Positions 1 through 64,000 of a stretch of 64,000 bases of DNA are shown in pieces (position 1 is the stretch's first letter; the number at the start of each line of letters is the position of its first letter). Both the position numbers and the translations under genes were made by a program. Under the pieces are notes generated by a model. That model was given only the letters and a program-made list of their open reading frames with translations. It searched no databases and was not told where the DNA came from. The stretch is from Candidatus Oxydemutator sp. (GTDB lineage Bacteria > Pseudomonadota > Gammaproteobacteria > Poriferisulfidales > Oxydemutatoraceae), in the NCBI GenBank assembly GCA_965203445.1, contig OZ241883.1, positions 1,216,001-1,280,000 of the forward strand. Reading direction: 5' to 3'.

Positions 1-80
1 GGGAAAATAGCGGCGCGCCTCAATCTCCCCCACCCCGCCTGAAGCCACCGCCGCAAAGAAATGAACAATGCTGTTTTCTC

Positions 81-246
81 CCTCTCCCTCTCTGGGAGAG
101 CGCCTTCCCATTCTCCCTCTCCCTCTGGGAGAGCGCCTTCCCATTCCCCCTCTCCCTCTGGGAGAGCGCCTTCCCATTCCCCCTCTCCCCCTGGGAGAGC
201 GCCTTCCCATTCCCCCTCTCCCTCTGGGAGAGGGCTGGGGTGAGGG
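81..246. repeat. Tandem ~33-bp repeat (about 5 units) of a CCCTCTCCC...GGGAGAG REP-like palindrome
   Basis: Unit CCCTCTCCCTCTGGGAGAGCGCCTTCCCATT(C/T)C repeats head-to-tail. The last copy ends in GGGAGAGGGCTGGGGTGAGGG. Confidence 0.9.
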
Positions 247-274
247 CCGTTCAGGGCCATTGCATAACTTGGCA

Positions 275-317
275 CCCTCACCCGGCCTGCGGCCACCCTC
301 TCCCAGAGGGAGAGGGG
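275..317. repeat. REP-like palindrome, inverted partner of the last copy of the preceding array
   Basis: CCCTCACCCGGCCTGCGGCCACCCTCTCCCAGAGGGAGAGGGG. A near-identical copy lies at ~1193-1235, with related copies at ~7600-7620 and ~41452-41477. Confidence 0.8.
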
Positions 318-885
318 TTGGTAGATAGGACTATCTCCTAAGAATCATCTATCACCGGCGCTTTGCGGGCTGCGACACATAATTCCCCGATCAAAATGGA
401 ACTCTGCACCAGTGGCGGCCCTTCCCTCGAAAGCCGCATTCTCTGGTAGATACCCTGTTTCTCCTCGCCGGCGCCGGCGATGGGTACGGCTGTGCCTATG
501 GCCGCAGCAATGCAGCAGCCACGAAACATGCGATGGCGATGAGCAGGGCGGTCAAGTTCTCTGTAGGCGCACGGTTTGAAAGCCGCCATCTTTGCGCTGC
601 AATCGTTGGATAAGCCTGTCAGCCAGTGTGTCTGTATCGGTGTTTGGCATCTTTTCTATGGGAAAAGGGGGGAACTGATATACCGCGATTCGTAGCGAGT
701 TCGATATTTTTCGTGCGAGAGCGTGGCTGGCACCTGAAAGGATGGAAGGTAAGACATGCCCCCCCTGACTACTCCGTTGCCGGAGAGGGCCCCTTGGGCC
801 CTTGTCATCAGGGGAGGACTTGAGCTGCCTTATTATATCTACCATACAGAATTTCCTACAAGACGACAGCGCACAAGTCCATCTT

Positions 886-1131
886 TCATCTCGCCACGGC
901 GCCGGTTGCCGCTCCGATCATTTGATCTTTTTGCGATGCGACGTCGGCACCTTTCGACGTGCCGAGATCAAAAACGATGGAGGTGTCGCAGCTTCGTGAA
1001 AGTGTCCCGGCCAAATCCTGGTCTACGAGCCGGCGCATGTACTCGGCAATGGAAATACCAAGGGCGGCCGCACGCACACGGACTTTCGTATGCGACTCCG
1101 AATGGAGGGATATTTGGGTGCGAAACACCAT
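886..1131 (-). CDS. Small ribbon-helix-helix/CopG-like protein, possible orphan antitoxin
   Basis: 81 aa from the ATG at 1131. RTQISL...RAAALGISIAEYMRRLVDQDL fits an RHH pattern. The C-terminus (IVFDLGTSKGADVASQKD) resembles VapB-type antitoxins. Confidence 0.6.
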   Translation of the reverse strand: MVFRTQISLHSESHTKVRVRAAALGISIAEYMRRLVDQDLAGTLSRSCDTSIVFDLGTSKGADVASQKDQMIGAATGAVAR

Positions 1132-1192
1132 TATGGCGCCACTATACCACCACAGCATTGATGGCACCAACAAAGAATATAAGCCATTTTCT

Positions 1193-1266
1193 CCCTCACC
1201 CGGCCTGTGGCCACCCTCTCCCAGAGAGAGGGGGTTTGAAGGGCGGCTATAATCAGGGGGGACAGG
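1193..1266. repeat. REP-like palindrome followed by a MITE-end-like sequence
   Basis: CCCTCACCCGGCCTGTGGCCACCCTCTCCCAGAGAGAGGGGG-TTTGAAGGGCGGCTATAATCAGGGGGGACAGG resembles 7612-7652. Confidence 0.6.
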
Positions 1267-1351
1267 CTACTATAATCAAACAGAATTGACCGCCCGATCC
1301 AACCAGCACTACTATCTCAACCGAGCCGAAATCGCCACTTGTGGAGAAAAA

Positions 1352-4300
1352 ATGAACAAACCGGCCAAACTGTTCATCACTTATTCGCATCGGGACAAAG
1401 ACGCGATAGACAAACTGAGCAAGCACCTTGCGGTGATGGTCCGAAATGGGGAGATAGAAGCTTGGCACGACAACGAGATTCTCCCGGGCGACCGATGGAA
1501 GGAAAGAATCTCCGACCGTCTCGCTGATTCGGATATTCTGCTTTACCTTACTTCCGCGGCCAGCCTTGCCTCCGAAAACTGCAACAAGGAACTGACCGAA
1601 GCACTGCAAAGCGGGAGAGGCATACGTACAATTCCCGTCATCCTTGAAGCTTGCGACTGGCAGAGACATGAGCTCAGTCAGTTTGAGGTGCTTCCCCACA
1701 AAGGCAAACCTGTCAACAAGTGGGAGCCTGAGAGCGAAGGTTGGCAAAGTGTAGTCAAAGGCATACGCAAAGCTACCCGGGCTATTCAGGCAACTAGCCG
1801 GCCAATGCAAGAGGGGCAAGGCGAACCACTGGCTTATTTGATGCTGGAAAAAGGCAATTTCTTTATGATGCTAGGGCAGTCGGCAAATGCAATAAACGCT
1901 TATTCACAAGCCATTAAGATCAAGCCGGATTTTGTCGAAGCTTATTGCAACCGCGGCGTTGTTTACGGTAAGAAAGGTAATTTCGATGAATCTATCGCAG
2001 ATTTCAACCAAGCCATTGCACTCCAGCCAGATTATGCCGGGGTTTATTGCAACCGCGGCAATGCTTATTTGGAACAAGGTAATTTCGACCAAGCCATTCA
2101 AGATCTCACCCGAGCTATTGAACTACAGCCAGATTTTGCTGCTGCCTATTACAACCGCGGTAATACCCACAATAGGAAAGGCAAATATGACCATGCCATC
2201 CAAGACTTCACCCGAGCTATTGAACTACGGCCAGATTTTGCCATAGCCTACCACAACCGCGGTGCTGCTTACGGTAAGAAAGGTAAACTTGATGAGGCTG
2301 TCGCAGACCTCAGCCAAGCCATTGCGCTCCAGCCAGATGATGCTATTGCCTATGGGAACCGAGGTACGGTCTGGTTGCTCAAGCAGGCATGGGACAAAGC
2401 CAAATCGGATTTGAAGGTCGCCAGGGAGAAGGGCCTGAACATTGCCAAGCTGTTTTCTGACGCCTTTGGCAGCATTTCAGACTATGAGAAGGAATACCAT
2501 ATCCGGCTGCCGCAGGACATCAGAGATCTATTGACCGCATATTCAAATATAAGCCAGCCGTTCCGTCCGAGAGCCAGAATACTGCAACTGCTTGGCGACG
2601 AGTTGATAGGGAATGCACGCTTGGCGATTTTTGAGCTGGTCAAGAACGCCTACGATGCGGATGCAAACGAGGTCGTCGTGACCCTCGATCTCGATCCCAG
2701 TCGGGAACCAACGATCACCATCCATGACGACGGCGAAGGCATGACGCTTGATACACTCCGGTCGGTCTGGCTGGTGCCAGGGAATGATTATCGTCAGAAA
2801 CAACGACAGTCGGACAGAAGGAGCCCCCGGCATCATCGTCTCCCGCTTGGGGAAAAAGGACTCGGCCGGTTTGCCGTTCACAAACTCGGGAATCTCATCC
2901 ACCTCGTGACGCGCGCCCGGGACGCAGGTGAATGTGTCGTCGAAATAGACTGGAACAAACTGATCGCTCAACCGTATCTCGACGAAGCCCCTGTAGCCAT
3001 ACAGGTTCGCCGCCCTGATTTTTTTACCAGAGAGAAAACCGGGACCCGGATTGAAGTCCGACAGTTGCGCACAAGATGGTCGAGAGGCGAAGTGCGACGT
3101 CTGCACAATCAGATCACGTCTATTTGCTCGCCGTTTGAAGAACCAGGCGGATTCCAGGCCACGTTGCGCGTCCCCGGCGGCGAAGACTGGCTGAAAGGCC
3201 TGCCGGACGTTTCCGAGATTCTTGATCGCGCCATCTGGAAGTTCTCATTCCGTATCGAAAATGACAACTTCGACTGGACTTATGAATTCCGCCAAGTTCC
3301 GAGGATCAATCTCGAAGGACGCAAAATCGAGAAATCCGGAGATCGTCTGAAGCTTCCCCCGCGATCCGGAGACGACCGGATGGAAAAGAACATAGTGGCC
3401 GGAGAAAGAGATTTCGAAGGTATCGGCTCCATCACCGGGGAGTTCTACGTATACGACCGGGGTCAGGAGGTTCGCAAGCGGATGCCGAACATCCAGCAGC
3501 TGGAGAAATATCTCGACGAGGTGGGCGGCGTGCGGGTCTATCGGGACGGCATCCGAGTGTACAACTACGGCGAGCGCGGCGACGACTGGCTCGGTCTCGA
3601 TCTTCGTCGCGTGAACGTGCCAACGCGCCGGATCAGCCGCAACATCATTCTGGGAGCGATACACCTCTCTTTGAAAGAATCAACTGGCCTTATGGAAAAA
3701 ACCAACCGGGAAGGATTTGTGGAAAACGAACCCTGCCGTCAATTGCAACGAATCGTCCTCGGTGCCTTGGGCGCCCTGGAAGCAGAACGTCAAATAGATA
3801 AAGAACACATCAGACAGGTGACCGGTAAACCCGACGACCCCACGACCAGGAGAATCGAGAAGCCGATACGAGAACTGAGGCGCGCGCTCAAACGACAGGG
3901 ATTGCAGGACAAATTCGAGGGCTATGTAGCCAGAATAGAGAACAACTACCAGGACATGCAGGAAACGCTGCTTGTCGCGGGCATGTCCGGCCTGAGTCTG
4001 GCCATCGTATTCCACGAAGTGGAACGCGGGGTGCGGGCACTTCACCAGATACTATCCGAGGGCACCGACATGGAGAGCGCGGCTCGCCAGGCGCGGGATC
4101 TCGTGCACACTCTCGACGGTTTTGCGGCGTTGCTCAGACGGGGCAGTAAAAAACGCCACAGCGGGCGGGAGCTTGTCGCCGCTGCACGTCAAAACAGCAT
4201 TCTCCGAATCCGGCATCACCAAGTCAAGTTCGTCTGTCCGTTGCTTGAGGGGAACGATGCCGGCTTTCATTCCCGGTTCGTGTTCGGTCTCGTGCTGGGG

Positions 4301-4660
4301 GCGCTGACCAACCTCGTAGATAATGCTTTCTACTGGCTCCGGGTAAGGTGGCCGGACGTTCCCGGGCCGGAGGACGACTTCGAACGAAAACTCTACATCG
4401 GCCTCTCGCGTGATTTCGAGGCGGGGCCGGCCATCGTGGTTGCGGACAATGGTGCTGGTTTTCAGGGAGACGATCCCGAGAACCTGGTGAGGCCATTCTT
4501 CACGCGCAAGCCCGAAGGTATGGGCCTCGGTCTGTATTATGCGAACTTGGCGATGGAGCTGAACGGAGGACAGCTTGCATTCCCGCAGCCCGGGGAAGTC
4601 GAGCTTCCCGATGAGTTCGACGGCGCGACCGTCGCCCTGATCTTCAAGGAGTCACGATAA
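1352..4660 (+). CDS. TIR-TPR-MORC/GHKL ATPase-histidine kinase fusion protein
   Basis: ATG at 1352 after GGAG. TIR motifs LFITYSHRD, WHDNEILPGDRW, CNKEL. About five TPRs (AYxNRG...AIxDxxxAIxLxPD). GHKL motifs ELVKNAYDA, DDGEGM, GEKGLGRFA, GTRI. Kinase H-box VFHEV, N-box NLVDNA, DNGAGF, PFFTRK, GMGLGL. Confidence 0.9.
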   Translation: MNKPAKLFITYSHRDKDAIDKLSKHLAVMVRNGEIEAWHDNEILPGDRWKERISDRLADSDILLYLTSAASLASENCNKELTEALQSGRGIRTIPVILEACDWQRHELSQFEVLPHKGKPVNKWEPESEGWQSVVKGIRKATRAIQATSRPMQEGQGEPLAYLMLEKGNFFMMLGQSANAINAYSQAIKIKPDFVEAYCNRGVVYGKKGNFDESIADFNQAIALQPDYAGVYCNRGNAYLEQGNFDQAIQDLTRAIELQPDFAAAYYNRGNTHNRKGKYDHAIQDFTRAIELRPDFAIAYHNRGAAYGKKGKLDEAVADLSQAIALQPDDAIAYGNRGTVWLLKQAWDKAKSDLKVAREKGLNIAKLFSDAFGSISDYEKEYHIRLPQDIRDLLTAYSNISQPFRPRARILQLLGDELIGNARLAIFELVKNAYDADANEVVVTLDLDPSREPTITIHDDGEGMTLDTLRSVWLVPGNDYRQKQRQSDRRSPRHHRLPLGEKGLGRFAVHKLGNLIHLVTRARDAGECVVEIDWNKLIAQPYLDEAPVAIQVRRPDFFTREKTGTRIEVRQLRTRWSRGEVRRLHNQITSICSPFEEPGGFQATLRVPGGEDWLKGLPDVSEILDRAIWKFSFRIENDNFDWTYEFRQVPRINLEGRKIEKSGDRLKLPPRSGDDRMEKNIVAGERDFEGIGSITGEFYVYDRGQEVRKRMPNIQQLEKYLDEVGGVRVYRDGIRVYNYGERGDDWLGLDLRRVNVPTRRISRNIILGAIHLSLKESTGLMEKTNREGFVENEPCRQLQRIVLGALGALEAERQIDKEHIRQVTGKPDDPTTRRIEKPIRELRRALKRQGLQDKFEGYVARIENNYQDMQETLLVAGMSGLSLAIVFHEVERGVRALHQILSEGTDMESAARQARDLVHTLDGFAALLRRGSKKRHSGRELVAAARQNSILRIRHHQVKFVCPLLEGNDAGFHSRFVFGLVLGALTNLVDNAFYWLRVRWPDVPGPEDDFERKLYIGLSRDFEAGPAIVVADNGAGFQGDDPENLVRPFFTRKPEGMGLGLYYANLAMELNGGQLAFPQPGEVELPDEFDGATVALIFKESR

Positions 4661-5967
4661 TGCTTCCAGAACCACGAGTGATCGCAATTGACGACGACCC
4701 GAAGCATCTGAAAGGTTTGACCCAAGGGCTCAACCAGTATGGCACGGTATGTCTGCCGGTTCACTACACTGGCGAGAAGACGCCCATCCCCTCGTGCCCG
4801 CATGCCCGGATAATTTTCTCCGATCTACATCTCGTCGAAGGCTCTCCGGGAAACTACTCCCGGGATTTCAGTGCGATTGGTGGCCTGCTCGAAAACATGA
4901 TCAAGCCGTCCGGCCCCTATCTCATCATCCTGTGGACGAGGTATCCGGAACAGGCAGACAGACTCCATGACACTCTTAAGGAAGACTTTCAGGACATAGC
5001 GAAGCCATTTGCTGTGCAGCCACTCGACAAGAAAGACTACCTCAATCCCGAGGGTGCCGTGAAAAGTCCCGAAAAACTTGTCGAAGCCATAAGGCAGGTC
5101 GTTACGGAGCAACCACAGGTCGGGGCGCTGCTCAACTGGGAAGAACGAGTGTTGGAGGCGGCTGCGGATACCGCGTCGTCCATCACGAGGCTGGCGGAAT
5201 CCGCAACAAGAGGAAAAGACGTAGAAACAAGTGAAGAGACAGGACGGCTGATTGCGAACTTGGCCGTGGCGTCCGCTGGCAAGGAACATGTAGGAAGGGA
5301 TCGGTTTCGGGCCGTGAACGAGAGTCTTCTGCCCATCCTCGGCGACCGTATCGCATCCATGCGCTCACGAAAGAATGACAATGAGTTGTGGAAAAACGCA
5401 CTTGGCGAATTTGCTGCCGGACGGGAATTGTCTCAGGACGAAGCCGCACAGCTTAACTGCCTGCTTCACATTGAGCGACCGGCTGACGGCGACGGAACGG
5501 AACGCGGCGCGGTGATTGATCTCCCGGATGAATTTTCCGGGGAGATGTTTAAGGACACATTCGACATCACGTCCAAGGAAGCGGCGGAAAAACAATTCTG
5601 GAGCAAAGACACTCAGGAAAATGCCGATCTTCAGTGGGTTCTGGTGCAGACTCAAGCGGCCTGCGACTATGCGCAAACCCAGCCGGGGCCGCCGCCCTTC
5701 CACCTGGGCCTTTGCCTTCCAGCATCAGAAGTCAAGAACAAGAAGAAGCATAAACCACCTGCCGCTCTTTGGGATAGTCCATGTTTCAAACACAATGATC
5801 AACCCTGTTTTCTGCACGTGAACGCACGGTTCCAGGTATCGTTGCCGAGCGCCAAAGCAAAGCAGGCATCGCTACTCTTCCGCCTGCGCGAACAACTTCT
5901 CAACAACCTGATTTACCAGATTCACGGCTACGGCGCCCGCCCCGGCATCATCTCGTTGGGCGGATAG
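4660..5967 (+). CDS. Response-regulator receiver-domain protein with an uncharacterised C-terminal domain
   Basis: Start overlaps the upstream stop (TAATG). N-terminal receiver motifs VIAIDDD, FSDLHL, ILWT, LDK. C-terminal QAACDYAQ motif. Confidence 0.75.
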   Translation: MLPEPRVIAIDDDPKHLKGLTQGLNQYGTVCLPVHYTGEKTPIPSCPHARIIFSDLHLVEGSPGNYSRDFSAIGGLLENMIKPSGPYLIILWTRYPEQADRLHDTLKEDFQDIAKPFAVQPLDKKDYLNPEGAVKSPEKLVEAIRQVVTEQPQVGALLNWEERVLEAAADTASSITRLAESATRGKDVETSEETGRLIANLAVASAGKEHVGRDRFRAVNESLLPILGDRIASMRSRKNDNELWKNALGEFAAGRELSQDEAAQLNCLLHIERPADGDGTERGAVIDLPDEFSGEMFKDTFDITSKEAAEKQFWSKDTQENADLQWVLVQTQAACDYAQTQPGPPPFHLGLCLPASEVKNKKKHKPPAALWDSPCFKHNDQPCFLHVNARFQVSLPSAKAKQASLLFRLREQLLNNLIYQIHGYGARPGIISLGG

Positions 5968-6026
5968 AAGCAGATTCAGATGCTTCCAGCGTCCGCTTCT
6001 GCAAACGCGAAACAGTAAAACGGGTG

Positions 6027-6980
6027 TCAGGAATCTGCAATCAACGAGCTGACCACCGCCGTCATGACTGGTGGGCAGACGCCGTTTCCGAGAAGCCGGA
6101 CGCGGTCGCGACGGCTGCCGACCGGAAGCTTGAAGTCCTCGTCGAACCCCATCGCACGTTTGAGCTCCGGCACCTGCAACATCCGCATTCGCGGTTCACG
6201 GCCGTCATGCCGAATCAGGGCGAAGCGGTCCAGGGTGGTGATCGTGCGAAGAGGGCGGCTCAGGGGTTGCCAGCCGCCGGCGCCGTCACTCCCGTAGTAC
6301 ACCAGCAGGAAACTGGCGTCCTCCCCGAGCGTTCGGAATCCGCGCTCTGCCCGTTCCAGGGTGGCCGAGGCACGCCGTTTGTCGAACAGTGCCGATGTTT
6401 TCCACGCACCGGCGGGATCGAGCACGGATCCGGCCGACTTCCTGCGGCCGGGGCGTTTGCGGACGTGTCGGGGCGGCTGCCGCATCCGGTCGCCCACGAG
6501 AAACAGGCGACGCCGGCGCTGCGGCACACCGAAGTCGGCGGCATCCAGCACGTGCTCCTGAAGATGGTAACCGAGCTTCCGAAGCTTGCATTTGAGCTCG
6601 TCGTAACGCGACCAGGGGCGCATATGGATCACGTTCTCCAGCACCAGCCATCTGGAACGAAGTACGCGTGCGTATTCAACTACCAGCATGGCGGTCGAGC
6701 GACTCGATTCGTCGCGTGGCGCCCCGCCTTTGGCGCAAGTGTGGCTGGTGCATTCCGGCGATGCGAGCAGGATGTCAACGTCGCCGGTCTTTTTCTTCAT
6801 GGCATTGAGGGAAACGTCTTCCAGGCGGCTGGTGACCACCAGGGCCTCCGGGAAGTTGGCGGCGAACGTGCCGGATGCCGTTGCACACATGTCAATACCG
6901 GCGGCTATCTGCACACCCGCCGCACGTGCTCCGGCGCTGCTGCCGCCGGCGCCACAGAACATGTCACATCCTCGTATCAT
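6027..6980 (-). CDS. DNA (cytosine-5)-methyltransferase
   Basis: Motif I DMFCGAGG, motif IV SPEC, motif VI ENV, motif VIII QRRRR, motif X LGNGV. ATGA overlap with the vsr stop. Confidence 0.93.
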   Translation of the reverse strand: MIRGCDMFCGAGGSSAGARAAGVQIAAGIDMCATASGTFAANFPEALVVTSRLEDVSLNAMKKKTGDVDILLASPECTSHTCAKGGAPRDESSRSTAMLVVEYARVLRSRWLVLENVIHMRPWSRYDELKCKLRKLGYHLQEHVLDAADFGVPQRRRRLFLVGDRMRQPPRHVRKRPGRRKSAGSVLDPAGAWKTSALFDKRRASATLERAERGFRTLGEDASFLLVYYGSDGAGGWQPLSRPLRTITTLDRFALIRHDGREPRMRMLQVPELKRAMGFDEDFKLPVGSRRDRVRLLGNGVCPPVMTAVVSSLIADS

Positions 6981-7462
6981 CTTTCGGGAGCCGTCCGCAC
7001 GCGCTGTTTCGGGAAGCAATGACGGCCACCTTTGGAGACCGGAACCGTTTTGCATCCGTCGGTATTCTCTTCCAGATACCTCCTGATGGTCTCCTCGTCT
7101 CGCGTCTCACATTCCCAGATGACGAGAACCCGCCATCCGAGATCCCGCAATACCTCTTCGTTGCGACGATCCCGGGCGACGTTCTGCGCGAACTTCTCGG
7201 TCCAGAACGCAACGTGCGATTTGGGCGTGTATGCGTAGCGACATCCGCCGTGCCGGTGCCAGTAACACCCATGCACAAAAACAACCAGTCGGTGCTTAGG
7301 GAAAACCAGATCCGGACAACCTGGAATATCTTTCCTGTGTAAGCGGAAGCGGAGGCCGAGATTGTGGGCGACACGGCGGACGGCGATTTCAGGGGCGGTG
7401 TCCCGCCCTCTGATTCTCGACATATTCTCACTTCGTCTTTCGCTGCTTACTATATCTACCAT
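6977..7462 (-). CDS. vsr: Very short patch repair endonuclease
   Basis: RSENMSRIRGRDTAPE, PGCPDLVF, FVHGCYWHRH, GWRVLVIWECE. Confidence 0.95.
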   Translation of the reverse strand: MVDIVSSERRSENMSRIRGRDTAPEIAVRRVAHNLGLRFRLHRKDIPGCPDLVFPKHRLVVFVHGCYWHRHGGCRYAYTPKSHVAFWTEKFAQNVARDRRNEEVLRDLGWRVLVIWECETRDEETIRRYLEENTDGCKTVPVSKGGRHCFPKQRVRTAPER

Positions 7463-7484
7463 ACGGAATTCCCTGCGAGATGAC

Positions 7485-7655
7485 TGACCTTCCCCTGAAC
7501 AGGGCCACAGTCATTGAGAGAAATTCCATTGTATCAGGCTGCCTTGCCCCCCTCTCCAAGTCAGGCCACCGACGTCGGGAGGACTTTCATTTCATCGCCC
7601 CCTCTCCCCCCGGGAGAGGGTTTGAAAGATGGCCCTGATCAGGAGGGACAGGTCA
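7485..7655. mobile_element. Putative MITE with IS3-like TG...CA imperfect terminal inverted repeats
   Basis: Left end TGACCTTCCCCTGAACAGGGCC versus right end GGCCCTGATCAGGAGGGACAGGTCA. Contains a REP-like hairpin and no ORF. Confidence 0.55.
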
Positions 7656-7670
7656 AGGGCACGCGGACGC

Positions 7671-7710
7671 AAAAAGAAAGGGTGCGCGCCGCGTCCGTGG
7701 CGCGCACCCT
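7671..7710 (-). terminator. Rho-independent terminator after amtB
   Basis: Stem GGGTGCGCGCC/GGCGCGCACCC followed by a T-rich tract on the minus strand. Confidence 0.75.
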
Positions 7711-7729
7711 CCAGCAGGAGAAATTCTCG

Positions 7730-9028
7730 TCACAGGTGATAGCCGGTCTCGTCGTACTGGGTGATGTCCAGGCCTTCGGTTTCCTCGTCTTCGTCCACGC
7801 GCAGGCCGACGAACATCTGCACGATCTTGAGCACGACGAAGGTTGCGATTGCGGTCCACGCGATGGCCGCGCCCGCGCCCATGATCTGCACGCCGACTTG
7901 GCCGCCCATGGTCATGCCTTCGGCGTAGCCCGCGCCGCCCCATTGTTCGGCGACGAACACGCCGCACAGGATGGTGCCGAGCGCGCCGCCGACGCCGTGC
8001 ACCGGGAACACGTCGAGCGAGTCGTCTATCTTGAAGGTGCGCTTGATCAGGTTGGTTGCGAAGAAGCACACCGCGCCTGCGGCCAGGCCGATGATCAGCG
8101 CCCCCAACGGCCCGACGAAGCCGGACGCCGGGGTGATCGTGCCGAGACCCGCGACCATGCCGGTAACGATGCCGAGCACGCTCGGTTTGCCGTGGCGCAT
8201 CCACTCGAGCGCGGCCCACGTCAGCGACGCCGCGGCCGCGCTTATGTGCGTGACCAGCATGGCCATGCCGGCGTCGCCGTTGGCGGCGACCGCGCTGCCG
8301 GCGTTGAAGCCGAACCAGCCGACCCACAACATGCCGGCGCCCATGACCGTCAGCGGCAGGTTGTGCGGCGGCATCGGCGTGCCGGGGAAGCCCGTGCGCT
8401 CGCGCAAGACCAAGGCCGCGACCAGCGCGCCGACGCCGGCCGTGATGTGGACGACGGTGCCGCCGGCGAAGTCCAGCAGCCCGGCCTCGCCGAGCCAGCC
8501 GCCTCCCCACACCCAGTGGCACACCGGGAAATACACGACGGTCATCCACAGCAGGCTGAACAGCAGCATCGAGGAATACTTCATGCGTTCGGCGAAGCCG
8601 CCGACGATCAGCGCCGGCGTGATGATCGCAAACGTCAGCTGGAACATCACGAACACCGTCTCCGGCAGCGTGCCGGAAAGCGCGTCGCGCCCGACGCCGG
8701 CAAGCCACGCCTTGTCGAGGCCGCCGATCCATGCGTTGGCGCCGCCGCCGTCGGCGAACGACAGGCTGTAGCCGTAGATCAGCCAGACGATGGACGCCAG
8801 GCAGGTGATCGAAAAGCATTGCATCAGTACCGACAGCACGTTCTTCGCGCGCACCAGGCCGGCGTAAAACAGCGACAGCCCCGGGATCGTCATGAACAAT
8901 ACCAGCGCGGTCGAGGTCAGGATCCACGCGGTGTCGCCGGTGTCGAGGGCGTCGGCCGAGGCCGCGACCGGCAGCATCGCGCCCGCCAAAATTGCCGCGC
9001 CAGCCAAAATTGACATTAGCTTCTTCAT
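7730..9028 (-). CDS. amtB: Ammonium transporter
   Basis: AAGGAG RBS. Motifs DTAWIL, LDFAGGTVVH, GWFGFNAGS, DDSLDVFPVHGVGG. Lies directly downstream of glnK. Confidence 0.97.
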   Translation of the reverse strand: MKKLMSILAGAAILAGAMLPVAASADALDTGDTAWILTSTALVLFMTIPGLSLFYAGLVRAKNVLSVLMQCFSITCLASIVWLIYGYSLSFADGGGANAWIGGLDKAWLAGVGRDALSGTLPETVFVMFQLTFAIITPALIVGGFAERMKYSSMLLFSLLWMTVVYFPVCHWVWGGGWLGEAGLLDFAGGTVVHITAGVGALVAALVLRERTGFPGTPMPPHNLPLTVMGAGMLWVGWFGFNAGSAVAANGDAGMAMLVTHISAAAASLTWAALEWMRHGKPSVLGIVTGMVAGLGTITPASGFVGPLGALIIGLAAGAVCFFATNLIKRTFKIDDSLDVFPVHGVGGALGTILCGVFVAEQWGGAGYAEGMTMGGQVGVQIMGAGAAIAWTAIATFVVLKIVQMFVGLRVDEDEETEGLDITQYDETGYHL

Positions 9029-9089
9029 GGTGTGATTCTCCTTTATTGCAGCGCTTGTGAAAGCGTTCATTAGCGTTTATTAACGTTCA

Positions 9090-9587
<498 letters not shown>

Positions 9588-9731
9588 CTATGCCCTGTTC
9601 TTTGCCGACAATGCGCACTCACGGGGCAGTTCGCGGGGCGGGCGGGGTCGGCCGGTAGGCACGAGGAAGCCGATGCGAGGGGAGGGTGGGTACGTTCGTT
9701 CTTTATAATACCGCGGCGACGGGGGAGAGTT

Positions 9732-10460
9732 ATGAGCACCAGCACCAGACCCAGCGGGCGCGCGCCCGATGAATTGCGGCCGGTTCGTTTCGAGCGCGAT
9801 TATCTCGCCCGCGCCCGCGCCTCGGTGTTGGTTTGTTTCGGCGACACCCGCGTGCTGTGCGCGGCCAGCGTCGAGGATCGCGTGCCGCATTTTCTGAAGG
9901 GCGCGCGGCGCGGCTGGCTGACCGCCGAGTACGGCATGTTGCCCGCGGCCACTTCGACGCGCTCGGCGCGCGAGGCGGTGCGCGGCCGGCAGGGCGGGCG
10001 CACGCTCGAAATACAACGGCTGATAGGGCGGTCGCTGCGCGCCTGCCTCGACTTGGCGGCACTCGGCGAGCGCACCATCACGATAGACTGCGACGTCATC
10101 GAGGCCGACGGCGGCACCCGCGCGGCGGCCATCAACGGCGGCTACGTCGCGCTGCACGCCGCGGTGCGCGGCCTGCTCGCCTGCGGGCGCCTCAAGCGGG
10201 ACCCGGTGCACGGCCTGGTGTCGGCGGTATCGGTCGGCATCTGCAAGGGCGTTCCGGTGCTCGATCTCGACTACGCCGAAGACAGCGAAGCCGAGACCGA
10301 CATGAACGTCGTCATGAACGACGCCGGTCATTTCATCGAGGTGCAGGGCACCGCCGAGGGCCACGCTTTCACGCGCACCGAGCTCGACGGCATGCTGGCG
10401 CTCGCCGAACGCGGCACGCGGGCAATCGCGGCGCTGCAACGCGAAGTCCTCGCCGCGTGA
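9732..10460 (+). CDS. rph: Ribonuclease PH
   Basis: [49 protein letters not shown]. Confidence 0.97.
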
Positions 10461-11059
10461 CGCCGCCTGCGATTTTGGTCGTCGCCAGCGGCAATCGCGG
10501 CAAGCTCGAGGAACTGCGCGCGATTCTCGCCGGCCTGCCGTTCACGTTGCGCCCGCAATCCGATTTTGGCCTGCAAAGCGCCGACGAGACCGGTGCGAAT
10601 TTCGTCGAGAACGCGCTGCTCAAGGCGCGCCACGCGTGCCGCGAGACCGGCTTTGCCGCGATTGCCGACGACTCGGGATTGGAAGTGGACGCGCTCGACG
10701 GCGCGCCGGGCCTACGCTCGGCGCGCTACGCCGGCGACGGTGCCGACGATATGCGCAACCGCGAGAAACTGTTGCACGAACTGCGCGCGTTCGCCGACGA
10801 CGCGCTGAGCGCGCGCTTTCACTGCGCCGCGGTATTGCTGCGCGACGCCGCCGACGCCGCGCCGATCATCGTCGAGGCCTGCTGGCACGGGCGCATCACG
10901 CGCGAGCCGCGCGGCGACGGCGGTTTCGGTTACGACCCGCTCTTCTACGTGCCCGACCACGGCTGCACCGCGGCCGAGCTTGCGCCACGCGTGAAGAACG
11001 CGATCAGCCACCGGGCGCGCGCGTTCGGCGAGTTGCGCGCGCGCTTGCAGGCGCGCTGA
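10457..11059 (+). CDS. rdgB: dITP/XTP pyrophosphatase (Ham1 family)
   Basis: GTG start overlaps the rph stop. [43 protein letters not shown]. Confidence 0.95.
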
Positions 11060-11071
11060 GGCGGTCGAGCG

Positions 11072-12373
11072 ATGCCGCGCCCGCGCGCCCGCGCGCCCAC
11101 GTTGCCGCCGCTCGCGCTCTACGTGCACCTGCCGTGGTGCCTGTCCAAGTGCCCGTATTGCGATTTCAATTCGCACGCGCTGCCGGGCGCGGCGCCGAAT
11201 GGCCTGGAGCGCGCGCTGCAACGGGACTACGTCAACGCGCTCATCGCCGATCTCGAAGGCGATCTTGCGTACGTTCAGGGGCGCCGTCTTGTCAGCATCT
11301 TTTTAGGCGGCGGCACACCGAACTTGTTCGACGCGGCCTCGATTGCAAAATTGTTGGATGCGATTTGCGCGCGCACGGCACCGGCACCGGCCTGCGAGAT
11401 CACGCTCGAGGCGAATCCCGGCGTCGAAGCCGCGGACTTCGCGGGTTTTCGCGCCGCCGGCGTCAACCGCCTGTCGCTCGGCGTGCAGAGTTTCGACGAC
11501 GCGACGTTGGCGAGACTGGGGCGCGCGCACAGCGGCGCCGACGCGATACGCGCGTTCGAGGCCGCGCGCCGCGCCGGTTTCGACAACGTCAATCTCGACC
11601 TGATGTTCGGCCTGCCGCGCCAGACCATCGCGCTTGGGCTGGCCGACCTGCGCCGGTGCCTGGCGCTGGCGCCCGACCACGTTTCCTATTACCAGCTGAC
11701 CATCGAACCGAACACGGTGTTCTACGCCTCGCCGCCGCCGTTGCCGGACGACGAAACCGTCTGGCGGTTGCAACAAGAGGCGGCCGCGACGCTGCGCGAA
11801 CATGGTTACCGCCGTTACGAGGTTTCGGCGTACGCGGCGACGAAGCGCTGCCGTCACAATCTGAACTACTGGCGCTTCGGCGATTACATCGGTATCGGTG
11901 CCGGTGCGCACGGCAAAGTGACGATGGCATCGTCGGCGGCGGTCGTGCGCACGCGCAAGCACCGCCGGCCGCAGCGCTACGTCGAGCAGGCGCAGGCCGG
12001 CGGGCACCGCCGCGCCGAGGAGCGCACGCTCGCGGACGATGACCTGCTGTTCGAGTTCCTGCTGAACGCGCTGCGCCTGGCCGACGGCTTCGAGGCGTCG
12101 CTGTTCCCCCGTCGCACCGGTCTCGACGGGCGATTGCTGCGCCGCCGCCTGCGCCCGCTGATGGGACGCGGCCTGATCGAGCATCGTGGTGGCAGATACG
12201 CGGCGACGCCGCGCGGTGCCCGTTTCTTGAACGACGTGCTGGAGGAGCTGCTGCCCGAAGCCGGGGGCGGACGTTCGCAATCCGTCCCGTCGTCGCCGGC
12301 CCCGTTCGCTGCGACGAAAGCGACTTATGCACACGCAACGCCGATCGCCCTGATGCGCGCTGACAGTGCATAG
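11072..12373 (+). CDS. hemW: Radical SAM heme chaperone (HemN-like)
   Basis: LYVHLPWCLSKCPYCDFNS, GGGTP, HNLNYW. Conserved rph-rdgB-hemW order. Confidence 0.93.
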   Translation: MPRPRARAPTLPPLALYVHLPWCLSKCPYCDFNSHALPGAAPNGLERALQRDYVNALIADLEGDLAYVQGRRLVSIFLGGGTPNLFDAASIAKLLDAICARTAPAPACEITLEANPGVEAADFAGFRAAGVNRLSLGVQSFDDATLARLGRAHSGADAIRAFEAARRAGFDNVNLDLMFGLPRQTIALGLADLRRCLALAPDHVSYYQLTIEPNTVFYASPPPLPDDETVWRLQQEAAATLREHGYRRYEVSAYAATKRCRHNLNYWRFGDYIGIGAGAHGKVTMASSAAVVRTRKHRRPQRYVEQAQAGGHRRAEERTLADDDLLFEFLLNALRLADGFEASLFPRRTGLDGRLLRRRLRPLMGRGLIEHRGGRYAATPRGARFLNDVLEELLPEAGGGRSQSVPSSPAPFAATKATYAHATPIALMRADSA

Positions 12374-12504
12374 GAAAAACCTTATGCGGCAAGCATGCTG
12401 CAAATAAATGATTGTTATATCAAACAGTTGCCGGAAAGTCAGACATTCCGTTATTTTTCGACTATGTGTTTGAAACAGATACACTTTGTGCCGCCGGGGC
12501 TGTT

Positions 12505-12525
12505 TTGTCCACAATGTTATCCACA
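12505..12525 (+). promoter_or_regulatory. Tandem DnaA-box-like motifs
   Basis: TTGTCCACA (12505) and a perfect TTATCCACA (12517) upstream of rpmE. Confidence 0.45.
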
Positions 12526-12639
12526 GAAACTACAGTCCATTGCCGCATTCCCCCGTTTTGCGATATGATGCCGTTCCCCGAAGGGCTGTCCACCCGATGC
12601 GGATACGTGGAAGCGCCTGAGGAAGTACCCCGAAATACA

Positions 12640-12855
12640 ATGAAAAAGAACATACACCCCGAAATGAGAGAAGTGGAGGCGACTTGCAGTTGCGGCAACC
12701 GCCTGACGGTGCTCTCGACCTACGCTGCCGACAAGCTGTCGTTGGAGGTCTGCGCCGCCTGCCACCCGTTTTACACCGGCAAGCAGAAGATCCTCGAAAG
12801 CGCCAGGCAGGTGGACAAGTTCCGTCGCCGCTACGGCGGCAGGCGCACGCAGTAA
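12640..12855 (+). CDS. rpmE: 50S ribosomal protein L31 (Zn-binding type)
   Basis: MKKNIHP...CSCGN...VCAACHPFYTGKQK. Confidence 0.97.
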   Translation: MKKNIHPEMREVEATCSCGNRLTVLSTYAADKLSLEVCAACHPFYTGKQKILESARQVDKFRRRYGGRRTQ

Positions 12856-12908
12856 TTTTCGATTTTGCGGCGCGGATGGGTGCCGCGCGCTCCACCCGGC
12901 AATCTGCA

Positions 12909-14381
12909 ATGAGCAGCAGCCCGTTGAAAACTCTGGTCGTGTTCGCCGTGACCATCGGCGCCGCCATCGTGGTTCCGGGCTGCGCGACCAATCCGGTCAG
13001 CGGCCAGTCCGAACTGGTGCTGATGAGCGAGGACGAGGAGCTGGCAATCGGGCGGCGCCTTAGCAAAGTGCTGCCGAAACAATACGGCGGCATCTACGAT
13101 GACCCCGTCCTCGCCGCCTACGTGACCGAAATCGGCGAGAGGCTTGCCGCCAAAAGCCACCGCCCCGAACTGGTCTATCACTTCGCGATACTCGATTCGC
13201 CCGTCGTCAATGCGTTCGCGTTGCCGGGCGGCTACGTCTATATCACGCGCGGGATGCTCGCGTACCTGAACTCGGAGAGCGAACTGGCCGGCGTGCTCGG
13301 CCACGAGATAGGCCACGTCACGGCGCGCCACGGCGTCGGCCAGCATACCAAGGAGACGCTGCTGTCGGTGCTGGCCGAAGCCGCGGTGCTGGCGACCAAC
13401 GCCGGTTCCGGTTGGCGCGACGCCGCCGGCTTCGTCAACGTCGCCATTGTCAGGGGCTACGGGCGCCAGGCCGAGTTGGAGGCCGACCGCCTGGGCGCGC
13501 AATACATCGCGCGCGTCGGCTACCGCCCGCAAAAAATGTTGGATCTGCTGGCGGTGCTGAAAGCCCAGGAGGAGTACGAGAAGCAGCGCGCCAAGGAGGA
13601 ACATCGCGCGCCCGTCGTCTATCACGGCGTATTCTCAACCCATCCGAAAAGCGAAGAGCGCTTGCAGGAGATCGTGCGCGAGAGCGAGAAGCTTACGAGC
13701 GCGGGGGCGATTGCCGAAGACCCCGAAGCGTTCCTGCAAAGAATGAGCGGTCTGGTGTACGGCCCGGCGGCGAAAGAGGGGGTGGTGCGCGGCGCGAAGT
13801 TCTATCACGGGCCGCTCGACGTAACGCTGTCTTATCCGCAGGGGTGGCGGATAGAGAATCGGCCGGGGAGTCTCATCGCGCGCACGCGCGACAACGGCGC
13901 GCTGATCGCGACGTCGCTGCGCGACCGCAACCGCCGGGAGAGCGCGCGCAAACATCTGGAGAGAGGCTTCCGCGGCGGCCTCAGGCGGGGCGCGCCGTTG
14001 CGCGGCAAATTGGAGGGCTACACCGCGCTCGTCGAGACGCACACCCCCTACGGGCGTGGTTCGGCGCGCGTGGCCGCGGTGATCAAGGATAAGAAAGTGT
14101 ACGAGTTTTTCGCCGCCGCCAGGGACGCCGGACGCTTCGACCGCTACGACCCGGACTTCGTGGCGACGATGGAAAGCCTGCGCGCGTTGGCGCCCGGCGA
14201 GAAAGACTTGGTCAAACCTCGCGCCATCGCCCTGGTGCGCGTTGCGCAAGGCCAGACGATAGACTACTTCGCCGCGCGCTCGGCATTGGGGCACCACGCG
14301 GCCGAACAAATCCGCCTGCTGAACGGTCTCTATCCCGACGGCGAACCGCAACCGGGGCAGTTGATAAAAGTCGTCAGATAA
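12909..14381 (+). CDS. M48-family Zn metalloprotease lipoprotein with a LysM-like C-terminus
   Basis: Lipobox-like VVPGC, NAFALPGG, HEIGH, ELEAD, FSTHP. C-terminal IRLLNGL...GQLIKVV. Confidence 0.88.
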   Translation: MSSSPLKTLVVFAVTIGAAIVVPGCATNPVSGQSELVLMSEDEELAIGRRLSKVLPKQYGGIYDDPVLAAYVTEIGERLAAKSHRPELVYHFAILDSPVVNAFALPGGYVYITRGMLAYLNSESELAGVLGHEIGHVTARHGVGQHTKETLLSVLAEAAVLATNAGSGWRDAAGFVNVAIVRGYGRQAELEADRLGAQYIARVGYRPQKMLDLLAVLKAQEEYEKQRAKEEHRAPVVYHGVFSTHPKSEERLQEIVRESEKLTSAGAIAEDPEAFLQRMSGLVYGPAAKEGVVRGAKFYHGPLDVTLSYPQGWRIENRPGSLIARTRDNGALIATSLRDRNRRESARKHLERGFRGGLRRGAPLRGKLEGYTALVETHTPYGRGSARVAAVIKDKKVYEFFAAARDAGRFDRYDPDFVATMESLRALAPGEKDLVKPRAIALVRVAQGQTIDYFAARSALGHHAAEQIRLLNGLYPDGEPQPGQLIKVVR

Positions 14382-14470
14382 CGCCGGCAAATGGCCGCGG
14401 GCGGCCGAGCCGGGTCGCAAACCGGTGCTTCCGTCGGCGCTCGTGAACCGCCGCCTGCCACTCGCCGTCC

Positions 14471-15397
14471 ATGACAAGTTCCGACGAACGCGACCGCCAC
14501 AATCGAGTGTACCTGGTGGACGCGAGCCTCTACGTCTTTCGCGCGTGGTTCTCGATGCCGGACACGCTGCGCGACGGCGACGGCCGCCCGGTCAACGCGG
14601 TCTATGGTTTCTACGACTTTGTGATGCGCTTCCTGCGCCGCACGATGCCGCGCCAGATAGTGTTTGCCTTCGACGAAAGTCTCGAGACTTCGCACCGCAA
14701 CGACATCTACCCGCCCTACAAAGCCAACCGCGAGCCGGCGCCGGACGAACTGAAGGCGCAGTTTCACCGCTGCCGCGGCCTGGTCGGCGCCCTCGGCATC
14801 GGCGAGGTGGCCGACCCCCGCTACGAAGCCGACGACCTGATAGGTGCGCTCGCGCAGCGGGCGCGCGAGCGCGGCGACGCCGTCGTCATCGTCAGCAGCG
14901 ACAAGGACTTGGCGCAGCTGGTGCGCGCGGGCGACACGTGGTGGGACTATCCGAAGCGCGACCAGGCCGACTGCGACGCGATCGCCGAACGCTTCGGCGT
15001 GCGCCCGGAACAGATTTCGGATTTGTTGGCGATCGCCGGCGATCCGGTGGACAACGTCCCCGGCGTGCCCGGCGTCGGCCCGGTGACGGCGGCGCGCCTG
15101 CTGCGGCATTTTGGTTCCGTCGCCGAACTGCTTGCGCGCGTGGCCGAGATAGCCGATCTGGACGTGCGCGGCGCCGGGCGCGTCGAGGGTCTGGTGCGCG
15201 AATACGCCGAGACCATCCGTCTGGCGCAGCGCCTGACCACGATAGACGGCAGCGCGCCGCTGCCGCCCGGCCTGTCCTGCGAAGTCGCGCCGGGCGACCG
15301 TGCGCGCCTTCAGGAACTATCGGACGAACTGGGCTTCGGGCGTTACCGCCGACGGCAGTGGCAGGAGTATCTCGAGGCGTCGCCGTCGCGCCGATGA
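14471..15397 (+). CDS. Stand-alone 5'-3' exonuclease / flap endonuclease (Xni-like)
   Basis: LVDAS, YKANR, YEADDLIG, SSDKDLAQL, GDPVDNVPGVPGVGP (H3TH motif). Confidence 0.92.
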   Translation: MTSSDERDRHNRVYLVDASLYVFRAWFSMPDTLRDGDGRPVNAVYGFYDFVMRFLRRTMPRQIVFAFDESLETSHRNDIYPPYKANREPAPDELKAQFHRCRGLVGALGIGEVADPRYEADDLIGALAQRARERGDAVVIVSSDKDLAQLVRAGDTWWDYPKRDQADCDAIAERFGVRPEQISDLLAIAGDPVDNVPGVPGVGPVTAARLLRHFGSVAELLARVAEIADLDVRGAGRVEGLVREYAETIRLAQRLTTIDGSAPLPPGLSCEVAPGDRARLQELSDELGFGRYRRRQWQEYLEASPSRR

Positions 15398-15461
15398 ACT
15401 CCGGCGGCACCGGCGAGAAAGCGGTTGTACGCGTGCACTGCGACGCCCTGGCACTTCTGCG

Positions 15462-16559
15462 TCATTGCCGCGCTCCCAAAGCCAGTGCCCGCGCGCGCGA
15501 CCGTTCCCGCTCTTGCGTCGCGCTTTGCGCGGCGTATGCCTCCCATCCCCCGAGGTGCCGTACGACCAGCCGCGCCAGGAAGGCGATGTGTTCGGGCGCG
15601 TCGTTCAGCGCCGGGATATAGCGCAGTTCGCCGCCGCCTTCGCGCTCGAACAGCGCGCGGTTCTGCATCGCAATTTCCTCCAGCGTCTCCAGGCAATCCA
15701 CCGCAAAGCCGGGGCAGAACACGTCCACCCGGGCGGTCTTGCGCCGCGCCAGTTCGCGCAAGGTCGCATCGGTGTAGGGTTTGAGCCATTCGGCGCGCCC
15801 GAAGCGCGACTGAAAACAAATAAGCCAGTCGTGCTCGGCCAGCGCCAGCGCCTCGGCGATCAGGCGCGCCGTCTTGTGGCACTGGCAGTGGTACGGATCG
15901 CCTTTCGACAGGTTGCGCCTCGGCAGGCCGTGGAACGACAGCAGCAGTTTGTCGCCGGCGCCGTGCTCGGCGCGAAAGGCGCGTATGCGCCGTGCGCAGG
16001 CGTCTATGTAGCCGGGGTCGTCGTGATAGGAGTTGACGAAGCGCGTCTCCGGCAGCCATCGGCGGCGACGCAAGGTGCCGGTCGCGGCGTCGAACACCGC
16101 CGCCGTCGTCGTCGCCGAGTATTGCGGGAACAGCGGAACGATCAGCAGATGGCGCGCGTTTGCGCGGCGCAATCGTTCCAGCTCGTCGGCAAGGCTTGGT
16201 TCGCCGTAGCGCATCGCGGCAACGACGTCCGCTTGCGGCCAACCCGCGTCTTGCACGCGCGTGGCCACCGCGCGCGCGAGCGCCCTCGTGTGCACCAACA
16301 GCGGCGAACCCTGCGGCGACCAGATTTTGGCGTAGGCCCGGGCCGCGCGGCGCGGGCGCAACGGCAGCACCAGCAGGCGCAACAGGAGCCACCACAACGG
16401 GCGCGGAATCTCGACGACGCGCGGGTCGGACAGAAATTCTTTCAGATAGCGGCGCACCGCGGCCGGCGTCGGCGCCTTCGGGGTGCCGAGGTTGACCAGC
16501 AATACGCCGATGCGCGCCGCGCTGCCGTGGTGGTATTCCCCGTCATTGCGGTGGTTCAT
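15462..16559 (-). CDS. hemH: Ferrochelatase
   Basis: LLVNLGTP, EFLSDPRVVE, PQYSATT, SFHGLP, FQSRFG, DCLETLEEI. Confidence 0.96.
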   Translation of the reverse strand: MNHRNDGEYHHGSAARIGVLLVNLGTPKAPTPAAVRRYLKEFLSDPRVVEIPRPLWWLLLRLLVLPLRPRRAARAYAKIWSPQGSPLLVHTRALARAVATRVQDAGWPQADVVAAMRYGEPSLADELERLRRANARHLLIVPLFPQYSATTTAAVFDAATGTLRRRRWLPETRFVNSYHDDPGYIDACARRIRAFRAEHGAGDKLLLSFHGLPRRNLSKGDPYHCQCHKTARLIAEALALAEHDWLICFQSRFGRAEWLKPYTDATLRELARRKTARVDVFCPGFAVDCLETLEEIAMQNRALFEREGGGELRYIPALNDAPEHIAFLARLVVRHLGGWEAYAAQSATQERERSRARALALGARQ

Positions 16560-17133
16560 CTGCGGTGCGCAGCCGGCTGCGCCGAGGGAAGTGCGCCTTC
16601 AGGAACTCCATCTGGTCGGCCAGCACGGTGCGCGCCTGTAGATAGACGTATTCGGCGTGGGTCGGCACGAACGGCACCGCCAGCAGTTTCAGGCCGGCCT
16701 GTTCCGGTGTGCGCCCCGCCTTGTGGTTGTTGCAGCGCTTGCAGGCGGTTACGACGTTGCTCCACTTGTCCTCGCCGCCCTGGTGAAACGGCACGACGTG
16801 ATCGCGCGACAGATCGCGGCGTTGGAAGCGTTCGCCGCAGTACATGCACAGGAAGGCGTCGCGGCGGAACAGCGTCAGGTTGTTCAGCGGCGGCACGTAT
16901 TCCAGCCCGAGGCGCGGATTTTTGCCGTAGGTGGCGATGATCGAGTCCACGACGATCACGCTGCGCCGCCCGGACGCGGCGTTGACGCCGCCGCGAATTC
17001 TGAACAACTGCGCGCCGGCGCTGTAGGCGACCTCGCCCAGGTAGTAGAAGCGCACGGCGTCCTGGTAGCCGATCCAGTCGAGCGGCATGCCGGATACGTC
17101 CACCCGCAGGATTTTCTGGCTGAAGTTGTTCAT
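16543..17133 (-). CDS. HNH endonuclease family protein
   Basis: LFRRDAFLCMYCG, RDHVVP, NVVTACKRCNNHK. Confidence 0.88.
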   Translation of the reverse strand: MNNFSQKILRVDVSGMPLDWIGYQDAVRFYYLGEVAYSAGAQLFRIRGGVNAASGRRSVIVVDSIIATYGKNPRLGLEYVPPLNNLTLFRRDAFLCMYCGERFQRRDLSRDHVVPFHQGGEDKWSNVVTACKRCNNHKAGRTPEQAGLKLLAVPFVPTHAEYVYLQARTVLADQMEFLKAHFPRRSRLRTADEPPQ

Positions 17134-17549
17134 CGCTTCGCTGGATTTGTCGCTCGGAATGGCGCAATTCAAACGGAATTATACACAAACGCGCTACAAA
17201 TCCGGCCCATGGCTCCCTCGCCGTTGGTCGCTCCTTGCCGCACAAGCGGGAATCCGGCAAAAACCGGCGGCACTGGCGGCATCGTCGCCACTGCATTTGT
17301 AGGGGTTTTGCCGGGCGGTCGGGCGGACGCATCGGGTTGTCCTGTCAGCGGATGTATAATGTTTGGGACTTATATACAAAAATGCACCGAAAGCGCTTGA
17401 GAACCATATAAGGCAAAGGGTTTGATAGGATTGACTTTATGCGGTGCTTGCGCCCCGTGACCCGGGGGGCGTCGCCGCCATTTCAAGGGAAACGGCAGTG
17501 AACAAGCAACCGCCCGCTTTTGTTCCGCTGGTTCGGGGAATACTCCGAC

Positions 17550-17576
17550 TGGATTCCCGCTGGCGTGGGAATGGCA
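17550..17576. repeat. REP-like palindrome (GGATTCCCGC...GGGAATG type)
   Basis: TGGATTCCCGCTGGCGTGGGAATGGCA. A partial related copy GCGGGAATCC lies at ~17246. Confidence 0.55.
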
Positions 17577-17772
17577 GATCGGTATCTGTCTGATTTCATT
17601 CCTTTTTTCTTGGGCGTTTTTATCCTGGTTACAATGTGTCCAATCGGGCGAAACGGCGGGCGTGGTTGCCTGCGGAAGCATTAGTGACAAATTTCCCACA
17701 AATTTTTCCACAGAAATTGTGGGTAATTTTTGGGAATTATGTATCAAAATCTACAGAATGACCGTGAAGTAA

Positions 17773-17800
17773 TTGAATTTACATAGAAATATGATATAAT
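17773..17800 (+). promoter_or_regulatory. Sigma70 promoter of tnpB, probably near-leaderless
   Basis: TTGAAT-16 nt-TATAAT with an extended TG. The ATG follows 10 nt later with no Shine-Dalgarno sequence. Confidence 0.6.
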
Positions 17801-17810
17801 TCATTCTAAT

Positions 17811-19082
17811 ATGAAGGTATATAGGACTATCCGCTACAGGCTGCATCCGGGCACGCAAGCCAAAGCCCGCAAGTTGGCGGGTTTGGCGGGGGCGTGCAGA
17901 TTTGTGTGGAATCATTTTGTGGGGAAGTTACGGGACGAGTATCTGGCGTACGGGGGATGCCGGCCATGGTATTACACGTTAGGCAAGCAATTTACTTTGT
18001 TACGGCGTTATTGTGAATCCTGGCTACAGGAATACTCGGCGAACATAGTAAAGAGTTCTTTGAAACCCATAGAGACTGCGTACAAGAAGTTCTATGACAA
18101 GAAGGGCGGGTTGCCCAGGTTCCATGCTTATGGAATACATCAAGAGAGTTTTCCTCTTGTGCCCGGCCGGTTTCGTATAAGAAGGCGCCATCTGCATATA
18201 GAGAAGATGGGTGAGTTTCTGTTGTTTGGTCGTAATCCATATCCGGATGCAAAGCCCGCGTCGGGTACAGTCAAAAGGGAATGCGGGAATTGGTATGCGT
18301 ATGTGGTTTATGCCGTGGAACAGAAAGAGATTAAACGGGAGTACAATTCAGTGGGCATAGACAGGAATGTAGGTCAGGTAACGTGCTCTGATGGAATTGT
18401 ATATCGAATGCCTGATACTACTCGATTAGATGCGCGTAAGCGTCGCCATCAACGTATGGTGGCAAGACGTAAGTGTGGCAGTAGAAAGCACAAGGTAAAG
18501 CCTTCTAACAGGTACTTGCGGGCAAAGCATTTACATGCAGTAGTCAGTAGGAAGATAAAGCAGAAAAGGAATAATTGGTGTCATCATGTAAGTAATGAGA
18601 TAGCAGAGAATTATTCTGTAGTACATTTGGAGGATTTGAATACAAAGGGGATGACAAGGAGTGCCAAGGGCACAAAAGAAAGACTAGGTAAGAATGTAAA
18701 ACAGAAGTCTGGGTTGAATAAGGGGATACTGAATACGAACTGGTATAAGTTTGAGCAATTTTTGGGTTACAAGACCCAAGTGAATTATGTGCCCGCCAAG
18801 GACACGAGTCGTGCGTGTAACAAGTGTGGTCATACGGAAAAGAAAAACAGAGTATCGCAATCAGTATTTGTTTGTGTTGATTGTGGTCATCGGGATAATG
18901 CTGATCTTCAATCATCGTATAACATACATGAGTATGGAGATTATCTATTAGAATATAAGGCCTCCGGGAATGGGGCAACTGGACGTGGAGATGGCGGTAA
19001 GACCCTGAAGGAATTATTGACCGACAGGGCACGGTCTGTGAAGCGTCAAATGGGTACCAACAACCTACGGAATCCTCTGTAG
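17811..19082 (+). CDS. tnpB: RNA-guided endonuclease TnpB family protein
   Basis: N-terminal YRLHP...GACRFVWN, RuvC-I VGIDRN, RuvC-II LEDL, KQKSGLNKGI, Zn finger CNKC/CVDC, RuvC-III NAD...NI. The stop codon lies inside the right TIR. Confidence 0.95.
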   Translation: MKVYRTIRYRLHPGTQAKARKLAGLAGACRFVWNHFVGKLRDEYLAYGGCRPWYYTLGKQFTLLRRYCESWLQEYSANIVKSSLKPIETAYKKFYDKKGGLPRFHAYGIHQESFPLVPGRFRIRRRHLHIEKMGEFLLFGRNPYPDAKPASGTVKRECGNWYAYVVYAVEQKEIKREYNSVGIDRNVGQVTCSDGIVYRMPDTTRLDARKRRHQRMVARRKCGSRKHKVKPSNRYLRAKHLHAVVSRKIKQKRNNWCHHVSNEIAENYSVVHLEDLNTKGMTRSAKGTKERLGKNVKQKSGLNKGILNTNWYKFEQFLGYKTQVNYVPAKDTSRACNKCGHTEKKNRVSQSVFVCVDCGHRDNADLQSSYNIHEYGDYLLEYKASGNGATGRGDGGKTLKELLTDRARSVKRQMGTNNLRNPL

Positions 19083-19121
19083 ATTTTGATACATAATTCC
19101 CTAATTTTTGCCGCACGTCGC
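18955..19121 (+). ncRNA. Putative omegaRNA (scaffold plus flank-derived guide); boundaries approximate
   Basis: Overlaps the tnpB 3' end. GACGTGGAG...TGTGAAGCGTC and GGAATCC motifs parallel common TnpB omegaRNA scaffolds. Predicted hairpins and a GGGAAT/ATTCCC pseudoknot. Confidence 0.6.
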
Positions 19122-19198
19122 CCGTTTGGTGTCGTTCGTCGGAAACTGCGACGACGGTGCGACTGCCACCGCCGCGGCCGAGGGCGCGCTCCCGACCA

Positions 19199-21376
19199 AT
19201 GCCCTCTCCGCTGATCCTGCGGGTCGCAATTCCGTCGGCCTTGCCGAAGTGTCTCGACTACCTCGCGCCGACGCCCGCGCCGTCGCCAGGAGTGCGAGTG
19301 TCGGTGCCGCTGGGGTCGCGCTCGGCAGTCGGCGTCGTCGTCGAGGTGCCGCGCGAGACGCGCGTGGCGCACGCATTGCTGAAACCGGTCGAGCGCGTCG
19401 TTGACGAATCCCCCGTCGTTTCGGCGAGACTGCTCGAATTGTTGCAGTGGAGCGCGCGCTATTACCACCAGCCGCTAGGCGGCGTGTTGCGCGCGGCGTT
19501 GCCGACGTTGGCGCGACGCGGCGCGGCGTTGCGGATTCCGCGCGTCGTGACCTGGGAAGGCGCGCCCGGCCGCGACGAGCCGCCGGCCGCCGCCGTCAGG
19601 CAGAAGGCGCTGCTCGCGCTGCTTCGGGATCGGGGGCGCCACGATGAGGATGCGCTGAACCGCCGCTTTCCGGGCTGGCGTCCGGTGATGCGGCGCCTGC
19701 TCGACAGAGGGCTTGCCGTCCGGCGCGAGGAAGCGATGGCCGGCAAACCGCCGTCGCGGCGCCCCCATCCGCTCAACCGCGAGCAGGCGGCGACGGTCGA
19801 GTCGGTGGCCGCGGACTTCGGGCGGTTCCGCCGCTGCCTGCTCGAGGGCGTAACCGGCAGCGGCAAGACCGAGGTCTATCTGGCGTTGTGCGCGCAGGCG
19901 CTGGAGAGGGGCGAGCAGGCGCTGGTGTTGGTGCCGGAGATCGCGCTGACGCCGCAGACGGTCGAGCGCTTTCGCGCGCAGCTGGGAAGTGCGGTGTGCG
20001 CGTACCATTCGAGGCTGAGCGAGCGCGAACGTTTCCAGTGCTTCAGCGCGGCGCGCGCCGGCGCCGCCGCCGTCGTCATCGGCACGCGCTCCGCGGTGTT
20101 CCTGCCGTTTCGGCGGCTTGCGCTGATCGTCGTGGACGAGGAGCACGACGCCTCGTACAAGCAGCACGACTCGTCTTTTCGTTACCACGCCAGAGACGTT
20201 GCGATCAAGCGCGCCCAGCTTTGCAAGCTGCCGATCGTGCTCGGCAGTGCGACGCCGTCTCTCGAGTCGCTGCGCAACGCGGCGGGCGGCCGCTACGAGC
20301 ACCACCGCCTGGCGCGTCGCGCCGCCGGCGCCGCGCCGCCGCTGTGGCGGGTGCTCGACCTGCGCGGCGCGCGCCTTGACGGCGGCTTGTCGCCCGCGCT
20401 GGTCGCGGCCATGCGCGAACGTCTGGCAAGGCGCCGCCAGGTGCTGCTGTTTTTGAATCGGCGCGGTTACGCGCCGGTCACGTTGTGCCGCGATTGCGGC
20501 GCCGCGCCGTCGTGCACGCGCTGCGACGCGCGTCTCGTGTACCATCTGCGCGAGCACCTGCTGCGCTGCCACCATTGCGGCCTGTCGCTGCGCCCCCCCG
20601 ACGCCTGCGCCGACTGCGGCGGCGAGTTGCGGCTGGTCGGCCTCGGCACCGAAAAGATCGAAGAGAAACTGCGGCAGTTGTTTCCCGATGCCGGCATTGT
20701 GCGCGTGGACGCCGACGCGGTGCGGCGCAAGAACGAATTGCAGCACCGCCTTACGCTCATTCGCCGCGGCGACGCCGACGTCGTGCTCGGGACGCAGATA
20801 TTGGCGAAAGGGCATCATTTTCCGGCGATCACGCTGGTCGGCGTCGTGCACGTGGATCAGAGCCTTTTCGCGCCCGACTTCCGCGCGCTCGAACGCTTCG
20901 GCCAACTGGTAACGCAGGTCGGCGGGCGCGCCGGGCGCGGTGCGGACGCGGGCGAGGTCATGTTGCAGACCCACCACCCCGACCACCCGCTGCTGCAAAC
21001 GCTGTTGAAGAGCGGTTACGCCGCGTTCGCGTCGCAACTGCTCGCGCAGCGCGAGGTTGCCGGACTGCCGCCGTACCGCCACCTTGCCGTCGTACGCGCG
21101 CAATCAAGCGTCGCCGGCGAGGCCATCGCCGTGCTCGACCGCGCCCACCGATTCTCGCGCGACATGGCCGCGCGAGAATCGGTGCACATCTACGAACCAG
21201 TGCCGATGATGATGGAGAAAAAGGCCGGCGCCTACCGCGCGCAACTGTTGCTGAGCGCCGGCCGTGCGCGCGCCTTGCACGCCTGCCTGTCGGCCTTGCT
21301 GCCCGAAGTGCGCAAGCTCGCGCGATCGCGCAAACTGCGCTGGCACGTGGACGTGGATCCCTTGGAGGTGGTGTGA
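19199..21376 (+). CDS. priA: Primosomal protein N' helicase
   Basis: GVTGSGKTEVY, VDEEHD, LNRRGY, Zn-finger CxxC pairs, QVGGRAGR, terminal DVDPLEV. Confidence 0.97.
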   Translation: MPSPLILRVAIPSALPKCLDYLAPTPAPSPGVRVSVPLGSRSAVGVVVEVPRETRVAHALLKPVERVVDESPVVSARLLELLQWSARYYHQPLGGVLRAALPTLARRGAALRIPRVVTWEGAPGRDEPPAAAVRQKALLALLRDRGRHDEDALNRRFPGWRPVMRRLLDRGLAVRREEAMAGKPPSRRPHPLNREQAATVESVAADFGRFRRCLLEGVTGSGKTEVYLALCAQALERGEQALVLVPEIALTPQTVERFRAQLGSAVCAYHSRLSERERFQCFSAARAGAAAVVIGTRSAVFLPFRRLALIVVDEEHDASYKQHDSSFRYHARDVAIKRAQLCKLPIVLGSATPSLESLRNAAGGRYEHHRLARRAAGAAPPLWRVLDLRGARLDGGLSPALVAAMRERLARRRQVLLFLNRRGYAPVTLCRDCGAAPSCTRCDARLVYHLREHLLRCHHCGLSLRPPDACADCGGELRLVGLGTEKIEEKLRQLFPDAGIVRVDADAVRRKNELQHRLTLIRRGDADVVLGTQILAKGHHFPAITLVGVVHVDQSLFAPDFRALERFGQLVTQVGGRAGRGADAGEVMLQTHHPDHPLLQTLLKSGYAAFASQLLAQREVAGLPPYRHLAVVRAQSSVAGEAIAVLDRAHRFSRDMAARESVHIYEPVPMMMEKKAGAYRAQLLLSAGRARALHACLSALLPEVRKLARSRKLRWHVDVDPLEVV

Positions 21377-21521
21377 CCGGAGACTGCGAAACCGCTGCAA
21401 CGGGCCGGCCCGCGGCCCGTCGTCGCCACGGCCGCGTCGGGCCGCGTGATTCCCCGGGTGATACGGGGAGTGTGCATTGATCGCCGACGCGCGAGGCGGC
21501 CGTCGCCGCGCACGCCGCGGA

Positions 21522-21872
21522 TCAAAGTTTGCCCAGCCGTCGCTGCCCGACGTAGAACGCGGTACCGGAACTGGCGGACGAAAACGTCACCGTCGTACCG
21601 CTGGCAAAAAACACCACGTCGCCCGGGCGCAGCTCCACGCGCTCGCCGTCCTTTTCGACGATGGTCATCTCGCCCTCCAGCATGAGTTTGCACTCGTCGT
21701 AGCTATAGGTGTACTCCAGCGGGTTTCCGGCCTCTATCCGAAAGAAGCCCGCGCTGATCGGCGCCTGCTCGTTTTCCGATTCCGCCACGTCGCGCAGAAA
21801 CGCGCGAATACCCTCCATCCCCAGAGACGGTATCTCTTCGGCCTGCGCCTGCCTGTAACGTCTGATTCCCAT
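21522..21872 (-). CDS. Cupin domain protein (EutQ-like)
   Basis: ISAGFF...YTYSYDECKLMLEGEMTI...LRPGDVVFF. Confidence 0.8.
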   Translation of the reverse strand: MGIRRYRQAQAEEIPSLGMEGIRAFLRDVAESENEQAPISAGFFRIEAGNPLEYTYSYDECKLMLEGEMTIVEKDGERVELRPGDVVFFASGTTVTFSSASSGTAFYVGQRRLGKL

Positions 21873-22068
21873 TGAGAAGCCCTCCGTGTTTTGTGGAAGT
21901 GTCTCATTCTATCACTGCGATATTCGCTTCATCCGCATAGCCCCATTACCCCATTGTTTTTGCTTGCATTGATCCCCATATACAATGAATGACCCGCGAC
22001 ATACACAACTGTTTGCGTTGGGGGTATAATCGAACGATGAACGTCTTCTTGGCCAGGGAGCGCGCGGC

Positions 22069-23988
22069 GTGAGCGGCATGCTGAAAAATCTGATTTTGTG
22101 GGTCGTCATCGCCACCGTGCTGATGATCGCGTTCAACAACTTCGTCGTGCGCGAGGAGGCGCCGACGGCGGTGCCGTACTCGCAGTTCATCGGCGACGTC
22201 AGAAACGGTCAGGTGCGCAGCGTCGAGATAGACGCCGACAACCGCACCGTCAACGGCTTCTACAACAGCGGCGGGCGCTTCACCACCTACAGCCCGGGCG
22301 ACCCGCAGCTGGTCAACGACCTGCTGACCTACAACGTCGAGATCAAGACCGGGCCGGAGAAGAAGCCGTCGTTTCTGACCGAGATACTGGTCAGCTGGTT
22401 CCCGATGCTGTTGCTGATCGGCATCTGGGTTTTCTTCATGCGCCAGATGCAGGGCGGCGTCGGCGGGCGCGGCGCGATGTCGTTCGGCAAGAGCCGCGCC
22501 CGCCTGATGAGCGAGGATCAGATCAAGGTCACGTTCAAGGACGTCGCCGGCGTCGAGGAGGCGAAGGAGGAAGTCTCGGAACTGGTCGAGTTTCTGAAGG
22601 ACCCGGCCAAGTTTCAAAAGTTGGGCGGGCGCATCCCGAGGGGCGTGTTGATGGTCGGCGCGCCGGGCACCGGCAAGACGCTGCTGGCCAAGGCCATCGC
22701 CGGCGAGGCCAAGGTGCCGTTTTTCTCTATTTCCGGGTCGGATTTCGTCGAGATGTTCGTCGGCGTCGGCGCGTCGCGCGTGCGCGACATGTTCTCGCAG
22801 GCGAAAAAACACGCGCCGTGCATCATCTTCATAGACGAGATTGACGCGGTCGGGCGCCACCGCGGCGCCGGCCTCGGCGGCGGCCACGACGAGCGCGAGC
22901 AGACCCTGAACCAACTGCTCGTCGAGATGGACGGCTTCGAGGGGCACGAGGGCATCATCGTGATCGCGGCCACCAACCGTCCCGACGTGCTCGACCCGGC
23001 GCTGTTGCGCCCGGGGCGTTTCGACCGCCAGGTCGTGGTGCCGCTGCCGGACGTGCGCGGGCGCGAGCAGATTCTGAAGGTGCACATGCGCAAGGTGCCG
23101 TGCGACGACAACGTTCGCGCCGACCTGCTGGCGCGCGGCACGCCGGGCTTTTCCGGCGCCGACCTCGCCAACCTGATCAACGAGGGTTCGCTGTTCGCCG
23201 CGCGCGCCAACAAGCGCACGGTCGAGATGGACGACTTCGAGCGCGCCAAGGACAAGATCATGATGGGCGCCGAGCGCAAGTCCATGGTGATGAGCGAGGA
23301 CGAGAAGAAGTTGACCGCCTACCACGAGTCGGGGCACGCCATCGTCGGGCGCTTGGTGCCCGAGCACGACCCGGTTTACAAGGTTACGATTATTCCGCGC
23401 GGGCGCGCGCTCGGCGTCACGATGTTTCTGCCCGAAGAAGACCGCTACAGCCACACGCGCACCAAACTCGAAAGCCAGATCGCCAGCCTGTTCGGCGGGC
23501 GCGCGGCCGAGGAACTGGTGTTCGGTTCCGGTTCGGTGACGACCGGCGCCTCCAACGACATCGAGCGCGCCACCGAGATCGCGCACAACATGGTCACGCG
23601 CTGGGGGCTGTCCGAACGCATGGGGCCGCTTTCCTACAGCGAGGAAGAGGGGCACCCCTTCCTGGGCCACAGCGTCGCGCAGCACGCCAAGACGTTTTCC
23701 GACGACACCGCGCAGGCGATAGACGAGGAAGTCCATCGCATCATAGACGATAATTACCGCAAGACGCAGCAGATCCTGAAGGACAACCTCGACAAACTGC
23801 ACGTGATGGCCGCGGCGCTGATGAAATACGAGACGATAGACGGCGAGCAGATTGACGACATCATGGCGGGCAAACAACCGCGCCCGCCGCAAAACTGGGG
23901 CGACGACGACGTCGACACCGGCGGCGCGGTCGCCGAAGAAGAAGACAGCGGCGACGACAAGATAGGCGGACCCGCCGGCCAGCACTGA
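22069..23988 (+). CDS. ftsH: ATP-dependent zinc metalloprotease FtsH
   Basis: Two TM segments, [29 protein letters not shown]. Confidence 0.98.
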
Positions 23989-24021
23989 GGCGGCGCCGCG
24001 TCTGCACGGGGCGGGGCGATC

Positions 24022-25365
24022 ATGGCCACACAAAGAAAATACTTCGGCACCGACGGTATCCGCGCGCCCGTCGGCAGTGCGCCGATGACGCCGGAATTCG
24101 TCCTCCAATTAGGCTGGGCCGCGGGCATGGTGCTGGCGCGCGAGCGCGACGAGCTGATTCTGGTCGGCAAGGACACCCGCGCTTCCTGCGACGTGTTCGA
24201 GGCGGCGCTGCAAGCCGGGCTGACCGCCGCCGGCGTCAACGTCGGCCTGGTCGGCGTGCTGCCGACGCCGGCCGTCGCGTATCTGACGCACACGCTGCGG
24301 GCCGCCGCCGGCGTCGTCATCAGCGCCTCGCACAATCCGTACTCCGACAACGGAATCAAGTTTTTCTCGTCCGAGGGCGTCAAGTTGTCCGACGCGCGCG
24401 AGCTGGAGATCGAACGCCGGATGGAGGCCTCGCTCGAGATGGACGACGCGCCCGGCGCGGCGCGGCGCATCGAGGACGCCGAGGACAATTACGCGGACTT
24501 CTGCCGCGGCCTGTTGCCGGCTTCGGTGCGCCTGGACGGCCTGCGTCTGGCGGTGGACTGCGCGCACGGCGCGACGTGGCGAGTGGCGCCGCGCGTGTAT
24601 CGCTCGCTCGGTGCCGAAGTGACGACGCTGGGCGTCGAACCCGACGGTTTCAACGTCAACCGTGAGCGCGGCACCGTGTCCCCGACCGCGTTGCAGCGCG
24701 CCGTCGCCGAAGGCGACGCCGACCTCGGCGTCGCCTTCGACGGCGACGGCGACCGCGTATTGATGGTGGCCGGTGACGGGCGTCTCGTGGACGGCGACGA
24801 ACTGCTTTTCATCATCGCCGACGGCCTGCAACGCAAGGGTGCGTTGCGCGGTGGCGTGGTCGGCACCGAAATGAGCAACCTCGGTCTCGAGACGGCGTTG
24901 CGCAAGCGCGGCATAGGCTTCGCGCGCGCCGCCGTCGGCGACCGCTACGTGGCGCAGATGATGCGCGACAAGGGCTGGGGGCTGGGCGGCGAGCCGGCGG
25001 GGCACGTCATTTGTCTTGATTACGCGCGCACCGGCGACGCGATCGCCGCCTCGCTGCTCGTGTTGCGGGTGCTGATCGAGGAGCGCACGACGTTGGCGGC
25101 CGCGGCCGCGGCCATGCGCAAATGCCCGCAGGTGCTGATCAACGTGCCGCTGCCGGAGGCCCGCGATTTCAACGGCGGCGAGCCGGCGGTCGAGCGCACG
25201 GTCGCGTCGGCGCGCGCCGCGTTAGGCGGCGACGGGCGCGTGTTGGTGCGCGCCTCGGGCACCGAGCCGCTGTTGCGCATCATGGTCGAGGCGCGCGCCG
25301 AGGACGCCTGCCGATTGTGGGCCGGGCGCATCGCCGACGAGGCGCGCCGCGCGCTCGGCGTGTGA
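24022..25365 (+). CDS. glmM: Phosphoglucosamine mutase
   Basis: YFGTDGIR, ISASHNP, FDGDGDR, RASGTEP. Confidence 0.96.
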   Translation: MATQRKYFGTDGIRAPVGSAPMTPEFVLQLGWAAGMVLARERDELILVGKDTRASCDVFEAALQAGLTAAGVNVGLVGVLPTPAVAYLTHTLRAAAGVVISASHNPYSDNGIKFFSSEGVKLSDARELEIERRMEASLEMDDAPGAARRIEDAEDNYADFCRGLLPASVRLDGLRLAVDCAHGATWRVAPRVYRSLGAEVTTLGVEPDGFNVNRERGTVSPTALQRAVAEGDADLGVAFDGDGDRVLMVAGDGRLVDGDELLFIIADGLQRKGALRGGVVGTEMSNLGLETALRKRGIGFARAAVGDRYVAQMMRDKGWGLGGEPAGHVICLDYARTGDAIAASLLVLRVLIEERTTLAAAAAAMRKCPQVLINVPLPEARDFNGGEPAVERTVASARAALGGDGRVLVRASGTEPLLRIMVEARAEDACRLWAGRIADEARRALGV

Positions 25366-25369
25366 CGCG

Positions 25370-26167
25370 ATGGGCGACGTCCGGCCGCTGGTCGCCGCAA
25401 ACTGGAAACTGAATGGTTCGTTGCCGTTCATGGAGGCGTGGGTGCGCACCTTCGCTGAGCGGTTCGGCGCGCAAGCGCGCGCCGCGGTCGAGGTTCTGGT
25501 GTGCCCGACGTTCGTGCATATAGCGCGCTTGGCGCAGTTGCTAAACGACGCCGCTGCGGCTGCCGACGTGGCGCTCGGCGCACAGAACCTGAGCGAGCAC
25601 GAGCACGGCGCTTTTACCGGCGAAGTGTCGGCGCCGATGCTGAAGGAATCGGGTTGCCGCTACGTACTCGTCGGCCATTCGGAGCGCCGTCTGGTGTACC
25701 GCGAAAGCGACGAACGGATCGCGGCGAAACTGCGGGCCGCGGCCGCGGCCGGTCTGGTTCCGGTGCTGTGCATGGGCGAGACCCTCGAGGAGCGCCGCGC
25801 CGGCCGCACCGAGGCGGTGCTCGAACGTCAGCTGGGCGCCGTCGCGCCAGTGCTGTCGGGTTTGGGCGCCGGTGCCTTCGCCCTCGCCTACGAACCGGTC
25901 TGGGCGATTGGCACCGGCGAGACGGCGTCGCCTGAGCAGGCGCAGCAGGCGCACGCCTTCGTGCGCGCCGGTCTCGGTGAACTGCCCGGCCCGCGCGCCG
26001 CCGACGTGCGCATAGTTTACGGCGGCAGCGTAAAACCGGATAATGCGGCTTCCCTGTTCGCGATGAACGACGTGGACGGCGCCCTGGTCGGCGGCGCCTC
26101 GCTTAAGGCGGCCGACTTTGCGCGCGTCTGCGAGGCCGCGTCACCAGCGCCGCGCGATTGCAACTGA
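25370..26167 (+). CDS. tpiA: Triosephosphate isomerase
   Basis: ANWKLN, GHSERR, AYEPVWAIGTG, YGGSVK, LVGGASL. Confidence 0.97.
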   Translation: MGDVRPLVAANWKLNGSLPFMEAWVRTFAERFGAQARAAVEVLVCPTFVHIARLAQLLNDAAAAADVALGAQNLSEHEHGAFTGEVSAPMLKESGCRYVLVGHSERRLVYRESDERIAAKLRAAAAAGLVPVLCMGETLEERRAGRTEAVLERQLGAVAPVLSGLGAGAFALAYEPVWAIGTGETASPEQAQQAHAFVRAGLGELPGPRAADVRIVYGGSVKPDNAASLFAMNDVDGALVGGASLKAADFARVCEAASPAPRDCN

Positions 26168-26179
26168 CGAGGAGATCAA

Positions 26180-26623
26180 ATGCTCTACGGGATTTTATTG
26201 GGCGTCGAAGTAATCATCGCCATTCTTCTGGTAACTTTCATATTGCTGCACCGAGGCAAGGGCGCCGACGTCGGCGCCGTGTTTTCCGGCGGCGGCGGTT
26301 CGACGTCGGTTTTCGGCGCCAGGGGGTCGGCGTCTTTTCTGACGAAACTGGTGGCGACCCTGTCGCTGCTGTTTCTGGTCAACAGCCTGGTATTGACGTA
26401 CGTCGCCAACCGCGATTTCGGCGACAGCGTGATAGACGACGGCGCGGTCGAGATGCCGGCGACGGACGACGCCGGGGGTGCGGGCGACGTTCCGCTGGAG
26501 GAGGAGTTTTCCGAGGGCGACGTCCCGCTCGGCGGCCTGCCGCTCGATACTTTTCCGGCCGGCGAGGATACGCCCGGGGATTTGCCTGAGGATTTGCCGC
26601 TGGCGCCGTCCGATTCGCGCTAA
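26180..26623 (+). CDS. secG: Preprotein translocase subunit SecG
   Basis: Two TM segments, GKGADVGAVF, SVFGARGSASFL. Lies between tpiA and tRNA-Leu. Acidic tail. Confidence 0.93.
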   Translation: MLYGILLGVEVIIAILLVTFILLHRGKGADVGAVFSGGGGSTSVFGARGSASFLTKLVATLSLLFLVNSLVLTYVANRDFGDSVIDDGAVEMPATDDAGGAGDVPLEEEFSEGDVPLGGLPLDTFPAGEDTPGDLPEDLPLAPSDSR

Positions 26624-26708
26624 TCCGGTGCCGCGGGTTTGTGCGGTGCCTCCCGCGGCCGGGCGCGCGCGTGGAACCCGCGGTGCTACAATGGCGACAC
26701 CGCGCGGT

Positions 26709-26793
26709 GCCGATGTGGTGGAATTGGTAGACACGCTGCCTTGAGGGGGCAGTGGCGCAAGCCGTGCCGGTTCGACTCCGGCCATCGGCACCA
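26709..26793 (+). tRNA. tRNA-Leu(GAG)
   Basis: GCCGATG...CATCGGC-ACCA acceptor stem, anticodon arm CTGCC-TTGAGGG-GGCAG, long variable arm, GGTTCGACTCC. Confidence 0.96.
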
Positions 26794-26836
26794 GTTGCGG
26801 GAACGTCGGAGGTTTGCGCCGTCGCGGCGCGGATGC

Positions 26837-26878
26837 AAAAACGCCGCCGCCGGCAAAGAGCGGCGGCGTCCGATTTTC
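26837..26878. terminator. Probable bidirectional terminator
   Basis: AAAAACGCCGCCGC...GCGGCGGCGT hairpin between convergent tRNA-Leu and DUF1326 genes. Confidence 0.55.
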
Positions 26879-26896
26879 AGCCGGTGGGCGCTGGGC

Positions 26897-27499
26897 CTAC
26901 GGCTGGTAGGTGAAGGCCGAAGCCAGGCTGGTGGTGCCGGCGTGGCTGTGCTGCTCCTCGTGGTCGTACTTCATCATCTCGGTCTTGTGCATGTGTATTT
27001 CGTGACCGGGAGCGACCGCCAACGGCGGGTTGCTCACGGTTACGTCGCTGCCTTCCGCGCCTTCGACCACCTGCACGCGCGTCTCGCCGACGCCCTCGAT
27101 GACCAGGCTTTTCTGCTTGTCGCCGTAATCAATGTTGATCGAGGCCGAATGCACGCCCATGACCTTGCCGAACAGGCTCGCGATGACCGCCGGGTGACCG
27201 CCGACCTCGCCGCCGTAGATCTTTTGCAACGCCGCCTTCTGCTCGTCGCTGGCCCGATCGTCTATGTACAGGGCGACGCGCCAGTCTCCTTCGGTCAGAT
27301 CGCCGGGCGCGTTCAGGTACAGACTGACGTTCAGACCGCTCAGATCGGTCGAGTCCATGTGTCCTTTGTCTATGATCCAGCCGATCAGCGCCTTGCAATA
27401 GCCTTCCGTCGGCGACTGCAGAAAGATGCACGGACAGACCGCCGTGTCGCAGGAGCAGGATTCAAAATACCTGCCTTCCAGTTTCCAGTTGTCAGACAT
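26897..27499 (-). CDS. DUF1326-family protein
   Basis: WKLEGRYFESCSCD..CPC...C, YIDDRASDEQ..AL..IYGG..GG. Confidence 0.85.
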   Translation of the reverse strand: MSDNWKLEGRYFESCSCDTAVCPCIFLQSPTEGYCKALIGWIIDKGHMDSTDLSGLNVSLYLNAPGDLTEGDWRVALYIDDRASDEQKAALQKIYGGEVGGHPAVIASLFGKVMGVHSASINIDYGDKQKSLVIEGVGETRVQVVEGAEGSDVTVSNPPLAVAPGHEIHMHKTEMMKYDHEEQHSHAGTTSLASAFTYQP

Positions 27500-27640
27500 T
27501 CCTTAGTCCTCCTTAGGTAAGATGGAATTATCAGAAGTGATTGCCATCACGGGCACACCGTACTACTTTTTCGGCGAGTGCACAACCTCCCGTATGGGGC
27601 CGCGGCGCGCGCGTCCGCGCCCGTGTCCCGTGATAAAATC

Positions 27641-28498
27641 ATGTCGACTCAAGAGGAAAGGGAAGCCGTGCTGATAAAAAAATCTGCTTTCTCGACCACG
27701 GTGCCGCCGCTGCCGCCGCTGACCTGGAAAGACAAGAGCGTCGTCTATATCGGTATCGCCGCGGTGCTCGCGGCGTCGTGGGGTTACATGTTGTACATGC
27801 ACTGGCAGATGCAGAACATGCACCTGCCCGTCAACTGGGACATGTGGATGCCGCCCGCCGCCGGCGGGCGCGCGTGGACGCTCCTCGATCTGAGCGCGCT
27901 GTTTTGGATGTGGTCGGTAATGATGGTGGCGATGATGTTGCCTACGGTGTTGCCCACGGTCACCACCTTTCACACTCTCGGCAGGCGCCGCAAGAACCAT
28001 GGAAGTTTCTCGGCCGAGACGTGGTGGTTCGTGATCGGCTACTTGCTGGTATGGGTCGCGTTCAGCGCGTTGGCGGCTTTGTTGCAATGGCCGCTGCACG
28101 TGACCGAGGTGTTGGACGCGATGATGGAGAGCGGCGGTTACTTGTTCGGCGGTCTGGTGCTGGTCGTGGCGGGGGTCTATCAGTGGACGCCGCTCAAGAC
28201 CGCGTGCCTGCGCTACTGTCGTTCGCCGCTCGGGTTTTTGCTGTCGGCGTGGCGCGACGGCAAGGCCGGCGCCGCCGGTATGGGCGTGCGCAACGGCCTT
28301 TTCTGCCTAGGCTGCTGCTGGGCGTTGATGTTGGTGATGTTCGCAGTCGGCGTCATGAACGTGTTGTGGATGGCGGTGTTGTCGGTGTTCATGTTGGTCG
28401 AGAAGGTCGTCCCACCAGGCACCGCGGTGCGCGTCGGTGCCGGCGTCGCGCTGACGGCCTGGGGTGGCTACTGGCTGGTGCTGTATTTCGCGGCCTAG
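27641..28498 (+). CDS. DUF2182-family predicted metal-binding membrane protein (start uncertain, 27578 or 27641)
   Basis: MWSVMMVAMMLP, YQWTPLKTACLRYCRSP, CLGCCWALM, EK. Usual partner of DUF1326. Confidence 0.87.
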   Translation: MSTQEEREAVLIKKSAFSTTVPPLPPLTWKDKSVVYIGIAAVLAASWGYMLYMHWQMQNMHLPVNWDMWMPPAAGGRAWTLLDLSALFWMWSVMMVAMMLPTVLPTVTTFHTLGRRRKNHGSFSAETWWFVIGYLLVWVAFSALAALLQWPLHVTEVLDAMMESGGYLFGGLVLVVAGVYQWTPLKTACLRYCRSPLGFLLSAWRDGKAGAAGMGVRNGLFCLGCCWALMLVMFAVGVMNVLWMAVLSVFMLVEKVVPPGTAVRVGAGVALTAWGGYWLVLYFAA

Positions 28499-28552
28499 CC
28501 CCCTACATTGCACCGCTACCGTGGCATCTGCTATGATACGCGGCTGAGCAGG

Positions 28553-28626
28553 TGCGGGGTGGAGCAGTCTGGCAGCTCGTCGGGCTCATAACCCGAAGGT
28601 CGAAGGTTCGAATCCTTCCCCCGCTA
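28553..28626 (+). tRNA. Initiator tRNA-Met(CAT), CCA not encoded
   Basis: TGCGGGGTGGAGCAG...TCGGG-CTCATAA-CCCGA with three G-C pairs, 1:72 mismatch, GGTTCGAATCC. Upstream TTGCAC...TATGAT promoter. Confidence 0.95.
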
Positions 28627-28809
28627 TACCCGTTCCGATAAAACGTCTCCTGCTCCACCGCGCCTCCCCCCCGATCCCCGTTTCTACCGCCCGTCGGACG
28701 GCGCTATGCCGTTTCTGCTGTTCGTCTTAAAGTCGGTACCGCTCGGCCAAGTCGCGGTCCTCCTCTACTGACGACGATTGTACGTTGCCTGCTCGATCAG
28801 GGAGGCAAC

Positions 28810-29244
28810 GTGAATCGCTGGATAAAAATCACAAACCGCTGCTGCCGCGAACCGGTGTTTTGGGCGGCGGTGTTGACCGCCGGTTTCGGCGCCTGGTTGT
28901 ACGGGCACGAGGCCGACTACCCGAGCGCGCCGCCCGCGCGCCACGCCGTCGCGCCCGTGCCAAAGCAGCCGGACGTGGGCACCGCTCCGGTTCCGCGTGC
29001 CGAACGCTCGCGGCACGGGGTCGGCGATGAAGTTGCAGGCCAGGCGGCGCCTGCCCCCGACGCGACCAAGGCGAGGCGCCTGATGCGAGAGGCGAACGCG
29101 CTAATCGCCCGCGGCGACGAGTTGCTGCTCGAGGCGGGACTGCCGGACGAATTCCTGGAGCGCGCTTCCGTCAATCCCAAAACCATCCGACGTGCGCTGG
29201 ACGACGCCGACGAGCGTTTGCGCCGGGATGCCCGTTCCCAATAG
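28810..29244 (+). CDS. Hypothetical protein with an N-terminal membrane anchor, coupled to the Rhs gene
   Basis: GGGAGG RBS and GTG start. Hydrophobic segment, Pro/Ala linker and helical C-terminus. The stop abuts the RBS of the next gene. Confidence 0.65.
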   Translation: MNRWIKITNRCCREPVFWAAVLTAGFGAWLYGHEADYPSAPPARHAVAPVPKQPDVGTAPVPRAERSRHGVGDEVAGQAAPAPDATKARRLMREANALIARGDELLLEAGLPDEFLERASVNPKTIRRALDDADERLRRDARSQ

Positions 29245-29254
29245 GGAGGATCTA

Positions 29255-32200
29255 ATGAAGAACCGCAGACCATTTTTTTCATCGTGCGCGGCGGCCGTAT
29301 GTGTCCTGTTCGCGCCCGGCCCGGCGGCGTTCGCCGACGGAGTCGGGGCGACCCTGGGCGAGTTCGCGGTGGACGATCAAGGCGCCGCGACCTACCGGAT
29401 TCCGATCATGGTGCCGCCCGGTGCCGGCGGTTTTCAGCCGCAGCTTGCGTTGGCCTACAACAGCCAGGGCGGCAACGACGTCGCCGGTATCGGCTGGACG
29501 CTCGAGGGGCTGTCGCTGATTCGGCGTTGCCCGCGCACCCTCGCGCACGACGCCGATTACGACGGGGCGTTCCAGGTTCTGTTCGACGAGCGCGACCGCT
29601 TGTGTCTGGATGGCCAGAGGTTGCAACTCGTGGCCGGCGGCTATGGCGCCGACGGCAGCGAATACCGTACCGAGATTGATAATTTCTCGCGTATCCGCGC
29701 GTACGGTTGGCGAGGCACTTCGCCGCAAGGACGCTCGCTCGGCCCTGAAACATTTACGGTATGGACGAAAGACGGTTTGATCATGGACTACGGCCGCAAC
29801 GCGGCCTCGCGCCTGCACGCCCCCGAGACCGCGGGCGGCAGCGCCGTTGCGACGTGGTTGCTGGATCGCGTCCGCGATCGCTTCGGCAACGAGTACGTCG
29901 TTCGCTACCACAAGGACGGCGAGCGTGGTCACCGCGTCCGGCGCATAGACTACGGCACCAGCCGAGTTTTGTTCTATTACGCCGAGCGCGGCGACACCCA
30001 GCGGCATTTCACGGCGGGATCGGAAACGGCGCTGCGCCACCGGCTCACCGGTATCAAGTCGTACACGACGTGGAGGCTGGTGCGGCATTATCGTCTGGAA
30101 TACGCGCCGCTGCCGCGAAACGTCCCCGCGAATTCCGTGCTCTATCCGAGCCGCTTGGTTTCGATCACGGAATGCGTTCGCAACGAGTGTCTGCCACCGA
30201 CGCGCTTCGATTGGCAGCAGGCCGAATCCAGCCACACGCGATGGGCCTTCGACAACGCTTGGCGCACGGCCATACCCGCGCTTGCGGGCAGCGACGCCGC
30301 GCGCCTCGGTTTCGGCGATTTCAACGGCGACGGACTGAACGACGTCTATGAGGTCAGGGGCAGCGGCGGCACCGTCACCGACAAGCTCTATCTGAACTTG
30401 GGCGGCGGCCGTTTCGAGGAGACGCAGGGCGCCGCCACCGAAGTATCCGGCGCCGAGGGCGCGAAGCAATTTCGCTACGCCGACTTCGACGGCGACGGCA
30501 AGACCGACGTCTATCAGCTGCGCCACCGCCACGCCGACGACGTGATCTATCTGTCGCGCGTCGGCGGCGGCCAATCCGCTTTCGAGCGCGTGCGCGGTCT
30601 GCCGTCCGCAATCGGCTGGCGTCCCGAAATCGGCAACGGGCGTTGTCTCGACGTCGCCTGCCTGAAGTTCGGCGACTTCGACGGCGACGGCAGGAGCGAC
30701 GTCTATCGCATCCATGCGGGCGCGGACAAGGTGTACTTGTCCGACGGAAACGGCACGTTTCGCACCGCGGCCGGTATCAACACCGCGCTGCGGCGCGCCG
30801 CCGCCTCTGCGCGCGTGGACGTGCAGCGTCTGCACGTCGCCGATCTCGACGGCGACGGCAGGAGCGATTTGTACTACCTGCAAGCGGGCGTGGACGACGT
30901 GTACCTGACGGTGCGCCCGGGCGTGTACCGGCGCGTCGACGGCATAGATTTTGCGGACTCCTTCCGTTCCGGTAACGACACCACGATTCGTTATCACTTT
31001 GGCGACTTCAACGGCGACGGGTTGCACGACGTTTATCTGGCCCCCGGTCCGCGCGGGGGTAACGACGCCGTGTACTTGTCGCGCGGCGACGGCGGCTTCG
31101 TCAGAAAAGCCGGCGTGCGCCGTGGCTACCCCGAAAACCTGTATCTTGGCGACTTCAACGGCGACGGCAGAAGCGATCTGCTCGTCAAGAGCGGCACCGG
31201 CGCCGGTTCGATTTGCTTTACCAACGCCGCCGGCGCCCTCGGCGACTGTGTGACGGCCAAGTTCGGGGACACGCGGTCGCTGTTTCTGCAAATCGCCGAC
31301 TTCGACGGCGACGGTGCGAGCGACGTCTACCGAACCGACTCCAAGGGCGGGCGCGTCGCGTTGACAAAGCCGTGGCCGGGGCGCGCGATCACGTTGATTA
31401 CCGACGGTTTCGGTGTGCGTACCGCGATAGACTACGGTTTGCTCAGCGATGCCGCCGTCCATCAGGCCGGTGAGGAAAGCGTCTATCCCGACGTCGTGGC
31501 GCACCCGCCGATGCGCGTCGTGCGCAGCGTCCTGACCGAGGACCAGCACGGGGACCTGGCCAACGAGACGCGCTATCGCTACGGCAACGCGAGAGTCAAT
31601 CTTCGCGGGCGCGGTTTTCTCGGTTTCGGTCGGCGTGACGAAATCACGTCGGCGCGGGGCTTGGCGACGCGCACCCGCTACTTGCAGGACTTTCCCTACG
31701 TCGGTCTGGTGCGGTCGGTCACCGTCAAGCTGCACGACGACGACGAGGCCTCGTGGGACGCCAACGCCGCGGTGTTGTCGTCCGTGACCAACCACTACGG
31801 GCACGTCGAATTGAACCGCGGTGTCTCGTTCTTTCCGTACCTGGTGCGCAGCGAGGAGGGCAGGTACGACCTGAGCCTCGACCACGTCGCGGATACCGAC
31901 GCGGACTTCGAGTACGACGACTTCGGCAACGTCATCCGGCGCCACAAGGAAGTTCGCGGCGACGGCAGGGTGTTCACGACGGTCACGCGCAATACGTATA
32001 CAAACGACGAGGAAAGATGGCTGCTCGGACAACTGTCGCGGACTGATACGACGTACAAAGCAAACGGCCGCTCCCCGGTAACGCGCTCCACCGACTATAC
32101 GCGCGACCCGCAAACGGGCGTCGTCACCGCGGAAGCCGCCGCTGGCTTCTACCGCTCGTGGGATAAGCCGCGGCGCTCGTATCGCTACGACCGTTTCGGC

Positions 32201-35200
32201 AATCGCGTCGCACGGATCGAAGAGGGATGGGCGTATATCCCGTCCGGGTCGATGAAGTACATGCGTCATGAAACCCGCACTTTGTACGGCGAGGACGGAC
32301 GCTTCCTGGTGCGCACGATCAACCCGTTGGGCCACACCGTTGCGACCAGGTTCGGCTTCCGCTATGGCCAGCTTCGCATCAATACCGACGCCAACGGGCT
32401 GAGAACGTTGAGGGAGCACAACCTCTGGGGGCAGCAGATTACCGAGTACCGCCCGGGCGGGATCACTTTGCGGCGGTTCCGCCGCTGGATCTGCCCGCAT
32501 CGCCGTGCGAACTGCTCTTCCGGCAGGGAGTGGGGCGGCGCGCCCGACGGCGCCGTGTATTTCTCGGCCGAGACGATGAGCGGACGGCCGCCGCGCGCCG
32601 TCTTTTACAACCGTCGCCAGCAGAAAATACGGGAGGTGACCACCGGCGACCGCGGCCGCCGCGTGTTCCATGATTTTGCCTACGACCGCTTCGGGCGCGT
32701 CGTCGCCGAGAGCATGCCGTATTTCGAGGGCGATCCGGTGCACTGGACGCGCACGCGCTACGACGCCCTGGATCGCGTCGTCGAGAGCGAGACGCCGTCG
32801 GACGACGGCACCGTGTCGTCGCGGATCGAGTACCGCGGCCGCTCCACCGACTACGTCAACGCCGACGGCGCGCGCAAGACCGTCACCGCGGACGCGCTCG
32901 GGCGCACCGTGCGCGTCACCGAGCCCGAAGGCGCGGTGATAGAAAAGTCCTACGATGCGGCGGGCAACCTGGTGCGCATCCGCGACGCCGGCGGCAACTT
33001 GACGATGATGGAATACGATTCCCTCGGCCGGCAGACTTGGATTTACGATCCCGACGCGGGCCGCAGGAACTATTACTACGACGCCTTCGGCCACGTCTCC
33101 ATGGAGATCTCCGACGCCGACCTTTCCAGCTTCGCTCGATCGAGCTGGACGTGGAACATATACGACGCCCTCGGCCGTTTGATCATGCGCTACGAGAACG
33201 AGGGCAGGAGCACCTGGACCTACGACACCGCTGAAAACGGCGTCGGCAAACTGGCGAAGAAGAAAGGCCCCGGCGGTCACCTGGAGCAGTACCGCTACGA
33301 TGCTCTTGGACGCCTGATCGAGGTCAATGACCTGCGCGGCTACGTGATAAGCACCGAGTACGATCGCCACGGGCGCGTCGCACGGGTCACGCGCCCCGGC
33401 GGTTTCACCGTGCGCCACGCCTACGACGGGCAGGGGCGCCTCGCGTCGCTCAGCAGTCCGCAGGCGCAAGTTCCTGGCTTTCGAGCCGCAAGGCTGACGG
33501 CGGCACGACGCGAGGCATCGCAAAGTGCCGCGCGGGCGCGCTCGAGCGCGCGCGTGTACGAGGTACAGGTGGCCCGGTACGAGCGCCGGGTTTCCCTCTA
33601 CCGCGCCGCCGCCGAGGCCTATCTGGAGAACCCGGAGAACCTGCCGTGGTCGGGCGCGCGCGGCGCCGAGTTCGCAAAACGTCTCGGTGGCATCGCGGAC
33701 GGCCTCGCCCGCAAGATCCTGGCGCTGAGAAGCGAGATTGCGTCGCTCACGCGGCGAGCAGGGAAAAAAAGATGGCTGGCCGAGATTCGCCGCGGCCCGG
33801 CCTGGGTACCGGTGGGCTTTCCGAGCTACTACATGGCAGGGGGAACCAGCTCGTACGGAACGGGCGCTTTCGCATATGGTGCTCACGGCTACGGATACGG
33901 GCATTGGGTGCCCGGCCCGATGGTAATCTCGCTGCAATATCGGGCCGAGGAGCGGCGACTGCTGATGGCGGCGCGTATTAAGCGGGAAGAACTCCGGCGT
34001 GAGGCAGAGAAGCTTGAACTAAGAACGCGCAAAGTCACCGGCAATGACTGGCGGATAATGGCGAGGTGGGTTCTGGTCGGCGAGGAACTGCAAACCTTGC
34101 AATCGCACCTCGCCGATCTCGACGCCGCGCGTCGCCGTCTGGCGGCGGCGCGCGAGCAGGTCGCGCACTACGCGAACCTGGCCGAACACTACCGCACCGC
34201 GAACGCCGGCGGCCACGTCTATTATTGGCGCGCCATCGCGCGCGACGCCGCCGGGCGCGTCACCTCGGAAGCCTACGGCAACGCGCTGCACAACGAAAGC
34301 CACTACGACCCCGCCACCGGACGCCTGGTGGAGAGTGCCACGCTGACGCCTTCCGGCAATCACGTGCGACGCTTTGCCTACACCTACGACGCGCTCGGCA
34401 ATCTCGTCAGCCGCAACGATCACGTGCGCGGCGTAGAGGAATCCTTCGGCTACGATGCGCTCGACCGGCTGGTCTCGTCGGTCGTCTCCGGCGGCGGCCT
34501 CGGTGACGACTACAATCGGAGCACCACGTACCGCTACGACGCGCTCGGCAACCTGACGTTCAAGTCCGGCGTCGGCGAGTATGCATACGGCCGATACGGG
34601 CGTCCGCCGCACGCCGTCACCCACACGCCGCGGGGGCGCTACCGTTATGACCGCACCGGACGCATGGTTGAAAGCCCCGACCTTCGGGTCGCGTGGAAGT
34701 CGTACGGCAAGCCGGCGTCGTTCACGCGCAAGTCCGACGGGCGCACGCTGCGCTTCGGTTACGGCGCTGACCGCCGCAAGATCAAGCAGTCGGATTCCGC
34801 GGGCGGCACGACGATCTACGTCGGCGGGCTCTACGAGAAATTCACGAACAACGGCGTCACCCGGCATCGCCACTACCTATACGCCGAAGACCGCCTGGTC
34901 GCCGTCAAGTCGCTCACCGGGCGCGGCAGCGCGCAGACCGGCCAATTCCGCTACTTCCACTGGGACGTGCTGGGTTCGCCCGATGCGGTCAGTGACGGCG
35001 ACGGCAACGTCGTCGAGACGTTGAGCTATACGCCGTTCGGCGAGCGTCGCGCGGTTCCCGGCGGCACCGGCGATGCGGCGCCCTCGGCGCACACGGCGCG
35101 CGGATTCACCGGCCACGAGCACCTCGACGCGTTCGGTCTGGTGGACATGGGTGGGCGCGTCTATGCGCCGCGCCTCGGGCGTTTTCTGAGCCCGGACCCG

Positions 35201-36178
35201 TACGTGCAGGCGCCCGACCGCACGCAAAGCTACAACCGCTACAGCTACGTGATGAACAATCCGATGAAGTACACCGACCCCAGCGGTTTCTTCTTCAAAA
35301 AGATCAGAAGGGCCGTCAAGCGCGTGTTCCGTTCGGTCAGGAAAGCGTTGAGCAGCCGGGCGCTGCGGCTGGCGGCCGCGATCGGGGGAAGTTACCTTGC
35401 CGGCCAATGGGCCTACAGCAAGTACTTCTCGAAATGGGCCGGCGCGAGCGGCGCGCTGGGCGGCGCCTCGAAGGCGGTGGTCGCAAAGGCCACGCTGCTC
35501 AAGGGCATCGTCGGCGGCGCCACGTTCAACGTATCGGCCATGGCCTTGAACGGCAACCTCGGCGGTGTCCTGAGCGGCGGCCTGCGCGGTGCCCTGGGCG
35601 GCAGCCTGAGCGGCGGTCTGGAAGCTTATTTCGGCGCCAATAAGTGGTCACTTGAACGCGTTTTTGCCGGCGGCCTGGCTAGCGGTGCGTCGGAAGTCAT
35701 ACACGGCGGGCGCTTCGCCGACGGCTTCAAGACCGGGCTTGGCATGTCCGCGTTTTCGGCGGCGGCGCTGTCCATGCGCGAGAAGATGATCGCGCAGTCC
35801 AGGCTCAATCCGCTCAACGCGGCGGGCGAAAGCGTCGGCTTTTTGGGCGACGGTTTCAAACTCGCCGGCGGTCGTTTCGTGCCGTGGCTGGCCGAGCAGG
35901 TGCCGAGTCCGTTCGGCGGCGTGCAGGGCGGGCAGGGCATGTTCTTCGGCCACGCCTATGAACCCGGCGCGTGGCTCGACCTGGTGCAGGAGGCGTACGC
36001 CGGGCCGCACGACTTCTTAAACAGCGGTTACTGGTACGACTCGATGGGCAACATCAAGCAACTGTCGGGCTTTGCCAGGGGTTTCGGCGAGGTTCTGAAC
36101 TTCGCAAACCTGGCCGTGGCGACCCCCTTCGTCGTCGCCTCGGTAACCCCGGCCTACGCCTACAACGCCCTGCGGTGA
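29255..36178 (+). CDS. SpvB/FG-GAP(VCBS)/YD-repeat Rhs toxin-like protein (TcB-TcC fusion architecture) with signal peptide
   Basis: GGAGGA RBS and signal peptide ending AFA. SpvB-like GAATYRIPIMVPPG...PQLALAYNS, repeated GDFNGDG, RGFLGF, YD repeats, and Rhs core RGFTGHE...RFLSPDP...NPMKYTDPSG. Confidence 0.92.
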   Translation: MKNRRPFFSSCAAAVCVLFAPGPAAFADGVGATLGEFAVDDQGAATYRIPIMVPPGAGGFQPQLALAYNSQGGNDVAGIGWTLEGLSLIRRCPRTLAHDADYDGAFQVLFDERDRLCLDGQRLQLVAGGYGADGSEYRTEIDNFSRIRAYGWRGTSPQGRSLGPETFTVWTKDGLIMDYGRNAASRLHAPETAGGSAVATWLLDRVRDRFGNEYVVRYHKDGERGHRVRRIDYGTSRVLFYYAERGDTQRHFTAGSETALRHRLTGIKSYTTWRLVRHYRLEYAPLPRNVPANSVLYPSRLVSITECVRNECLPPTRFDWQQAESSHTRWAFDNAWRTAIPALAGSDAARLGFGDFNGDGLNDVYEVRGSGGTVTDKLYLNLGGGRFEETQGAATEVSGAEGAKQFRYADFDGDGKTDVYQLRHRHADDVIYLSRVGGGQSAFERVRGLPSAIGWRPEIGNGRCLDVACLKFGDFDGDGRSDVYRIHAGADKVYLSDGNGTFRTAAGINTALRRAAASARVDVQRLHVADLDGDGRSDLYYLQAGVDDVYLTVRPGVYRRVDGIDFADSFRSGNDTTIRYHFGDFNGDGLHDVYLAPGPRGGNDAVYLSRGDGGFVRKAGVRRGYPENLYLGDFNGDGRSDLLVKSGTGAGSICFTNAAGALGDCVTAKFGDTRSLFLQIADFDGDGASDVYRTDSKGGRVALTKPWPGRAITLITDGFGVRTAIDYGLLSDAAVHQAGEESVYPDVVAHPPMRVVRSVLTEDQHGDLANETRYRYGNARVNLRGRGFLGFGRRDEITSARGLATRTRYLQDFPYVGLVRSVTVKLHDDDEASWDANAAVLSSVTNHYGHVELNRGVSFFPYLVRSEEGRYDLSLDHVADTDADFEYDDFGNVIRRHKEVRGDGRVFTTVTRNTYTNDEERWLLGQLSRTDTTYKANGRSPVTRSTDYTRDPQTGVVTAEAAAGFYRSWDKPRRSYRYDRFGNRVARIEEGWAYIPSGSMKYMRHETRTLYGEDGRFLVRTINPLGHTVATRFGFRYGQLRINTDANGLRTLREHNLWGQQITEYRPGGITLRRFRRWICPHRRANCSSGREWGGAPDGAVYFSAETMSGRPPRAVFYNRRQQKIREVTTGDRGRRVFHDFAYDRFGRVVAESMPYFEGDPVHWTRTRYDALDRVVESETPSDDGTVSSRIEYRGRSTDYVNADGARKTVTADALGRTVRVTEPEGAVIEKSYDAAGNLVRIRDAGGNLTMMEYDSLGRQTWIYDPDAGRRNYYYDAFGHVSMEISDADLSSFARSSWTWNIYDALGRLIMRYENEGRSTWTYDTAENGVGKLAKKKGPGGHLEQYRYDALGRLIEVNDLRGYVISTEYDRHGRVARVTRPGGFTVRHAYDGQGRLASLSSPQAQVPGFRAARLTAARREASQSAARARSSARVYEVQVARYERRVSLYRAAAEAYLENPENLPWSGARGAEFAKRLGGIADGLARKILALRSEIASLTRRAGKKRWLAEIRRGPAWVPVGFPSYYMAGGTSSYGTGAFAYGAHGYGYGHWVPGPMVISLQYRAEERRLLMAARIKREELRREAEKLELRTRKVTGNDWRIMARWVLVGEELQTLQSHLADLDAARRRLAAAREQVAHYANLAEHYRTANAGGHVYYWRAIARDAAGRVTSEAYGNALHNESHYDPATGRLVESATLTPSGNHVRRFAYTYDALGNLVSRNDHVRGVEESFGYDALDRLVSSVVSGGGLGDDYNRSTTYRYDALGNLTFKSGVGEYAYGRYGRPPHAVTHTPRGRYRYDRTGRMVESPDLRVAWKSYGKPASFTRKSDGRTLRFGYGADRRKIKQSDSAGGTTIYVGGLYEKFTNNGVTRHRHYLYAEDRLVAVKSLTGRGSAQTGQFRYFHWDVLGSPDAVSDGDGNVVETLSYTPFGERRAVPGGTGDAAPSAHTARGFTGHEHLDAFGLVDMGGRVYAPRLGRFLSPDPYVQAPDRTQSYNRYSYVMNNPMKYTDPSGFFFKKIRRAVKRVFRSVRKALSSRALRLAAAIGGSYLAGQWAYSKYFSKWAGASGALGGASKAVVAKATLLKGIVGGATFNVSAMALNGNLGGVLSGGLRGALGGSLSGGLEAYFGANKWSLERVFAGGLASGASEVIHGGRFADGFKTGLGMSAFSAAALSMREKMIAQSRLNPLNAAGESVGFLGDGFKLAGGRFVPWLAEQVPSPFGGVQGGQGMFFGHAYEPGAWLDLVQEAYAGPHDFLNSGYWYDSMGNIKQLSGFARGFGEVLNFANLAVATPFVVASVTPAYAYNALR

Positions 36179-36316
36179 CGCTCCCCCCGGTCGGCGACGG
36201 CACCATGGACGGTTCCGCCGCCGATCCGTGGTCAATTAGTTCGGTATGTTTTTGTATAATGCCCAAATCAAAGCGGATATTGCCCGACTCAAGCGGGCTT
36301 CAGGCGTTCGGTTGCG

Positions 36317-37462
36317 ATGATGCAGAATCGGTCTTTGCCGTTTGGCGGCGCGGCGGTTGAAATACCTCGTACTGAAGGCGTCAAATATGCAGGCTCGAAG
36401 CTCAAGCTGCTGCCCCAGATCCTCGGTTTGGCGAAGAAAACGGACGCAAAAAGCGTCTTCGACGGATTTTCCGGTTCGACTCGGGTCAGCCAGGCTTTCG
36501 CCCAAACCGGTTATCGCGTCGTTGCCAACGATCTTTCCGAATGGTCCAGGACTTTTGCCACGTGCTACCTGAAGAACGTAAAGAATCCAGGTGAGTATAA
36601 ACCGCTGATAGATCACCTGAATGCATTGCCCCCCGAGGAGGGCTGGTTTACCGAGCATTACGGCGGCGACGTTGCCCCGAGTGGGGAGAATAACGCCGTT
36701 CAAAGCAATGGCACCAAAAAGCCGTGGCAGAAGAAGAATACGAGAAAACTCGACGCCATCAGAAGGGAGATAGACGAACTGGAACTCGATGAAGTTTCGA
36801 GGTGCGTGGCGCTGACCAGTTTAATTCTGGCGCTCGATCAGGTTGACAGCACGTTGGGTCACTTCGCGTCTTATCTGAAGGACTGGTCGCCGCGATCGTT
36901 CAAGGATATAAAACTGCGGGTTCCCAAAGTCTGGCGCAACACGGCGCCCAACACCGTTCTTCAGGGCGACGTTTTTGCCGTGCTGCCCGACGTGGATGCC
37001 GATCTCGCCTACTATGATCCCCCGTATGGTTCGAATAACGAGAAGATGCCGCCTTCGAGAGTGAGATATTCTTCTTACTACCACCCGTGGACGACGATCT
37101 GCAAGAACGACCGGCCCGCTCTTTTCGGCAAGGCCCTGCGGAGAAAAGACACGTCGGATACGGTGGCGGCTTCCGTATTCGAGGAGTTTCGCAAAAACGG
37201 TTGCGGGAGGTTCCTCGTGGTGGAGGCTATCGAGCGTCTGCTGAAAGCGACCCGATGCCGATGGATCATGCTCTCTTACGGCTCGGGAGGAAGGGCGACG
37301 GCCGAGGAGTTGCACGAGGTCATTCGGGAGAGCGGGGAATTGATTGACGTCGTCAAGGTGGATTACAAAAGGAACGTGATGGCGACGATGAAATGGACCA
37401 ACGCCTGGCTGCGTGAAGCTGAAGAACCGAATCAGGAGTTTATTTTCCTGGTCAGGAAATAG
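36317..37462 (+). CDS. DNA adenine methyltransferase (Dam/D12/FokI-like), no cognate nuclease adjacent
   Basis: KYAGSKLKLL, FDGFSGSTRVS, YYDPPY. Confidence 0.88.
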   Translation: MMQNRSLPFGGAAVEIPRTEGVKYAGSKLKLLPQILGLAKKTDAKSVFDGFSGSTRVSQAFAQTGYRVVANDLSEWSRTFATCYLKNVKNPGEYKPLIDHLNALPPEEGWFTEHYGGDVAPSGENNAVQSNGTKKPWQKKNTRKLDAIRREIDELELDEVSRCVALTSLILALDQVDSTLGHFASYLKDWSPRSFKDIKLRVPKVWRNTAPNTVLQGDVFAVLPDVDADLAYYDPPYGSNNEKMPPSRVRYSSYYHPWTTICKNDRPALFGKALRRKDTSDTVAASVFEEFRKNGCGRFLVVEAIERLLKATRCRWIMLSYGSGGRATAEELHEVIRESGELIDVVKVDYKRNVMATMKWTNAWLREAEEPNQEFIFLVRK

Positions 37463-37552
37463 ACGTAATGATCAAAGAGCGCATAGACAGGTGGCGTGCT
37501 TCGGCGTCCACAATGCAAAATGCGATGAACCCGTGAGTCTCGTCCTCCCTGC

Positions 37553-38623
37553 TCACGGGAAAACCACCAGGTGTTCGATGTCGAGGCGGATGCCGATGGC
37601 CTCGCCGACGCGGTGGTCGTGGTGGCTGGAGGCAAGACAGTGGATGGTCTCGCCCCCCGCAAGGCGCAGTTGATAGAGAAACTCGGCGCCGCGAAACTGC
37701 TTTTTCTCGATCACCGCGCGCAGGTCGCTGGCGTCGTCGTGGACGATGTCGTCGGGGCGGATCAGCACGTGGACTTCGGCGCCGTCGGCGAGGTCGGCGC
37801 GCGCCGCCCCCATCGAGAAGAAGCAGTTCAGCCTCGAGAGTTCGAGATAGCCAAGCGCGGTGCGTATGCCTCGTTTGGACGTCATCGTGCCCTTCAACAT
37901 CGTTCCCATGCCGACGGAGGTCGCGATCTCACGTGACACCGGGCGGTGATAGACGTTGTAGGCGGTGTCCCATTGCAGGATATGCCCGTCGCGCATGACG
38001 CCGAGCATGTCCGCCATCGCCAGCGCCTCGCTCTGGTCGTGCGTGATCAGCAGCGCGGTGATGTTTTCCTCGCGCAGAATATCGCGGATCTCGGCGGCTA
38101 ATTGCAGCTTCAACTCGGCGTCGAGGTTCGAGAACGGTTCGTCCAACAGCAGCAGGTCGGGGCGCGGCGCGAGCGCGCGCGCAAGCGCGGTGCGCTGCTG
38201 CTGACCGCCCGACAGTTCGTGCGGATAGCGGCGCGCATGGGACGCCATTTCGGTCACGGCGAGCAGCCGCGTCAAACGCTTGCGCCGCTCGCCCGCGGCA
38301 AAATTGCGGATGCCGAAGCAGACGTTCTGCTCGACGGTCAGGTGCGGGAACAGCGCGTAATCCTGGAACATCATGCCGATGCGCCGCCGCTCCGGCGGCA
38401 GGCAGCGATCGCGACTCTCGATGATGGTGCCTTCTATGCGGATGACGCCGCTGCAAAGGCGTTGGAAACCGGCGATGCAGCGCAGCAGCGTCGTCTTGCC
38501 GCCGCCGCTGGGCCCCAGCAGACAGCCGATGCGGCCGGCGCCCAGCTGCAACGTGACGCGTTCGACTATGCGTCGTCCGTCAATGTCCACGCCGACGTCT
38601 TCCATGGACAGCAAGGCGCTCAT
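37553..38623 (-). CDS. fbpC: Fe3+ ABC transporter ATP-binding subunit
   Basis: GPSGGGKT, FQDYALFPHL, LSGGQQQR, LLLDEPF, C-terminal TOBE-like region. The ATG overlaps the permease stop. Confidence 0.9.
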   Translation of the reverse strand: MSALLSMEDVGVDIDGRRIVERVTLQLGAGRIGCLLGPSGGGKTTLLRCIAGFQRLCSGVIRIEGTIIESRDRCLPPERRRIGMMFQDYALFPHLTVEQNVCFGIRNFAAGERRKRLTRLLAVTEMASHARRYPHELSGGQQQRTALARALAPRPDLLLLDEPFSNLDAELKLQLAAEIRDILREENITALLITHDQSEALAMADMLGVMRDGHILQWDTAYNVYHRPVSREIATSVGMGTMLKGTMTSKRGIRTALGYLELSRLNCFFSMGAARADLADGAEVHVLIRPDDIVHDDASDLRAVIEKKQFRGAEFLYQLRLAGGETIHCLASSHHDHRVGEAIGIRLDIEHLVVFP

Positions 38624-40308
38624 ATCGCCGCCGCCCGGTCGCGGCCTCCGGTTCGCGCAATTTGCCGCGCCAGGATCATCAGCGGCAGCAGGCCCGCGGC
38701 GACGATGGTCAACGCCGGCAGTGCGACGTCGGGCAGCCGCTCGTCGGCGGCCATTTCGGCCGCGCGCACCGCCAGCGTGTTGAAGTCGAACGGGCGCAGC
38801 ACCAGCGTCGCCGGCAGTTCCTTGATGACCTCGACGAACACCAGCAGCATCGCCGTCAGCAGGCCCGAGCGAATAAGCGGCAGGTGTATTTTGCCGAGCA
38901 TCGCAAGGCCCGACGCCTTCAGCGTCGCGGCCGCGTAGTCCACGTTGCGCGACACCTTGGAGAGCGAGTTCTCGACCGTGTTGAAGCCGAACGTCAGAAA
39001 GCGCGTCGTGTACGCGAAGTACAGTACGAACAACGTGCCGCTCAAGAAAAGCCCCGGCGAGCCGAGGCCCGCAAATGCCGCGCCCGCGCCCGCGATTTTC
39101 TCGATCGAGGTGCACGTGATCATGACGCCGACCGCGACCACGACGCCCGGCACCGCGTAGCCGAAGGTCGCCGCCCGGTAGAGCCAGCGGCCGCGGTCGC
39201 GCGGATACAGGCGGCGGGTGTAACAGAGGACGACGGCGACAAGCGTCGTCGCCAGCGCCGCGCCCGCGCCTAGCAGCAGCGTGTTGCCGACCAGCTCGCG
39301 GTAGGCGGCGTCGAACGACGCGCCGCTCGTCAACGCCCATGCCGACAGTTGTCCGGCGGGCGCCGCGAAGCCGAGTGCGACCGGCAGCGCGCAGAAGGCG
39401 GCGGCACCCCACGCGCGCGCGCCGCGCAGCGGATAGGCGATGCCCAGCGGCTTGTGTGTGCCGGTTTCGGAATAACCGCAGCGCCGGCGCTGGTATCTTT
39501 CGATCAGGACCAACGCCGCCATGAACACCAGCAGCAGCAGCGACAGTTGCGCGGCGCCGGCCAGGCTGCCGAAGCCGAACCACGTGCGGATGATGCCGGT
39601 GCTGAACGTCTGGATGCCGAAATGCTGCATCGCGGCGTAATCCGACAACGTCTCCATCGCCACCAACGCGGCGCCGACGGCGACGCCCGGGCGCGCCACC
39701 GGCAATATCAGGCGCGTGAAAATTCGGCGCGGGTTCAGCCCCAGCGTGCGCGCCGCCTCGATCAGGCTGGCGGATTGTTGCAGCAACAGCGTGCGCGTCA
39801 GTAAATACACGTACGGATAAAGCGCCAACGCTAACACGATGACGCCGCCGCCGAGCGAGCGGATCGGCGGCGGGCGCAAGCCGAGACCGGCGTGCAGCGT
39901 CTCGTGCAGCCAGCCGCCGTAGCCGAGCATACCGGTATAGGCGTAGGCGATGATATAGGCGGGCAACGCCAGCGGCAGTATCAGCGCCCACTCGAAGAAG
40001 CGTCGTCCCGGAAAATCACATGCGGTGCACAACCACGCGCACGACGCACCGATGACGACGGCGAGCGACACCACGCCGATGGCCAGCGCCGCCGAGTTTC
40101 GCAGATAGCCGCCGAGCGTGGTCTCGACCAGATGCATCCACACGCCGTCGCTGGGCAACAGCGCATAGACGGCTAACGCGACTAGCGGCAGCGTGATTGC
40201 GATGGAGGCCAGACGCGCGCCGATACGCAGCGCGGTTCCTTCGGACGCGCGTCGCCCGGCGCGCACGGCCACCCCGGGTTTGGGTTGCGCGCCCTCGGCG
40301 GCGGCCAC
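38620..40308 (-). CDS. fbpB: Fe3+ ABC transporter permease
   Basis: Duplicated permease with EAARTLG and YAAATL motifs, and KELPATLVLRPF. Confidence 0.9.
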   Translation of the reverse strand: MAAAEGAQPKPGVAVRAGRRASEGTALRIGARLASIAITLPLVALAVYALLPSDGVWMHLVETTLGGYLRNSAALAIGVVSLAVVIGASCAWLCTACDFPGRRFFEWALILPLALPAYIIAYAYTGMLGYGGWLHETLHAGLGLRPPPIRSLGGGVIVLALALYPYVYLLTRTLLLQQSASLIEAARTLGLNPRRIFTRLILPVARPGVAVGAALVAMETLSDYAAMQHFGIQTFSTGIIRTWFGFGSLAGAAQLSLLLLVFMAALVLIERYQRRRCGYSETGTHKPLGIAYPLRGARAWGAAAFCALPVALGFAAPAGQLSAWALTSGASFDAAYRELVGNTLLLGAGAALATTLVAVVLCYTRRLYPRDRGRWLYRAATFGYAVPGVVVAVGVMITCTSIEKIAGAGAAFAGLGSPGLFLSGTLFVLYFAYTTRFLTFGFNTVENSLSKVSRNVDYAAATLKASGLAMLGKIHLPLIRSGLLTAMLLVFVEVIKELPATLVLRPFDFNTLAVRAAEMAADERLPDVALPALTIVAAGLLPLMILARQIARTGGRDRAAAI

Positions 40309-40312
40309 CGGC

Positions 40313-41347
40313 TCAGCGCCAGCCGGCGCGGTTGGTCAGTTCGACCGCCTTGCGGTTCAGCCGTCCGAGGATCGCGAGGTCTATCGTATCGGCCTTGAAC
40401 TCGCCCCATGACTGTAGGATTTTACTGGGCGTAACGCCGGCGCGTACCGGATATTCGTTATTGGTCTCGCCGTACCAGCGCTGCGCGTCCTCGCTCGCCA
40501 GGTATTCGATCAACGCGACCGCCTCGTCGTAGTGGGTCGCGGTGCGCGTTACGCCGGCGCCGCTTATGTTGACGTGCACGCCACGGTCTTTCTGGTTGGG
40601 CCATACCACGCGCATCCGCTGCGCCGCCTTGCGCTGCGCCGGATCGCCGCCTTGCAGCATCATCGCCAGATAATAGGTGTTGACGACCGCGACGTCGCAC
40701 AAGCCTGCTGCCGCCGCCATGATCTGATCGCGGTCGCCACCGGCGGGCGGGCGCGCGAGATTCGCGGCAAGCCCCTCGGCCCACGCCAGCGTCGCGTCGT
40801 AGCCGTTGGCGTGTATCATCGAGGCCACCAGCGACTGGTTGTAGATGTTGTCGGAGGAACGAATGCATATGCGTCCGCGCCAGGCCGGGTCGGCCAGCGA
40901 CTCGTAGCGCGCCGGCACGCCGGGTCGCGCGCGCCCCTCGACGACGAGGATCGTCCGCGCACGCAGCGAAAGCCCGAACCACTGATCGTCCGGGTCGCGG
41001 TAACGCGCCGGTATCCGCGTGGCGAGCGTCTCGGATCGAACCGGCCGCAGCAGACCCGCCTCCTTCGCGCGGAACAGACGCCCGGCGTCGGTGGTAATCA
41101 GCAGATCGGCCGGGCTGTCCTTGCCTTCGAGCGTAAGCCGCGTAAGCAGCGCGTCGGCCTTGCCCGTGATCAGGCGCGTCTCGATGCCGTGGCGCGCGGT
41201 GAAACGCTCGAGCAGCGGCTTGATCAGACTCTCCTGGCGCGCCGAATAGACGTTGACCTCGGCGCCTGCGCCAGTGCACGCGAGCAGGCAGGCGGCCCAG
41301 CACGCGACGACCGCGATACGACGTCGGCGACGGCGATCCTTTTGCAT
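40313..41347 (-). CDS. fbpA: Fe3+ ABC transporter substrate-binding protein (FbpA/FutA)
   Basis: Signal peptide, VNVYSAR, SPADLLITTD, IYNQSL, GGDRDQI, NTYY. Confidence 0.92.
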   Translation of the reverse strand: MQKDRRRRRRIAVVACWAACLLACTGAGAEVNVYSARQESLIKPLLERFTARHGIETRLITGKADALLTRLTLEGKDSPADLLITTDAGRLFRAKEAGLLRPVRSETLATRIPARYRDPDDQWFGLSLRARTILVVEGRARPGVPARYESLADPAWRGRICIRSSDNIYNQSLVASMIHANGYDATLAWAEGLAANLARPPAGGDRDQIMAAAAGLCDVAVVNTYYLAMMLQGGDPAQRKAAQRMRVVWPNQKDRGVHVNISGAGVTRTATHYDEAVALIEYLASEDAQRWYGETNNEYPVRAGVTPSKILQSWGEFKADTIDLAILGRLNRKAVELTNRAGWR

Positions 41348-41383
41348 GGCAAATTTCCGTGTAAGCCCGTGTAAAGTTGAATA

Positions 41384-41402
41384 CAAATGAGAATTATTAT
41401 TG
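41384..41402. promoter_or_regulatory. Fur box
   Basis: CAAATGAGAATTATTATTG, close to the GATAATGATAATCATTATC consensus, just upstream of the iron transporter. Confidence 0.8.
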
Positions 41403-41607
41403 ATAATATATGCTAAGTCAATCGCACCAAGTTCTCGGCCCATGGTTCTTGGCCCACCCTCTCCTAGGGGGAGAGGGTTACATTACGGGCCGGGGGAAGG
41501 TCAGGTCAGCCGGACATATAATATAATTCTCGATTTTCCTACAATACCGATTATTGGCCGGAGCAGTCGTTGGCGGGGCCGATTGTTGGCGGCGGCAGCA
41601 AGGAGTG

Positions 41608-42525
41608 ATGATGGAGCAACGCGACGGCTGGATCTGGTTTGACGGCGAGTTTGTGCCCTGGCGCGAGGCCAAGGTGCACGTTCTGACGCACACGTTGCAC
41701 TACGGCACCGGCGTGTTCGAGGGCGTGCGCGCGTACCGCACCGAGGACGGCACCGCGATTTTCCGCCTGCACGACCACACCAGGCGGCTGTTCGATTCGG
41801 CCGCGATTATCGGCATCAAAATTCCGCTCGCGCGCGACGATCTGAACGAGGCGCAATGCGAGGCGGTGCGCAAGAACGGTCTCGAAACCGCCTATCTGCG
41901 GCCGATGATCTTCTACGGCGCCGAGGGCATGGGTCTGCGCGCCGACAACCTGAAAGTGCATTGCATTATCGCCGTGTGGCAGTGGGGAACCTACCTGGGC
42001 GAGGAGAACATCCGCCGCGGCATCCGCGTCAAGACCTCGTCGTTCGCGCGCCACCACGCCAACGCCGCGATGTGCAAGGCCAAGGCCAACGGGCATTACA
42101 TAAACTCGATGCTGGCGCTGCACGAGGCCTTGGCCGCCGGCTGCGACGAGGCGCTGATGTTGGACACCGACGGCTACGTCGCCGAAGGCAGCGGCGAGAA
42201 CGTGTTCGTCGTCGCCGACGGCGCGTTGCATACCCCCGATCTGAGCGCGGCGCTCAACGGCATCACGCGACGCACGGTGCTGCAACTGGCGCGCGACGAG
42301 GGCCTGGACGTTGTCGAGAGGCGTATCACGCGCGACGAGGTGTACATCGCCGACGAGGTTTTCCTGACCGGCACCGCGGCCGAAGTGACGCCGGTGCGCG
42401 AACTCGACGGGCGCGTCATCGGCGACGGCGCGCGCGGCCCGGTGACGGAACGTTTGCAGACGTTGTTCTTCGACGCCGTGCACGGACGCGCCGGCGCGCG
42501 CCGGGAGTGGCTTACCTTTGTCTGA
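41608..42525 (+). CDS. ilvE: Branched-chain amino acid aminotransferase
   Basis: AGGAG RBS. IWFDGE, LHYGTGVFEG, KAKANGHY, EGSGEN, LNGITR, TGTAAEVTP. Confidence 0.96.
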   Translation: MMEQRDGWIWFDGEFVPWREAKVHVLTHTLHYGTGVFEGVRAYRTEDGTAIFRLHDHTRRLFDSAAIIGIKIPLARDDLNEAQCEAVRKNGLETAYLRPMIFYGAEGMGLRADNLKVHCIIAVWQWGTYLGEENIRRGIRVKTSSFARHHANAAMCKAKANGHYINSMLALHEALAAGCDEALMLDTDGYVAEGSGENVFVVADGALHTPDLSAALNGITRRTVLQLARDEGLDVVERRITRDEVYIADEVFLTGTAAEVTPVRELDGRVIGDGARGPVTERLQTLFFDAVHGRAGARREWLTFV

Positions 42526-43990
42526 CAACGGGGCCGGCGCAAAAGCGCGCGTACCGATGCGGCCCGGTTCCGCCGGTTCCGCAGGCCCCGACTTCGGCCG
42601 CGCGCACCTGCTGGTGGTCGGCGACGTGATGATAGACCGCTATTTTCACGGCGCGACCCGGCGCATCTCGCCCGAGGCGCCGGTGCAGGCGGTGCAAGTC
42701 ACCGACTGCGAGGAGCGCCCGGGCGGCGCCGCCAACGTCGCGGTCAACGTGCGCGGCCTCGGCGCGCGCGCGACGCTGATCGGGCTGACCGGCGAAGACG
42801 CCGAGGCCGGCGTGCTCGAGAGACTGCTGGCCGAGCACGGCGTCGAAGCGCGTCTTGTCGCGGTGCGCGGCAGCCCGACCATCGTCAAGATGCGCGTCGT
42901 CAGCCGCGCCCAGCAGCTGATACGCCTCGATTTCGAGGACGGCTTTGCAGGCGCCACGCCGTCGCGGGTGGAGACGCTGTTTGTTTCCTGTCTGGGCGCC
43001 GCCGACGCCGTCATCCTGTCCGATTACGCCAAAGGTTGTCTGCGCAACGTCCAGCGCCTGATCCGGTTTGCGCGCGACGCCGGCAAGCCGGTGTTCGTCG
43101 ATCCCAAAGGGCATGATTTTTCGCGCTACGCCGACGCCACCGTGCTGACGCCTAATTTTTCCGAGTTCGAGGCCGTCGTCGGCCGTTGCGGAGACGATGC
43201 CGAGATCGCCGCCAAGGGGCTTGCGCTGAAGCAGCGTCTCGGCCTCGACGCGCTGCTGGTGACGCGCGGCGAACACGGCATGTCGCTGATCGAGGGCGCC
43301 GACAGCGTTCACCATCTGCCGACGCACGCGCACGAGGTGTACGACGTGACCGGCGCCGGCGACACCGCGATCTCGGTGTTGGCCGCGGCGCACACGCTCG
43401 GCGTGTCGCTGCCGGAGGCGGTGCGGTTCGCCAACCGCGCGGCGAGCATAGTGGTCGAGAAATCCGGCACCGCGACCGTGGACGCCCGCGAGTTGCTCGA
43501 GGCCCCGCGCGCCGCGTCCGAAGACGCCGTCTGCACCGAGCGGGAATTGCTTACGCGCGTCGCTGCCGCGAGACGCGCCGGGCAGCGCATCGTGATGACC
43601 AACGGCTGTTTCGATCTGCTGCACGCCGGACATATCGCCTACCTGACCGAAGCCGCGTTGCTCGGCGAGCGCCTGGTGGTCGCGGTCAACGACGACGCAT
43701 CGGTGCGGCTGTTGAAGGGCGCCGCGCGCCCGATCAATCCGCTGCGCCTGCGTATGCGCCTGCTGGCCGCGCTTGCGATGGTGGACTGGGTGGTGCCGTT
43801 CTCGGAGTCCACGCCGCGGCGGCTGATCGAGCGCGTCTCGCCCGACGTCCTCGTCAAGGGCGGCGACTACGAAGCGCGCGCCGTCGCCGGCTACGACCAC
43901 GTCCGCGCCAGCGGCGGCGAGGTCGTCGTGCTCGATTATCTCGAAGGCGTCTCGACCAGCGCGTTGATCAGCGAGATACGCAAGCAATAG
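42518..43990 (+). CDS. hldE: Bifunctional heptose 7-phosphate kinase / heptose 1-phosphate adenylyltransferase (start approximate)
   Basis: GDVMID, RISPEAPV, DVTGAGDT, TNGCFDLLHAGH, LVKGGDY. Confidence 0.95.
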   Translation: MSDNGAGAKARVPMRPGSAGSAGPDFGRAHLLVVGDVMIDRYFHGATRRISPEAPVQAVQVTDCEERPGGAANVAVNVRGLGARATLIGLTGEDAEAGVLERLLAEHGVEARLVAVRGSPTIVKMRVVSRAQQLIRLDFEDGFAGATPSRVETLFVSCLGAADAVILSDYAKGCLRNVQRLIRFARDAGKPVFVDPKGHDFSRYADATVLTPNFSEFEAVVGRCGDDAEIAAKGLALKQRLGLDALLVTRGEHGMSLIEGADSVHHLPTHAHEVYDVTGAGDTAISVLAAAHTLGVSLPEAVRFANRAASIVVEKSGTATVDARELLEAPRAASEDAVCTERELLTRVAAARRAGQRIVMTNGCFDLLHAGHIAYLTEAALLGERLVVAVNDDASVRLLKGAARPINPLRLRMRLLAALAMVDWVVPFSESTPRRLIERVSPDVLVKGGDYEARAVAGYDHVRASGGEVVVLDYLEGVSTSALISEIRKQ

Positions 43991-43995
43991 TTTCG

Positions 43996-45027
43996 ATGGC
44001 GCGGCGTGTTCTGGTGGTCGCGCAGGCGTGGGTCGGCGACCTGGTGTTGTCGCAAAGCCTCTACAAGGCGATGAAGCGGCGCCAACCCGGCGTTGCGATA
44101 GACGTTCTCGCGCCGGCGTGGGGTGCGGCGTTGCTCGGCAGAATGCGCGAAGTCTCGCGCGCGATTGCAATGCCGTTGGCGCACGGCGAACTGGGCCCGT
44201 CCGCGCGCTTGCGGCTGGGGCGCGAACTGCGCGGCGTCTATGATCAGGCCATCGTGCTGCCGCGTTCGCTGAAAGCCGCGCTCGTGCCGTGGTTCGCGCG
44301 CGTGCCGCGGCGCACCGGTTTTCGCGGCGAGATGCGCTACGGTCTGATCAACGACGTGCGCCCGTTCGACGCCGGCGCGATGCCGCGCATCGTGGATCGC
44401 TTCGTTTTTTTGGGCGAGTCGCGCGGCGTGACGCCGGACACCCGCGACGCGCCGGCGCCGGAGTTGCGCGTGGACGAAGTGCGCGCCGCGGCCTGCGTGC
44501 GGGAACTGGCGCTCGATTTGCAAAAACCGGTGCTCGCGCTGATGCCGGGCGCCGCTTTCGGCAAATCGAAACAGTGGCCGCCCGCGTACTTTGCCGACGT
44601 CGCCGACCGCTACGCCGCCGACGGTTGGCAGACGTGGCTGTTCGGTTCGTCCGGCGACCGCCCGCTTGCGCGCGCAGTCGTCCGCGCCGCCTCGTCTCCG
44701 ATTGCCGATCTTTGCGGGCGCACCGATCTTGCCGACGTCGTTGATCTGATGTCGCTCGCGTCGTTCGCGGTAACCAACGACTCGGGATTGATGCACGTGG
44801 CCGCCGCCGTCGGCTGCCCGCTGGTTGCGATCTACGGCGCCACTTCGCCGGATTACACGCCGCCGATGCTCCCCGCCTCGCGCCTGTTCTGGCGCAACCT
44901 CGAATGCAGCCCGTGCTGGAAAAAAACCTGCCGCTACGGCCACTACGACTGCCTCACCGGAATTGCGCCAAACGAGGTGTACGCCGCGGCGCGCAAGGTC
45001 GAGGGAAAGGCGCGCGCCTCACAGTAG
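43996..45027 (+). CDS. waaF: Lipopolysaccharide heptosyltransferase II
   Basis: WVGDLV, GEMRYGLIND, PGAAFGKSKQWP, NDSGLMHVAAA. Confidence 0.94.
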   Translation: MARRVLVVAQAWVGDLVLSQSLYKAMKRRQPGVAIDVLAPAWGAALLGRMREVSRAIAMPLAHGELGPSARLRLGRELRGVYDQAIVLPRSLKAALVPWFARVPRRTGFRGEMRYGLINDVRPFDAGAMPRIVDRFVFLGESRGVTPDTRDAPAPELRVDEVRAAACVRELALDLQKPVLALMPGAAFGKSKQWPPAYFADVADRYAADGWQTWLFGSSGDRPLARAVVRAASSPIADLCGRTDLADVVDLMSLASFAVTNDSGLMHVAAAVGCPLVAIYGATSPDYTPPMLPASRLFWRNLECSPCWKKTCRYGHYDCLTGIAPNEVYAAARKVEGKARASQ

Positions 45028-45121
45028 CGGCGCGCGGGCGCGCGCTAAAATCCGGGTTGCGTATCAAGGTGTAAGCTTTGGGGCTATATTGGACTCATGT
45101 TTTGAACAAGCCACCGCCCTG

Positions 45122-46684
45122 ATGATAGACAAAAGACTGAAAGAACTCTGGCCCCGCCTTCAGGGCAAAAAGCCGCATATGCCGCAGTTTTTGAAGGCGG
45201 TGCGCTTACAAGGTCTCCGAGGTATCCGCAACCTGCGGGTTGTGTTCGATTATCCGGTGTGTGTCATTGCCGGAATGAACGCCAGCGGCAAGTCCACCGT
45301 CCTGCTCGCCGCCGCCTGCGCCTACGAGGTGCCGGGCGCCGGGGCCAGGGATTACGTACCTTCGACGCTTTTTCCAAACTATGTCCCGAAGGGGGGCGCC
45401 CGTGGCGACGACCGCCCCGAGATTTCCATTGAATACGAGTATTCCGAAGGTAACGATGCTATTTTGATGGCTTGGCGGCGAAGAAAAGGCTGGACGCGCA
45501 GCTTTTTTGGGCGCAAAAAACAACGTCAACCGAAACGTGCGGTTTATCTGCGCACGCTCAGCAATCTGAGCAGCCCGCCGGAGGTGCGCGGCGTGCTCAG
45601 CATGTCGCATCTCAAGACTGTGCCCGAGGAACATCCACTGACGGCCGCGCAAATAGATTTTGCACAGAGTATGCTGCCTTTCCGTTACCGGGAGGTCGTA
45701 CGGCTCTCCAAGACGGGCAAAGGCGGTAGGGACCTTCTTTTTGCGACGCATAAGGACGACACCGCGTATTCCGAGTTGCACATGGCCGCCGGCGAGCGCG
45801 CCATCCTGCGTCTGTCCGGAGAAATCGCGCAACTGCGTGGTGCGCTGGTGTTGATTGATGAGATCGAGGCAGGCCTGCATCCGTGGGCGCAGCAACTGCT
45901 GATGCTCCAGTTGCAGCAGCTGGCCTTGCGCAACGACTTGCAGGTTATCGTCACTTCCCACAGCCCCGTCGTGCTGGACGCCGTTCCCGCCAACGCGCGT
46001 ATCTTTCTTGATCGAGATGAACACGGGGACGTCGAGGTTCGTCCGCCGTACCAGGACATCATCCAGAATGCCTTCTACGGCCGTTCCGTCAACGTGCTCA
46101 ATGTGCTTTGCGAAGATGAGGTTGCGGAGGGCATCCTGCGCGGCGTGTTGGATTATCTGGCCCCCAGGATGTTCATTCAGCACGATCAGATCCGCATTGG
46201 TTGTGACACGAGCGCCCAGGAATTTCCGGCCCATGCCGCGGCTTTTAAGAGAATTGATCTGCTTGACAATTTCGTTTTTGTCCTGGATGGCGATCAGCGT
46301 GACAAAGATGTAGAAAAAAGACTGCGCGCGCGTGCCGGCGACTGGCGAGGTCCCGTGCTTTTCCTGCCCGGCGATGTCGCGCCCGAGGTGTGGCTTTGGG
46401 AGTGCCTGGAGCGCAACCGGTCCATGTATGCGGAGCCTTTGGGCACCGATCCAGGCAATTTCGGCACGCTTATGGAGCAGTCGAGCGATACTTATAGCTT
46501 GGCTTCCGAGACCGAGGCGGAAATCGCCAAGTTCAAGCTTGGAGACCTCGCCGGAAAACTTAGCCGACCGGTTCCGGCAGTCTGTCGCATTGTTGCCTTT
46601 CAGGAGGTGCGACGGAAAGACAGCGCGCTCCGACCGCTGGCTGATCAACTCGCCGACGCCATCCAGGCGTGGCGGGCTGCCTGA
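45122..46684 (+). CDS. ABC/AAA_21-type ATPase fused to a TOPRIM-like domain (OLD-like; candidate defence gene)
   Basis: Walker A GMNASGKST, signature MAAGE, Walker B LIDEIEAGLHP, TSHS. TOPRIM-like VLCED and VLDGD. Confidence 0.8.
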   Translation: MIDKRLKELWPRLQGKKPHMPQFLKAVRLQGLRGIRNLRVVFDYPVCVIAGMNASGKSTVLLAAACAYEVPGAGARDYVPSTLFPNYVPKGGARGDDRPEISIEYEYSEGNDAILMAWRRRKGWTRSFFGRKKQRQPKRAVYLRTLSNLSSPPEVRGVLSMSHLKTVPEEHPLTAAQIDFAQSMLPFRYREVVRLSKTGKGGRDLLFATHKDDTAYSELHMAAGERAILRLSGEIAQLRGALVLIDEIEAGLHPWAQQLLMLQLQQLALRNDLQVIVTSHSPVVLDAVPANARIFLDRDEHGDVEVRPPYQDIIQNAFYGRSVNVLNVLCEDEVAEGILRGVLDYLAPRMFIQHDQIRIGCDTSAQEFPAHAAAFKRIDLLDNFVFVLDGDQRDKDVEKRLRARAGDWRGPVLFLPGDVAPEVWLWECLERNRSMYAEPLGTDPGNFGTLMEQSSDTYSLASETEAEIAKFKLGDLAGKLSRPVPAVCRIVAFQEVRRKDSALRPLADQLADAIQAWRAA

Positions 46685-46883
46685 TTATTACTGGAAGCAG
46701 ACGGCGTCATCTGGGGATGCACTTTGCCATTTCCCGGCGAACATAGAGTGCGTTTCGTTAAGCCGTTCGGCAATGACGCACCAAGGGGGGAGGCGATGAT
46801 GACGAACGTAAGAGTGCGGCAATGACGAAGAGAAGGCCGGCGGCGAGGTTGTTATAATCCCCTTTCCCGCCACCCGAATCGTT

Positions 46884-47615
46884 ATGAACGACGCCATGCC
46901 AGCCCGCGAACTGCCGCCCGCGCTTTATTTGGGCTTGCCGTTGCTGGTCGTCTTGATTCCTTATGCGGCGCAGTGGGTCGGCGGGCCGCAGCCCTGGCTT
47001 TACCACGAATCGGGCGCCATCGAGTGGGTTACGGTGGTGTTTCTGCTGGTCGGGATTTTTTACGCGGCCGGCGCGTTGCGGTTCGTAATCGGCCGCGGTG
47101 TGCGTTGGCTTTGCGGCTGGGTCGTGCTGCTGCTGTTAGGTGCGGTGTATTTCGCCGGGGAAGAGTTGAGCTGGGGGCAGCACGTCTTTCAGTGGGGCAC
47201 GCCCGAGGAGTGGCGACGGCTCAACGACCAGCAGGAGACGAATCTGCACAACGTGCATGCGCTCTTCGATCAGCTGCCGCGGGCGCTGCTGACGTTGGGC
47301 GCGCTGGTCGGCGGCGTCGCGGTGCCGCTCTACCGCCGCTTTAGCGCGCAGCGCTGGCGCATGTTGTCGGGCACGGACGGCGACGCCTGGCCGTACTGGC
47401 TGTGGCCGACCTGGGCGTGCCTGCCGGTGTCGGTCGCGGTTCTCGTCGTCAGCCCCTTCGATAAACTGGTCGAGTCGTCCGGCGCGGCCGCGCCGGATTG
47501 GCTCTACATGAAAGGTGGCGAGCTGAAGGAGTGCCTGTTGGCGCTGTTCATCCTGATTTACCTGCTGTCGCTGCATCGCCGCCTGCGCGCGCGCGCCCGG
47601 CAGACACCGTGCTGA
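46884..47615 (+). CDS. Conserved hypothetical integral membrane protein
   Basis: About six TM segments, with ESGAIE, GEELSWGQH and NDQQETNLHN motifs. Confidence 0.75.
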   Translation: MNDAMPARELPPALYLGLPLLVVLIPYAAQWVGGPQPWLYHESGAIEWVTVVFLLVGIFYAAGALRFVIGRGVRWLCGWVVLLLLGAVYFAGEELSWGQHVFQWGTPEEWRRLNDQQETNLHNVHALFDQLPRALLTLGALVGGVAVPLYRRFSAQRWRMLSGTDGDAWPYWLWPTWACLPVSVAVLVVSPFDKLVESSGAAAPDWLYMKGGELKECLLALFILIYLLSLHRRLRARARQTPC

Positions 47616-48586
47616 TCGTCACCGGCGCCGCCGGCTTCATCGGCAGCAACGTCATCGCCGCGCTCAACGAGCGCGGAGTGGACGACGTTCTCGCGGTGGA
47701 CAACCTTAGCGACGGGCGCAAGGTGCGCAACCTCGCCGGCCTGAAAATCGCCGACTATCTCGACAAGGACGACTTCCTCGCGCGCGTCGTCGCCGGCGAG
47801 TCGTTCGGTTCCAATATCGAGGCGGTGATCCACGAGGGCGCATGTACCTCCACCGTCGAGTGGGACGGGCGTTACATGATGCGCAACAACTACGAGTATT
47901 CCAAGCGCCTGCTCGACTACTGCCGCCGCCGCGGGCTCGCCCTGCAATACGCCTCGTCCGCCGGCGTCTATGGCAACAGCGGGGCCTTCTCGGAAGACGA
48001 GGCCAACGAGCGGCCGACGACGATCTACGCCTACTCGAAGTGGCTGTTCGACCGCCACGTCGCGCGCACGGCGATGACGCGCGGCCCGGCCGTCGCCGGC
48101 TTTCGCTATTTCAACGTGTACGGCCCGCGCGAGGCGCACAAGGGCTTCATGTGCAGCGCGCCGTGGCATTTCAATCGCCAGCTGCGCGAGGACGGCAAAG
48201 TGCGCGTGTTCGGCGCCAACGCCACCTGCGCCGCCGGCGAACACCGCCGCGACTTTACCCACGTCGAGGACGTCGTGCGCGCCAAACTCTGGTGGCTGGA
48301 ACACCGCCCGCGCGGCATCTTCAATCTCGGCAGCGGTGTCGCGCGCACCTTCCGCGAGGTCGCCGACGCGGTCATCGCATGGCACGGCACGGGCGAGGTC
48401 GAATACATCCCGTTTCCCGACGAATTGAAGGCGGTGTACCAGGACTACACCCAGGCCGACCTGACGCGCCTGCGCAAGGCCGGCTACGACGGCGGCTTCA
48501 TGACGCTGGAAGAAGGCGTCGGGCGGTATCTCAAGTATCTTGCGGGCGAGCGGGATCAGGGCAGGTCGAATTATCCACGGGCGTAG
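47609..48586 (+). CDS. hldD: ADP-L-glycero-D-manno-heptose 6-epimerase
   Basis: GTG start. IVTGAAGFIGSN, YASSAGVYG, YAYSK, FRYFNVYGPRE.HKG.M, YQDYTQAD. Confidence 0.95.
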   Translation: MLIVTGAAGFIGSNVIAALNERGVDDVLAVDNLSDGRKVRNLAGLKIADYLDKDDFLARVVAGESFGSNIEAVIHEGACTSTVEWDGRYMMRNNYEYSKRLLDYCRRRGLALQYASSAGVYGNSGAFSEDEANERPTTIYAYSKWLFDRHVARTAMTRGPAVAGFRYFNVYGPREAHKGFMCSAPWHFNRQLREDGKVRVFGANATCAAGEHRRDFTHVEDVVRAKLWWLEHRPRGIFNLGSGVARTFREVADAVIAWHGTGEVEYIPFPDELKAVYQDYTQADLTRLRKAGYDGGFMTLEEGVGRYLKYLAGERDQGRSNYPRA

Positions 48587-48860
48587 CCGGGTCATGTGGC
48601 TGTCTCATAGGAGATGGCATAAGCCCTGAAAAAATTGGACGGAACGCAATAAGTGCCGTATTCTTGCAACGTCCCATCCATAAGCGAACAGATTAACACC
48701 CCCTCGGCCCGTTCGGGCCCCTGGGGGCTTTGGGTATCTGCCACCAGTATTATTCCTTAAACTATTGATATAGAAATATTTTCGACAGCAGGACAGTGTC
48801 GGATACGGCGAGGGCCGGGTGGTGGCATCGTGCACGCTCGTCAGTCTTATAATAGGCGGC

Positions 48861-51800
48861 ATGTCCTTGTTCTCTCGACAACTCCACCATGCATACGTGG
48901 CAAGTGTGCTATGCGTTGTGGTTTCTGGTGTCGGGAGCACCGCTTCGGCACAAACGGGCGACACCTCTTCGACACCGACGGTCAGCACCGCCGACTACGA
49001 CGCCAACCGCAACGGCCTGATAGAAGTATCAAGCCTGGAGCAACTCAACGCAATCCGCTGGGACCTGGACGGCGACGGCGTGCCGACGAGAGCCGGCGCC
49101 GCGTCATACGCCGTGGCCTTCCCGAACACGGGCGGAGTAGTCTGCCGTACGACGACGACGGCGACGGTTTCCTGCAAAGGCTACGAGTTGGTATCGGACC
49201 TGGACTTCAACACAGGCGATCCAAGCACACGCACCGACGACCTGTATTACAACGACGGCGCCGGTTGGGAACCGATTGGCACTTGCCGCAGACGGTGGTG
49301 TTCTGCATCCGACTCGTATGCCGCGACGTTTCGTGGCAACGGCCACGTCGTTCACAGTCTGTTCATCCGGCGTCTAGGTGAGAATTTTGTCGGGTTGTTC
49401 GATTCACTGGGTAACGGAAGCAGGATAGAGGAGGTGAGTCTGCGCGACGTGAGTGTTGAGGGGCGCGAGTATGTTGGCGGCTTGGTGGGGGCTGTTCCTT
49501 GGGACGTAACCGATGTAACGATTTCCACTAGCCATGTGACCGGCATGGTCAGCGGGACAGACTATTATGTAGGCGGCCTCGTGGGGTTCAACAGTGGAGA
49601 GATAGTCGCCAGTTACGCGACGGGCACGGTCAGCGGGACGGGGGAGTTTGTAGGCGGCCTTGTGGGGCGCAACGATGGAGAGATAGTCGCCAGTTACGCG
49701 ACGGGCGCGGTCGGAGGGACGAATTTTTTTGTAGGCGGCCTCGTGGGGCAGAATTATGGAAAGATAGCCGCCAGTTATGCGACGGGTGCAGTCAGAGGAA
49801 CGAATTTTTATGTAGGCGGCCTCGTGGGGAGGAATTCTGGAAAGATAGCTACCAGTTACGCGACGGGCGCGGTCAGTGGTGGGATGGGTGATGTAGGCGG
49901 CTTCGTGGGGAGGAATTCTGGAAAGATAGCTGCCAGTTACGCGACGGGCGCGGTCAGCGCGAGCGGGACAGGCTTGTTTGTGTATGTAGGCGGCCTCGTG
50001 GGGGGCAACATGGGAGAGATAGCCGCCAGTTACGCGACGGGCGCGGTCAGCTGGAGCGGGACAGGCTTGTTTGTGGATGTAGGCGGCCTCGTGGGGTACA
50101 ACTATATACTCATGGGAGATATAGCCGTCAGTTACTGGGATACGCTGACCTCCGGCCGTGGATCGAGCGACGGCGGCACGGGCAAGAAGACCTTCGAGTT
50201 GCGTTCGCCCACGACGTACACCGGGATATACGCCGCCTGGAACGTGGACGTGGACGGCGACGGCGCAGCCGACGCCCCGTGGGATTTCGGCACCAGCACC
50301 CAATATCCGACGTTGCGGCATGGCCACGGCGCCGCGTCGGTAGCGTTGCAGCGGCCATCGCAGCCCGTGATTTCGGCGGACGGCAGTTTGCGCGGTTTGT
50401 CGGTCGGCGGTGCCACGTTGTCGCCTGATTTCCGTGCAGCGGTTACGTCGTATGACGCGGCGTCCGAATATGACGTGGTGACGGTTACGGCGCTGGTGGC
50501 GGACGCCGGGGCACGTGCCACGATCAGTCCGGAGGACGCGCAAAGCGATATTGACGGCCATCAGGTGAGACTGGCGGCGGGCACGACCGATACGGTAACG
50601 ATTACGGTAACGGTAACGGCGGCGGACGGTTCGGCGACGGAGTACGTCGTGGTGGTCGGTCATGGGGACGCGCCGTCGCCGCTTGAAGACACGGCGCCGG
50701 CGTTCGAGATCGCGGCGACGACGCTGACGTATACGGCCGGTGCATCGGTGGACCAGACGCTGCCGGCGGCGCGCGACGGCGATGGCGAGTTGCGCTATAG
50801 GCTGACCAACGCGGGCAGCACACCGACGCTGACACTCCCGTCCGGTTTGGAGTTCGACGCGGCGACACGCCGGTTGCACGGCAGGCTGACGACGGCGTCG
50901 TCGTCGGCGCGCTACACGCTGACGGCCACGGACGGCGACGGCAACCTCTCGCCCGCCGACGCCGCCCGGATGTCCATAGCAATCATAGTGTCGCCCGACC
51001 ACGACGCCAACCGCAACGGCCTGATAGAAATATCGAGCCTGGAACAACTCAACGCAATCCGCTGGGATCTGGATGGCAACGGCGTGCCGACGAGAGCCGG
51101 CGCCGTGTCATACGCCGCGGCCTTCCCGAACGCGGGCGGAGTAGTCTGCCGTACGACGACAGGGACGGTTTCCTGCAAAGGCTACGAGCTAATATCGGAC
51201 CTGGACTTCAATACCGGCGATGAGGGCACGCGCACCGACGACCTGTACTACAACAACGGCGCTGGCTGGGAACCTATCAGCGCTTGTGATCGGCCTTATT
51301 CCTATCCCTATCTTGTTTCTTGCCCGGGATACGCTGCGACGTTCAGCGGCAGCGGCCACGTGATCTACAACCTGTTCATCCAGCGTCCGCGTGAGAAATA
51401 TATCGGACTGTTCGGTGTTCTGATGGAAGCAAGCAAGATAGAGGGAGTGAAACTGCGCGACGTGAGCGTTGTGGGAGGTGGGTATGTTGGTGGCTTGGCA
51501 GGGAGTCTTGGTACTGATGGAGGCTGGTTCCAGTCGGTCCCTGGAGGAGAGATAACCGATAGTTACGCAGCGGGTAAGGTAAGCGGAGAGTATTCTGTAG
51601 GTGGCCTCGTGGGGTTCAACAATGGAGATATAGCTGCCAGCTACGCGATGGTCTCGGTCAGCGCGACGGAGGAAAAGTATATAGGTGGTTTCGTAGGGAT
51701 CAACTTGGGAGATATAGCCGCCAGTCACGCGACGGGCGCGGTCAGCGGGACGGAGTATGTAGGTGGCCTCGTGGGTCTCAACAAAGGAGAGATAGCCGCC

Positions 51801-54800
51801 AGCTACGCAACGGGTGCGGTCAGCGGGAGGGATGCAGGCGACATCGTGTGGTCCAAAACGGGAGAGTTTGTAGGTGGTCTCGTGGGGTACAACTGGCGAG
51901 GTGGAAGGATAGCCTCCAGTTACGCGACGGGCGCGGTCAACGGGACGGATAATTATGTAGGCGGCCTCGCGGGGCACAACAGTGGAGATATAGCCTCCAG
52001 TTACGCGACGGGCGCGGTCAACGGGACGGATAATTATGTAGGCGGCCTCGTGGGGATCAGCTGGGGAGGGATAATCGCCAGTTACGCGACGGGCGCGGTC
52101 GGCGGGAAGGATGAGGTAGGCGGCCTCGTGGGGTACAACTGGCGAGGTGGAAGGATAGCCTCCAGTTACGCGACGGGCGCGGTCAACGGGACAGACTATG
52201 TAGGCGGTCTCGTGGGGTTCAACAGGGGAGAGATAGCCTCCAGTTACGCGACGGGCGCGGTCAGCGGGACAGATTATGTAGGTGGCCTCGTGGGGGACAT
52301 CAGCATCGTGTGGTGGTGGTTGGGAAGAACAGTAACCGCCAGTTATTGGGATACGTTGACCTCCGGCCTTGAAAGGAGCGACGGCGGTACGGGCAAGAAG
52401 ACCTTCGAGTTGCGCTCGCCCACGACGTACACCGGGATATACGCCGCCTGGAACGTGGACGTGGACGGCGACAGGGCCGCCGACGCCCCGTGGGACTTCG
52501 GCACCGAGACCCAATATCCGATATTGCGGCATGGCCACGGCACCGCGTCGGTGGCGTTGCAGCAGTCGGCGCAGCCCGTGATTTCGGCGGACGGCAGTTT
52601 GCGTGGCTTGTCGGTCGACGGTGCCACGCTATCGCCCGATTTCCGTGCGGCGGTGACATCGTATCGCGTGGCGTCCGAGTATGACGTGGTTACGGTCACG
52701 GCGTTGGTGGCGAATGCTGGTGCGCGTGCCGAGATCAGTCCAAAGGACGCGCAAAGCGACGTTGACGGTCACCAGGTGAGACTGGCGGCGGGCACGACCA
52801 GCACGATAACGGTGACGGTTACGGCTGCGGATGGTTCGGCGACGGAGTACGTCGTGGTGGTCAGTCATGAAGGCGCGGTGCCGCCGCTCGAAGACACGGC
52901 ACCAGTGTTCGATGTCGCGGCGACGACGCTGACGTATATGGCCGGTGCATCGGTGGACGAGACGCTGCCGGCGGCGCGTGGCGGCGATGGGGAGTTGCGC
53001 TATAGGCTGACGGACGCTGGGCTGACCAACGCGGGCAGCACACCGACGCTGGTGCTGGCGCTCGCGCCCGGTTTGGAGTTCGACGCGGCATCGCGCCGGC
53101 TGTACGGTAGATTGACGACGGCGTCGTCGTCGGCGCGTTACACGCTGACGGCCACGGACGGCGACGGCAACCTCTCGCCTGCCGACGCCGCCCGGACTTC
53201 CATAGCCATCGTAGTGCTGCCTGACCACGATGCCAACCGCAACGGCCTGATAGAAGTATCGAGTCTGGAACAACTCAACGCGATCCGCTGGGATCTGGAC
53301 GGCGACGGCGTGCCGGCGAGAGCTGGTGCCACGTCGTACACCGCGGCCTTCCCGAACACGGGCGGAGTAGTCTGCCGTACGACGACGATGGTCTCCTGCA
53401 AAGGCTACGAGTTGGTATCGGATCTGGACTTCAACACGGGCGACCCGGGCACGCGCACCGACGATCTTTACTACAACAACGGTGCCGGCTGGGAACCGAT
53501 TGGCGTTTGTGATCGGTCTTCTTTTATTCGTTTTCTTGTTCCTTGTCCGGGGTACGCTGCGACATTCAGCGGCAACGGCCACGTGATCTACAACCTGTTC
53601 ATCCGGCGTCCGGGTGAGGACTATATCGGATTGTTCGGTGTTCTGATGGCAAGCAAGATAGAAGAAGTGGGGCTGCGCGACGTAAGCGTTGTGGGAAATG
53701 CTTACGTTGGTGGCTTGGCAGGGCATCTTCGTGATGCCGTCACCTGGCGTAAGTCGGGCCTTGGAGGAGAGATGATAACCGCCAGTTACGTGACGGGCGC
53801 GGTCCGCGGGACAGGCTGGCATGTAGGCGGCCTCGTGGGGGAAAATGATGGAAAGATAGCCTCCAGTTATGCAGCGGGTTCGGTCAGTGGGGCAGACGGG
53901 TATGTAGGCGGCCTCGTGGGGCTCAACGGATACGGAGGAGAGATAGCCTCCAGTTACGCGACGGGCACGGTCAGCGGGACGGAGAGTGTTGTAGGCGGCC
54001 TCGTGGGGGGCAGTTGGGGAAAGATAGTCGCCAGTTACAGTTACGCGACGGGCGCGACCAGCCGGCGCGAGACAGGCGGCTGGTATGAGCTTATAAGCAT
54101 AGGCGGCCTCGTAGGGAAAAACGGTCATACGGGAAAGATAGTTGCCAGTTATGCGACGGGCGCGGTCAGCGGGGCAGGCCGGTTTATTTATGTAGGCGGC
54201 CTCGCGGGGGTCAACAATGGAGGGATAACCGCCAGTTATTGGGATACGTTGACCTCCGGTCGCGGATCGAGCGCCGGTGGCACGGGCAAGAAGACCTCTG
54301 AACTGCACTCGCCCACGACGTACACCGGGATATACGCCGCTTGGAACGTGGACGTGGACGGCGACGGCGCAACCGACGCCCCGTGGGACTTCGGCACCAG
54401 CACCCAATATCCGACGTTGCGGTATGGCCACGGCGCTGCATCGGTGGCGTTGCAGCGGCCGTCGCAGCCTGTGATTTCGGCGGACAGCGGTTTGCGCGGT
54501 TTGTCGGTCGGCGGCACCACCCTACGGCCCGATTTCCGTGCGGCGGTTACGTTGTATCACGCGGTGTCCGAGTATGACGTGGTGACGGTTACGGCGGTAG
54601 TGGCGGACGCCGGGGCGCGTGCGGAGATCAGTCCGGAGGACGCGCAAAGCGACGTTGGCGGTCACCAGGTGAGACTGGCGACGGGCGCTGTCAGCACGGT
54701 AACGGTAACGGTAACGGCTGCGGACGGTTCGGCGACGGAGTACGTTGTGATGATCAGGCGCGTGGACGTGGCGCCGCTGTTCGACGTCGCGGCGACGACG

Positions 54801-57800
54801 CTGACGTACGTGGCCGGCGCATCGGTGGACGAGACGCTGCCGGCGGCGCGCGGCGGCGACGGCGAGTTGCGCTACGCGCTCACGGATGCTGAACTGACGG
54901 ACGCGGGCAGCACGCGGACGCTGACGCTCCCGCCCGGCCTGGAGTTCGACGCGACGGCACGCCGGCTGCACGGCAGGCTGACGACGGCGTCATCAATGGC
55001 CCGCTACACGCTGACGGCCACGGACGGCGACGGCAACCTCGCGCCCAGCGACGCCGCCCGGATGTCCATAGCAATCGTAGTGTTGCCCGACCACGACGCC
55101 AACCGCAACGGCCTGATAGAAATATCGAACCTGGAACAACTCAACGCAATCCGTTGGGATCTGGACGGCGACGGCGTGCCGACGGAAGCCGGCGCCGCGC
55201 CGTACGCCGCGGCCTTCCCGAGCACGGGCGGAGTAGTCTGCCGTACGACGACGGCGACGGTTTCTTGCAAAGGCTATGAGCTAATGTCGGACCTGGACTT
55301 CAACACGGGCGATGCGAACACGCGCACCGACGACCTGTATTACGACGACGGCGCCGGTTGGGAACCCATCGGCACTTGTGACGGAACGTATGAGTGCCAT
55401 GCGTTCGATCCCGGTTATGCCGCGACGTTCCGCGGCAATGGCCACGTCATCCGCAACCTGCTCATCCGGCGCCCGGATGAGCGCCGTGTCGGACTGTTCG
55501 GTTATCTGGCTGGTGGCAGCAGGATAGAGGAAGTCGGGCTGCGCGGCGTGCACGTCGAGGGCCGCAAATATGTCGGCGGCTTGGCGGGGCAGTCCGGCGT
55601 GCGCTACGCGACCGGGACAGCAGTAGTCTCGATAGGCTCCAGTTACGCGACGGGCGTGGTCAGCGGGACGTCGGTCGTGGGTGGCCTCGCGGGTTGGAAC
55701 CTTGGAGGAGAGATAACCGCCAGTTACGCGGCGGGCATGGTTTACGGCGGGGACATGACAGGTGGTCTCGTGGGGGTTCACGAACGGAAGCTGACCGCCA
55801 GTTCCGCAACGGCCACGGTCGGCGGGAGAGATTGGGCAGGCGGCCTTGTGGGGAGCAACGAGGGAGAGATAACCGCGAGCTACGCGACGGGCGCGGTTGG
55901 CGGAAGGGATAACGTAGGCGGTCTCGTGGGGTACAACTGGGGACGGATAGCCGCCGGTTACGCGACGGGTGCAGTCGGCGGAAGGGATAATGTAGGCGGC
56001 TTTGTGGGGGGCAACCCCTCCTCTGGGGAAATAGTCGCCAGTTACGCGACGGGCGTGGCCGGCGGGCGGGATGAGGTAGGCGGCCTCGTGGGGCACAACT
56101 GGGGACGGGTAGCCGCCAGTTACGCGACGGGCAAGGTCAGCGGGGAGAGATTTGCAGGCGGCTTCGTGGGGCACAACCACACCTGGGGAGCAATAACCGC
56201 CGGTTACTGGGATACGTTGGCCTCCGGCCTTGCATGGAGCGACGCCGGCACGGGCAAGAAGACCTTCGAGTTGCGCTCGCCCACGACGTACACCGGGATA
56301 TACGCCGCCTGGAACGTGGACGTGGACAGCGACGGCGCTGCTGACGCCCCGTGGGATTTCGGTACCAGCACCCAATATCCGACGTTGCGGTATGGCCACG
56401 GCGCCGAGTCGGTGGCGTTGCAGCGGCCGTCGCAGCCCGTGATTTCGGCGGACAGCGGTTTGCGCGGCTTGTCGGTCGGCGGCACCACCCTACGGCCCGA
56501 TTTCCGTGCGGCGATTACGTTGTATCACGCGGCGTCCGAGTATGACGTGGTTACGGTTACGGTGCTGGTGGCGGACGCCGGTGCGCGTGCGCAGATCAAT
56601 CCGGAGGATGCGCAAAGCGACGTTGACGGTCACCAGGTGAGACTGGCGACAGGCACGACCAGCACGGTGACGATAACGGTAACGGCGGCAGACGGTTCGG
56701 CGACGGAGTACGTCGTGATGATCAGGCACGAGGACGAGGCGCCAGTGTTCGACGTCGCGGCGACGACGCTGACGTACGTGGCCGGCGCGTCGGTGGACGA
56801 GACGCTGCCGGCGGCGCGCGGCGGCGACGGGGAGTTGCGCTACACGCTCACGGACGCTGGGCTGACGGACGCGGGCAGCACGCGGACGCTGACGCTCCCG
56901 CCCGGCCTGGAGTTCGACGCGACGGCACGCCGGCTGCACGGCAGGCTGACGACGGCGTCGTCAACGTCGCGCTACACGCTGACGGCAACGGACGGCGACA
57001 GGAACCTGTCGCCGAGCGACGCCGCCCGGACGTCCATAGCAATCATAGTGTTGCCTGACCACGATGCCAACCGCAACGGCCTGATAGAAATATCGAGCCT
57101 GAAACAACTCAACGCGATCCGATGGGACCTCGACGGCGACGGCGTGCCGACGGCAACCGGCGCCACGCCATACGCCGCGGCCTTCCCAAACGCGGGCGGA
57201 GTAGTCTGCCGTGCGACGACGACGAGGACGGTGTCCTGTAAGGGCTACGAGTTGGTATCGGATCTGGACTTCAACACGGGCGATCCAAGTACGCGCACCG
57301 ACGACCTGTATTACAACGCCGACGCCGGCTGGGAACCTGTCGGTGCTTGTGATCGGCCTTATATTGATCCTTTTCTTCCCGATCATGTTCCTTGCCCAGG
57401 ATACGCTGCGACGTTCAGCGGCAATGGCCACGTGATCTACAACCTGTTCATCCGGCGCCCGGGCGAGGACTATGTCGGACTGTTCGGTGTTCTGGGTAGC
57501 GGAAGCAGGATAGAGGGAGTGGGGCTGCGCGACGTGACAGTCAGCAGCGGAAAGGGAGCGGTAGGCAGCCTCGTGGGGGTCAACTATGAGGGAGAGATAG
57601 TCGCCAGTTACGCCACGGGCGCGGTCAGCGGGACGGGGTATGACGTGGGCGGCCTCGTGGGATCGAACGGTTCGACAATAACCGCCAGTTACGCGACGGG
57701 CGCGGTCAGCGGGCCGGATGTTGCGGGCGGCCTCGTGGGGTATAACTGGGAGGGAGAGATAGTCGCCAGTTACGCGACGGGTGCGGTCGGCGGAGAGAAC

Positions 57801-60800
57801 ATTGCAGGTGGTCTCGTGGGGTTCAACTGGGGAGATACGGCTGTCCGTTCCAGTTATTGGGACACGTCTGCCTCCGGCCTCGAGTGGAGCGACGGCGGCA
57901 CGGGTAGGAAGACCTTCGAGTTGCGCTCGCCCACGACGTACACCGGAATTTACGCCGCCTGGAACGTGGACGTGGACGGCGACGACGTCGCCGACGCCCC
58001 ATGGGACTTCGGCACCAGCACCCAATATCCGGTATTGCGGTATGGTCGCGGCGCCGCATCGGTGGCGTTGCAGCAGTCGTCGCAGCCCGTGATTGCGGAG
58101 GACGGCAGTTTGCGAGGCTTGTCGGTCAGCGGCACCACGCTGTCGCCCGATTTCCGTGCGACGGTTACGTCGTATCGCACGGTGTCCAAGTATGAAGACA
58201 TGGTGACGGTCACGGCGCTGGTGGCGGACGCCGGTGCGCGTACCGAGATCAGTCCGGAGGACGCGCAAAGCGACGTGGAAGGTCACCAGGTGAGACTGGC
58301 GATAGCCGCCGTCAGCACGATAACGGTTACGGTAACGGCTGCGGACGGTTCGCCGACGGAGTACGTCGTGATGATCAGGCACGAAAGTGCCGCGCCGCTG
58401 TTCGACGCCGCGGCGACGACGCTGACGTACGTGGCCGGTACAACGGTGGACGAGACGCTGCCGGCGGCGCGCGGAGGCGACGGAGAGTTGCGCTACACGT
58501 TGATGGATGCGTTGGCTGACAGGCTGATCGGCGCGCTGACCAACGTGGGCATCACGCAAACACTGGTGCCGACGCTGACGCTGCCGCCTGGCCTGGAGTT
58601 CGACGCGGCATCGCGCCGGCTGCACGGCAGTCCGACGACGGCGTCGTCCATGGCGCGCTACACGCTGACGGCCACGGACGGCGACGACGACCTCTCGCCC
58701 GCCGACGCCGCCCGGACGTCCATAGCCATCGTAGTGTCGCCCAACCACGACGACAACCGCAACGGCCTGATAGAAATATCGAGTCTGGAACAACTCAACG
58801 CGATTCGTTGGGATCAGGATGGCGACGGCGTGCCGGCGGAAGCCGGTGCCGCGTCATACGCCGCGGCCTTCCCGAGCGCGGGCGGAGTAGTCTGCCGCAC
58901 GACGACGGGGGTAGTTTCCTGCAAAGGCTACGAGTTGGTATCGGATCTGGACTTCAACACGGGCGATCCGAGCACGCGCACCGACGACTTGTACTACAAC
59001 AACGGCGCCGGCTGGGAGCCCATCGTCGGTTATGCCGCGACGTTCCGTGGCAACGGCCACGTCATTGACAACCTGTTCATCCGGCGTCCGGGCGAGGATC
59101 GGATTGGCCTGTTCGGTTTTCTGGCCGATGGCGGCAGGATAGAGAGAGTGGGGTTGCGCGGCGTGAGCGTCGTGGGCAAAGATAGCGTTGGCAGCCTGGT
59201 GGGGGTGCTGACCGGCGTGCGCTACGCGAGCAGAACAGCAATAGCCTCGATAGTCTCCGGTTATGCGACGGGTACGGTCGGCGGGGAGGATAATGTAGGC
59301 GGCCTCGTGGGGAGCAACTGGAGAGGAGGAGAGATAACCGCCAGTTACGCGACAGCCAAGGTCAACGGGACAGGCCAGTATGTAGGCGGCCTTGTGGGGG
59401 GCAACTGGAAGAGAGGAAGGATAGCCGCCAGTTACGCGACGGGCGCGGTCAGCGGGACAAAGTATGTAGGCGGTCTCGTGGGGGTCAGCTACAACGGGGG
59501 AGAGATAGCCGCCAGTTACGCCACGGGTGCGGTCAGCGGGACAAGTCGTGTAGGCGGCCTCGTGGGAGGCAACGGGAGATATGCAGAGATAGTCGCCAGT
59601 TACGCGACGGGCGCGGTCAGCGGGAGGGATCATGTAGGCGGCCTCGCGGGGATCAGCGCGGGAGAGATAGCTGCCAGTTACGCCACGGGTGCGGTCAGCG
59701 GGACGGAGGATGTAGGCGGCCTTGTAGGAGGGAACGGCAACGTGCGGTGGTTGAGCAAAATAGAAACCGCCAGCTACTGGGATACGCTGACCTCCGGCCT
59801 GGAAAGGAGCGACGGCGGCACGGGCAAGAAGACCTTCGAGTTGCGTTCGCCGACGACCTACACCGGGATATACACCGCCTGGAACGTGGACGTGGACGGC
59901 GACGATGTTGCCGACGCCCCATGGGACTTCGGCACCAGCACCCAATATCCGGTATTGCGGTATGGCCACGGCGGCGCGTCGGTTTCGTCGCAGCGCCCGG
60001 CGCAGCCCATGATTTCGGCGGACGGCAGTTTGCGTGGCTTGTCGGTCAGTGGTGCCATGCTTTCTCCAGATTTCCGTGCGGCGGTTACGTCGTATGACGC
60101 AGCGGCCGGCCACGATATGGCTACAGTCACGGCAGTGGTGGCGGACGCCGGTGCGCGTGCCGAGATCAGTCCGGAGGATGCACAAAGCGATATTGACGGC
60201 CACCAGGTGAGACTGGCGACGGGCGCTGCCAGCACGGTTACAGTTACGGTAATGGCGGCGGACGGTTCGGCGACGGAGTACGTCGTGATGATCAGTTATG
60301 AAGATACGGCGCCGGTGTTCGACGTAGCGGCGACGACGCTGACGTACGTGGCCGGCGCATCGGTGGACGAGACGCTGCCGGCGGCACGTGGCGGCAACGG
60401 CGAGTTGCGCTACACGTTGATGGATGGGTTGACTGGCAGGTTGACCAGTGCGCTGACCAACGTGGATGTCACGCAGACACTGGCGCGGACGCTGACACTC
60501 CCGCCCGGCCTGGAGTTCGACGCGACGTCACACCGGCTGCACGGCAGGCTGACGACGGCGTCATCAATGGCCCGCTACACGCTGACGGCCACGGACAGCG
60601 ATGGCAACCTCGCGCCCAGCGACGCCGCCCGGACATCCATAGCCATCGTAGTGTCGCCCGACCACGACGGCAACCGCAACGGCCTGATAGAAGTATCAAG
60701 CCTGGAACAACTCAACGCGATCCGCTGGGATCTCGACGGCAACGGCGTGCCGACGGCAACCGGCGCCGCGTCGTACGCCGCGGCCTTCCCGAGCACGGAT

Positions 60801-63800
60801 GGAGTAGTCTGCCGCACGGCGACGGAAGTGGTTCCCTGCAAAGGCTACGAGTTGGTATCGGATCTGGACTTCAACACGGGCGATCCAAGCACGCGCACCG
60901 ACGACCTGTATTACAACAACGGCGCCGGTTGGGAACCCATCGGCGGTTATGCTGCGACGTTCCGCGGCAACGGCCACGCCATCCGCAACCTGTTCATCCG
61001 GCGTCCGAGCGAGGATCGTATCGGGCTGTTCGGTTCTCTGGCCGGCGACAGCAGGATAGAGAGAGTGGGGCTGCGCGGCGCGAGCGTCGTGGGGAATGAT
61101 GACGTTGGCGCTCTGGCGGGGCAGGCCGGTGCGCAAGACGCGACCGGGACGACGATAATCGCCAGTCACGCGACGGGCGCGGTTCGCGGGGAAGAGAGGA
61201 TAGGCGGCCTTGTGGGGCGGAACTTGGGCAGGATAGCCGCCGGATACGCGATGGCCACGGTCGGCGGAGCATGGGACGTGGGCGGTCTCGCGGGTTGGAA
61301 CTCCGGCGAGATAGTCGCCGGTTACGCGACGGGCACGGCCAGCGGGCGATTGAATACCGGCGGCCTCGTGGGCGCGAACTCGGAGGGAGGAACGATAGCC
61401 GCCAGTTACGCCACGGGCGCGGTCGGCGGACAGTCGAATACGGGCGGCCTCGTGGGCGCGGACTCGAAAGGAGGGCCGATAACCGCCAGCTACTGGGATA
61501 CGATGACCTCCGGTCGTGCATGGAGCGCCGGCGGCGCGGGCAGGAAGACCTTCGAGTTGCGCTCGCCCACGACCTACACCGGCATCTATGCCGCCTGGAA
61601 CGTGGACGTGGACGGCGACGGTGCAGCCGACGCCCCGTGGGACTTCGGCACCAGCACCCAATATCCGGTATTGCGGTATGGCCGCGCTGCCGCGTCGGTG
61701 TCGCGGCAGCGCCCGGCGCAGCCCATGATTTCGGCGGACAGCAGTTTGCGCGGCTTGTCGGTCAGCGGTGCCACGCTTTCTCCCGATTTCCGTGCGGCGG
61801 TGACGTCGTATCGTGCGGTGGCCGACCGCGACGTGGTTACGGTTGCGGCGCTGGTGGCGGACGCCGGTGCGCGTGCCGAGATCAGTCCGAGGGACGCGCA
61901 AAGCGACGTTGACGGCCACCAGGTAAGGCTGGCGACGGACACCACCGACACGGTTACGGTAACGGTAACGGCGGCGGACGGTTCGGCGACGGAATACGTC
62001 GTGATGATCAGGCGCATGGACGTGGCGCCGGTATTCGACGTAGCCGCGACGACGCTGACGTACGTGGCCGGCGCATCGGTGGACGAGACGCTGCCGGCGG
62101 CGCGCGACGGCAACGGCGAGTTGCGCTACACGTTGATGGATGGGTTGACTGGCAGGTTGACCGGTGCGCTGACCAATGTGGGCGTCACGCAGACACTGGC
62201 GCGGACGCTGACACTCCCGCCCGGCCTGGAGTTCAACGCGGCGACACGCCGGCTGCACGGCAGCCTGACAACGGCGTCATCAACGTTGCGCTATACGCTG
62301 ACCGCTGTGGACGGCGACGGCAACCTCGCGCCCAACGACGCCGCCCGGACATCCATAGCAATCATAGTGCTGCCCGACCACGACGGCAACCGCAACGCCC
62401 TGATAGAAATATCGAGCCTGGAGCAACTCAACGCAATCCGGTGGGATCTGGATGGCGACGGCGTGCCGACGGAAGCCGGCGCCGCGTCATACGCCGCGGC
62501 CTTCCCGAGTACGGATGGAGTCGTCTGTCGCACAACGACGAGTGTGGTTCCCTGCAAAGGCTACGAGCTAATATCGGACCTGGACTTCAACACGGGCGAT
62601 CCAAGCACGCGCACCGACGACCTGTACTACAACGACGGCGCCGGCTGGGAACCGATTGGCACTTGTAGCTGGTGGTGTTTTGCATCCGATGGGTATGTCA
62701 CGACGTTCCGTGGCAACAGCCACGTCATTGACAACCTGTTCATCCGGCGTCCAGATGAGGATCGTATTGGACTGTTCGGTGTTCTGGGTAGCGGAAGCAG
62801 GATAGAGGGAGTGGGGCTGCGCGATGCGCGCGTCGAGGGAGATGATTATGTTGGTGGCTTGGCAGGGCTTGCTGTTGGTAGAACACCGATAATCTCCACT
62901 AACTACGTGACGGGCGCGGTCAGTGGGATGGATGATGTAGGTGGCCTCGTGGGGTACAACAATGGAGAGATAACCGCCAGTTACGCGACGGGCGCGGTTC
63001 GCGGGACGAATGCAGTAGGCGGCCTCGTGGGGTTCCACAGGGGAGAGATATTCGCCAGTTACGCGACGGGCGCGGTTCGCGGGAGAGATTCTGTAGGCGG
63101 CCTCGCGGGTCGCAACGAGAGTGTACAGATAGCCGCCAGTTACGCGACGGGCGCGGTTCGCGGGAGATATAATGTAGGCGGCCTCGTGGGGAAGAACGAT
63201 GTAGAGATATTCGCCAGTTACGCGACGGGTGTGGTTAGTGGAACGGGTGATGTAGGCGGCCTCGTGGGGGATAACTGGCGGGGAGAGATAGCCGCCAGTT
63301 ACGCGACGGGCGCGGTTAGTGGAACGGATGATGTAGGCGGCCTCGTGGGGTACAACAATGGAGAGATAACCGCCAGTTACGCGACGGGCGCGGTTCGCGG
63401 GAGATATAATATAGGCGGCTTCGTGGGACGGGGGAGAGGAACAGTAACCGCCAGTTACTGGGATACGCTGACCTCCGGACGAGACAGCAGTGCCGACGGC
63501 ACGGGCAAGAAGACCTTCGAGTTGCGTTCGCCGACGACGTACACCGGGATTTATGCCGCCTGGAACGTGGACGTGGACGGCGACGAGGCCGCCGATGCCC
63601 CGTGGGGCTTCGGCACCGAAACCGAATATCCGATATTGCGGTATGGCCACGGCACCGCGTCGGTGGCGTTGCAGCGCTCGGCGCAGCCGGTGATTTCGGC
63701 GGACAGCAGTTTGCGTGGCTTGTCGGTCGTCGGAACCACCCTGTCGCCCGATTTCCGTGCGGCGGTTACGTCGTACGACGCGGCGTCCGAGTATGACGTG

Positions 63801-64000
63801 GTTACGGTCACGGCGTTGGTGGCGGATGCCGGTGCGCGTGCCGAGATCAGTCCGGATGACGCGCAAAGCGACGTTGACGGCCACCAGGTGAGGCTGGCGG
63901 CGAGTGCCACCGGCACGGTTACGATTACGGTAACGGTAACGGCTGCGGATGGTTCGGCGACGGAGTACGTCTTGGTGGTTGGTCATGAGGACGTGCCGCC
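48861..64000 (+). CDS. Giant (>5040 aa, runs off the window) secreted repeat protein: 8 modules of GLUG beta-helix + cadherin-like + Ig-like (He_PIG-type) domains
   Basis: ATG at 48861 and a signal-peptide-like MSLFSRQ...STASA. Module starts at 48993, 50997, 53223, 55089, 57057, 58743, 60660 and 62376 all fall in one frame, and the track lists no stop-terminated ORF in that frame. Motifs NGLIEISSLEQLNAIRWDLDGDG, VGGLVGxNxGxIxASYATG, WDFGTSTQYP, VTVTAADGS, LPPGLEFD. Confidence 0.9.
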   Translation, partial: MSLFSRQLHHAYVASVLCVVVSGVGSTASAQTGDTSSTPTVSTADYDANRNGLIEVSSLEQLNAIRWDLDGDGVPTRAGAASYAVAFPNTGGVVCRTTTTATVSCKGYELVSDLDFNTGDPSTRTDDLYYNDGAGWEPIGTCRRRWCSASDSYAATFRGNGHVVHSLFIRRLGENFVGLFDSLGNGSRIEEVSLRDVSVEGREYVGGLVGAVPWDVTDVTISTSHVTGMVSGTDYYVGGLVGFNSGEIVASYATGTVSGTGEFVGGLVGRNDGEIVASYATGAVGGTNFFVGGLVGQNYGKIAASYATGAVRGTNFYVGGLVGRNSGKIATSYATGAVSGGMGDVGGFVGRNSGKIAASYATGAVSASGTGLFVYVGGLVGGNMGEIAASYATGAVSWSGTGLFVDVGGLVGYNYILMGDIAVSYWDTLTSGRGSSDGGTGKKTFELRSPTTYTGIYAAWNVDVDGDGAADAPWDFGTSTQYPTLRHGHGAASVALQRPSQPVISADGSLRGLSVGGATLSPDFRAAVTSYDAASEYDVVTVTALVADAGARATISPEDAQSDIDGHQVRLAAGTTDTVTITVTVTAADGSATEYVVVVGHGDAPSPLEDTAPAFEIAATTLTYTAGASVDQTLPAARDGDGELRYRLTNAGSTPTLTLPSGLEFDAATRRLHGRLTTASSSARYTLTATDGDGNLSPADAARMSIAIIVSPDHDANRNGLIEISSLEQLNAIRWDLDGNGVPTRAGAVSYAAAFPNAGGVVCRTTTGTVSCKGYELISDLDFNTGDEGTRTDDLYYNNGAGWEPISACDRPYSYPYLVSCPGYAATFSGSGHVIYNLFIQRPREKYIGLFGVLMEASKIEGVKLRDVSVVGGGYVGGLAGSLGTDGGWFQSVPGGEITDSYAAGKVSGEYSVGGLVGFNNGDIAASYAMVSVSATEEKYIGGFVGINLGDIAASHATGAVSGTEYVGGLVGLNKGEIAASYATGAVSGRDAGDIVWSKTGEFVGGLVGYNWRGGRIASSYATGAVNGTDNYVGGLAGHNSGDIASSYATGAVNGTDNYVGGLVGISWGGIIASYATGAVGGKDEVGGLVGYNWRGGRIASSYATGAVNGTDYVGGLVGFNRGEIASSYATGAVSGTDYVGGLVGDISIVWWWLGRTVTASYWDTLTSGLERSDGGTGKKTFELRSPTTYTGIYAAWNVDVDGDRAADAPWDFGTETQYPILRHGHGTASVALQQSAQPVISADGSLRGLSVDGATLSPDFRAAVTSYRVASEYDVVTVTALVANAGARAEISPKDAQSDVDGHQVRLAAGTTSTITVTVTAADGSATEYVVVVSHEGAVPPLEDTAPVFDVAATTLTYMAGASVDETLPAARGGDGELRYRLTDAGLTNAGSTPTLVLALAPGLEFDAASRRLYGRLTTASSSARYTLTATDGDGNLSPADAARTSIAIVVLPDHDANRNGLIEVSSLEQLNAIRWDLDGDGVPARAGATSYTAAFPNTGGVVCRTTTMVSCKGYELVSDLDFNTGDPGTRTDDLYYNNGAGWEPIGVCDRSSFIRFLVPCPGYAATFSGNGHVIYNLFIRRPGEDYIGLFGVLMASKIEEVGLRDVSVVGNAYVGGLAGHLRDAVTWRKSGLGGEMITASYVTGAVRGTGWHVGGLVGENDGKIASSYAAGSVSGADGYVGGLVGLNGYGGEIASSYATGTVSGTESVVGGLVGGSWGKIVASYSYATGATSRRETGGWYELISIGGLVGKNGHTGKIVASYATGAVSGAGRFIYVGGLAGVNNGGITASYWDTLTSGRGSSAGGTGKKTSELHSPTTYTGIYAAWNVDVDGDGATDAPWDFGTSTQYPTLRYGHGAASVALQRPSQPVISADSGLRGLSVGGTTLRPDFRAAVTLYHAVSEYDVVTVTAVVADAGARAEISPEDAQSDVGGHQVRLATGAVSTVTVTVTAADGSATEYVVMIRRVDVAPLFDVAATTLTYVAGASVDETLPAARGGDGELRYALTDAELTDAGSTRTLTLPPGLEFDATARRLHGRLTTASSMARYTLTATDGDGNLAPSDAARMSIAIVVLPDHDANRNGLIEISNLEQLNAIRWDLDGDGVPTEAGAAPYAAAFPSTGGVVCRTTTATVSCKGYELMSDLDFNTGDANTRTDDLYYDDGAGWEPIGTCDGTYECHAFDPGYAATFRGNGHVIRNLLIRRPDERRVGLFGYLAGGSRIEEVGLRGVHVEGRKYVGGLAGQSGVRYATGTAVVSIGSSYATGVVSGTSVVGGLAGWNLGGEITASYAAGMVYGGDMTGGLVGVHERKLTASSATATVGGRDWAGGLVGSNEGEITASYATGAVGGRDNVGGLVGYNWGRIAAGYATGAVGGRDNVGGFVGGNPSSGEIVASYATGVAGGRDEVGGLVGHNWGRVAASYATGKVSGERFAGGFVGHNHTWGAITAGYWDTLASGLAWSDAGTGKKTFELRSPTTYTGIYAAWNVDVDSDGAADAPWDFGTSTQYPTLRYGHGAESVALQRPSQPVISADSGLRGLSVGGTTLRPDFRAAITLYHAASEYDVVTVTVLVADAGARAQINPEDAQSDVDGHQVRLATGTTSTVTITVTAADGSATEYVVMIRHEDEAPVFDVAATTLTYVAGASVDETLPAARGGDGELRYTLTDAGLTDAGSTRTLTLPPGLEFDATARRLHGRLTTASSTSRYTLTATDGDRNLSPSDAARTSIAIIVLPDHDANRNGLIEISSLKQLNAIRWDLDGDGVPTATGATPYAAAFPNAGGVVCRATTTRTVSCKGYELVSDLDFNTGDPSTRTDDLYYNADAGWEPVGACDRPYIDPFLPDHVPCPGYAATFSGNGHVIYNLFIRRPGEDYVGLFGVLGSGSRIEGVGLRDVTVSSGKGAVGSLVGVNYEGEIVASYATGAVSGTGYDVGGLVGSNGSTITASYATGAVSGPDVAGGLVGYNWEGEIVASYATGAVGGENIAGGLVGFNWGDTAVRSSYWDTSASGLEWSDGGTGRKTFELRSPTTYTGIYAAWNVDVDGDDVADAPWDFGTSTQYPVLRYGRGAASVALQQSSQPVIAEDGSLRGLSVSGTTLSPDFRATVTSYRTVSKYEDMVTVTALVADAGARTEISPEDAQSDVEGHQVRLAIAAVSTITVTVTAADGSPTEYVVMIRHESAAPLFDAAATTLTYVAGTTVDETLPAARGGDGELRYTLMDALADRLIGALTNVGITQTLVPTLTLPPGLEFDAASRRLHGSPTTASSMARYTLTATDGDDDLSPADAARTSIAIVVSPNHDDNRNGLIEISSLEQLNAIRWDQDGDGVPAEAGAASYAAAFPSAGGVVCRTTTGVVSCKGYELVSDLDFNTGDPSTRTDDLYYNNGAGWEPIVGYAATFRGNGHVIDNLFIRRPGEDRIGLFGFLADGGRIERVGLRGVSVVGKDSVGSLVGVLTGVRYASRTAIASIVSGYATGTVGGEDNVGGLVGSNWRGGEITASYATAKVNGTGQYVGGLVGGNWKRGRIAASYATGAVSGTKYVGGLVGVSYNGGEIAASYATGAVSGTSRVGGLVGGNGRYAEIVASYATGAVSGRDHVGGLAGISAGEIAASYATGAVSGTEDVGGLVGGNGNVRWLSKIETASYWDTLTSGLERSDGGTGKKTFELRSPTTYTGIYTAWNVDVDGDDVADAPWDFGTSTQYPVLRYGHGGASVSSQRPAQPMISADGSLRGLSVSGAMLSPDFRAAVTSYDAAAGHDMATVTAVVADAGARAEISPEDAQSDIDGHQVRLATGAASTVTVTVMAADGSATEYVVMISYEDTAPVFDVAATTLTYVAGASVDETLPAARGGNGELRYTLMDGLTGRLTSALTNVDVTQTLARTLTLPPGLEFDATSHRLHGRLTTASSMARYTLTATDSDGNLAPSDAARTSIAIVVSPDHDGNRNGLIEVSSLEQLNAIRWDLDGNGVPTATGAASYAAAFPSTDGVVCRTATEVVPCKGYELVSDLDFNTGDPSTRTDDLYYNNGAGWEPIGGYAATFRGNGHAIRNLFIRRPSEDRIGLFGSLAGDSRIERVGLRGASVVGNDDVGALAGQAGAQDATGTTIIASHATGAVRGEERIGGLVGRNLGRIAAGYAMATVGGAWDVGGLAGWNSGEIVAGYATGTASGRLNTGGLVGANSEGGTIAASYATGAVGGQSNTGGLVGADSKGGPITASYWDTMTSGRAWSAGGAGRKTFELRSPTTYTGIYAAWNVDVDGDGAADAPWDFGTSTQYPVLRYGRAAASVSRQRPAQPMISADSSLRGLSVSGATLSPDFRAAVTSYRAVADRDVVTVAALVADAGARAEISPRDAQSDVDGHQVRLATDTTDTVTVTVTAADGSATEYVVMIRRMDVAPVFDVAATTLTYVAGASVDETLPAARDGNGELRYTLMDGLTGRLTGALTNVGVTQTLARTLTLPPGLEFNAATRRLHGSLTTASSTLRYTLTAVDGDGNLAPNDAARTSIAIIVLPDHDGNRNALIEISSLEQLNAIRWDLDGDGVPTEAGAASYAAAFPSTDGVVCRTTTSVVPCKGYELISDLDFNTGDPSTRTDDLYYNDGAGWEPIGTCSWWCFASDGYVTTFRGNSHVIDNLFIRRPDEDRIGLFGVLGSGSRIEGVGLRDARVEGDDYVGGLAGLAVGRTPIISTNYVTGAVSGMDDVGGLVGYNNGEITASYATGAVRGTNAVGGLVGFHRGEIFASYATGAVRGRDSVGGLAGRNESVQIAASYATGAVRGRYNVGGLVGKNDVEIFASYATGVVSGTGDVGGLVGDNWRGEIAASYATGAVSGTDDVGGLVGYNNGEITASYATGAVRGRYNIGGFVGRGRGTVTASYWDTLTSGRDSSADGTGKKTFELRSPTTYTGIYAAWNVDVDGDEAADAPWGFGTETEYPILRYGHGTASVALQRSAQPVISADSSLRGLSVVGTTLSPDFRAAVTSYDAASEYDVVTVTALVADAGARAEISPDDAQSDVDGHQVRLAASATGTVTITVTVTAADGSATEYVLVVGHEDVP

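Follow-up and report, generated by a model that had tools for sequence, protein, structure and literature searches.

A TnpB gene between IS1595-type terminal inverted repeats in Candidatus Oxydemutator, and a predicted guide RNA that draws on the transposon end

What kind of mobile element carries a tnpB gene between terminal inverted repeats (TIRs) and a target-site duplication (TSD), and might the encoded protein act upon the site into which such an element inserts? This question is raised by a locus within a 64,000-nucleotide stretch of a Candidatus Oxydemutator genome (the whole stretch is designated here as the window), in which a 1370-bp element (17732-19101) was found to contain tnpB as its sole long sense ORF (17811-19082). 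The sequence GGGAATTATGTATCAAAATCTACAGA forms TIRs that are perfect over exactly 26 bp (left, 17732-17757, plus strand; right, 19076-19101, minus strand) and represent the longest inverted repeat within window positions 17000-20000, and the 8-bp sequence TAATTTTT abuts the element flush on either side (17724-17731 and 19102-19109, plus strand). The left TIR (GGGAATTAT...) is of the IS1595 type, an end type shared with elements encoding an IS1595 transposase. The GC content of the element is 44%, compared with 63.6% for the genome. A preliminary description had reported a 1370-bp AT-rich unit with tnpB as its only gene, perfect 26-bp TIRs and an exact 8-bp TSD; each of these features was recovered, and the TIR/TSD-bounded tnpB element is confirmed as real, not a product of chance.

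A contig from public run X3 (another study, ~95% alike) joins position 17723 to 19102, skipping 1378 bases (1370 plus 8), and therefore lacks exactly the element and one TSD copy, representing a precise empty site with a single copy of TAATTTTT. In three same-genus genomes, the flanking HNH and priA-like genes are present and the element is absent between them; the empty site that the preliminary description had proposed to seek in relatives was thus located. Its suggestion of recent movement held in part: the empty site in a close strain speaks for it, but an identical second copy is absent, the nearest full copy being 83% identical at the amino acid level. The HNH gene (16543-17172, minus strand) encodes a stand-alone 209-aa endonuclease (PF14279), adjoins a ferrochelatase gene and is 84-85% conserved in the three relatives. 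The priA-like gene (name inferred from sequence) lies directly downstream of the element, in the region of 19102-19200, so that read-through of an omegaRNA would enter its 5' region. Upstream, a lone TIR relic of the same family (17365-17390) is 96% identical to the right end of the genome's element at 431038, with no partner found; the region around it (17220-17501) has no coverage by contigs of the X3 strain. Between 17689 and 17726, two 9-mers (17704 and 17718) resembling the DnaA-box consensus form a palindrome, which is kept in two relatives, and the last of these overlaps the predicted target-adjacent motif (TAM) and the first TSD bases. Identification of the insertion site as oriC was rejected, the GC-skew minimum being far off at 908 kb.

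The deduced TnpB protein (423 aa, plus strand, with its stop codon within the right TIR) was shown to contain the RuvC residues D184, E274 and D365 and a C4 zinc finger (C336, C339, C355 and C358), in agreement with the three acidic residues and the finger noted previously. It scored above the cut-off of the NCBIfam profile guided_TnpB (181 bits against 100) and below those of IS200_TnpB (141 against 425) and IS607_TnpB (70 against 350). Together with this profile match, the HTH/WED, RuvC D-E-D and C4 zinc finger domains constitute the domain set of an OMEGA nuclease. Across the family described below, the catalytic triad is kept in 75/75, 74/75 and 74/75 proteins, and dN/dS values range from 0.09 to 0.42 across 16 pairs, indicative of a catalytically intact TnpB that probably possesses nuclease activity. 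A candidate sigma70-like promoter (TTGAAT-16-TATAAT, TG-extended; 17773-17800, plus strand) precedes the gene and is weak when taken alone, since three sites of this type were found where 2.8 are expected.

The genome, a single contig of 2.38 Mb with 100% completeness, was shown by tblastn and blastn to contain 18 tnpB-like loci, 16 of which are bounded by GGGAA(T/C)TA-type inverted ends (13 full-length loci with 55-100% protein identity and three deletion derivatives). TSDs with at most one mismatch flank 11 of these TIR-bounded loci and differ between them, and the two remaining loci are short fragments. The deletion derivatives are located at C1:247602-248387, 2222918-2223424 and 757576-757755, and a lone left end at 2003520; the TIRs of the first derivative are identical to those of the window element, and the first two derivatives retain the omegaRNA scaffold, making them candidate stand-alone guides in trans. 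A 163-bp MITE at C1:113341-113503 likewise has ends of the family type, but lacks a clear TSD.

Neither Y1 TnpA (PF01797) nor serine-recombinase TnpA/resolvase (PF00239) yielded a match in this genome. Its sole PF12762 match is a 307-aa IS1595 transposase (NF033547), which is located outside the tnpB element, in a 2616-bp element (C1:1978350-1980965) that shares the end type of the tnpB copies, is flanked by an 8-bp TSD and carries a passenger gene encoding a 411-aa adenine methyltransferase-HNH fusion. The TIR of this autonomous element is identical to that of three sister tnpB copies at 24/26 positions and to the window TIR at only 21/26, so that the window element may in fact be moved by a different transposase or by one that has since been lost; its end matches that of an autonomous IS1595 element from another genome at 22/24 positions. 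A weak match to an ISL3 transposase was observed at C1:1076041-1076412.

With TIRs and a TSD present, subterminal hairpin ends lacking and Y1 TnpA absent, the element does not conform to IS200/IS605, nor, in view of the absence of a serine-recombinase TnpA and the low IS607_TnpB score, to IS607, as the preliminary description had maintained. GG-terminal TIRs in common with the transposase-bearing element and an 8-bp AT-rich TSD are those of a non-autonomous IS1595 element, no DDE_Tnp_IS1595 transposase being encoded within the unit. The terminus may fit the ISNwi-subgroup pattern (GGnnatTAT), as the preliminary description had suggested. An AT-rich TSD of 8 bp is given as a trait of the IS1595 family (PMC8101967). 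Mobilisation in trans by a DDE-family transposase, as had been proposed, is supported by the 16 TIR-bounded loci and the same-ended transposase element; the search suggested for this purpose returned both further copies with different TSDs and an IS1595 transposase. It is therefore very probably an IS1595 transposase that moves the tnpB element in trans.

Relatives were found in metagenome-assembled genomes (MAGs) including those of Ca. Porisulfidus, Ca. Poriferihabitans, Arenicellales, Caldilineaceae, Rhodothermales and Dadabacteria, hosts that are probably for the most part sponge symbionts. Approximately 190 loci were examined (duplicates, fragments and decayed copies included), of which 95 displayed both TIRs and a TSD, corresponding to 82 non-redundant elements once 13 duplicates had been removed; three spurious TSD calls (L299, L313 and L314) had likewise been left out before this count. 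Most other full-length family loci carry worn versions of the same ends. Family matches were obtained in 6/401 genomes of a class-wide sample (E 1e-40) and in 2/301 genomes of a phylum sample around genome G027. Viral contigs yielded distant TnpBs only (up to 37% identity over long matches), 1/76 of which passed the TIR and TSD filter, apparently by chance. One insertion (L002, L024, L295 and L296) recurs, TSD included, in two genomes that represent different species (G001/G044 and G040), which suggests an older shared or exchanged allele.

In a careful phylogenetic tree, the TIR-bounded TnpBs form one clade (100/99) relative to 9 to 13 outgroups, a thin outgroup sampling. The nearest annotated TnpBs are 30-36% identical and of the IS200/IS605 type, and the four that were inspected end in a hairpin plus GATGTCAA; ends of this type were found in none of the family members examined. 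The phylogeny with flank analysis that had been recommended thus separates a single TIR-bounded clade from IS605-ended relatives.

An IS1595 match is present in 34/35 genomes carrying a family TnpB, and the right TIRs of 25/71 IS1595-type tnpB elements match the end of an autonomous element at 22-24/24 positions. Among 80 fetched IS1595 regions, 56 represent TSD-confirmed, tnpB-free elements with the same end type; the other 24 were excluded as control regions (eight without ends, four wrong calls, eight without a TSD and four with other end types). These control transposases derive from the same genomes and may not be the mobilisers themselves. IS1595 elements often contain passengers (element size 1.2-4.9 kb), but tnpB was found inside a TIR-bounded IS1595 element in none of the 80 regions. 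Similarly, none of the 82 tnpB elements encodes an intact cognate transposase within its TIRs, neighbouring transposase genes being nested or decayed insertions, and an autonomous element with both transposase and tnpB was not found. Other IS elements are nested in or adjacent to L042, L054, L044, L411, L448, L458, L466 and L548; IS110 was confirmed in L411, decayed IS1595 pieces were seen in genome G566, and others are presumably IS1380-like and IS630-like. In screens of gene neighbourhoods, nested copies of this kind could pass for a 'DDE association'.

Eleven TSD-confirmed members of the clade (~32% identical to the window TnpB) were shown to possess GGCGCTTC...TGTGTGGAA ends, which in the same genomes also bound ISL3 transposase elements (NF033550) of 1344-1348 bp with 8-bp TSDs. 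When tnpB-bearing and autonomous ISL3 ends were compared, left ends agreed at 15-24/24 positions and right ends, at best match, at 18-22/24. The ISL3-ended members constitute a clade (100/100) inside the TIR clade, and the best tree nests them among IS1595-ended members (96/89), although monophyly of the latter, with the ISL3-ended members as sister, was not rejected by the AU test (p 0.427). A single TnpB clade, as delineated from sequence, therefore uses the ends of two unrelated DDE families that generate 8-bp TSDs, IS1595 and ISL3.

A 142-nt omegaRNA scaffold, overlapping the 3' end of tnpB and the right TIR, was predicted at 18960-19101 (plus strand). Stem 1 (18960-18976; GCCTC-C-GGGAAT-GGGGC, pairing GCCTC with GGGGC) presents the loop GGGAAT (18966-18971), whose complement, ATTCCC (19096-19101), occupies the final six positions of the right TIR and is the putative 3' strand of a pseudoknot. 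Stem 2 pairs GACGT (18982-18986) with GCGTC (19043-19047) and encloses a variable stem; as helix 3 of the covariation analysis, it is paired in 97% of cells with two-sided changes in four of its five pairs. A terminal hairpin (19053-19094), the 3' arm of which is the inner right TIR, would replace the right-end hairpin of IS605 elements; its median z-score is -2.7 over 82 elements, with 67/82 below -1.5. Folding of the window scaffold as a single sequence was not more stable than that of shuffled sequences (z 0.12), and a search of Rfam returned nothing credible (two matches, E 0.37 and 0.51). A reading of the motif CGTCAA as the remnant of an IS605 right end, with the guide located internally, was rejected, as the motif belongs to the 3' strand of stem 2.

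Across the family, loop hexamer and TIR tip change together. The pairs comprise GGGAAT/ATTCCC (41 ends), GGGACT/AGTCCC, GGGAGT/ACTCCC, GGGAAC/GTTCCC, GGCGCT/AGCGCC (12 ends) and others, with GGGATT/ATTCCC (16) and GGGACT/AGCCCC (7) as imperfect types, and the held-out genome G566 contributes a further pair, GGGGAC/GTCCCC. Pairing was observed in 633/678 cells of 113 right ends (shuffle maximum 588), and the 22 distinct loop/end types pair at 116/132 positions compared with 102.5 after shuffling, a value that 0/10000 shuffles attained; relatedness inflates these shuffle controls and affects the slide control less. In the latter, 95.2% of pairs are formed over 47 rows, compared with 35-55% for slid partners, and the pseudoknot helix displays two-sided changes in three of its five pairs. 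In elements with non-identical TIR tips, the loop pairs better with the right tip than with the left in 30 cases, equally well with both in 12 and less well with the right in three. ISL3-ended members possess the loop GGCGCT, which fits their own tip. This covariation argues for an omegaRNA 3'-end pseudoknot that closes at the transposon end, with six loop bases seemingly re-tuned to each end type, IS1595 or ISL3. The omegaRNA is very likely transcribed through the right TIR, which would provide both its terminal hairpin and the 3' side of the pseudoknot.

In ISDra2, the stem-1 loop pairs with positions -6 to -2 before the guide, and a match of about 12 bp is needed for targeting (PMC10097598). 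Applied here, this geometry would have the guide start with base 1 of the right TSD, and would place the TAM directly before the left TSD. Based on the ISDra2 geometry, the pseudoknot and the TAM position, a 16-nt guide was predicted at 19102-19117 (plus strand), consisting of the TSD and the flanking 5' region of the priA-like gene, with the right TSD copy as the 8-nt seed, a register that derives from the pseudoknot and the TAM position. A second 12-nt match to this guide in the genome is preceded by TGG and would be a self-target under a 12-bp rule; no second match of 14 nt is present.

The predicted TAM position of the window element reads GGG (17721-17723, plus strand), in which family statistics assign the signal to the G at 17723, the base preceding the left TSD. 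At this position (-1), the 82 elements display G in 61, A in 19, T in two and C in none, compared with 11 G, 21 A, 14 T and 10 C at the 56 TnpB-less IS1595 sites (p 1.7e-10 for G). The bias is one-sided, the mirror position on the right being C in 5/50 cases and thus not enriched. When one member per 70% protein cluster was retained, 14 G, three A and one T were obtained, and in a held-out set from genomes G566 and G027 (35 loci, 14 without a confirmed TSD) G was found in 21/21 TSD-confirmed elements; C is absent at -1 from all 103 TSD-confirmed elements, near-identical young copies included. The ISL3-ended members follow suit, with G in 11/11 compared with 9/21 ISL3 control ends. A at this position, mostly as TA, clusters in TnpB subclades (nine changes on the tree compared with 16.3 after shuffling); the alignment columns that separate the A from the G class are clade markers, and no TAM-determining residue was assigned among them. 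The flank bias thus appears to be the signature of a one-base TAM, and the TAM very probably comprises the one or more bases that immediately precede the left TSD: G for the most part, TA or A in some subclades and never C.

The ends, TSD, empty site, further copies, partner transposases, covariation and flank bias are all observed, and they are best explained, in our judgement probably correctly, by a non-autonomous DDE-type element whose only gene encodes an active TnpB with a TIR-built guide RNA. An IS1595 transposase supplied in trans would mobilise the element, and the omegaRNA would be read through the right TIR with the guide beginning at the right TSD. TnpB would then cut the element-free allele, which consists of the TAM, one TSD and the flank. 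The left filled junction would be spared since, in spite of the TAM, its match to the guide ends after 8 to 11 bases (~8 being provided by the TSD; never above 11 in the 82 elements, which falls short of the ~12 bp required by ISDra2), and the right junction, a full match, since it follows the CCC of the TIR. Repair from the filled allele would retain or spread the insertion, as described for IS200/IS605 TnpB by Meers et al. As the transposase does not choose the TAM base, TAM-adjacent insertions would have been enriched after insertion, or through TnpB at the moment of insertion.

The latter possibility, i.e. that a TnpB ribonucleoprotein, scanning for a TAM and cutting or not, biases integration by the transposase so that the G/R rule arises at insertion, is regarded as unlikely, albeit the most credible of the alternatives. 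The lack of C at -1 extends to near-identical young copies, for which enrichment by homing would require fast selection and which target choice at insertion fits as well, and genome G566 contains 104 tnpB matches (E 1e-30), many of them decaying through TAG stops, compared with 14 mostly broken or weak IS1595 matches. However, a specific protein interface is hard to reconcile with a single TnpB clade being paired with two unrelated transposase families, a guide that stems from the old flank has no means of addressing a new site, and homing accounts for the bias in population-consensus genomes. If tnpB were instead passive cargo of a tIS-like IS1595 derivative, in keeping with the passengers of 1.2-4.9-kb IS1595 elements such as the methyltransferase-HNH gene, the flank bias would have to stem from unsampled transposases. 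This is improbable in the light of purifying selection with an intact triad, of the covariation between pseudoknot and TIR tip, and of a bias that is one-sided, in exact TAM register, follows the TnpB tree and is absent from the 56 IS1595 and 21 ISL3 control ends.

A single event in which an IS605-type element, complete with ends of its own, landed in a MITE, as the IS200/IS605-type nature of the nearest annotated TnpBs might suggest, is effectively excluded, because the TIR-bounded copies fall into one clade (100/99) with dozens of separate TSDs. Moreover, the hairpin and GATGTCAA-type ends of the 30-34% identical relatives do not occur in the family members examined, and only 24-79 bp separate the element end from the start codon in many copies.

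The preferred reading, an active TnpB on a DDE-type element, leads to a broader proposal, held tentatively and at a little under even confidence: that these proteins represent a TnpB clade not yet described, distributed over several phyla of sponge-type symbionts and specialised for DDE transposons with 8-bp TSDs, which would use a one-base TAM (G, or A/TA in subclades) and the TSD as guide seed, and would have switched between IS1595 and ISL3 through changes to six bases of the pseudoknot, the bias reflecting either a homing footprint or TnpB-steered DDE integration. The family makes testable what role TnpB plays for TSD-leaving transposons whose transposase does not fix the TAM, and would represent a worked solution in which the TSD serves as seed, the TAM lies outside it and the TIR tip acts as both pseudoknot strand and self marker. 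It also brings a matched control (the same ends display no bias when TnpB is missing), along with a naturally occurring change of transposase partner. If the proposal is true, the flank bias would record, at the level of the genome, either homing or the steering of DDE integration by TnpB, compact TnpB editors would gain targeting range from the one-base TAM, and the clade would furnish naturally occurring compact nucleases with hardly any TAM requirement.

The presence of TnpB in TIR/DDE elements has been in print since 2023. In the available text of Altae-Tran et al. 2023 (PMC10691335), six DDE-associated TnpB branches (DDE-1 to DDE-6, defined by a DDE gene within 1 kb) are described with inverted repeats, solo copies in trans and a modular end hairpin; DDE-5 is called plasmid-associated and has a TA motif 8 bp upstream of the end. 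That text does not name IS1595 or ISL3 as TnpB partners, IS1595 appearing only in a profile list; the partners listed in the available part of a 2026 review (PMC13565253) are ISL2, IS630 and IS1031. By title or abstract, no publication was found that deals with TnpB in IS1595, ISXO2 or ISL3 ends. As in the DDE branches, so far as they are described there, the window family carries TnpB between TIRs, with solo copies in trans. Unlike them, it lacks an intact cognate transposase in cis or within 1 kb as part of the element, and, unlike the plasmid-associated DDE-5, the best plasmid matches of two family proteins reach only 33-36%. The window family may nevertheless be identical to the DDE-5 branch. 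The finding is a well-supported variation on this published theme, and its interest lies in the apparent coding of a pseudoknot by the TIR, a TAM footprint with controls and the use of two transposase families' ends.

With IS200/IS605 TnpBs (ISDra2; IS609-like and IS1341-type), the family shares its protein family and triad; the omegaRNA has the stem order of IS605 relatives and, as in the available account of ISDra2, overlaps the gene end with a stem-1 loop pseudoknot to the last pre-guide bases. However, TIRs and an 8-bp TSD replace the subterminal hairpins, Y1 TnpA is missing, and the predicted TAM is not the transposase target motif and spans 1-2 bases compared with 4-5. Like IS1595 tIS and derivatives, the elements possess GG-terminal 24-26-bp TIRs, an 8-bp AT-rich TSD and passenger genes; unlike autonomous IS1595 elements, they encode no transposase, their right TIR doubles as predicted RNA scaffold and their flank bias is one-sided. 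The eleven ISL3-ended relatives resemble autonomous ISL3 elements from their own genomes in their ends (identical at 17-24/24 positions) and in having an 8-bp TSD, and differ from these in that their right tips are held to GGCGCT/GGCACT, in line with the loop; the window copy is not ISL3-ended. The parallel drawn in the preliminary description with eukaryotic Fanzors stands in so far as Fanzor1 is likewise a TnpB homologue carried by TIR/TSD DDE transposons. Fanzor1 is described as having the 5' TSD within the TAM and the 3' TSD in the scaffold, and as lacking a pseudoknot (PMC13565253), whereas the window family keeps the pseudoknot, with the TSD as predicted guide seed and the TAM outside it, and the parallel is therefore only partial.

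Follow-up and report, generated by a model that had tools for sequence, protein, structure and literature searches.

TnpB proteins, the ancestors of Cas12, are compact genome-editing nucleases that require a short DNA motif beside their target, the TAM. Their accepted role is the restoration of IS605 or IS607 elements after scarless excision, a role not obviously applicable to DDE transposons. The IS200/IS605 family is defined by the lack of inverted ends and of a duplication, by subterminal hairpins and by insertion 3′ of a fixed 4–5 nt motif; ISDra2, which belongs to this family, has neither inverted ends nor a duplication and moves by the single-strand "peel and paste" mechanism of a Y1 transposase (PMC13565253). 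The omegaRNA of ISDra2 TnpB overlaps the tnpB 3′ end and stops at the right transposon boundary, and its pseudoknot joins the pre-guide bases and an apical loop, about five pre-guide bases being paired in this way in published omegaRNAs (PMC10711439). The reRNA of ISXfa1, an IS607 element with a serine recombinase, no inverted ends or duplication and one flanking base in the scaffold, comprises three stem-loops and a pseudoknot, with a boundary adapted to the transposase; the pseudoknot was proven by compensatory mutation, U-130A being rescued by A-3U (PMC10711439).

Fanzor1 and Fanzor2* nucleases of eukaryotic and viral hosts reside in non-autonomous cut-and-paste elements with inverted ends and a duplication, and the inverted repeat is predicted to lie within the guide-RNA scaffold; Fanzor1 no longer has the pseudoknot, and the scaffold is taken to include the duplication (PMC10711439). 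A passage of the same source links bacterial TnpBs only to IS200/605 and IS607. Altae-Tran et al. (2023) described DDE-associated branches of prokaryotic TnpBs inside inverted-terminal-repeat elements, in which the 3′ end of the gene lies <250 bp from the transposon end and the ends of solo TnpB copies resemble those of transposase-bearing ones; the main text names IS630 (PMC10691335). A 2026 review, which calls TnpB–DDE transposon associations rare in prokaryotes, lists ISL2, IS630 and IS1031 (PMC13565253). The pairing of a TnpB nuclease with a cut-and-paste type transposon is unusual, and both TnpB in DDE transposons and inverted repeats in Fanzor scaffolds are already published. The DDE-branch passages of PMC10691335 present no scaffold structure and no repeat/pseudoknot pairing, and the term "IS1595" has zero occurrences in the main texts of PMC10691335 and PMC13565253. 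The IS1595-linked TnpB clade described here may be one of the six DDE branches of PMC10691335.

The window analysed is a stretch of 64,000 nucleotides from Candidatus Oxydemutator sp. (contig OZ241883.1). It contains a 1370-bp element (17732–19101) whose inverted ends of 26 nt are perfect; identical copies of an 8-bp target duplication, TAATTTTT (17724–17731 and 19102–19109), flank both arms. The left repeat (GGGAATTATGTATCAAAATCTACAGA; 17732–17757, plus strand) is complementary at 26/26 positions to the right one (19076–19101, minus strand). The sole gene of the element is an intact tnpB (17811–19082, plus strand; 423 aa), whose stop codon TAG (19080–19082) lies inside the right repeat; no transposase is encoded. 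A single match to DDE_Tnp_IS1595 occurs genome-wide, inside a 2616-bp element with its own 8-bp duplication (G000:C1:1978350–1980965), and the left repeat of the window element is identical to the repeat of this IS1595-family element at 21/26 bases. Since an IS1595-family transposon at another site in the genome has matching ends, the window element is of IS1595 type and not IS605 or IS607. IS1595 elements are classified by encoding the transposase; this one does not, yet a transposase with matching ends is found elsewhere in the genome, so the element is non-autonomous. Membership of IS200/IS605 (IS1341 group, solo tnpB) was ruled out by the 26-nt inverted ends and the 8-bp duplication, and so was IS607, a family that lacks inverted ends and a duplication and whose elements end in GG and use a serine recombinase; the IS607_TnpB score (69.9 bits) also lies below the 350 cut-off.

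Like IS1595-family insertion sequences, the element combines GGGAAnTAT ends, an 8-bp duplication and passenger gene content between the ends; in ISfinder, the ISNwi1 group has ends "ggnnatTAT" and an 8-bp repeat. Unlike them, it lacks a transposase, and the predicted RNA of its TnpB passenger uses the end itself. Eight autonomous IS1595 copies combine 8-bp duplications with ends of the GGGAnTTATATA type, and IS1595 transposases are also present in 5/5 other tested genomes having such TnpB elements. The arrangement of TnpB and transposase within one element was ruled out, as tblastn of the transposase against 80 related loci found no match within 1.5 kb at any of them. Given the near-identical ends, the only IS1595 transposase that the genome encodes presumably mobilises the window element in trans. 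DNA contigs (two runs, one sample) span both occupied-site junctions and lack any joint spanning the entire element; an empty site was thus not observed.

The tnpB product matches the Pfam families Cas12f1-like_TNB, HTH_OrfB_IS605 and OrfB_IS605, with PF07282 (47.8) and PF12323 (31.3) above the cut-off and PF01385 (29.2) just below its cut-off of 30.5. It scores 181.3 bits against NCBIfam NF040570 guided_TnpB (cut-off 100) and 140.7 bits against IS200_TnpB, below the 425 cut-off. The alignment to ISDra2 TnpB (phmmer against 8bf8_A) spans residues 9–373 and places GIDRN, LEDLN and RDNAD against its RuvC D, E and D. Zinc-finger cysteines (CxxC...CxxC) are present as CNKCGH and CVDCGH, and judging by these motifs the TnpB looks catalytically intact; the genome retains 13 diverged full-length copies. 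A promoter-like TTGAAT-16-TATAAT (17773–17800, plus strand) lies 5′ of tnpB as a consensus match, such sites numbering 3 against 3.5 expected.

GGG...CCC inverted ends with an 8-bp duplication surround every resolvable member of this TnpB clade: 12 in this genome, 34/80 loci of other genomes under strict criteria, and 6 new ones. The remaining 46/80 loci failed the strict end criteria and were left out of all counts. Duplications with at least 7/8 bases identical were found in 35 unique elements. A metagenome scan (80 loci) gave ≥32% identity in just 7 and, by the end criteria, a clean end pair in none. The structure alignment drew on this genome and on assemblies of several phyla and comprised 46 related elements, which give 44 distinct rows; a quick tree also had 46 rows, 6/52 elements with an ORF <380 aa having been dropped, and L047 and L063 are among the absent rows.

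The last 145 bases of the element (18957–19101) probably encode the omegaRNA/reRNA scaffold of the TnpB at 17811–19082, with the right repeat used as a stem and as a pseudoknot strand. The predicted order is P1, then P2 enclosing a variable P3, then P4; the inner 17 nt of the right repeat would supply the 3′ arm of P4, and the P1 loop GGGAAU would pair with the repeat tip AUUCCC as a pseudoknot. With both strands drawn from the repeat, the transposase-recognised end would double as RNA structure. The initial annotation of the locus had suggested an overlap of this kind; all the strings it named are in place, and the observation is real. It had also summarised omegaRNA architecture correctly, as published omegaRNAs do form a pseudoknot between pre-guide bases and an apical loop (PMC10711439).

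The conserved module begins 104–152 nt ahead of the element end in 46/46 elements and is overlapped by the tnpB ORF. P1, P2 and the pseudoknot taken jointly are 95.3% paired against 85.9% in shuffles, and 54 cells are double-changed against 17.9 expected; 0/500 shuffles reach either the pairing or the double-change value, although such tests overstate the support because the aligned sequences are related. Shifting the partner columns cuts pairing to ≤59%. An Rfam search of 17000–20000 with E up to 1 returned two chance-level matches and no omegaRNA family.

P1 (18960–18976, plus strand; RNAalifold consensus) has the stem GCCUC/GGGGC (GCCTC 18960–18964, GGGGC 18972–18976 in the DNA) and the loop CGGGAAU (18965–18971). 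Across the 44 distinct rows 97.7% of its cells are paired, and double-sided changes occur in 3/5 pairs, the pair types including C-G/G-C, U-G/C-G/G-C and C-G/U-G/U-A. P2 joins GACGU (18982–18986, plus strand) with GCGUC (19043–19047, plus strand) and is 97.3% paired; 32 rows have G-C and 12 have C-G as its first pair, and the fifth is U-G in 17, G-C in 15 and U-A in 4. Both stems, which are the GCCTC/GGGGC hairpin and the GACG/CGTC pairing (18982–18985 with 19044–19047) of the annotation, thus covary across homologous elements, covariation being one of the checks that it had named, and we regard P1 and P2 as conserved stems with covariation support in the alignment. The intervening hairpin that it drew, AGACC-CCTG/CAGG-GGTCT, survives in part. 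Its inner portion CCCTG/CAGGG is retained in long-form copies, while the outer AGACC/GGTCT stem is probably wrong, being 53.0% paired against 77.3% for AGAU (18989–18992) with GUCU (19034–19037), for which it was dropped; in copies e25458 and e2133905 the AGACC/GGTCT pairing is broken and AGAU/GUCU is preserved through a change of A-U to G-C. The predicted P3 (18989–19037, plus strand) has this basal AGAU/GUCU and the inner CCCUG/CAGGG (19003–19007 with 19025–19029); it is approximately 36 nt shorter in many relatives and aligns poorly across subgroups.

The predicted pseudoknot joins GGGAAU (18966–18971, plus strand), 136 to 131 nt ahead of the element end, with AUUCCC (19096–19101, plus strand), which is the right repeat tip and the final six bases of the element. 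The complementarity of this loop to the terminus, part of the initial annotation, extends to the family: 91.7% of cells are paired against 88.0 ± 0.9 in shuffles (0/500 equal; 44 rows), with a few compensatory changes, 9 cells being double-changed against 2.7 expected. Double-sided changes affect only 2/6 pairs, a count matched by 40/500 shuffles. Position 5 is A-U in 25 rows, C-G in 5, G-C in 2 and U-G in 1, and is mismatched in 11/44, mainly in one or two clades in which GGGAUU faces AUUCCC; position 6 is U-A in 37, C-G in 1 and mismatched in 6. The four core pairs GGGA/UCCC never vary and therefore give no covariation signal; they are constrained also by the transposase and by Gly-Asn codons. 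Copy e895601 has changed on both sides, to GGGAAC in the loop and to GTTCCC in the right tip, and the T is kept in its own left tip and in sister copies. GGGAGU/ACUCCC is a further natural variant of loop and tip. The two tips differ in 21/46 elements, and the loop corresponds to the right tip in 15 of these, to the left in 2 and to neither in 4.

This geometry matches that of published omegaRNAs. As in ISDra2, the predicted RNA overlaps the tnpB 3′ end, stops at the right boundary and would carry a pseudoknot between pre-guide bases and an apical loop; unlike ISDra2, the element has 26-nt inverted repeats, an 8-bp duplication and a partner DDE transposase encoded elsewhere. The predicted scaffold would share three stem-loops with a pseudoknot and an adapted boundary with ISXfa1, whose pseudoknot distances are close to those here (−136..−131 with −6..−1; PMC10711439). 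Unlike Fanzor systems, the host is bacterial, the pseudoknot would be kept, with the repeat tip as one strand, and the guide most likely begins with the duplication.

The P4 hairpin (19054–19092, plus strand) consists of the 5′ arm GTACCAACAACCTACGGA (19054–19071), a loop (19072–19075) and the 3′ arm TCTGTAGATTTTGATAC (19076–19092), the latter being the inner 17 nt of the right repeat. It folds at −8.5 kcal/mol with 15/17 inner-repeat bases paired, so the fold-back onto the inner repeat that the annotation had described holds for the window copy, and it recurs in the family as a hairpin confined to the right, TnpB-distal end: this end folds at −9.7 kcal/mol on average and the mirrored left end at −3.7, with the right lower in 42/46. 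The inner repeat varies by subfamily, and each subfamily has its own matching upstream arm. When own arms were compared with those of other subfamilies, the mean z was −2.4 and in 15/42 elements no swap equalled the own arm; in the window copy the own arm gave −8.5 and the swapped arms −6.2 on average, 4/38 swaps being equally good, and five elements (L053, L062, L064, L073 and L078) had no own-arm advantage. In 34/42 elements the fold is more stable on the sense strand than on the antisense (p = 4.7e-4; G-U pairs 79 vs 26). With these results we count P4, like P1 and P2, as a conserved stem with covariation support. Together with the repeat-ended elements throughout the clade and the loop that tracks the right tip, these matched arms support an inverted repeat integrated in the predicted guide scaffold as a stable association and not a chance nesting, as the annotation had argued.

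P4, and perhaps the pseudoknot, could instead serve the transposon or its transcription, as a terminator or read-through barrier or as a regulator of transposase access, or be a relic left when a tiny inverted-repeat element fused downstream of tnpB. The window P4 is scored terminator-like, CTACGGAATCCTCTGTAG being followed by ATTTTGATAC, whereas most subfamilies have GUAUAUAAUUCCC after the hairpin and no U-tract. Its 5′ arm resembles left-repeat positions 10–26, so a relic origin is conceivable, but such an origin would be compatible with current use as scaffold. A P4-like hairpin on one inner repeat is also found in 2/8 autonomous IS1595 elements (L096, −8.3; L109, −9.4); an autonomous IS1595 end of this genome folds on its inner repeat at −8.3 kcal/mol. 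However, the hairpin is weak or absent in the other six of the eight, for which reason P4 as a generic IS1595 feature was ruled out, and P4 always lies directly after the P1–P2 module, where known omegaRNAs have their last stem. We therefore consider a purely transposon- or transcription-related function unlikely.

It is also quite improbable, in our estimate, that no functional RNA structure exists and that the conservation reflects tnpB C-terminal coding plus a transposase-recognised repeat, with complementarities such as the GGGAAT Gly-Asn codon pair arising as by-products. The tnpB ORF does span the entire scaffold, its stop codon ending 5 nt before the element end in 30/52 elements, and a single-sequence fold of 18900–19101 gives z = −1.37, with 19/200 shuffles folding equally well. 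GGGAAT occurs four times on the plus strand of the element (17732, 18277, 18285 and 18966), so the loop/terminus complementarity could be due to chance if judged from the window sequence alone, and the core pseudoknot pairs are invariant. Against this stand compensatory changes that alter the encoded residues, both in P1 (GCCUC/GGGGC vs GCGGU/ACCGC and GCCCU/AGGGC) and in P2 (GACG/CGUC vs CACG/CGUG). Moreover, P4 arms wholly different among subfamilies are still complementary, G-U pairs are commoner on the sense strand, and the loop goes with the right tip and not with the left.

If the scaffold is read as proposed, its transcript would continue into the flank, and the guide would start at the target duplication, from 19102 onward. 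The putative guide, made of duplication and flank, would be 19102–19117 (plus strand), the 16-nt length being assumed by analogy with ISDra2. The host bases GTGGG directly 5′ of the left duplication (17719–17723, plus strand) are a candidate TAM. Of 41 independent insertions, 28 have a G directly before the duplication, 11 an A, two a T and none a C, and the mirror position past the right duplication is C in 3/41; this orientation-specific G, as seen in the insertion flanks, resembles a TAM. A hairpin at 17707–17723 indicates that the window insertion went into a terminator T-tract; such insertions were ruled out as the general cause of the G, given that the TnpB strand shows no T bias in the duplications. 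In the proposed reading TnpB would cleave empty sites with a purine-ending motif just left of the duplication and spare the occupied site, since there the same sequence follows a C. We see only a slim chance that the scaffold is genuine but includes the 8-bp duplication, the guide starting from 19110: Fanzor RNAs do reach ~15 nt past the duplication, repeat and duplication being predicted scaffold there (PMC10711439), but a duplication that has no fixed sequence across elements cannot be a conserved scaffold part, the orientation-specific G precedes it and does not lie within it, and in such a layout an occupied site would keep both motif and target and be cut.

Taken as a whole, the data are compatible with a bacterial TnpB clade that was refitted onto the IS1595 DDE cut-and-paste family. 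The repeat tip would be the pseudoknot strand and the inner repeat the last guide-RNA stem, the guide would start in the duplication, the purine-ending motif to its left would be the TAM, and the C at the repeat end would protect the occupied site; such elements, having no transposase, would be moved in trans and would have spread among at least six phyla of apparently sponge-associated bacteria. We hold this joint reading tentatively, at slightly less than an even chance. If it is true, RNA-guided homing or retention benefits bacterial DDE transposons too. The IS1595-linked TnpB family offers a compact, many-copy natural system in which to study how a scaffold adapts to a new transposon end, where one 26-nt sequence must suit transposase and RNA fold alike. 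It would likewise be useful for asking where a guide starts given a variable 8-bp duplication and whether insertion flanks can reveal a TAM, and its small, diverged TnpB/scaffold pairs include natural compensatory variants.

Inspected by eye, the 46 loci excluded by the strict end criteria comprise 31 with the P1–P2 module and the same range of pseudoknot states, 14 without P1 and one spurious match. The autonomous IS1595 copy of the same genome carries a passenger of another kind, a methylase-HNH gene.

The window carries a discrete element of 1370 bp (17732–19101), bounded by perfect 26-nt terminal inverted repeats (17732–17757 and 19076–19101) and flanked by two identical copies of the 8-bp target duplication TAATTTTT. 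Its sole gene, tnpB (17811–19082), encodes a 423-aa protein scoring 181.3 bits against NCBIfam guided_TnpB (cut-off 100) and also matching the Pfam TNB, HTH and OrfB domains; alignment with ISDra2 TnpB reveals counterparts of the RuvC residues D, E and D, and both CxxC pairs are present. The G+C content of the element is about 0.43 vs about 0.68 for the host. The insertion point is the T-tract of a terminator-like hairpin (17707–17731; TCCACAGAAATTGTGGG followed by TAATTTTT), and priA begins (19157) 55 nt downstream of the element, which may thus stand between an upstream terminator and this gene.

Membership in IS200/IS605 or IS607 is ruled out by the inverted ends and the 8-bp duplication, since elements of these families have neither, as described in the accessible text of PMC13565253. 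The host genome (2.38 Mb, one contig) encodes exactly one DDE_Tnp_IS1595 domain, found in an autonomous 2616-bp element with an 8-bp duplication (G000:C1:1978350–1980965 on the host contig; L096:451–3066 in the extracted locus). Its transposase scores 205.9 bits against NF033547 (IS1595 family transposase; cut-off 75) and also possesses the IS1595 zinc ribbon, while its repeat GGGAATTATATACTTAAATCTACAAA is identical to that of the window element in 21 of 26 bases. As this single transposase element has matching ends and an 8-bp duplication, the window element is non-autonomous, of IS1595 type, and carries TnpB as a passenger. Its ends fit the 'ggnnatTAT' ends that ISfinder gives for the ISNwi1 group. 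The autonomous element has a passenger of its own, a 436-aa N6/N4 DNA methylase fused with an HNH endonuclease domain.

The host genome contains at least 12 TnpB elements, with ends starting GGGAAYTAYATA, 8-bp AT-rich duplications and inner repeats of several subfamilies; the 13 full-length TnpB copies share 58–83% identity with the window copy. A 786-bp deletion derivative (G000:C1:247602–248387; L095:503–1288), with repeats identical to those of the window element, retains only the C-terminal 229 codons and the complete scaffold, in which the loop of P4, the hairpin formed on the inner repeat, is about 34 nt longer. Such a copy could contribute RNA alone and ride on TnpB supplied from elsewhere. 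The same contig holds a 163-bp miniature element of the window element's repeat family (113341–113503; 2 and 4 mismatches) and a 69-bp solo left-end remnant (2003452–2003520; 93% identity).

A protein-based scan, one genome per species, yielded 80 loci (L011–L090). Going by record names, most lie in metagenome-assembled genomes of Gammaproteobacteria (Ca. Porisulfidus, Ca. Poriferihabitans, Arenicellales and others), Chloroflexota, Thermodesulfobacteriota, Rhodothermota, Bacteroidota, Ca. Dadabacteria and Spirochaetia. Under strict criteria, 34 of the 80 have GGG...CCC inverted ends with a duplication; inspected by eye, the other 46 comprise 31 with the scaffold module, 14 without helix P1 and one spurious locus. 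No IS1595 transposase lies within 1.5 kb of any of the 80 loci. Such transposases occur elsewhere in all five tested genomes of TnpB-element loci (1 to 28 matches each), and eight autonomous IS1595 copies have ends of the same kind as the TnpB elements and 8-bp duplications. The TnpB clade is patchy in the host's order (19/53 genomes, often multicopy, up to 16 copies each) yet also found in at least six additional phyla, in assemblies with names that hint at a shared sponge habitat; this distribution points to horizontal spread.

The predicted RNA structure at the right end is conserved, covaries and includes the inverted repeat. Alignment A1 comprises the last 104–152 nt of 46 elements (12 from the host genome, 34 others; 44 distinct rows), and RNAalifold recovered two helices from it, P1 (18960–18964 with 18972–18976) and P2 (18982–18986 with 19043–19047). 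Both had been proposed in the initial annotation, as GCCTC/GGGGC and GACG/CGTC, and both covary among related elements. By pair counting, P1 is 97.7% paired, with both-side changes in three of five pairs (e.g., GCCUC/GGGGC vs GCGGU/ACCGC). Pairing in P2 reaches 97.3%: 32 rows have G-C and 12 have C-G at the first pair, and at the fifth 17 have U-G, 15 G-C and 4 U-A. Together with the pseudoknot described below, these helices are 95.3% paired vs 85.9 ± 0.7 in shuffled controls, a value reached by 0/500 shuffles, support that is overstated because the aligned sequences are related; sliding the partners by 1–3 columns lowers pairing to 59.1% or less. The open frame of tnpB spans the entire scaffold, and coding constraint alone might be held to account for the changes in P1 and P2. 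However, the compensatory changes switch the encoded amino acids and are therefore not explained by it. The third helix, P3, is variable in length, its basal AGAU/GUCU (18989–18992 with 19034–19037) being 77.3% paired; the AGACC/GGTCT stem annotated there initially reaches only 53.0% and is broken in two sister subfamilies that keep AGRY/GYCU.

The initially suggested pairing of the P1 loop GGGAAU (18966–18971) with AUUCCC (19096–19101), the last six bases of the element, is a likely pseudoknot with moderate support. It is complementary in 91.7% of cells vs 88.0 ± 0.9 after shuffling (0/500 shuffles reach it, support again overstated by relatedness), and both-side changes occur in 9 cells vs 2.7 expected. 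The four core pairs GGGA/UCCC are almost invariant and thus uninformative for or against it. Position 5 is A-U in 25 rows, C-G in 5, G-C in 2, U-G in 1 and unpaired in 11, mostly one or two clades carrying GGGAUU; position 6 is U-A in 37, C-G in 1 and unpaired in 6. The cleanest compensatory case is the host genome copy e895601, with loop GGGAAC and right tip GUUCCC; T is retained in its left tip and in sister copies (quick tree, 6 rows left out). Among the 21 of 46 elements with unequal tips, 15 have a loop that agrees with the right tip and 2 have one that agrees with the left, while in 4 it fits neither. Much of this agreement arises because the right tip is better conserved than the left, a difference that is in turn consistent with a second constraint acting at the right. 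The tnpB stop (TAA of TATAATTCCC) overlaps the pseudoknot strand in 30 of 52 elements, ending 5 nt from their end; in the window copy the stop codon occupies 19080–19082, inside the right repeat. The geometry (−136..−131 with −6..−1) matches published cases, among them ISDra2 and the ISXfa1 U-130A/A-3U rescue, as presented in excerpts of PMC10711439.

The predicted fold-back of 19054–19071 on the inner repeat (19076–19092), P4, is supported across the family. The window copy pairs 15 of its 17 inner-repeat bases, with a folding energy of −8.5 kcal/mol. Because A1 is poorly aligned over P3 and P4, P4 was assessed by folding each sequence: the mean over 46 elements is −9.7 kcal/mol vs −3.7 for the left-end mirror segment, the right end being lower in 42/46 (two rows with a faulty anchor scored 0). 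Swapping in a repeat arm from another subfamily weakens P4 (mean z −2.4); no swapped arm is as good as the own one in 15/42 elements, five show no own-arm advantage, and that of the window copy is modest (4/38 swaps equally good). In 34/42 the fold is stronger on the sense strand than on the antisense (−10.3 vs −8.0; Wilcoxon p = 4.7e-4), and the sense strand contains 79 G-U pairs vs 26, which points to selection on P4 as TnpB-strand RNA and not as a DNA palindrome. A comparable hairpin exists at one end in only 2/8 autonomous IS1595 relatives, and the P1–P2 module is absent from the host genome's autonomous copy.

Insertion flanks were counted at 41 independent insertions with at least 7/8 identical duplication bases, the window sites (17719–17731 and 19102–19112) being one of them. 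Directly before the left duplication, 28 have G, 11 A, 2 T and none C (G excess, binomial p = 1.6e-8 vs background G frequency 0.26), while the equivalent base beyond the right duplication is C in only 3/41 (Fisher p = 1e-8). Autonomous elements have this G in 2/12, a small set drawn from genomes that differ in composition. A transposase with a symmetric preference would not yield such asymmetry. The bias resembles a TAM recorded in the insertion sites, and is what a TAM 5′ of a guide starting in the duplication would leave. In the filled site, the position before the duplication is occupied by the terminal C of the repeat, a base absent there in all 41 flanks. In the most likely model, processing of the tnpB transcript would leave an RNA ending in the flank, the repeat tip (as pseudoknot) and the inner repeat (as P4) would make up the 3′ portion of its scaffold, and the guide would start at 19102; the flank asymmetry fits this model.

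TnpB in DDE transposons is already known: the available text of PMC10691335 places it in six branches of prokaryotic elements with inverted terminal repeats, naming IS630, and that of a 2026 review (PMC13565253) terms associations with ISL2, IS630 and IS1031 rare. Inclusion of inverted repeats and duplications has likewise been proposed for Fanzor scaffolds (PMC10711439). The term 'IS1595' is absent from the main texts of PMC10691335 and PMC13565253, and this clade may already be within their supplementary data; full-text literature on TnpB and IS1595 offered no apparent treatment, judged by titles and the start of abstracts. What appears new is the putative pairing of the tip as a pseudoknot, the match of the last stem to each subfamily's repeat, and the asymmetry of the insertion flanks.

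Host intergenic DNA at 17536–17572, some 160 nt upstream of the element, contains three GGGAAT/ATTCCC motifs within 40 nt, a cluster that may reflect chance or an old end remnant.
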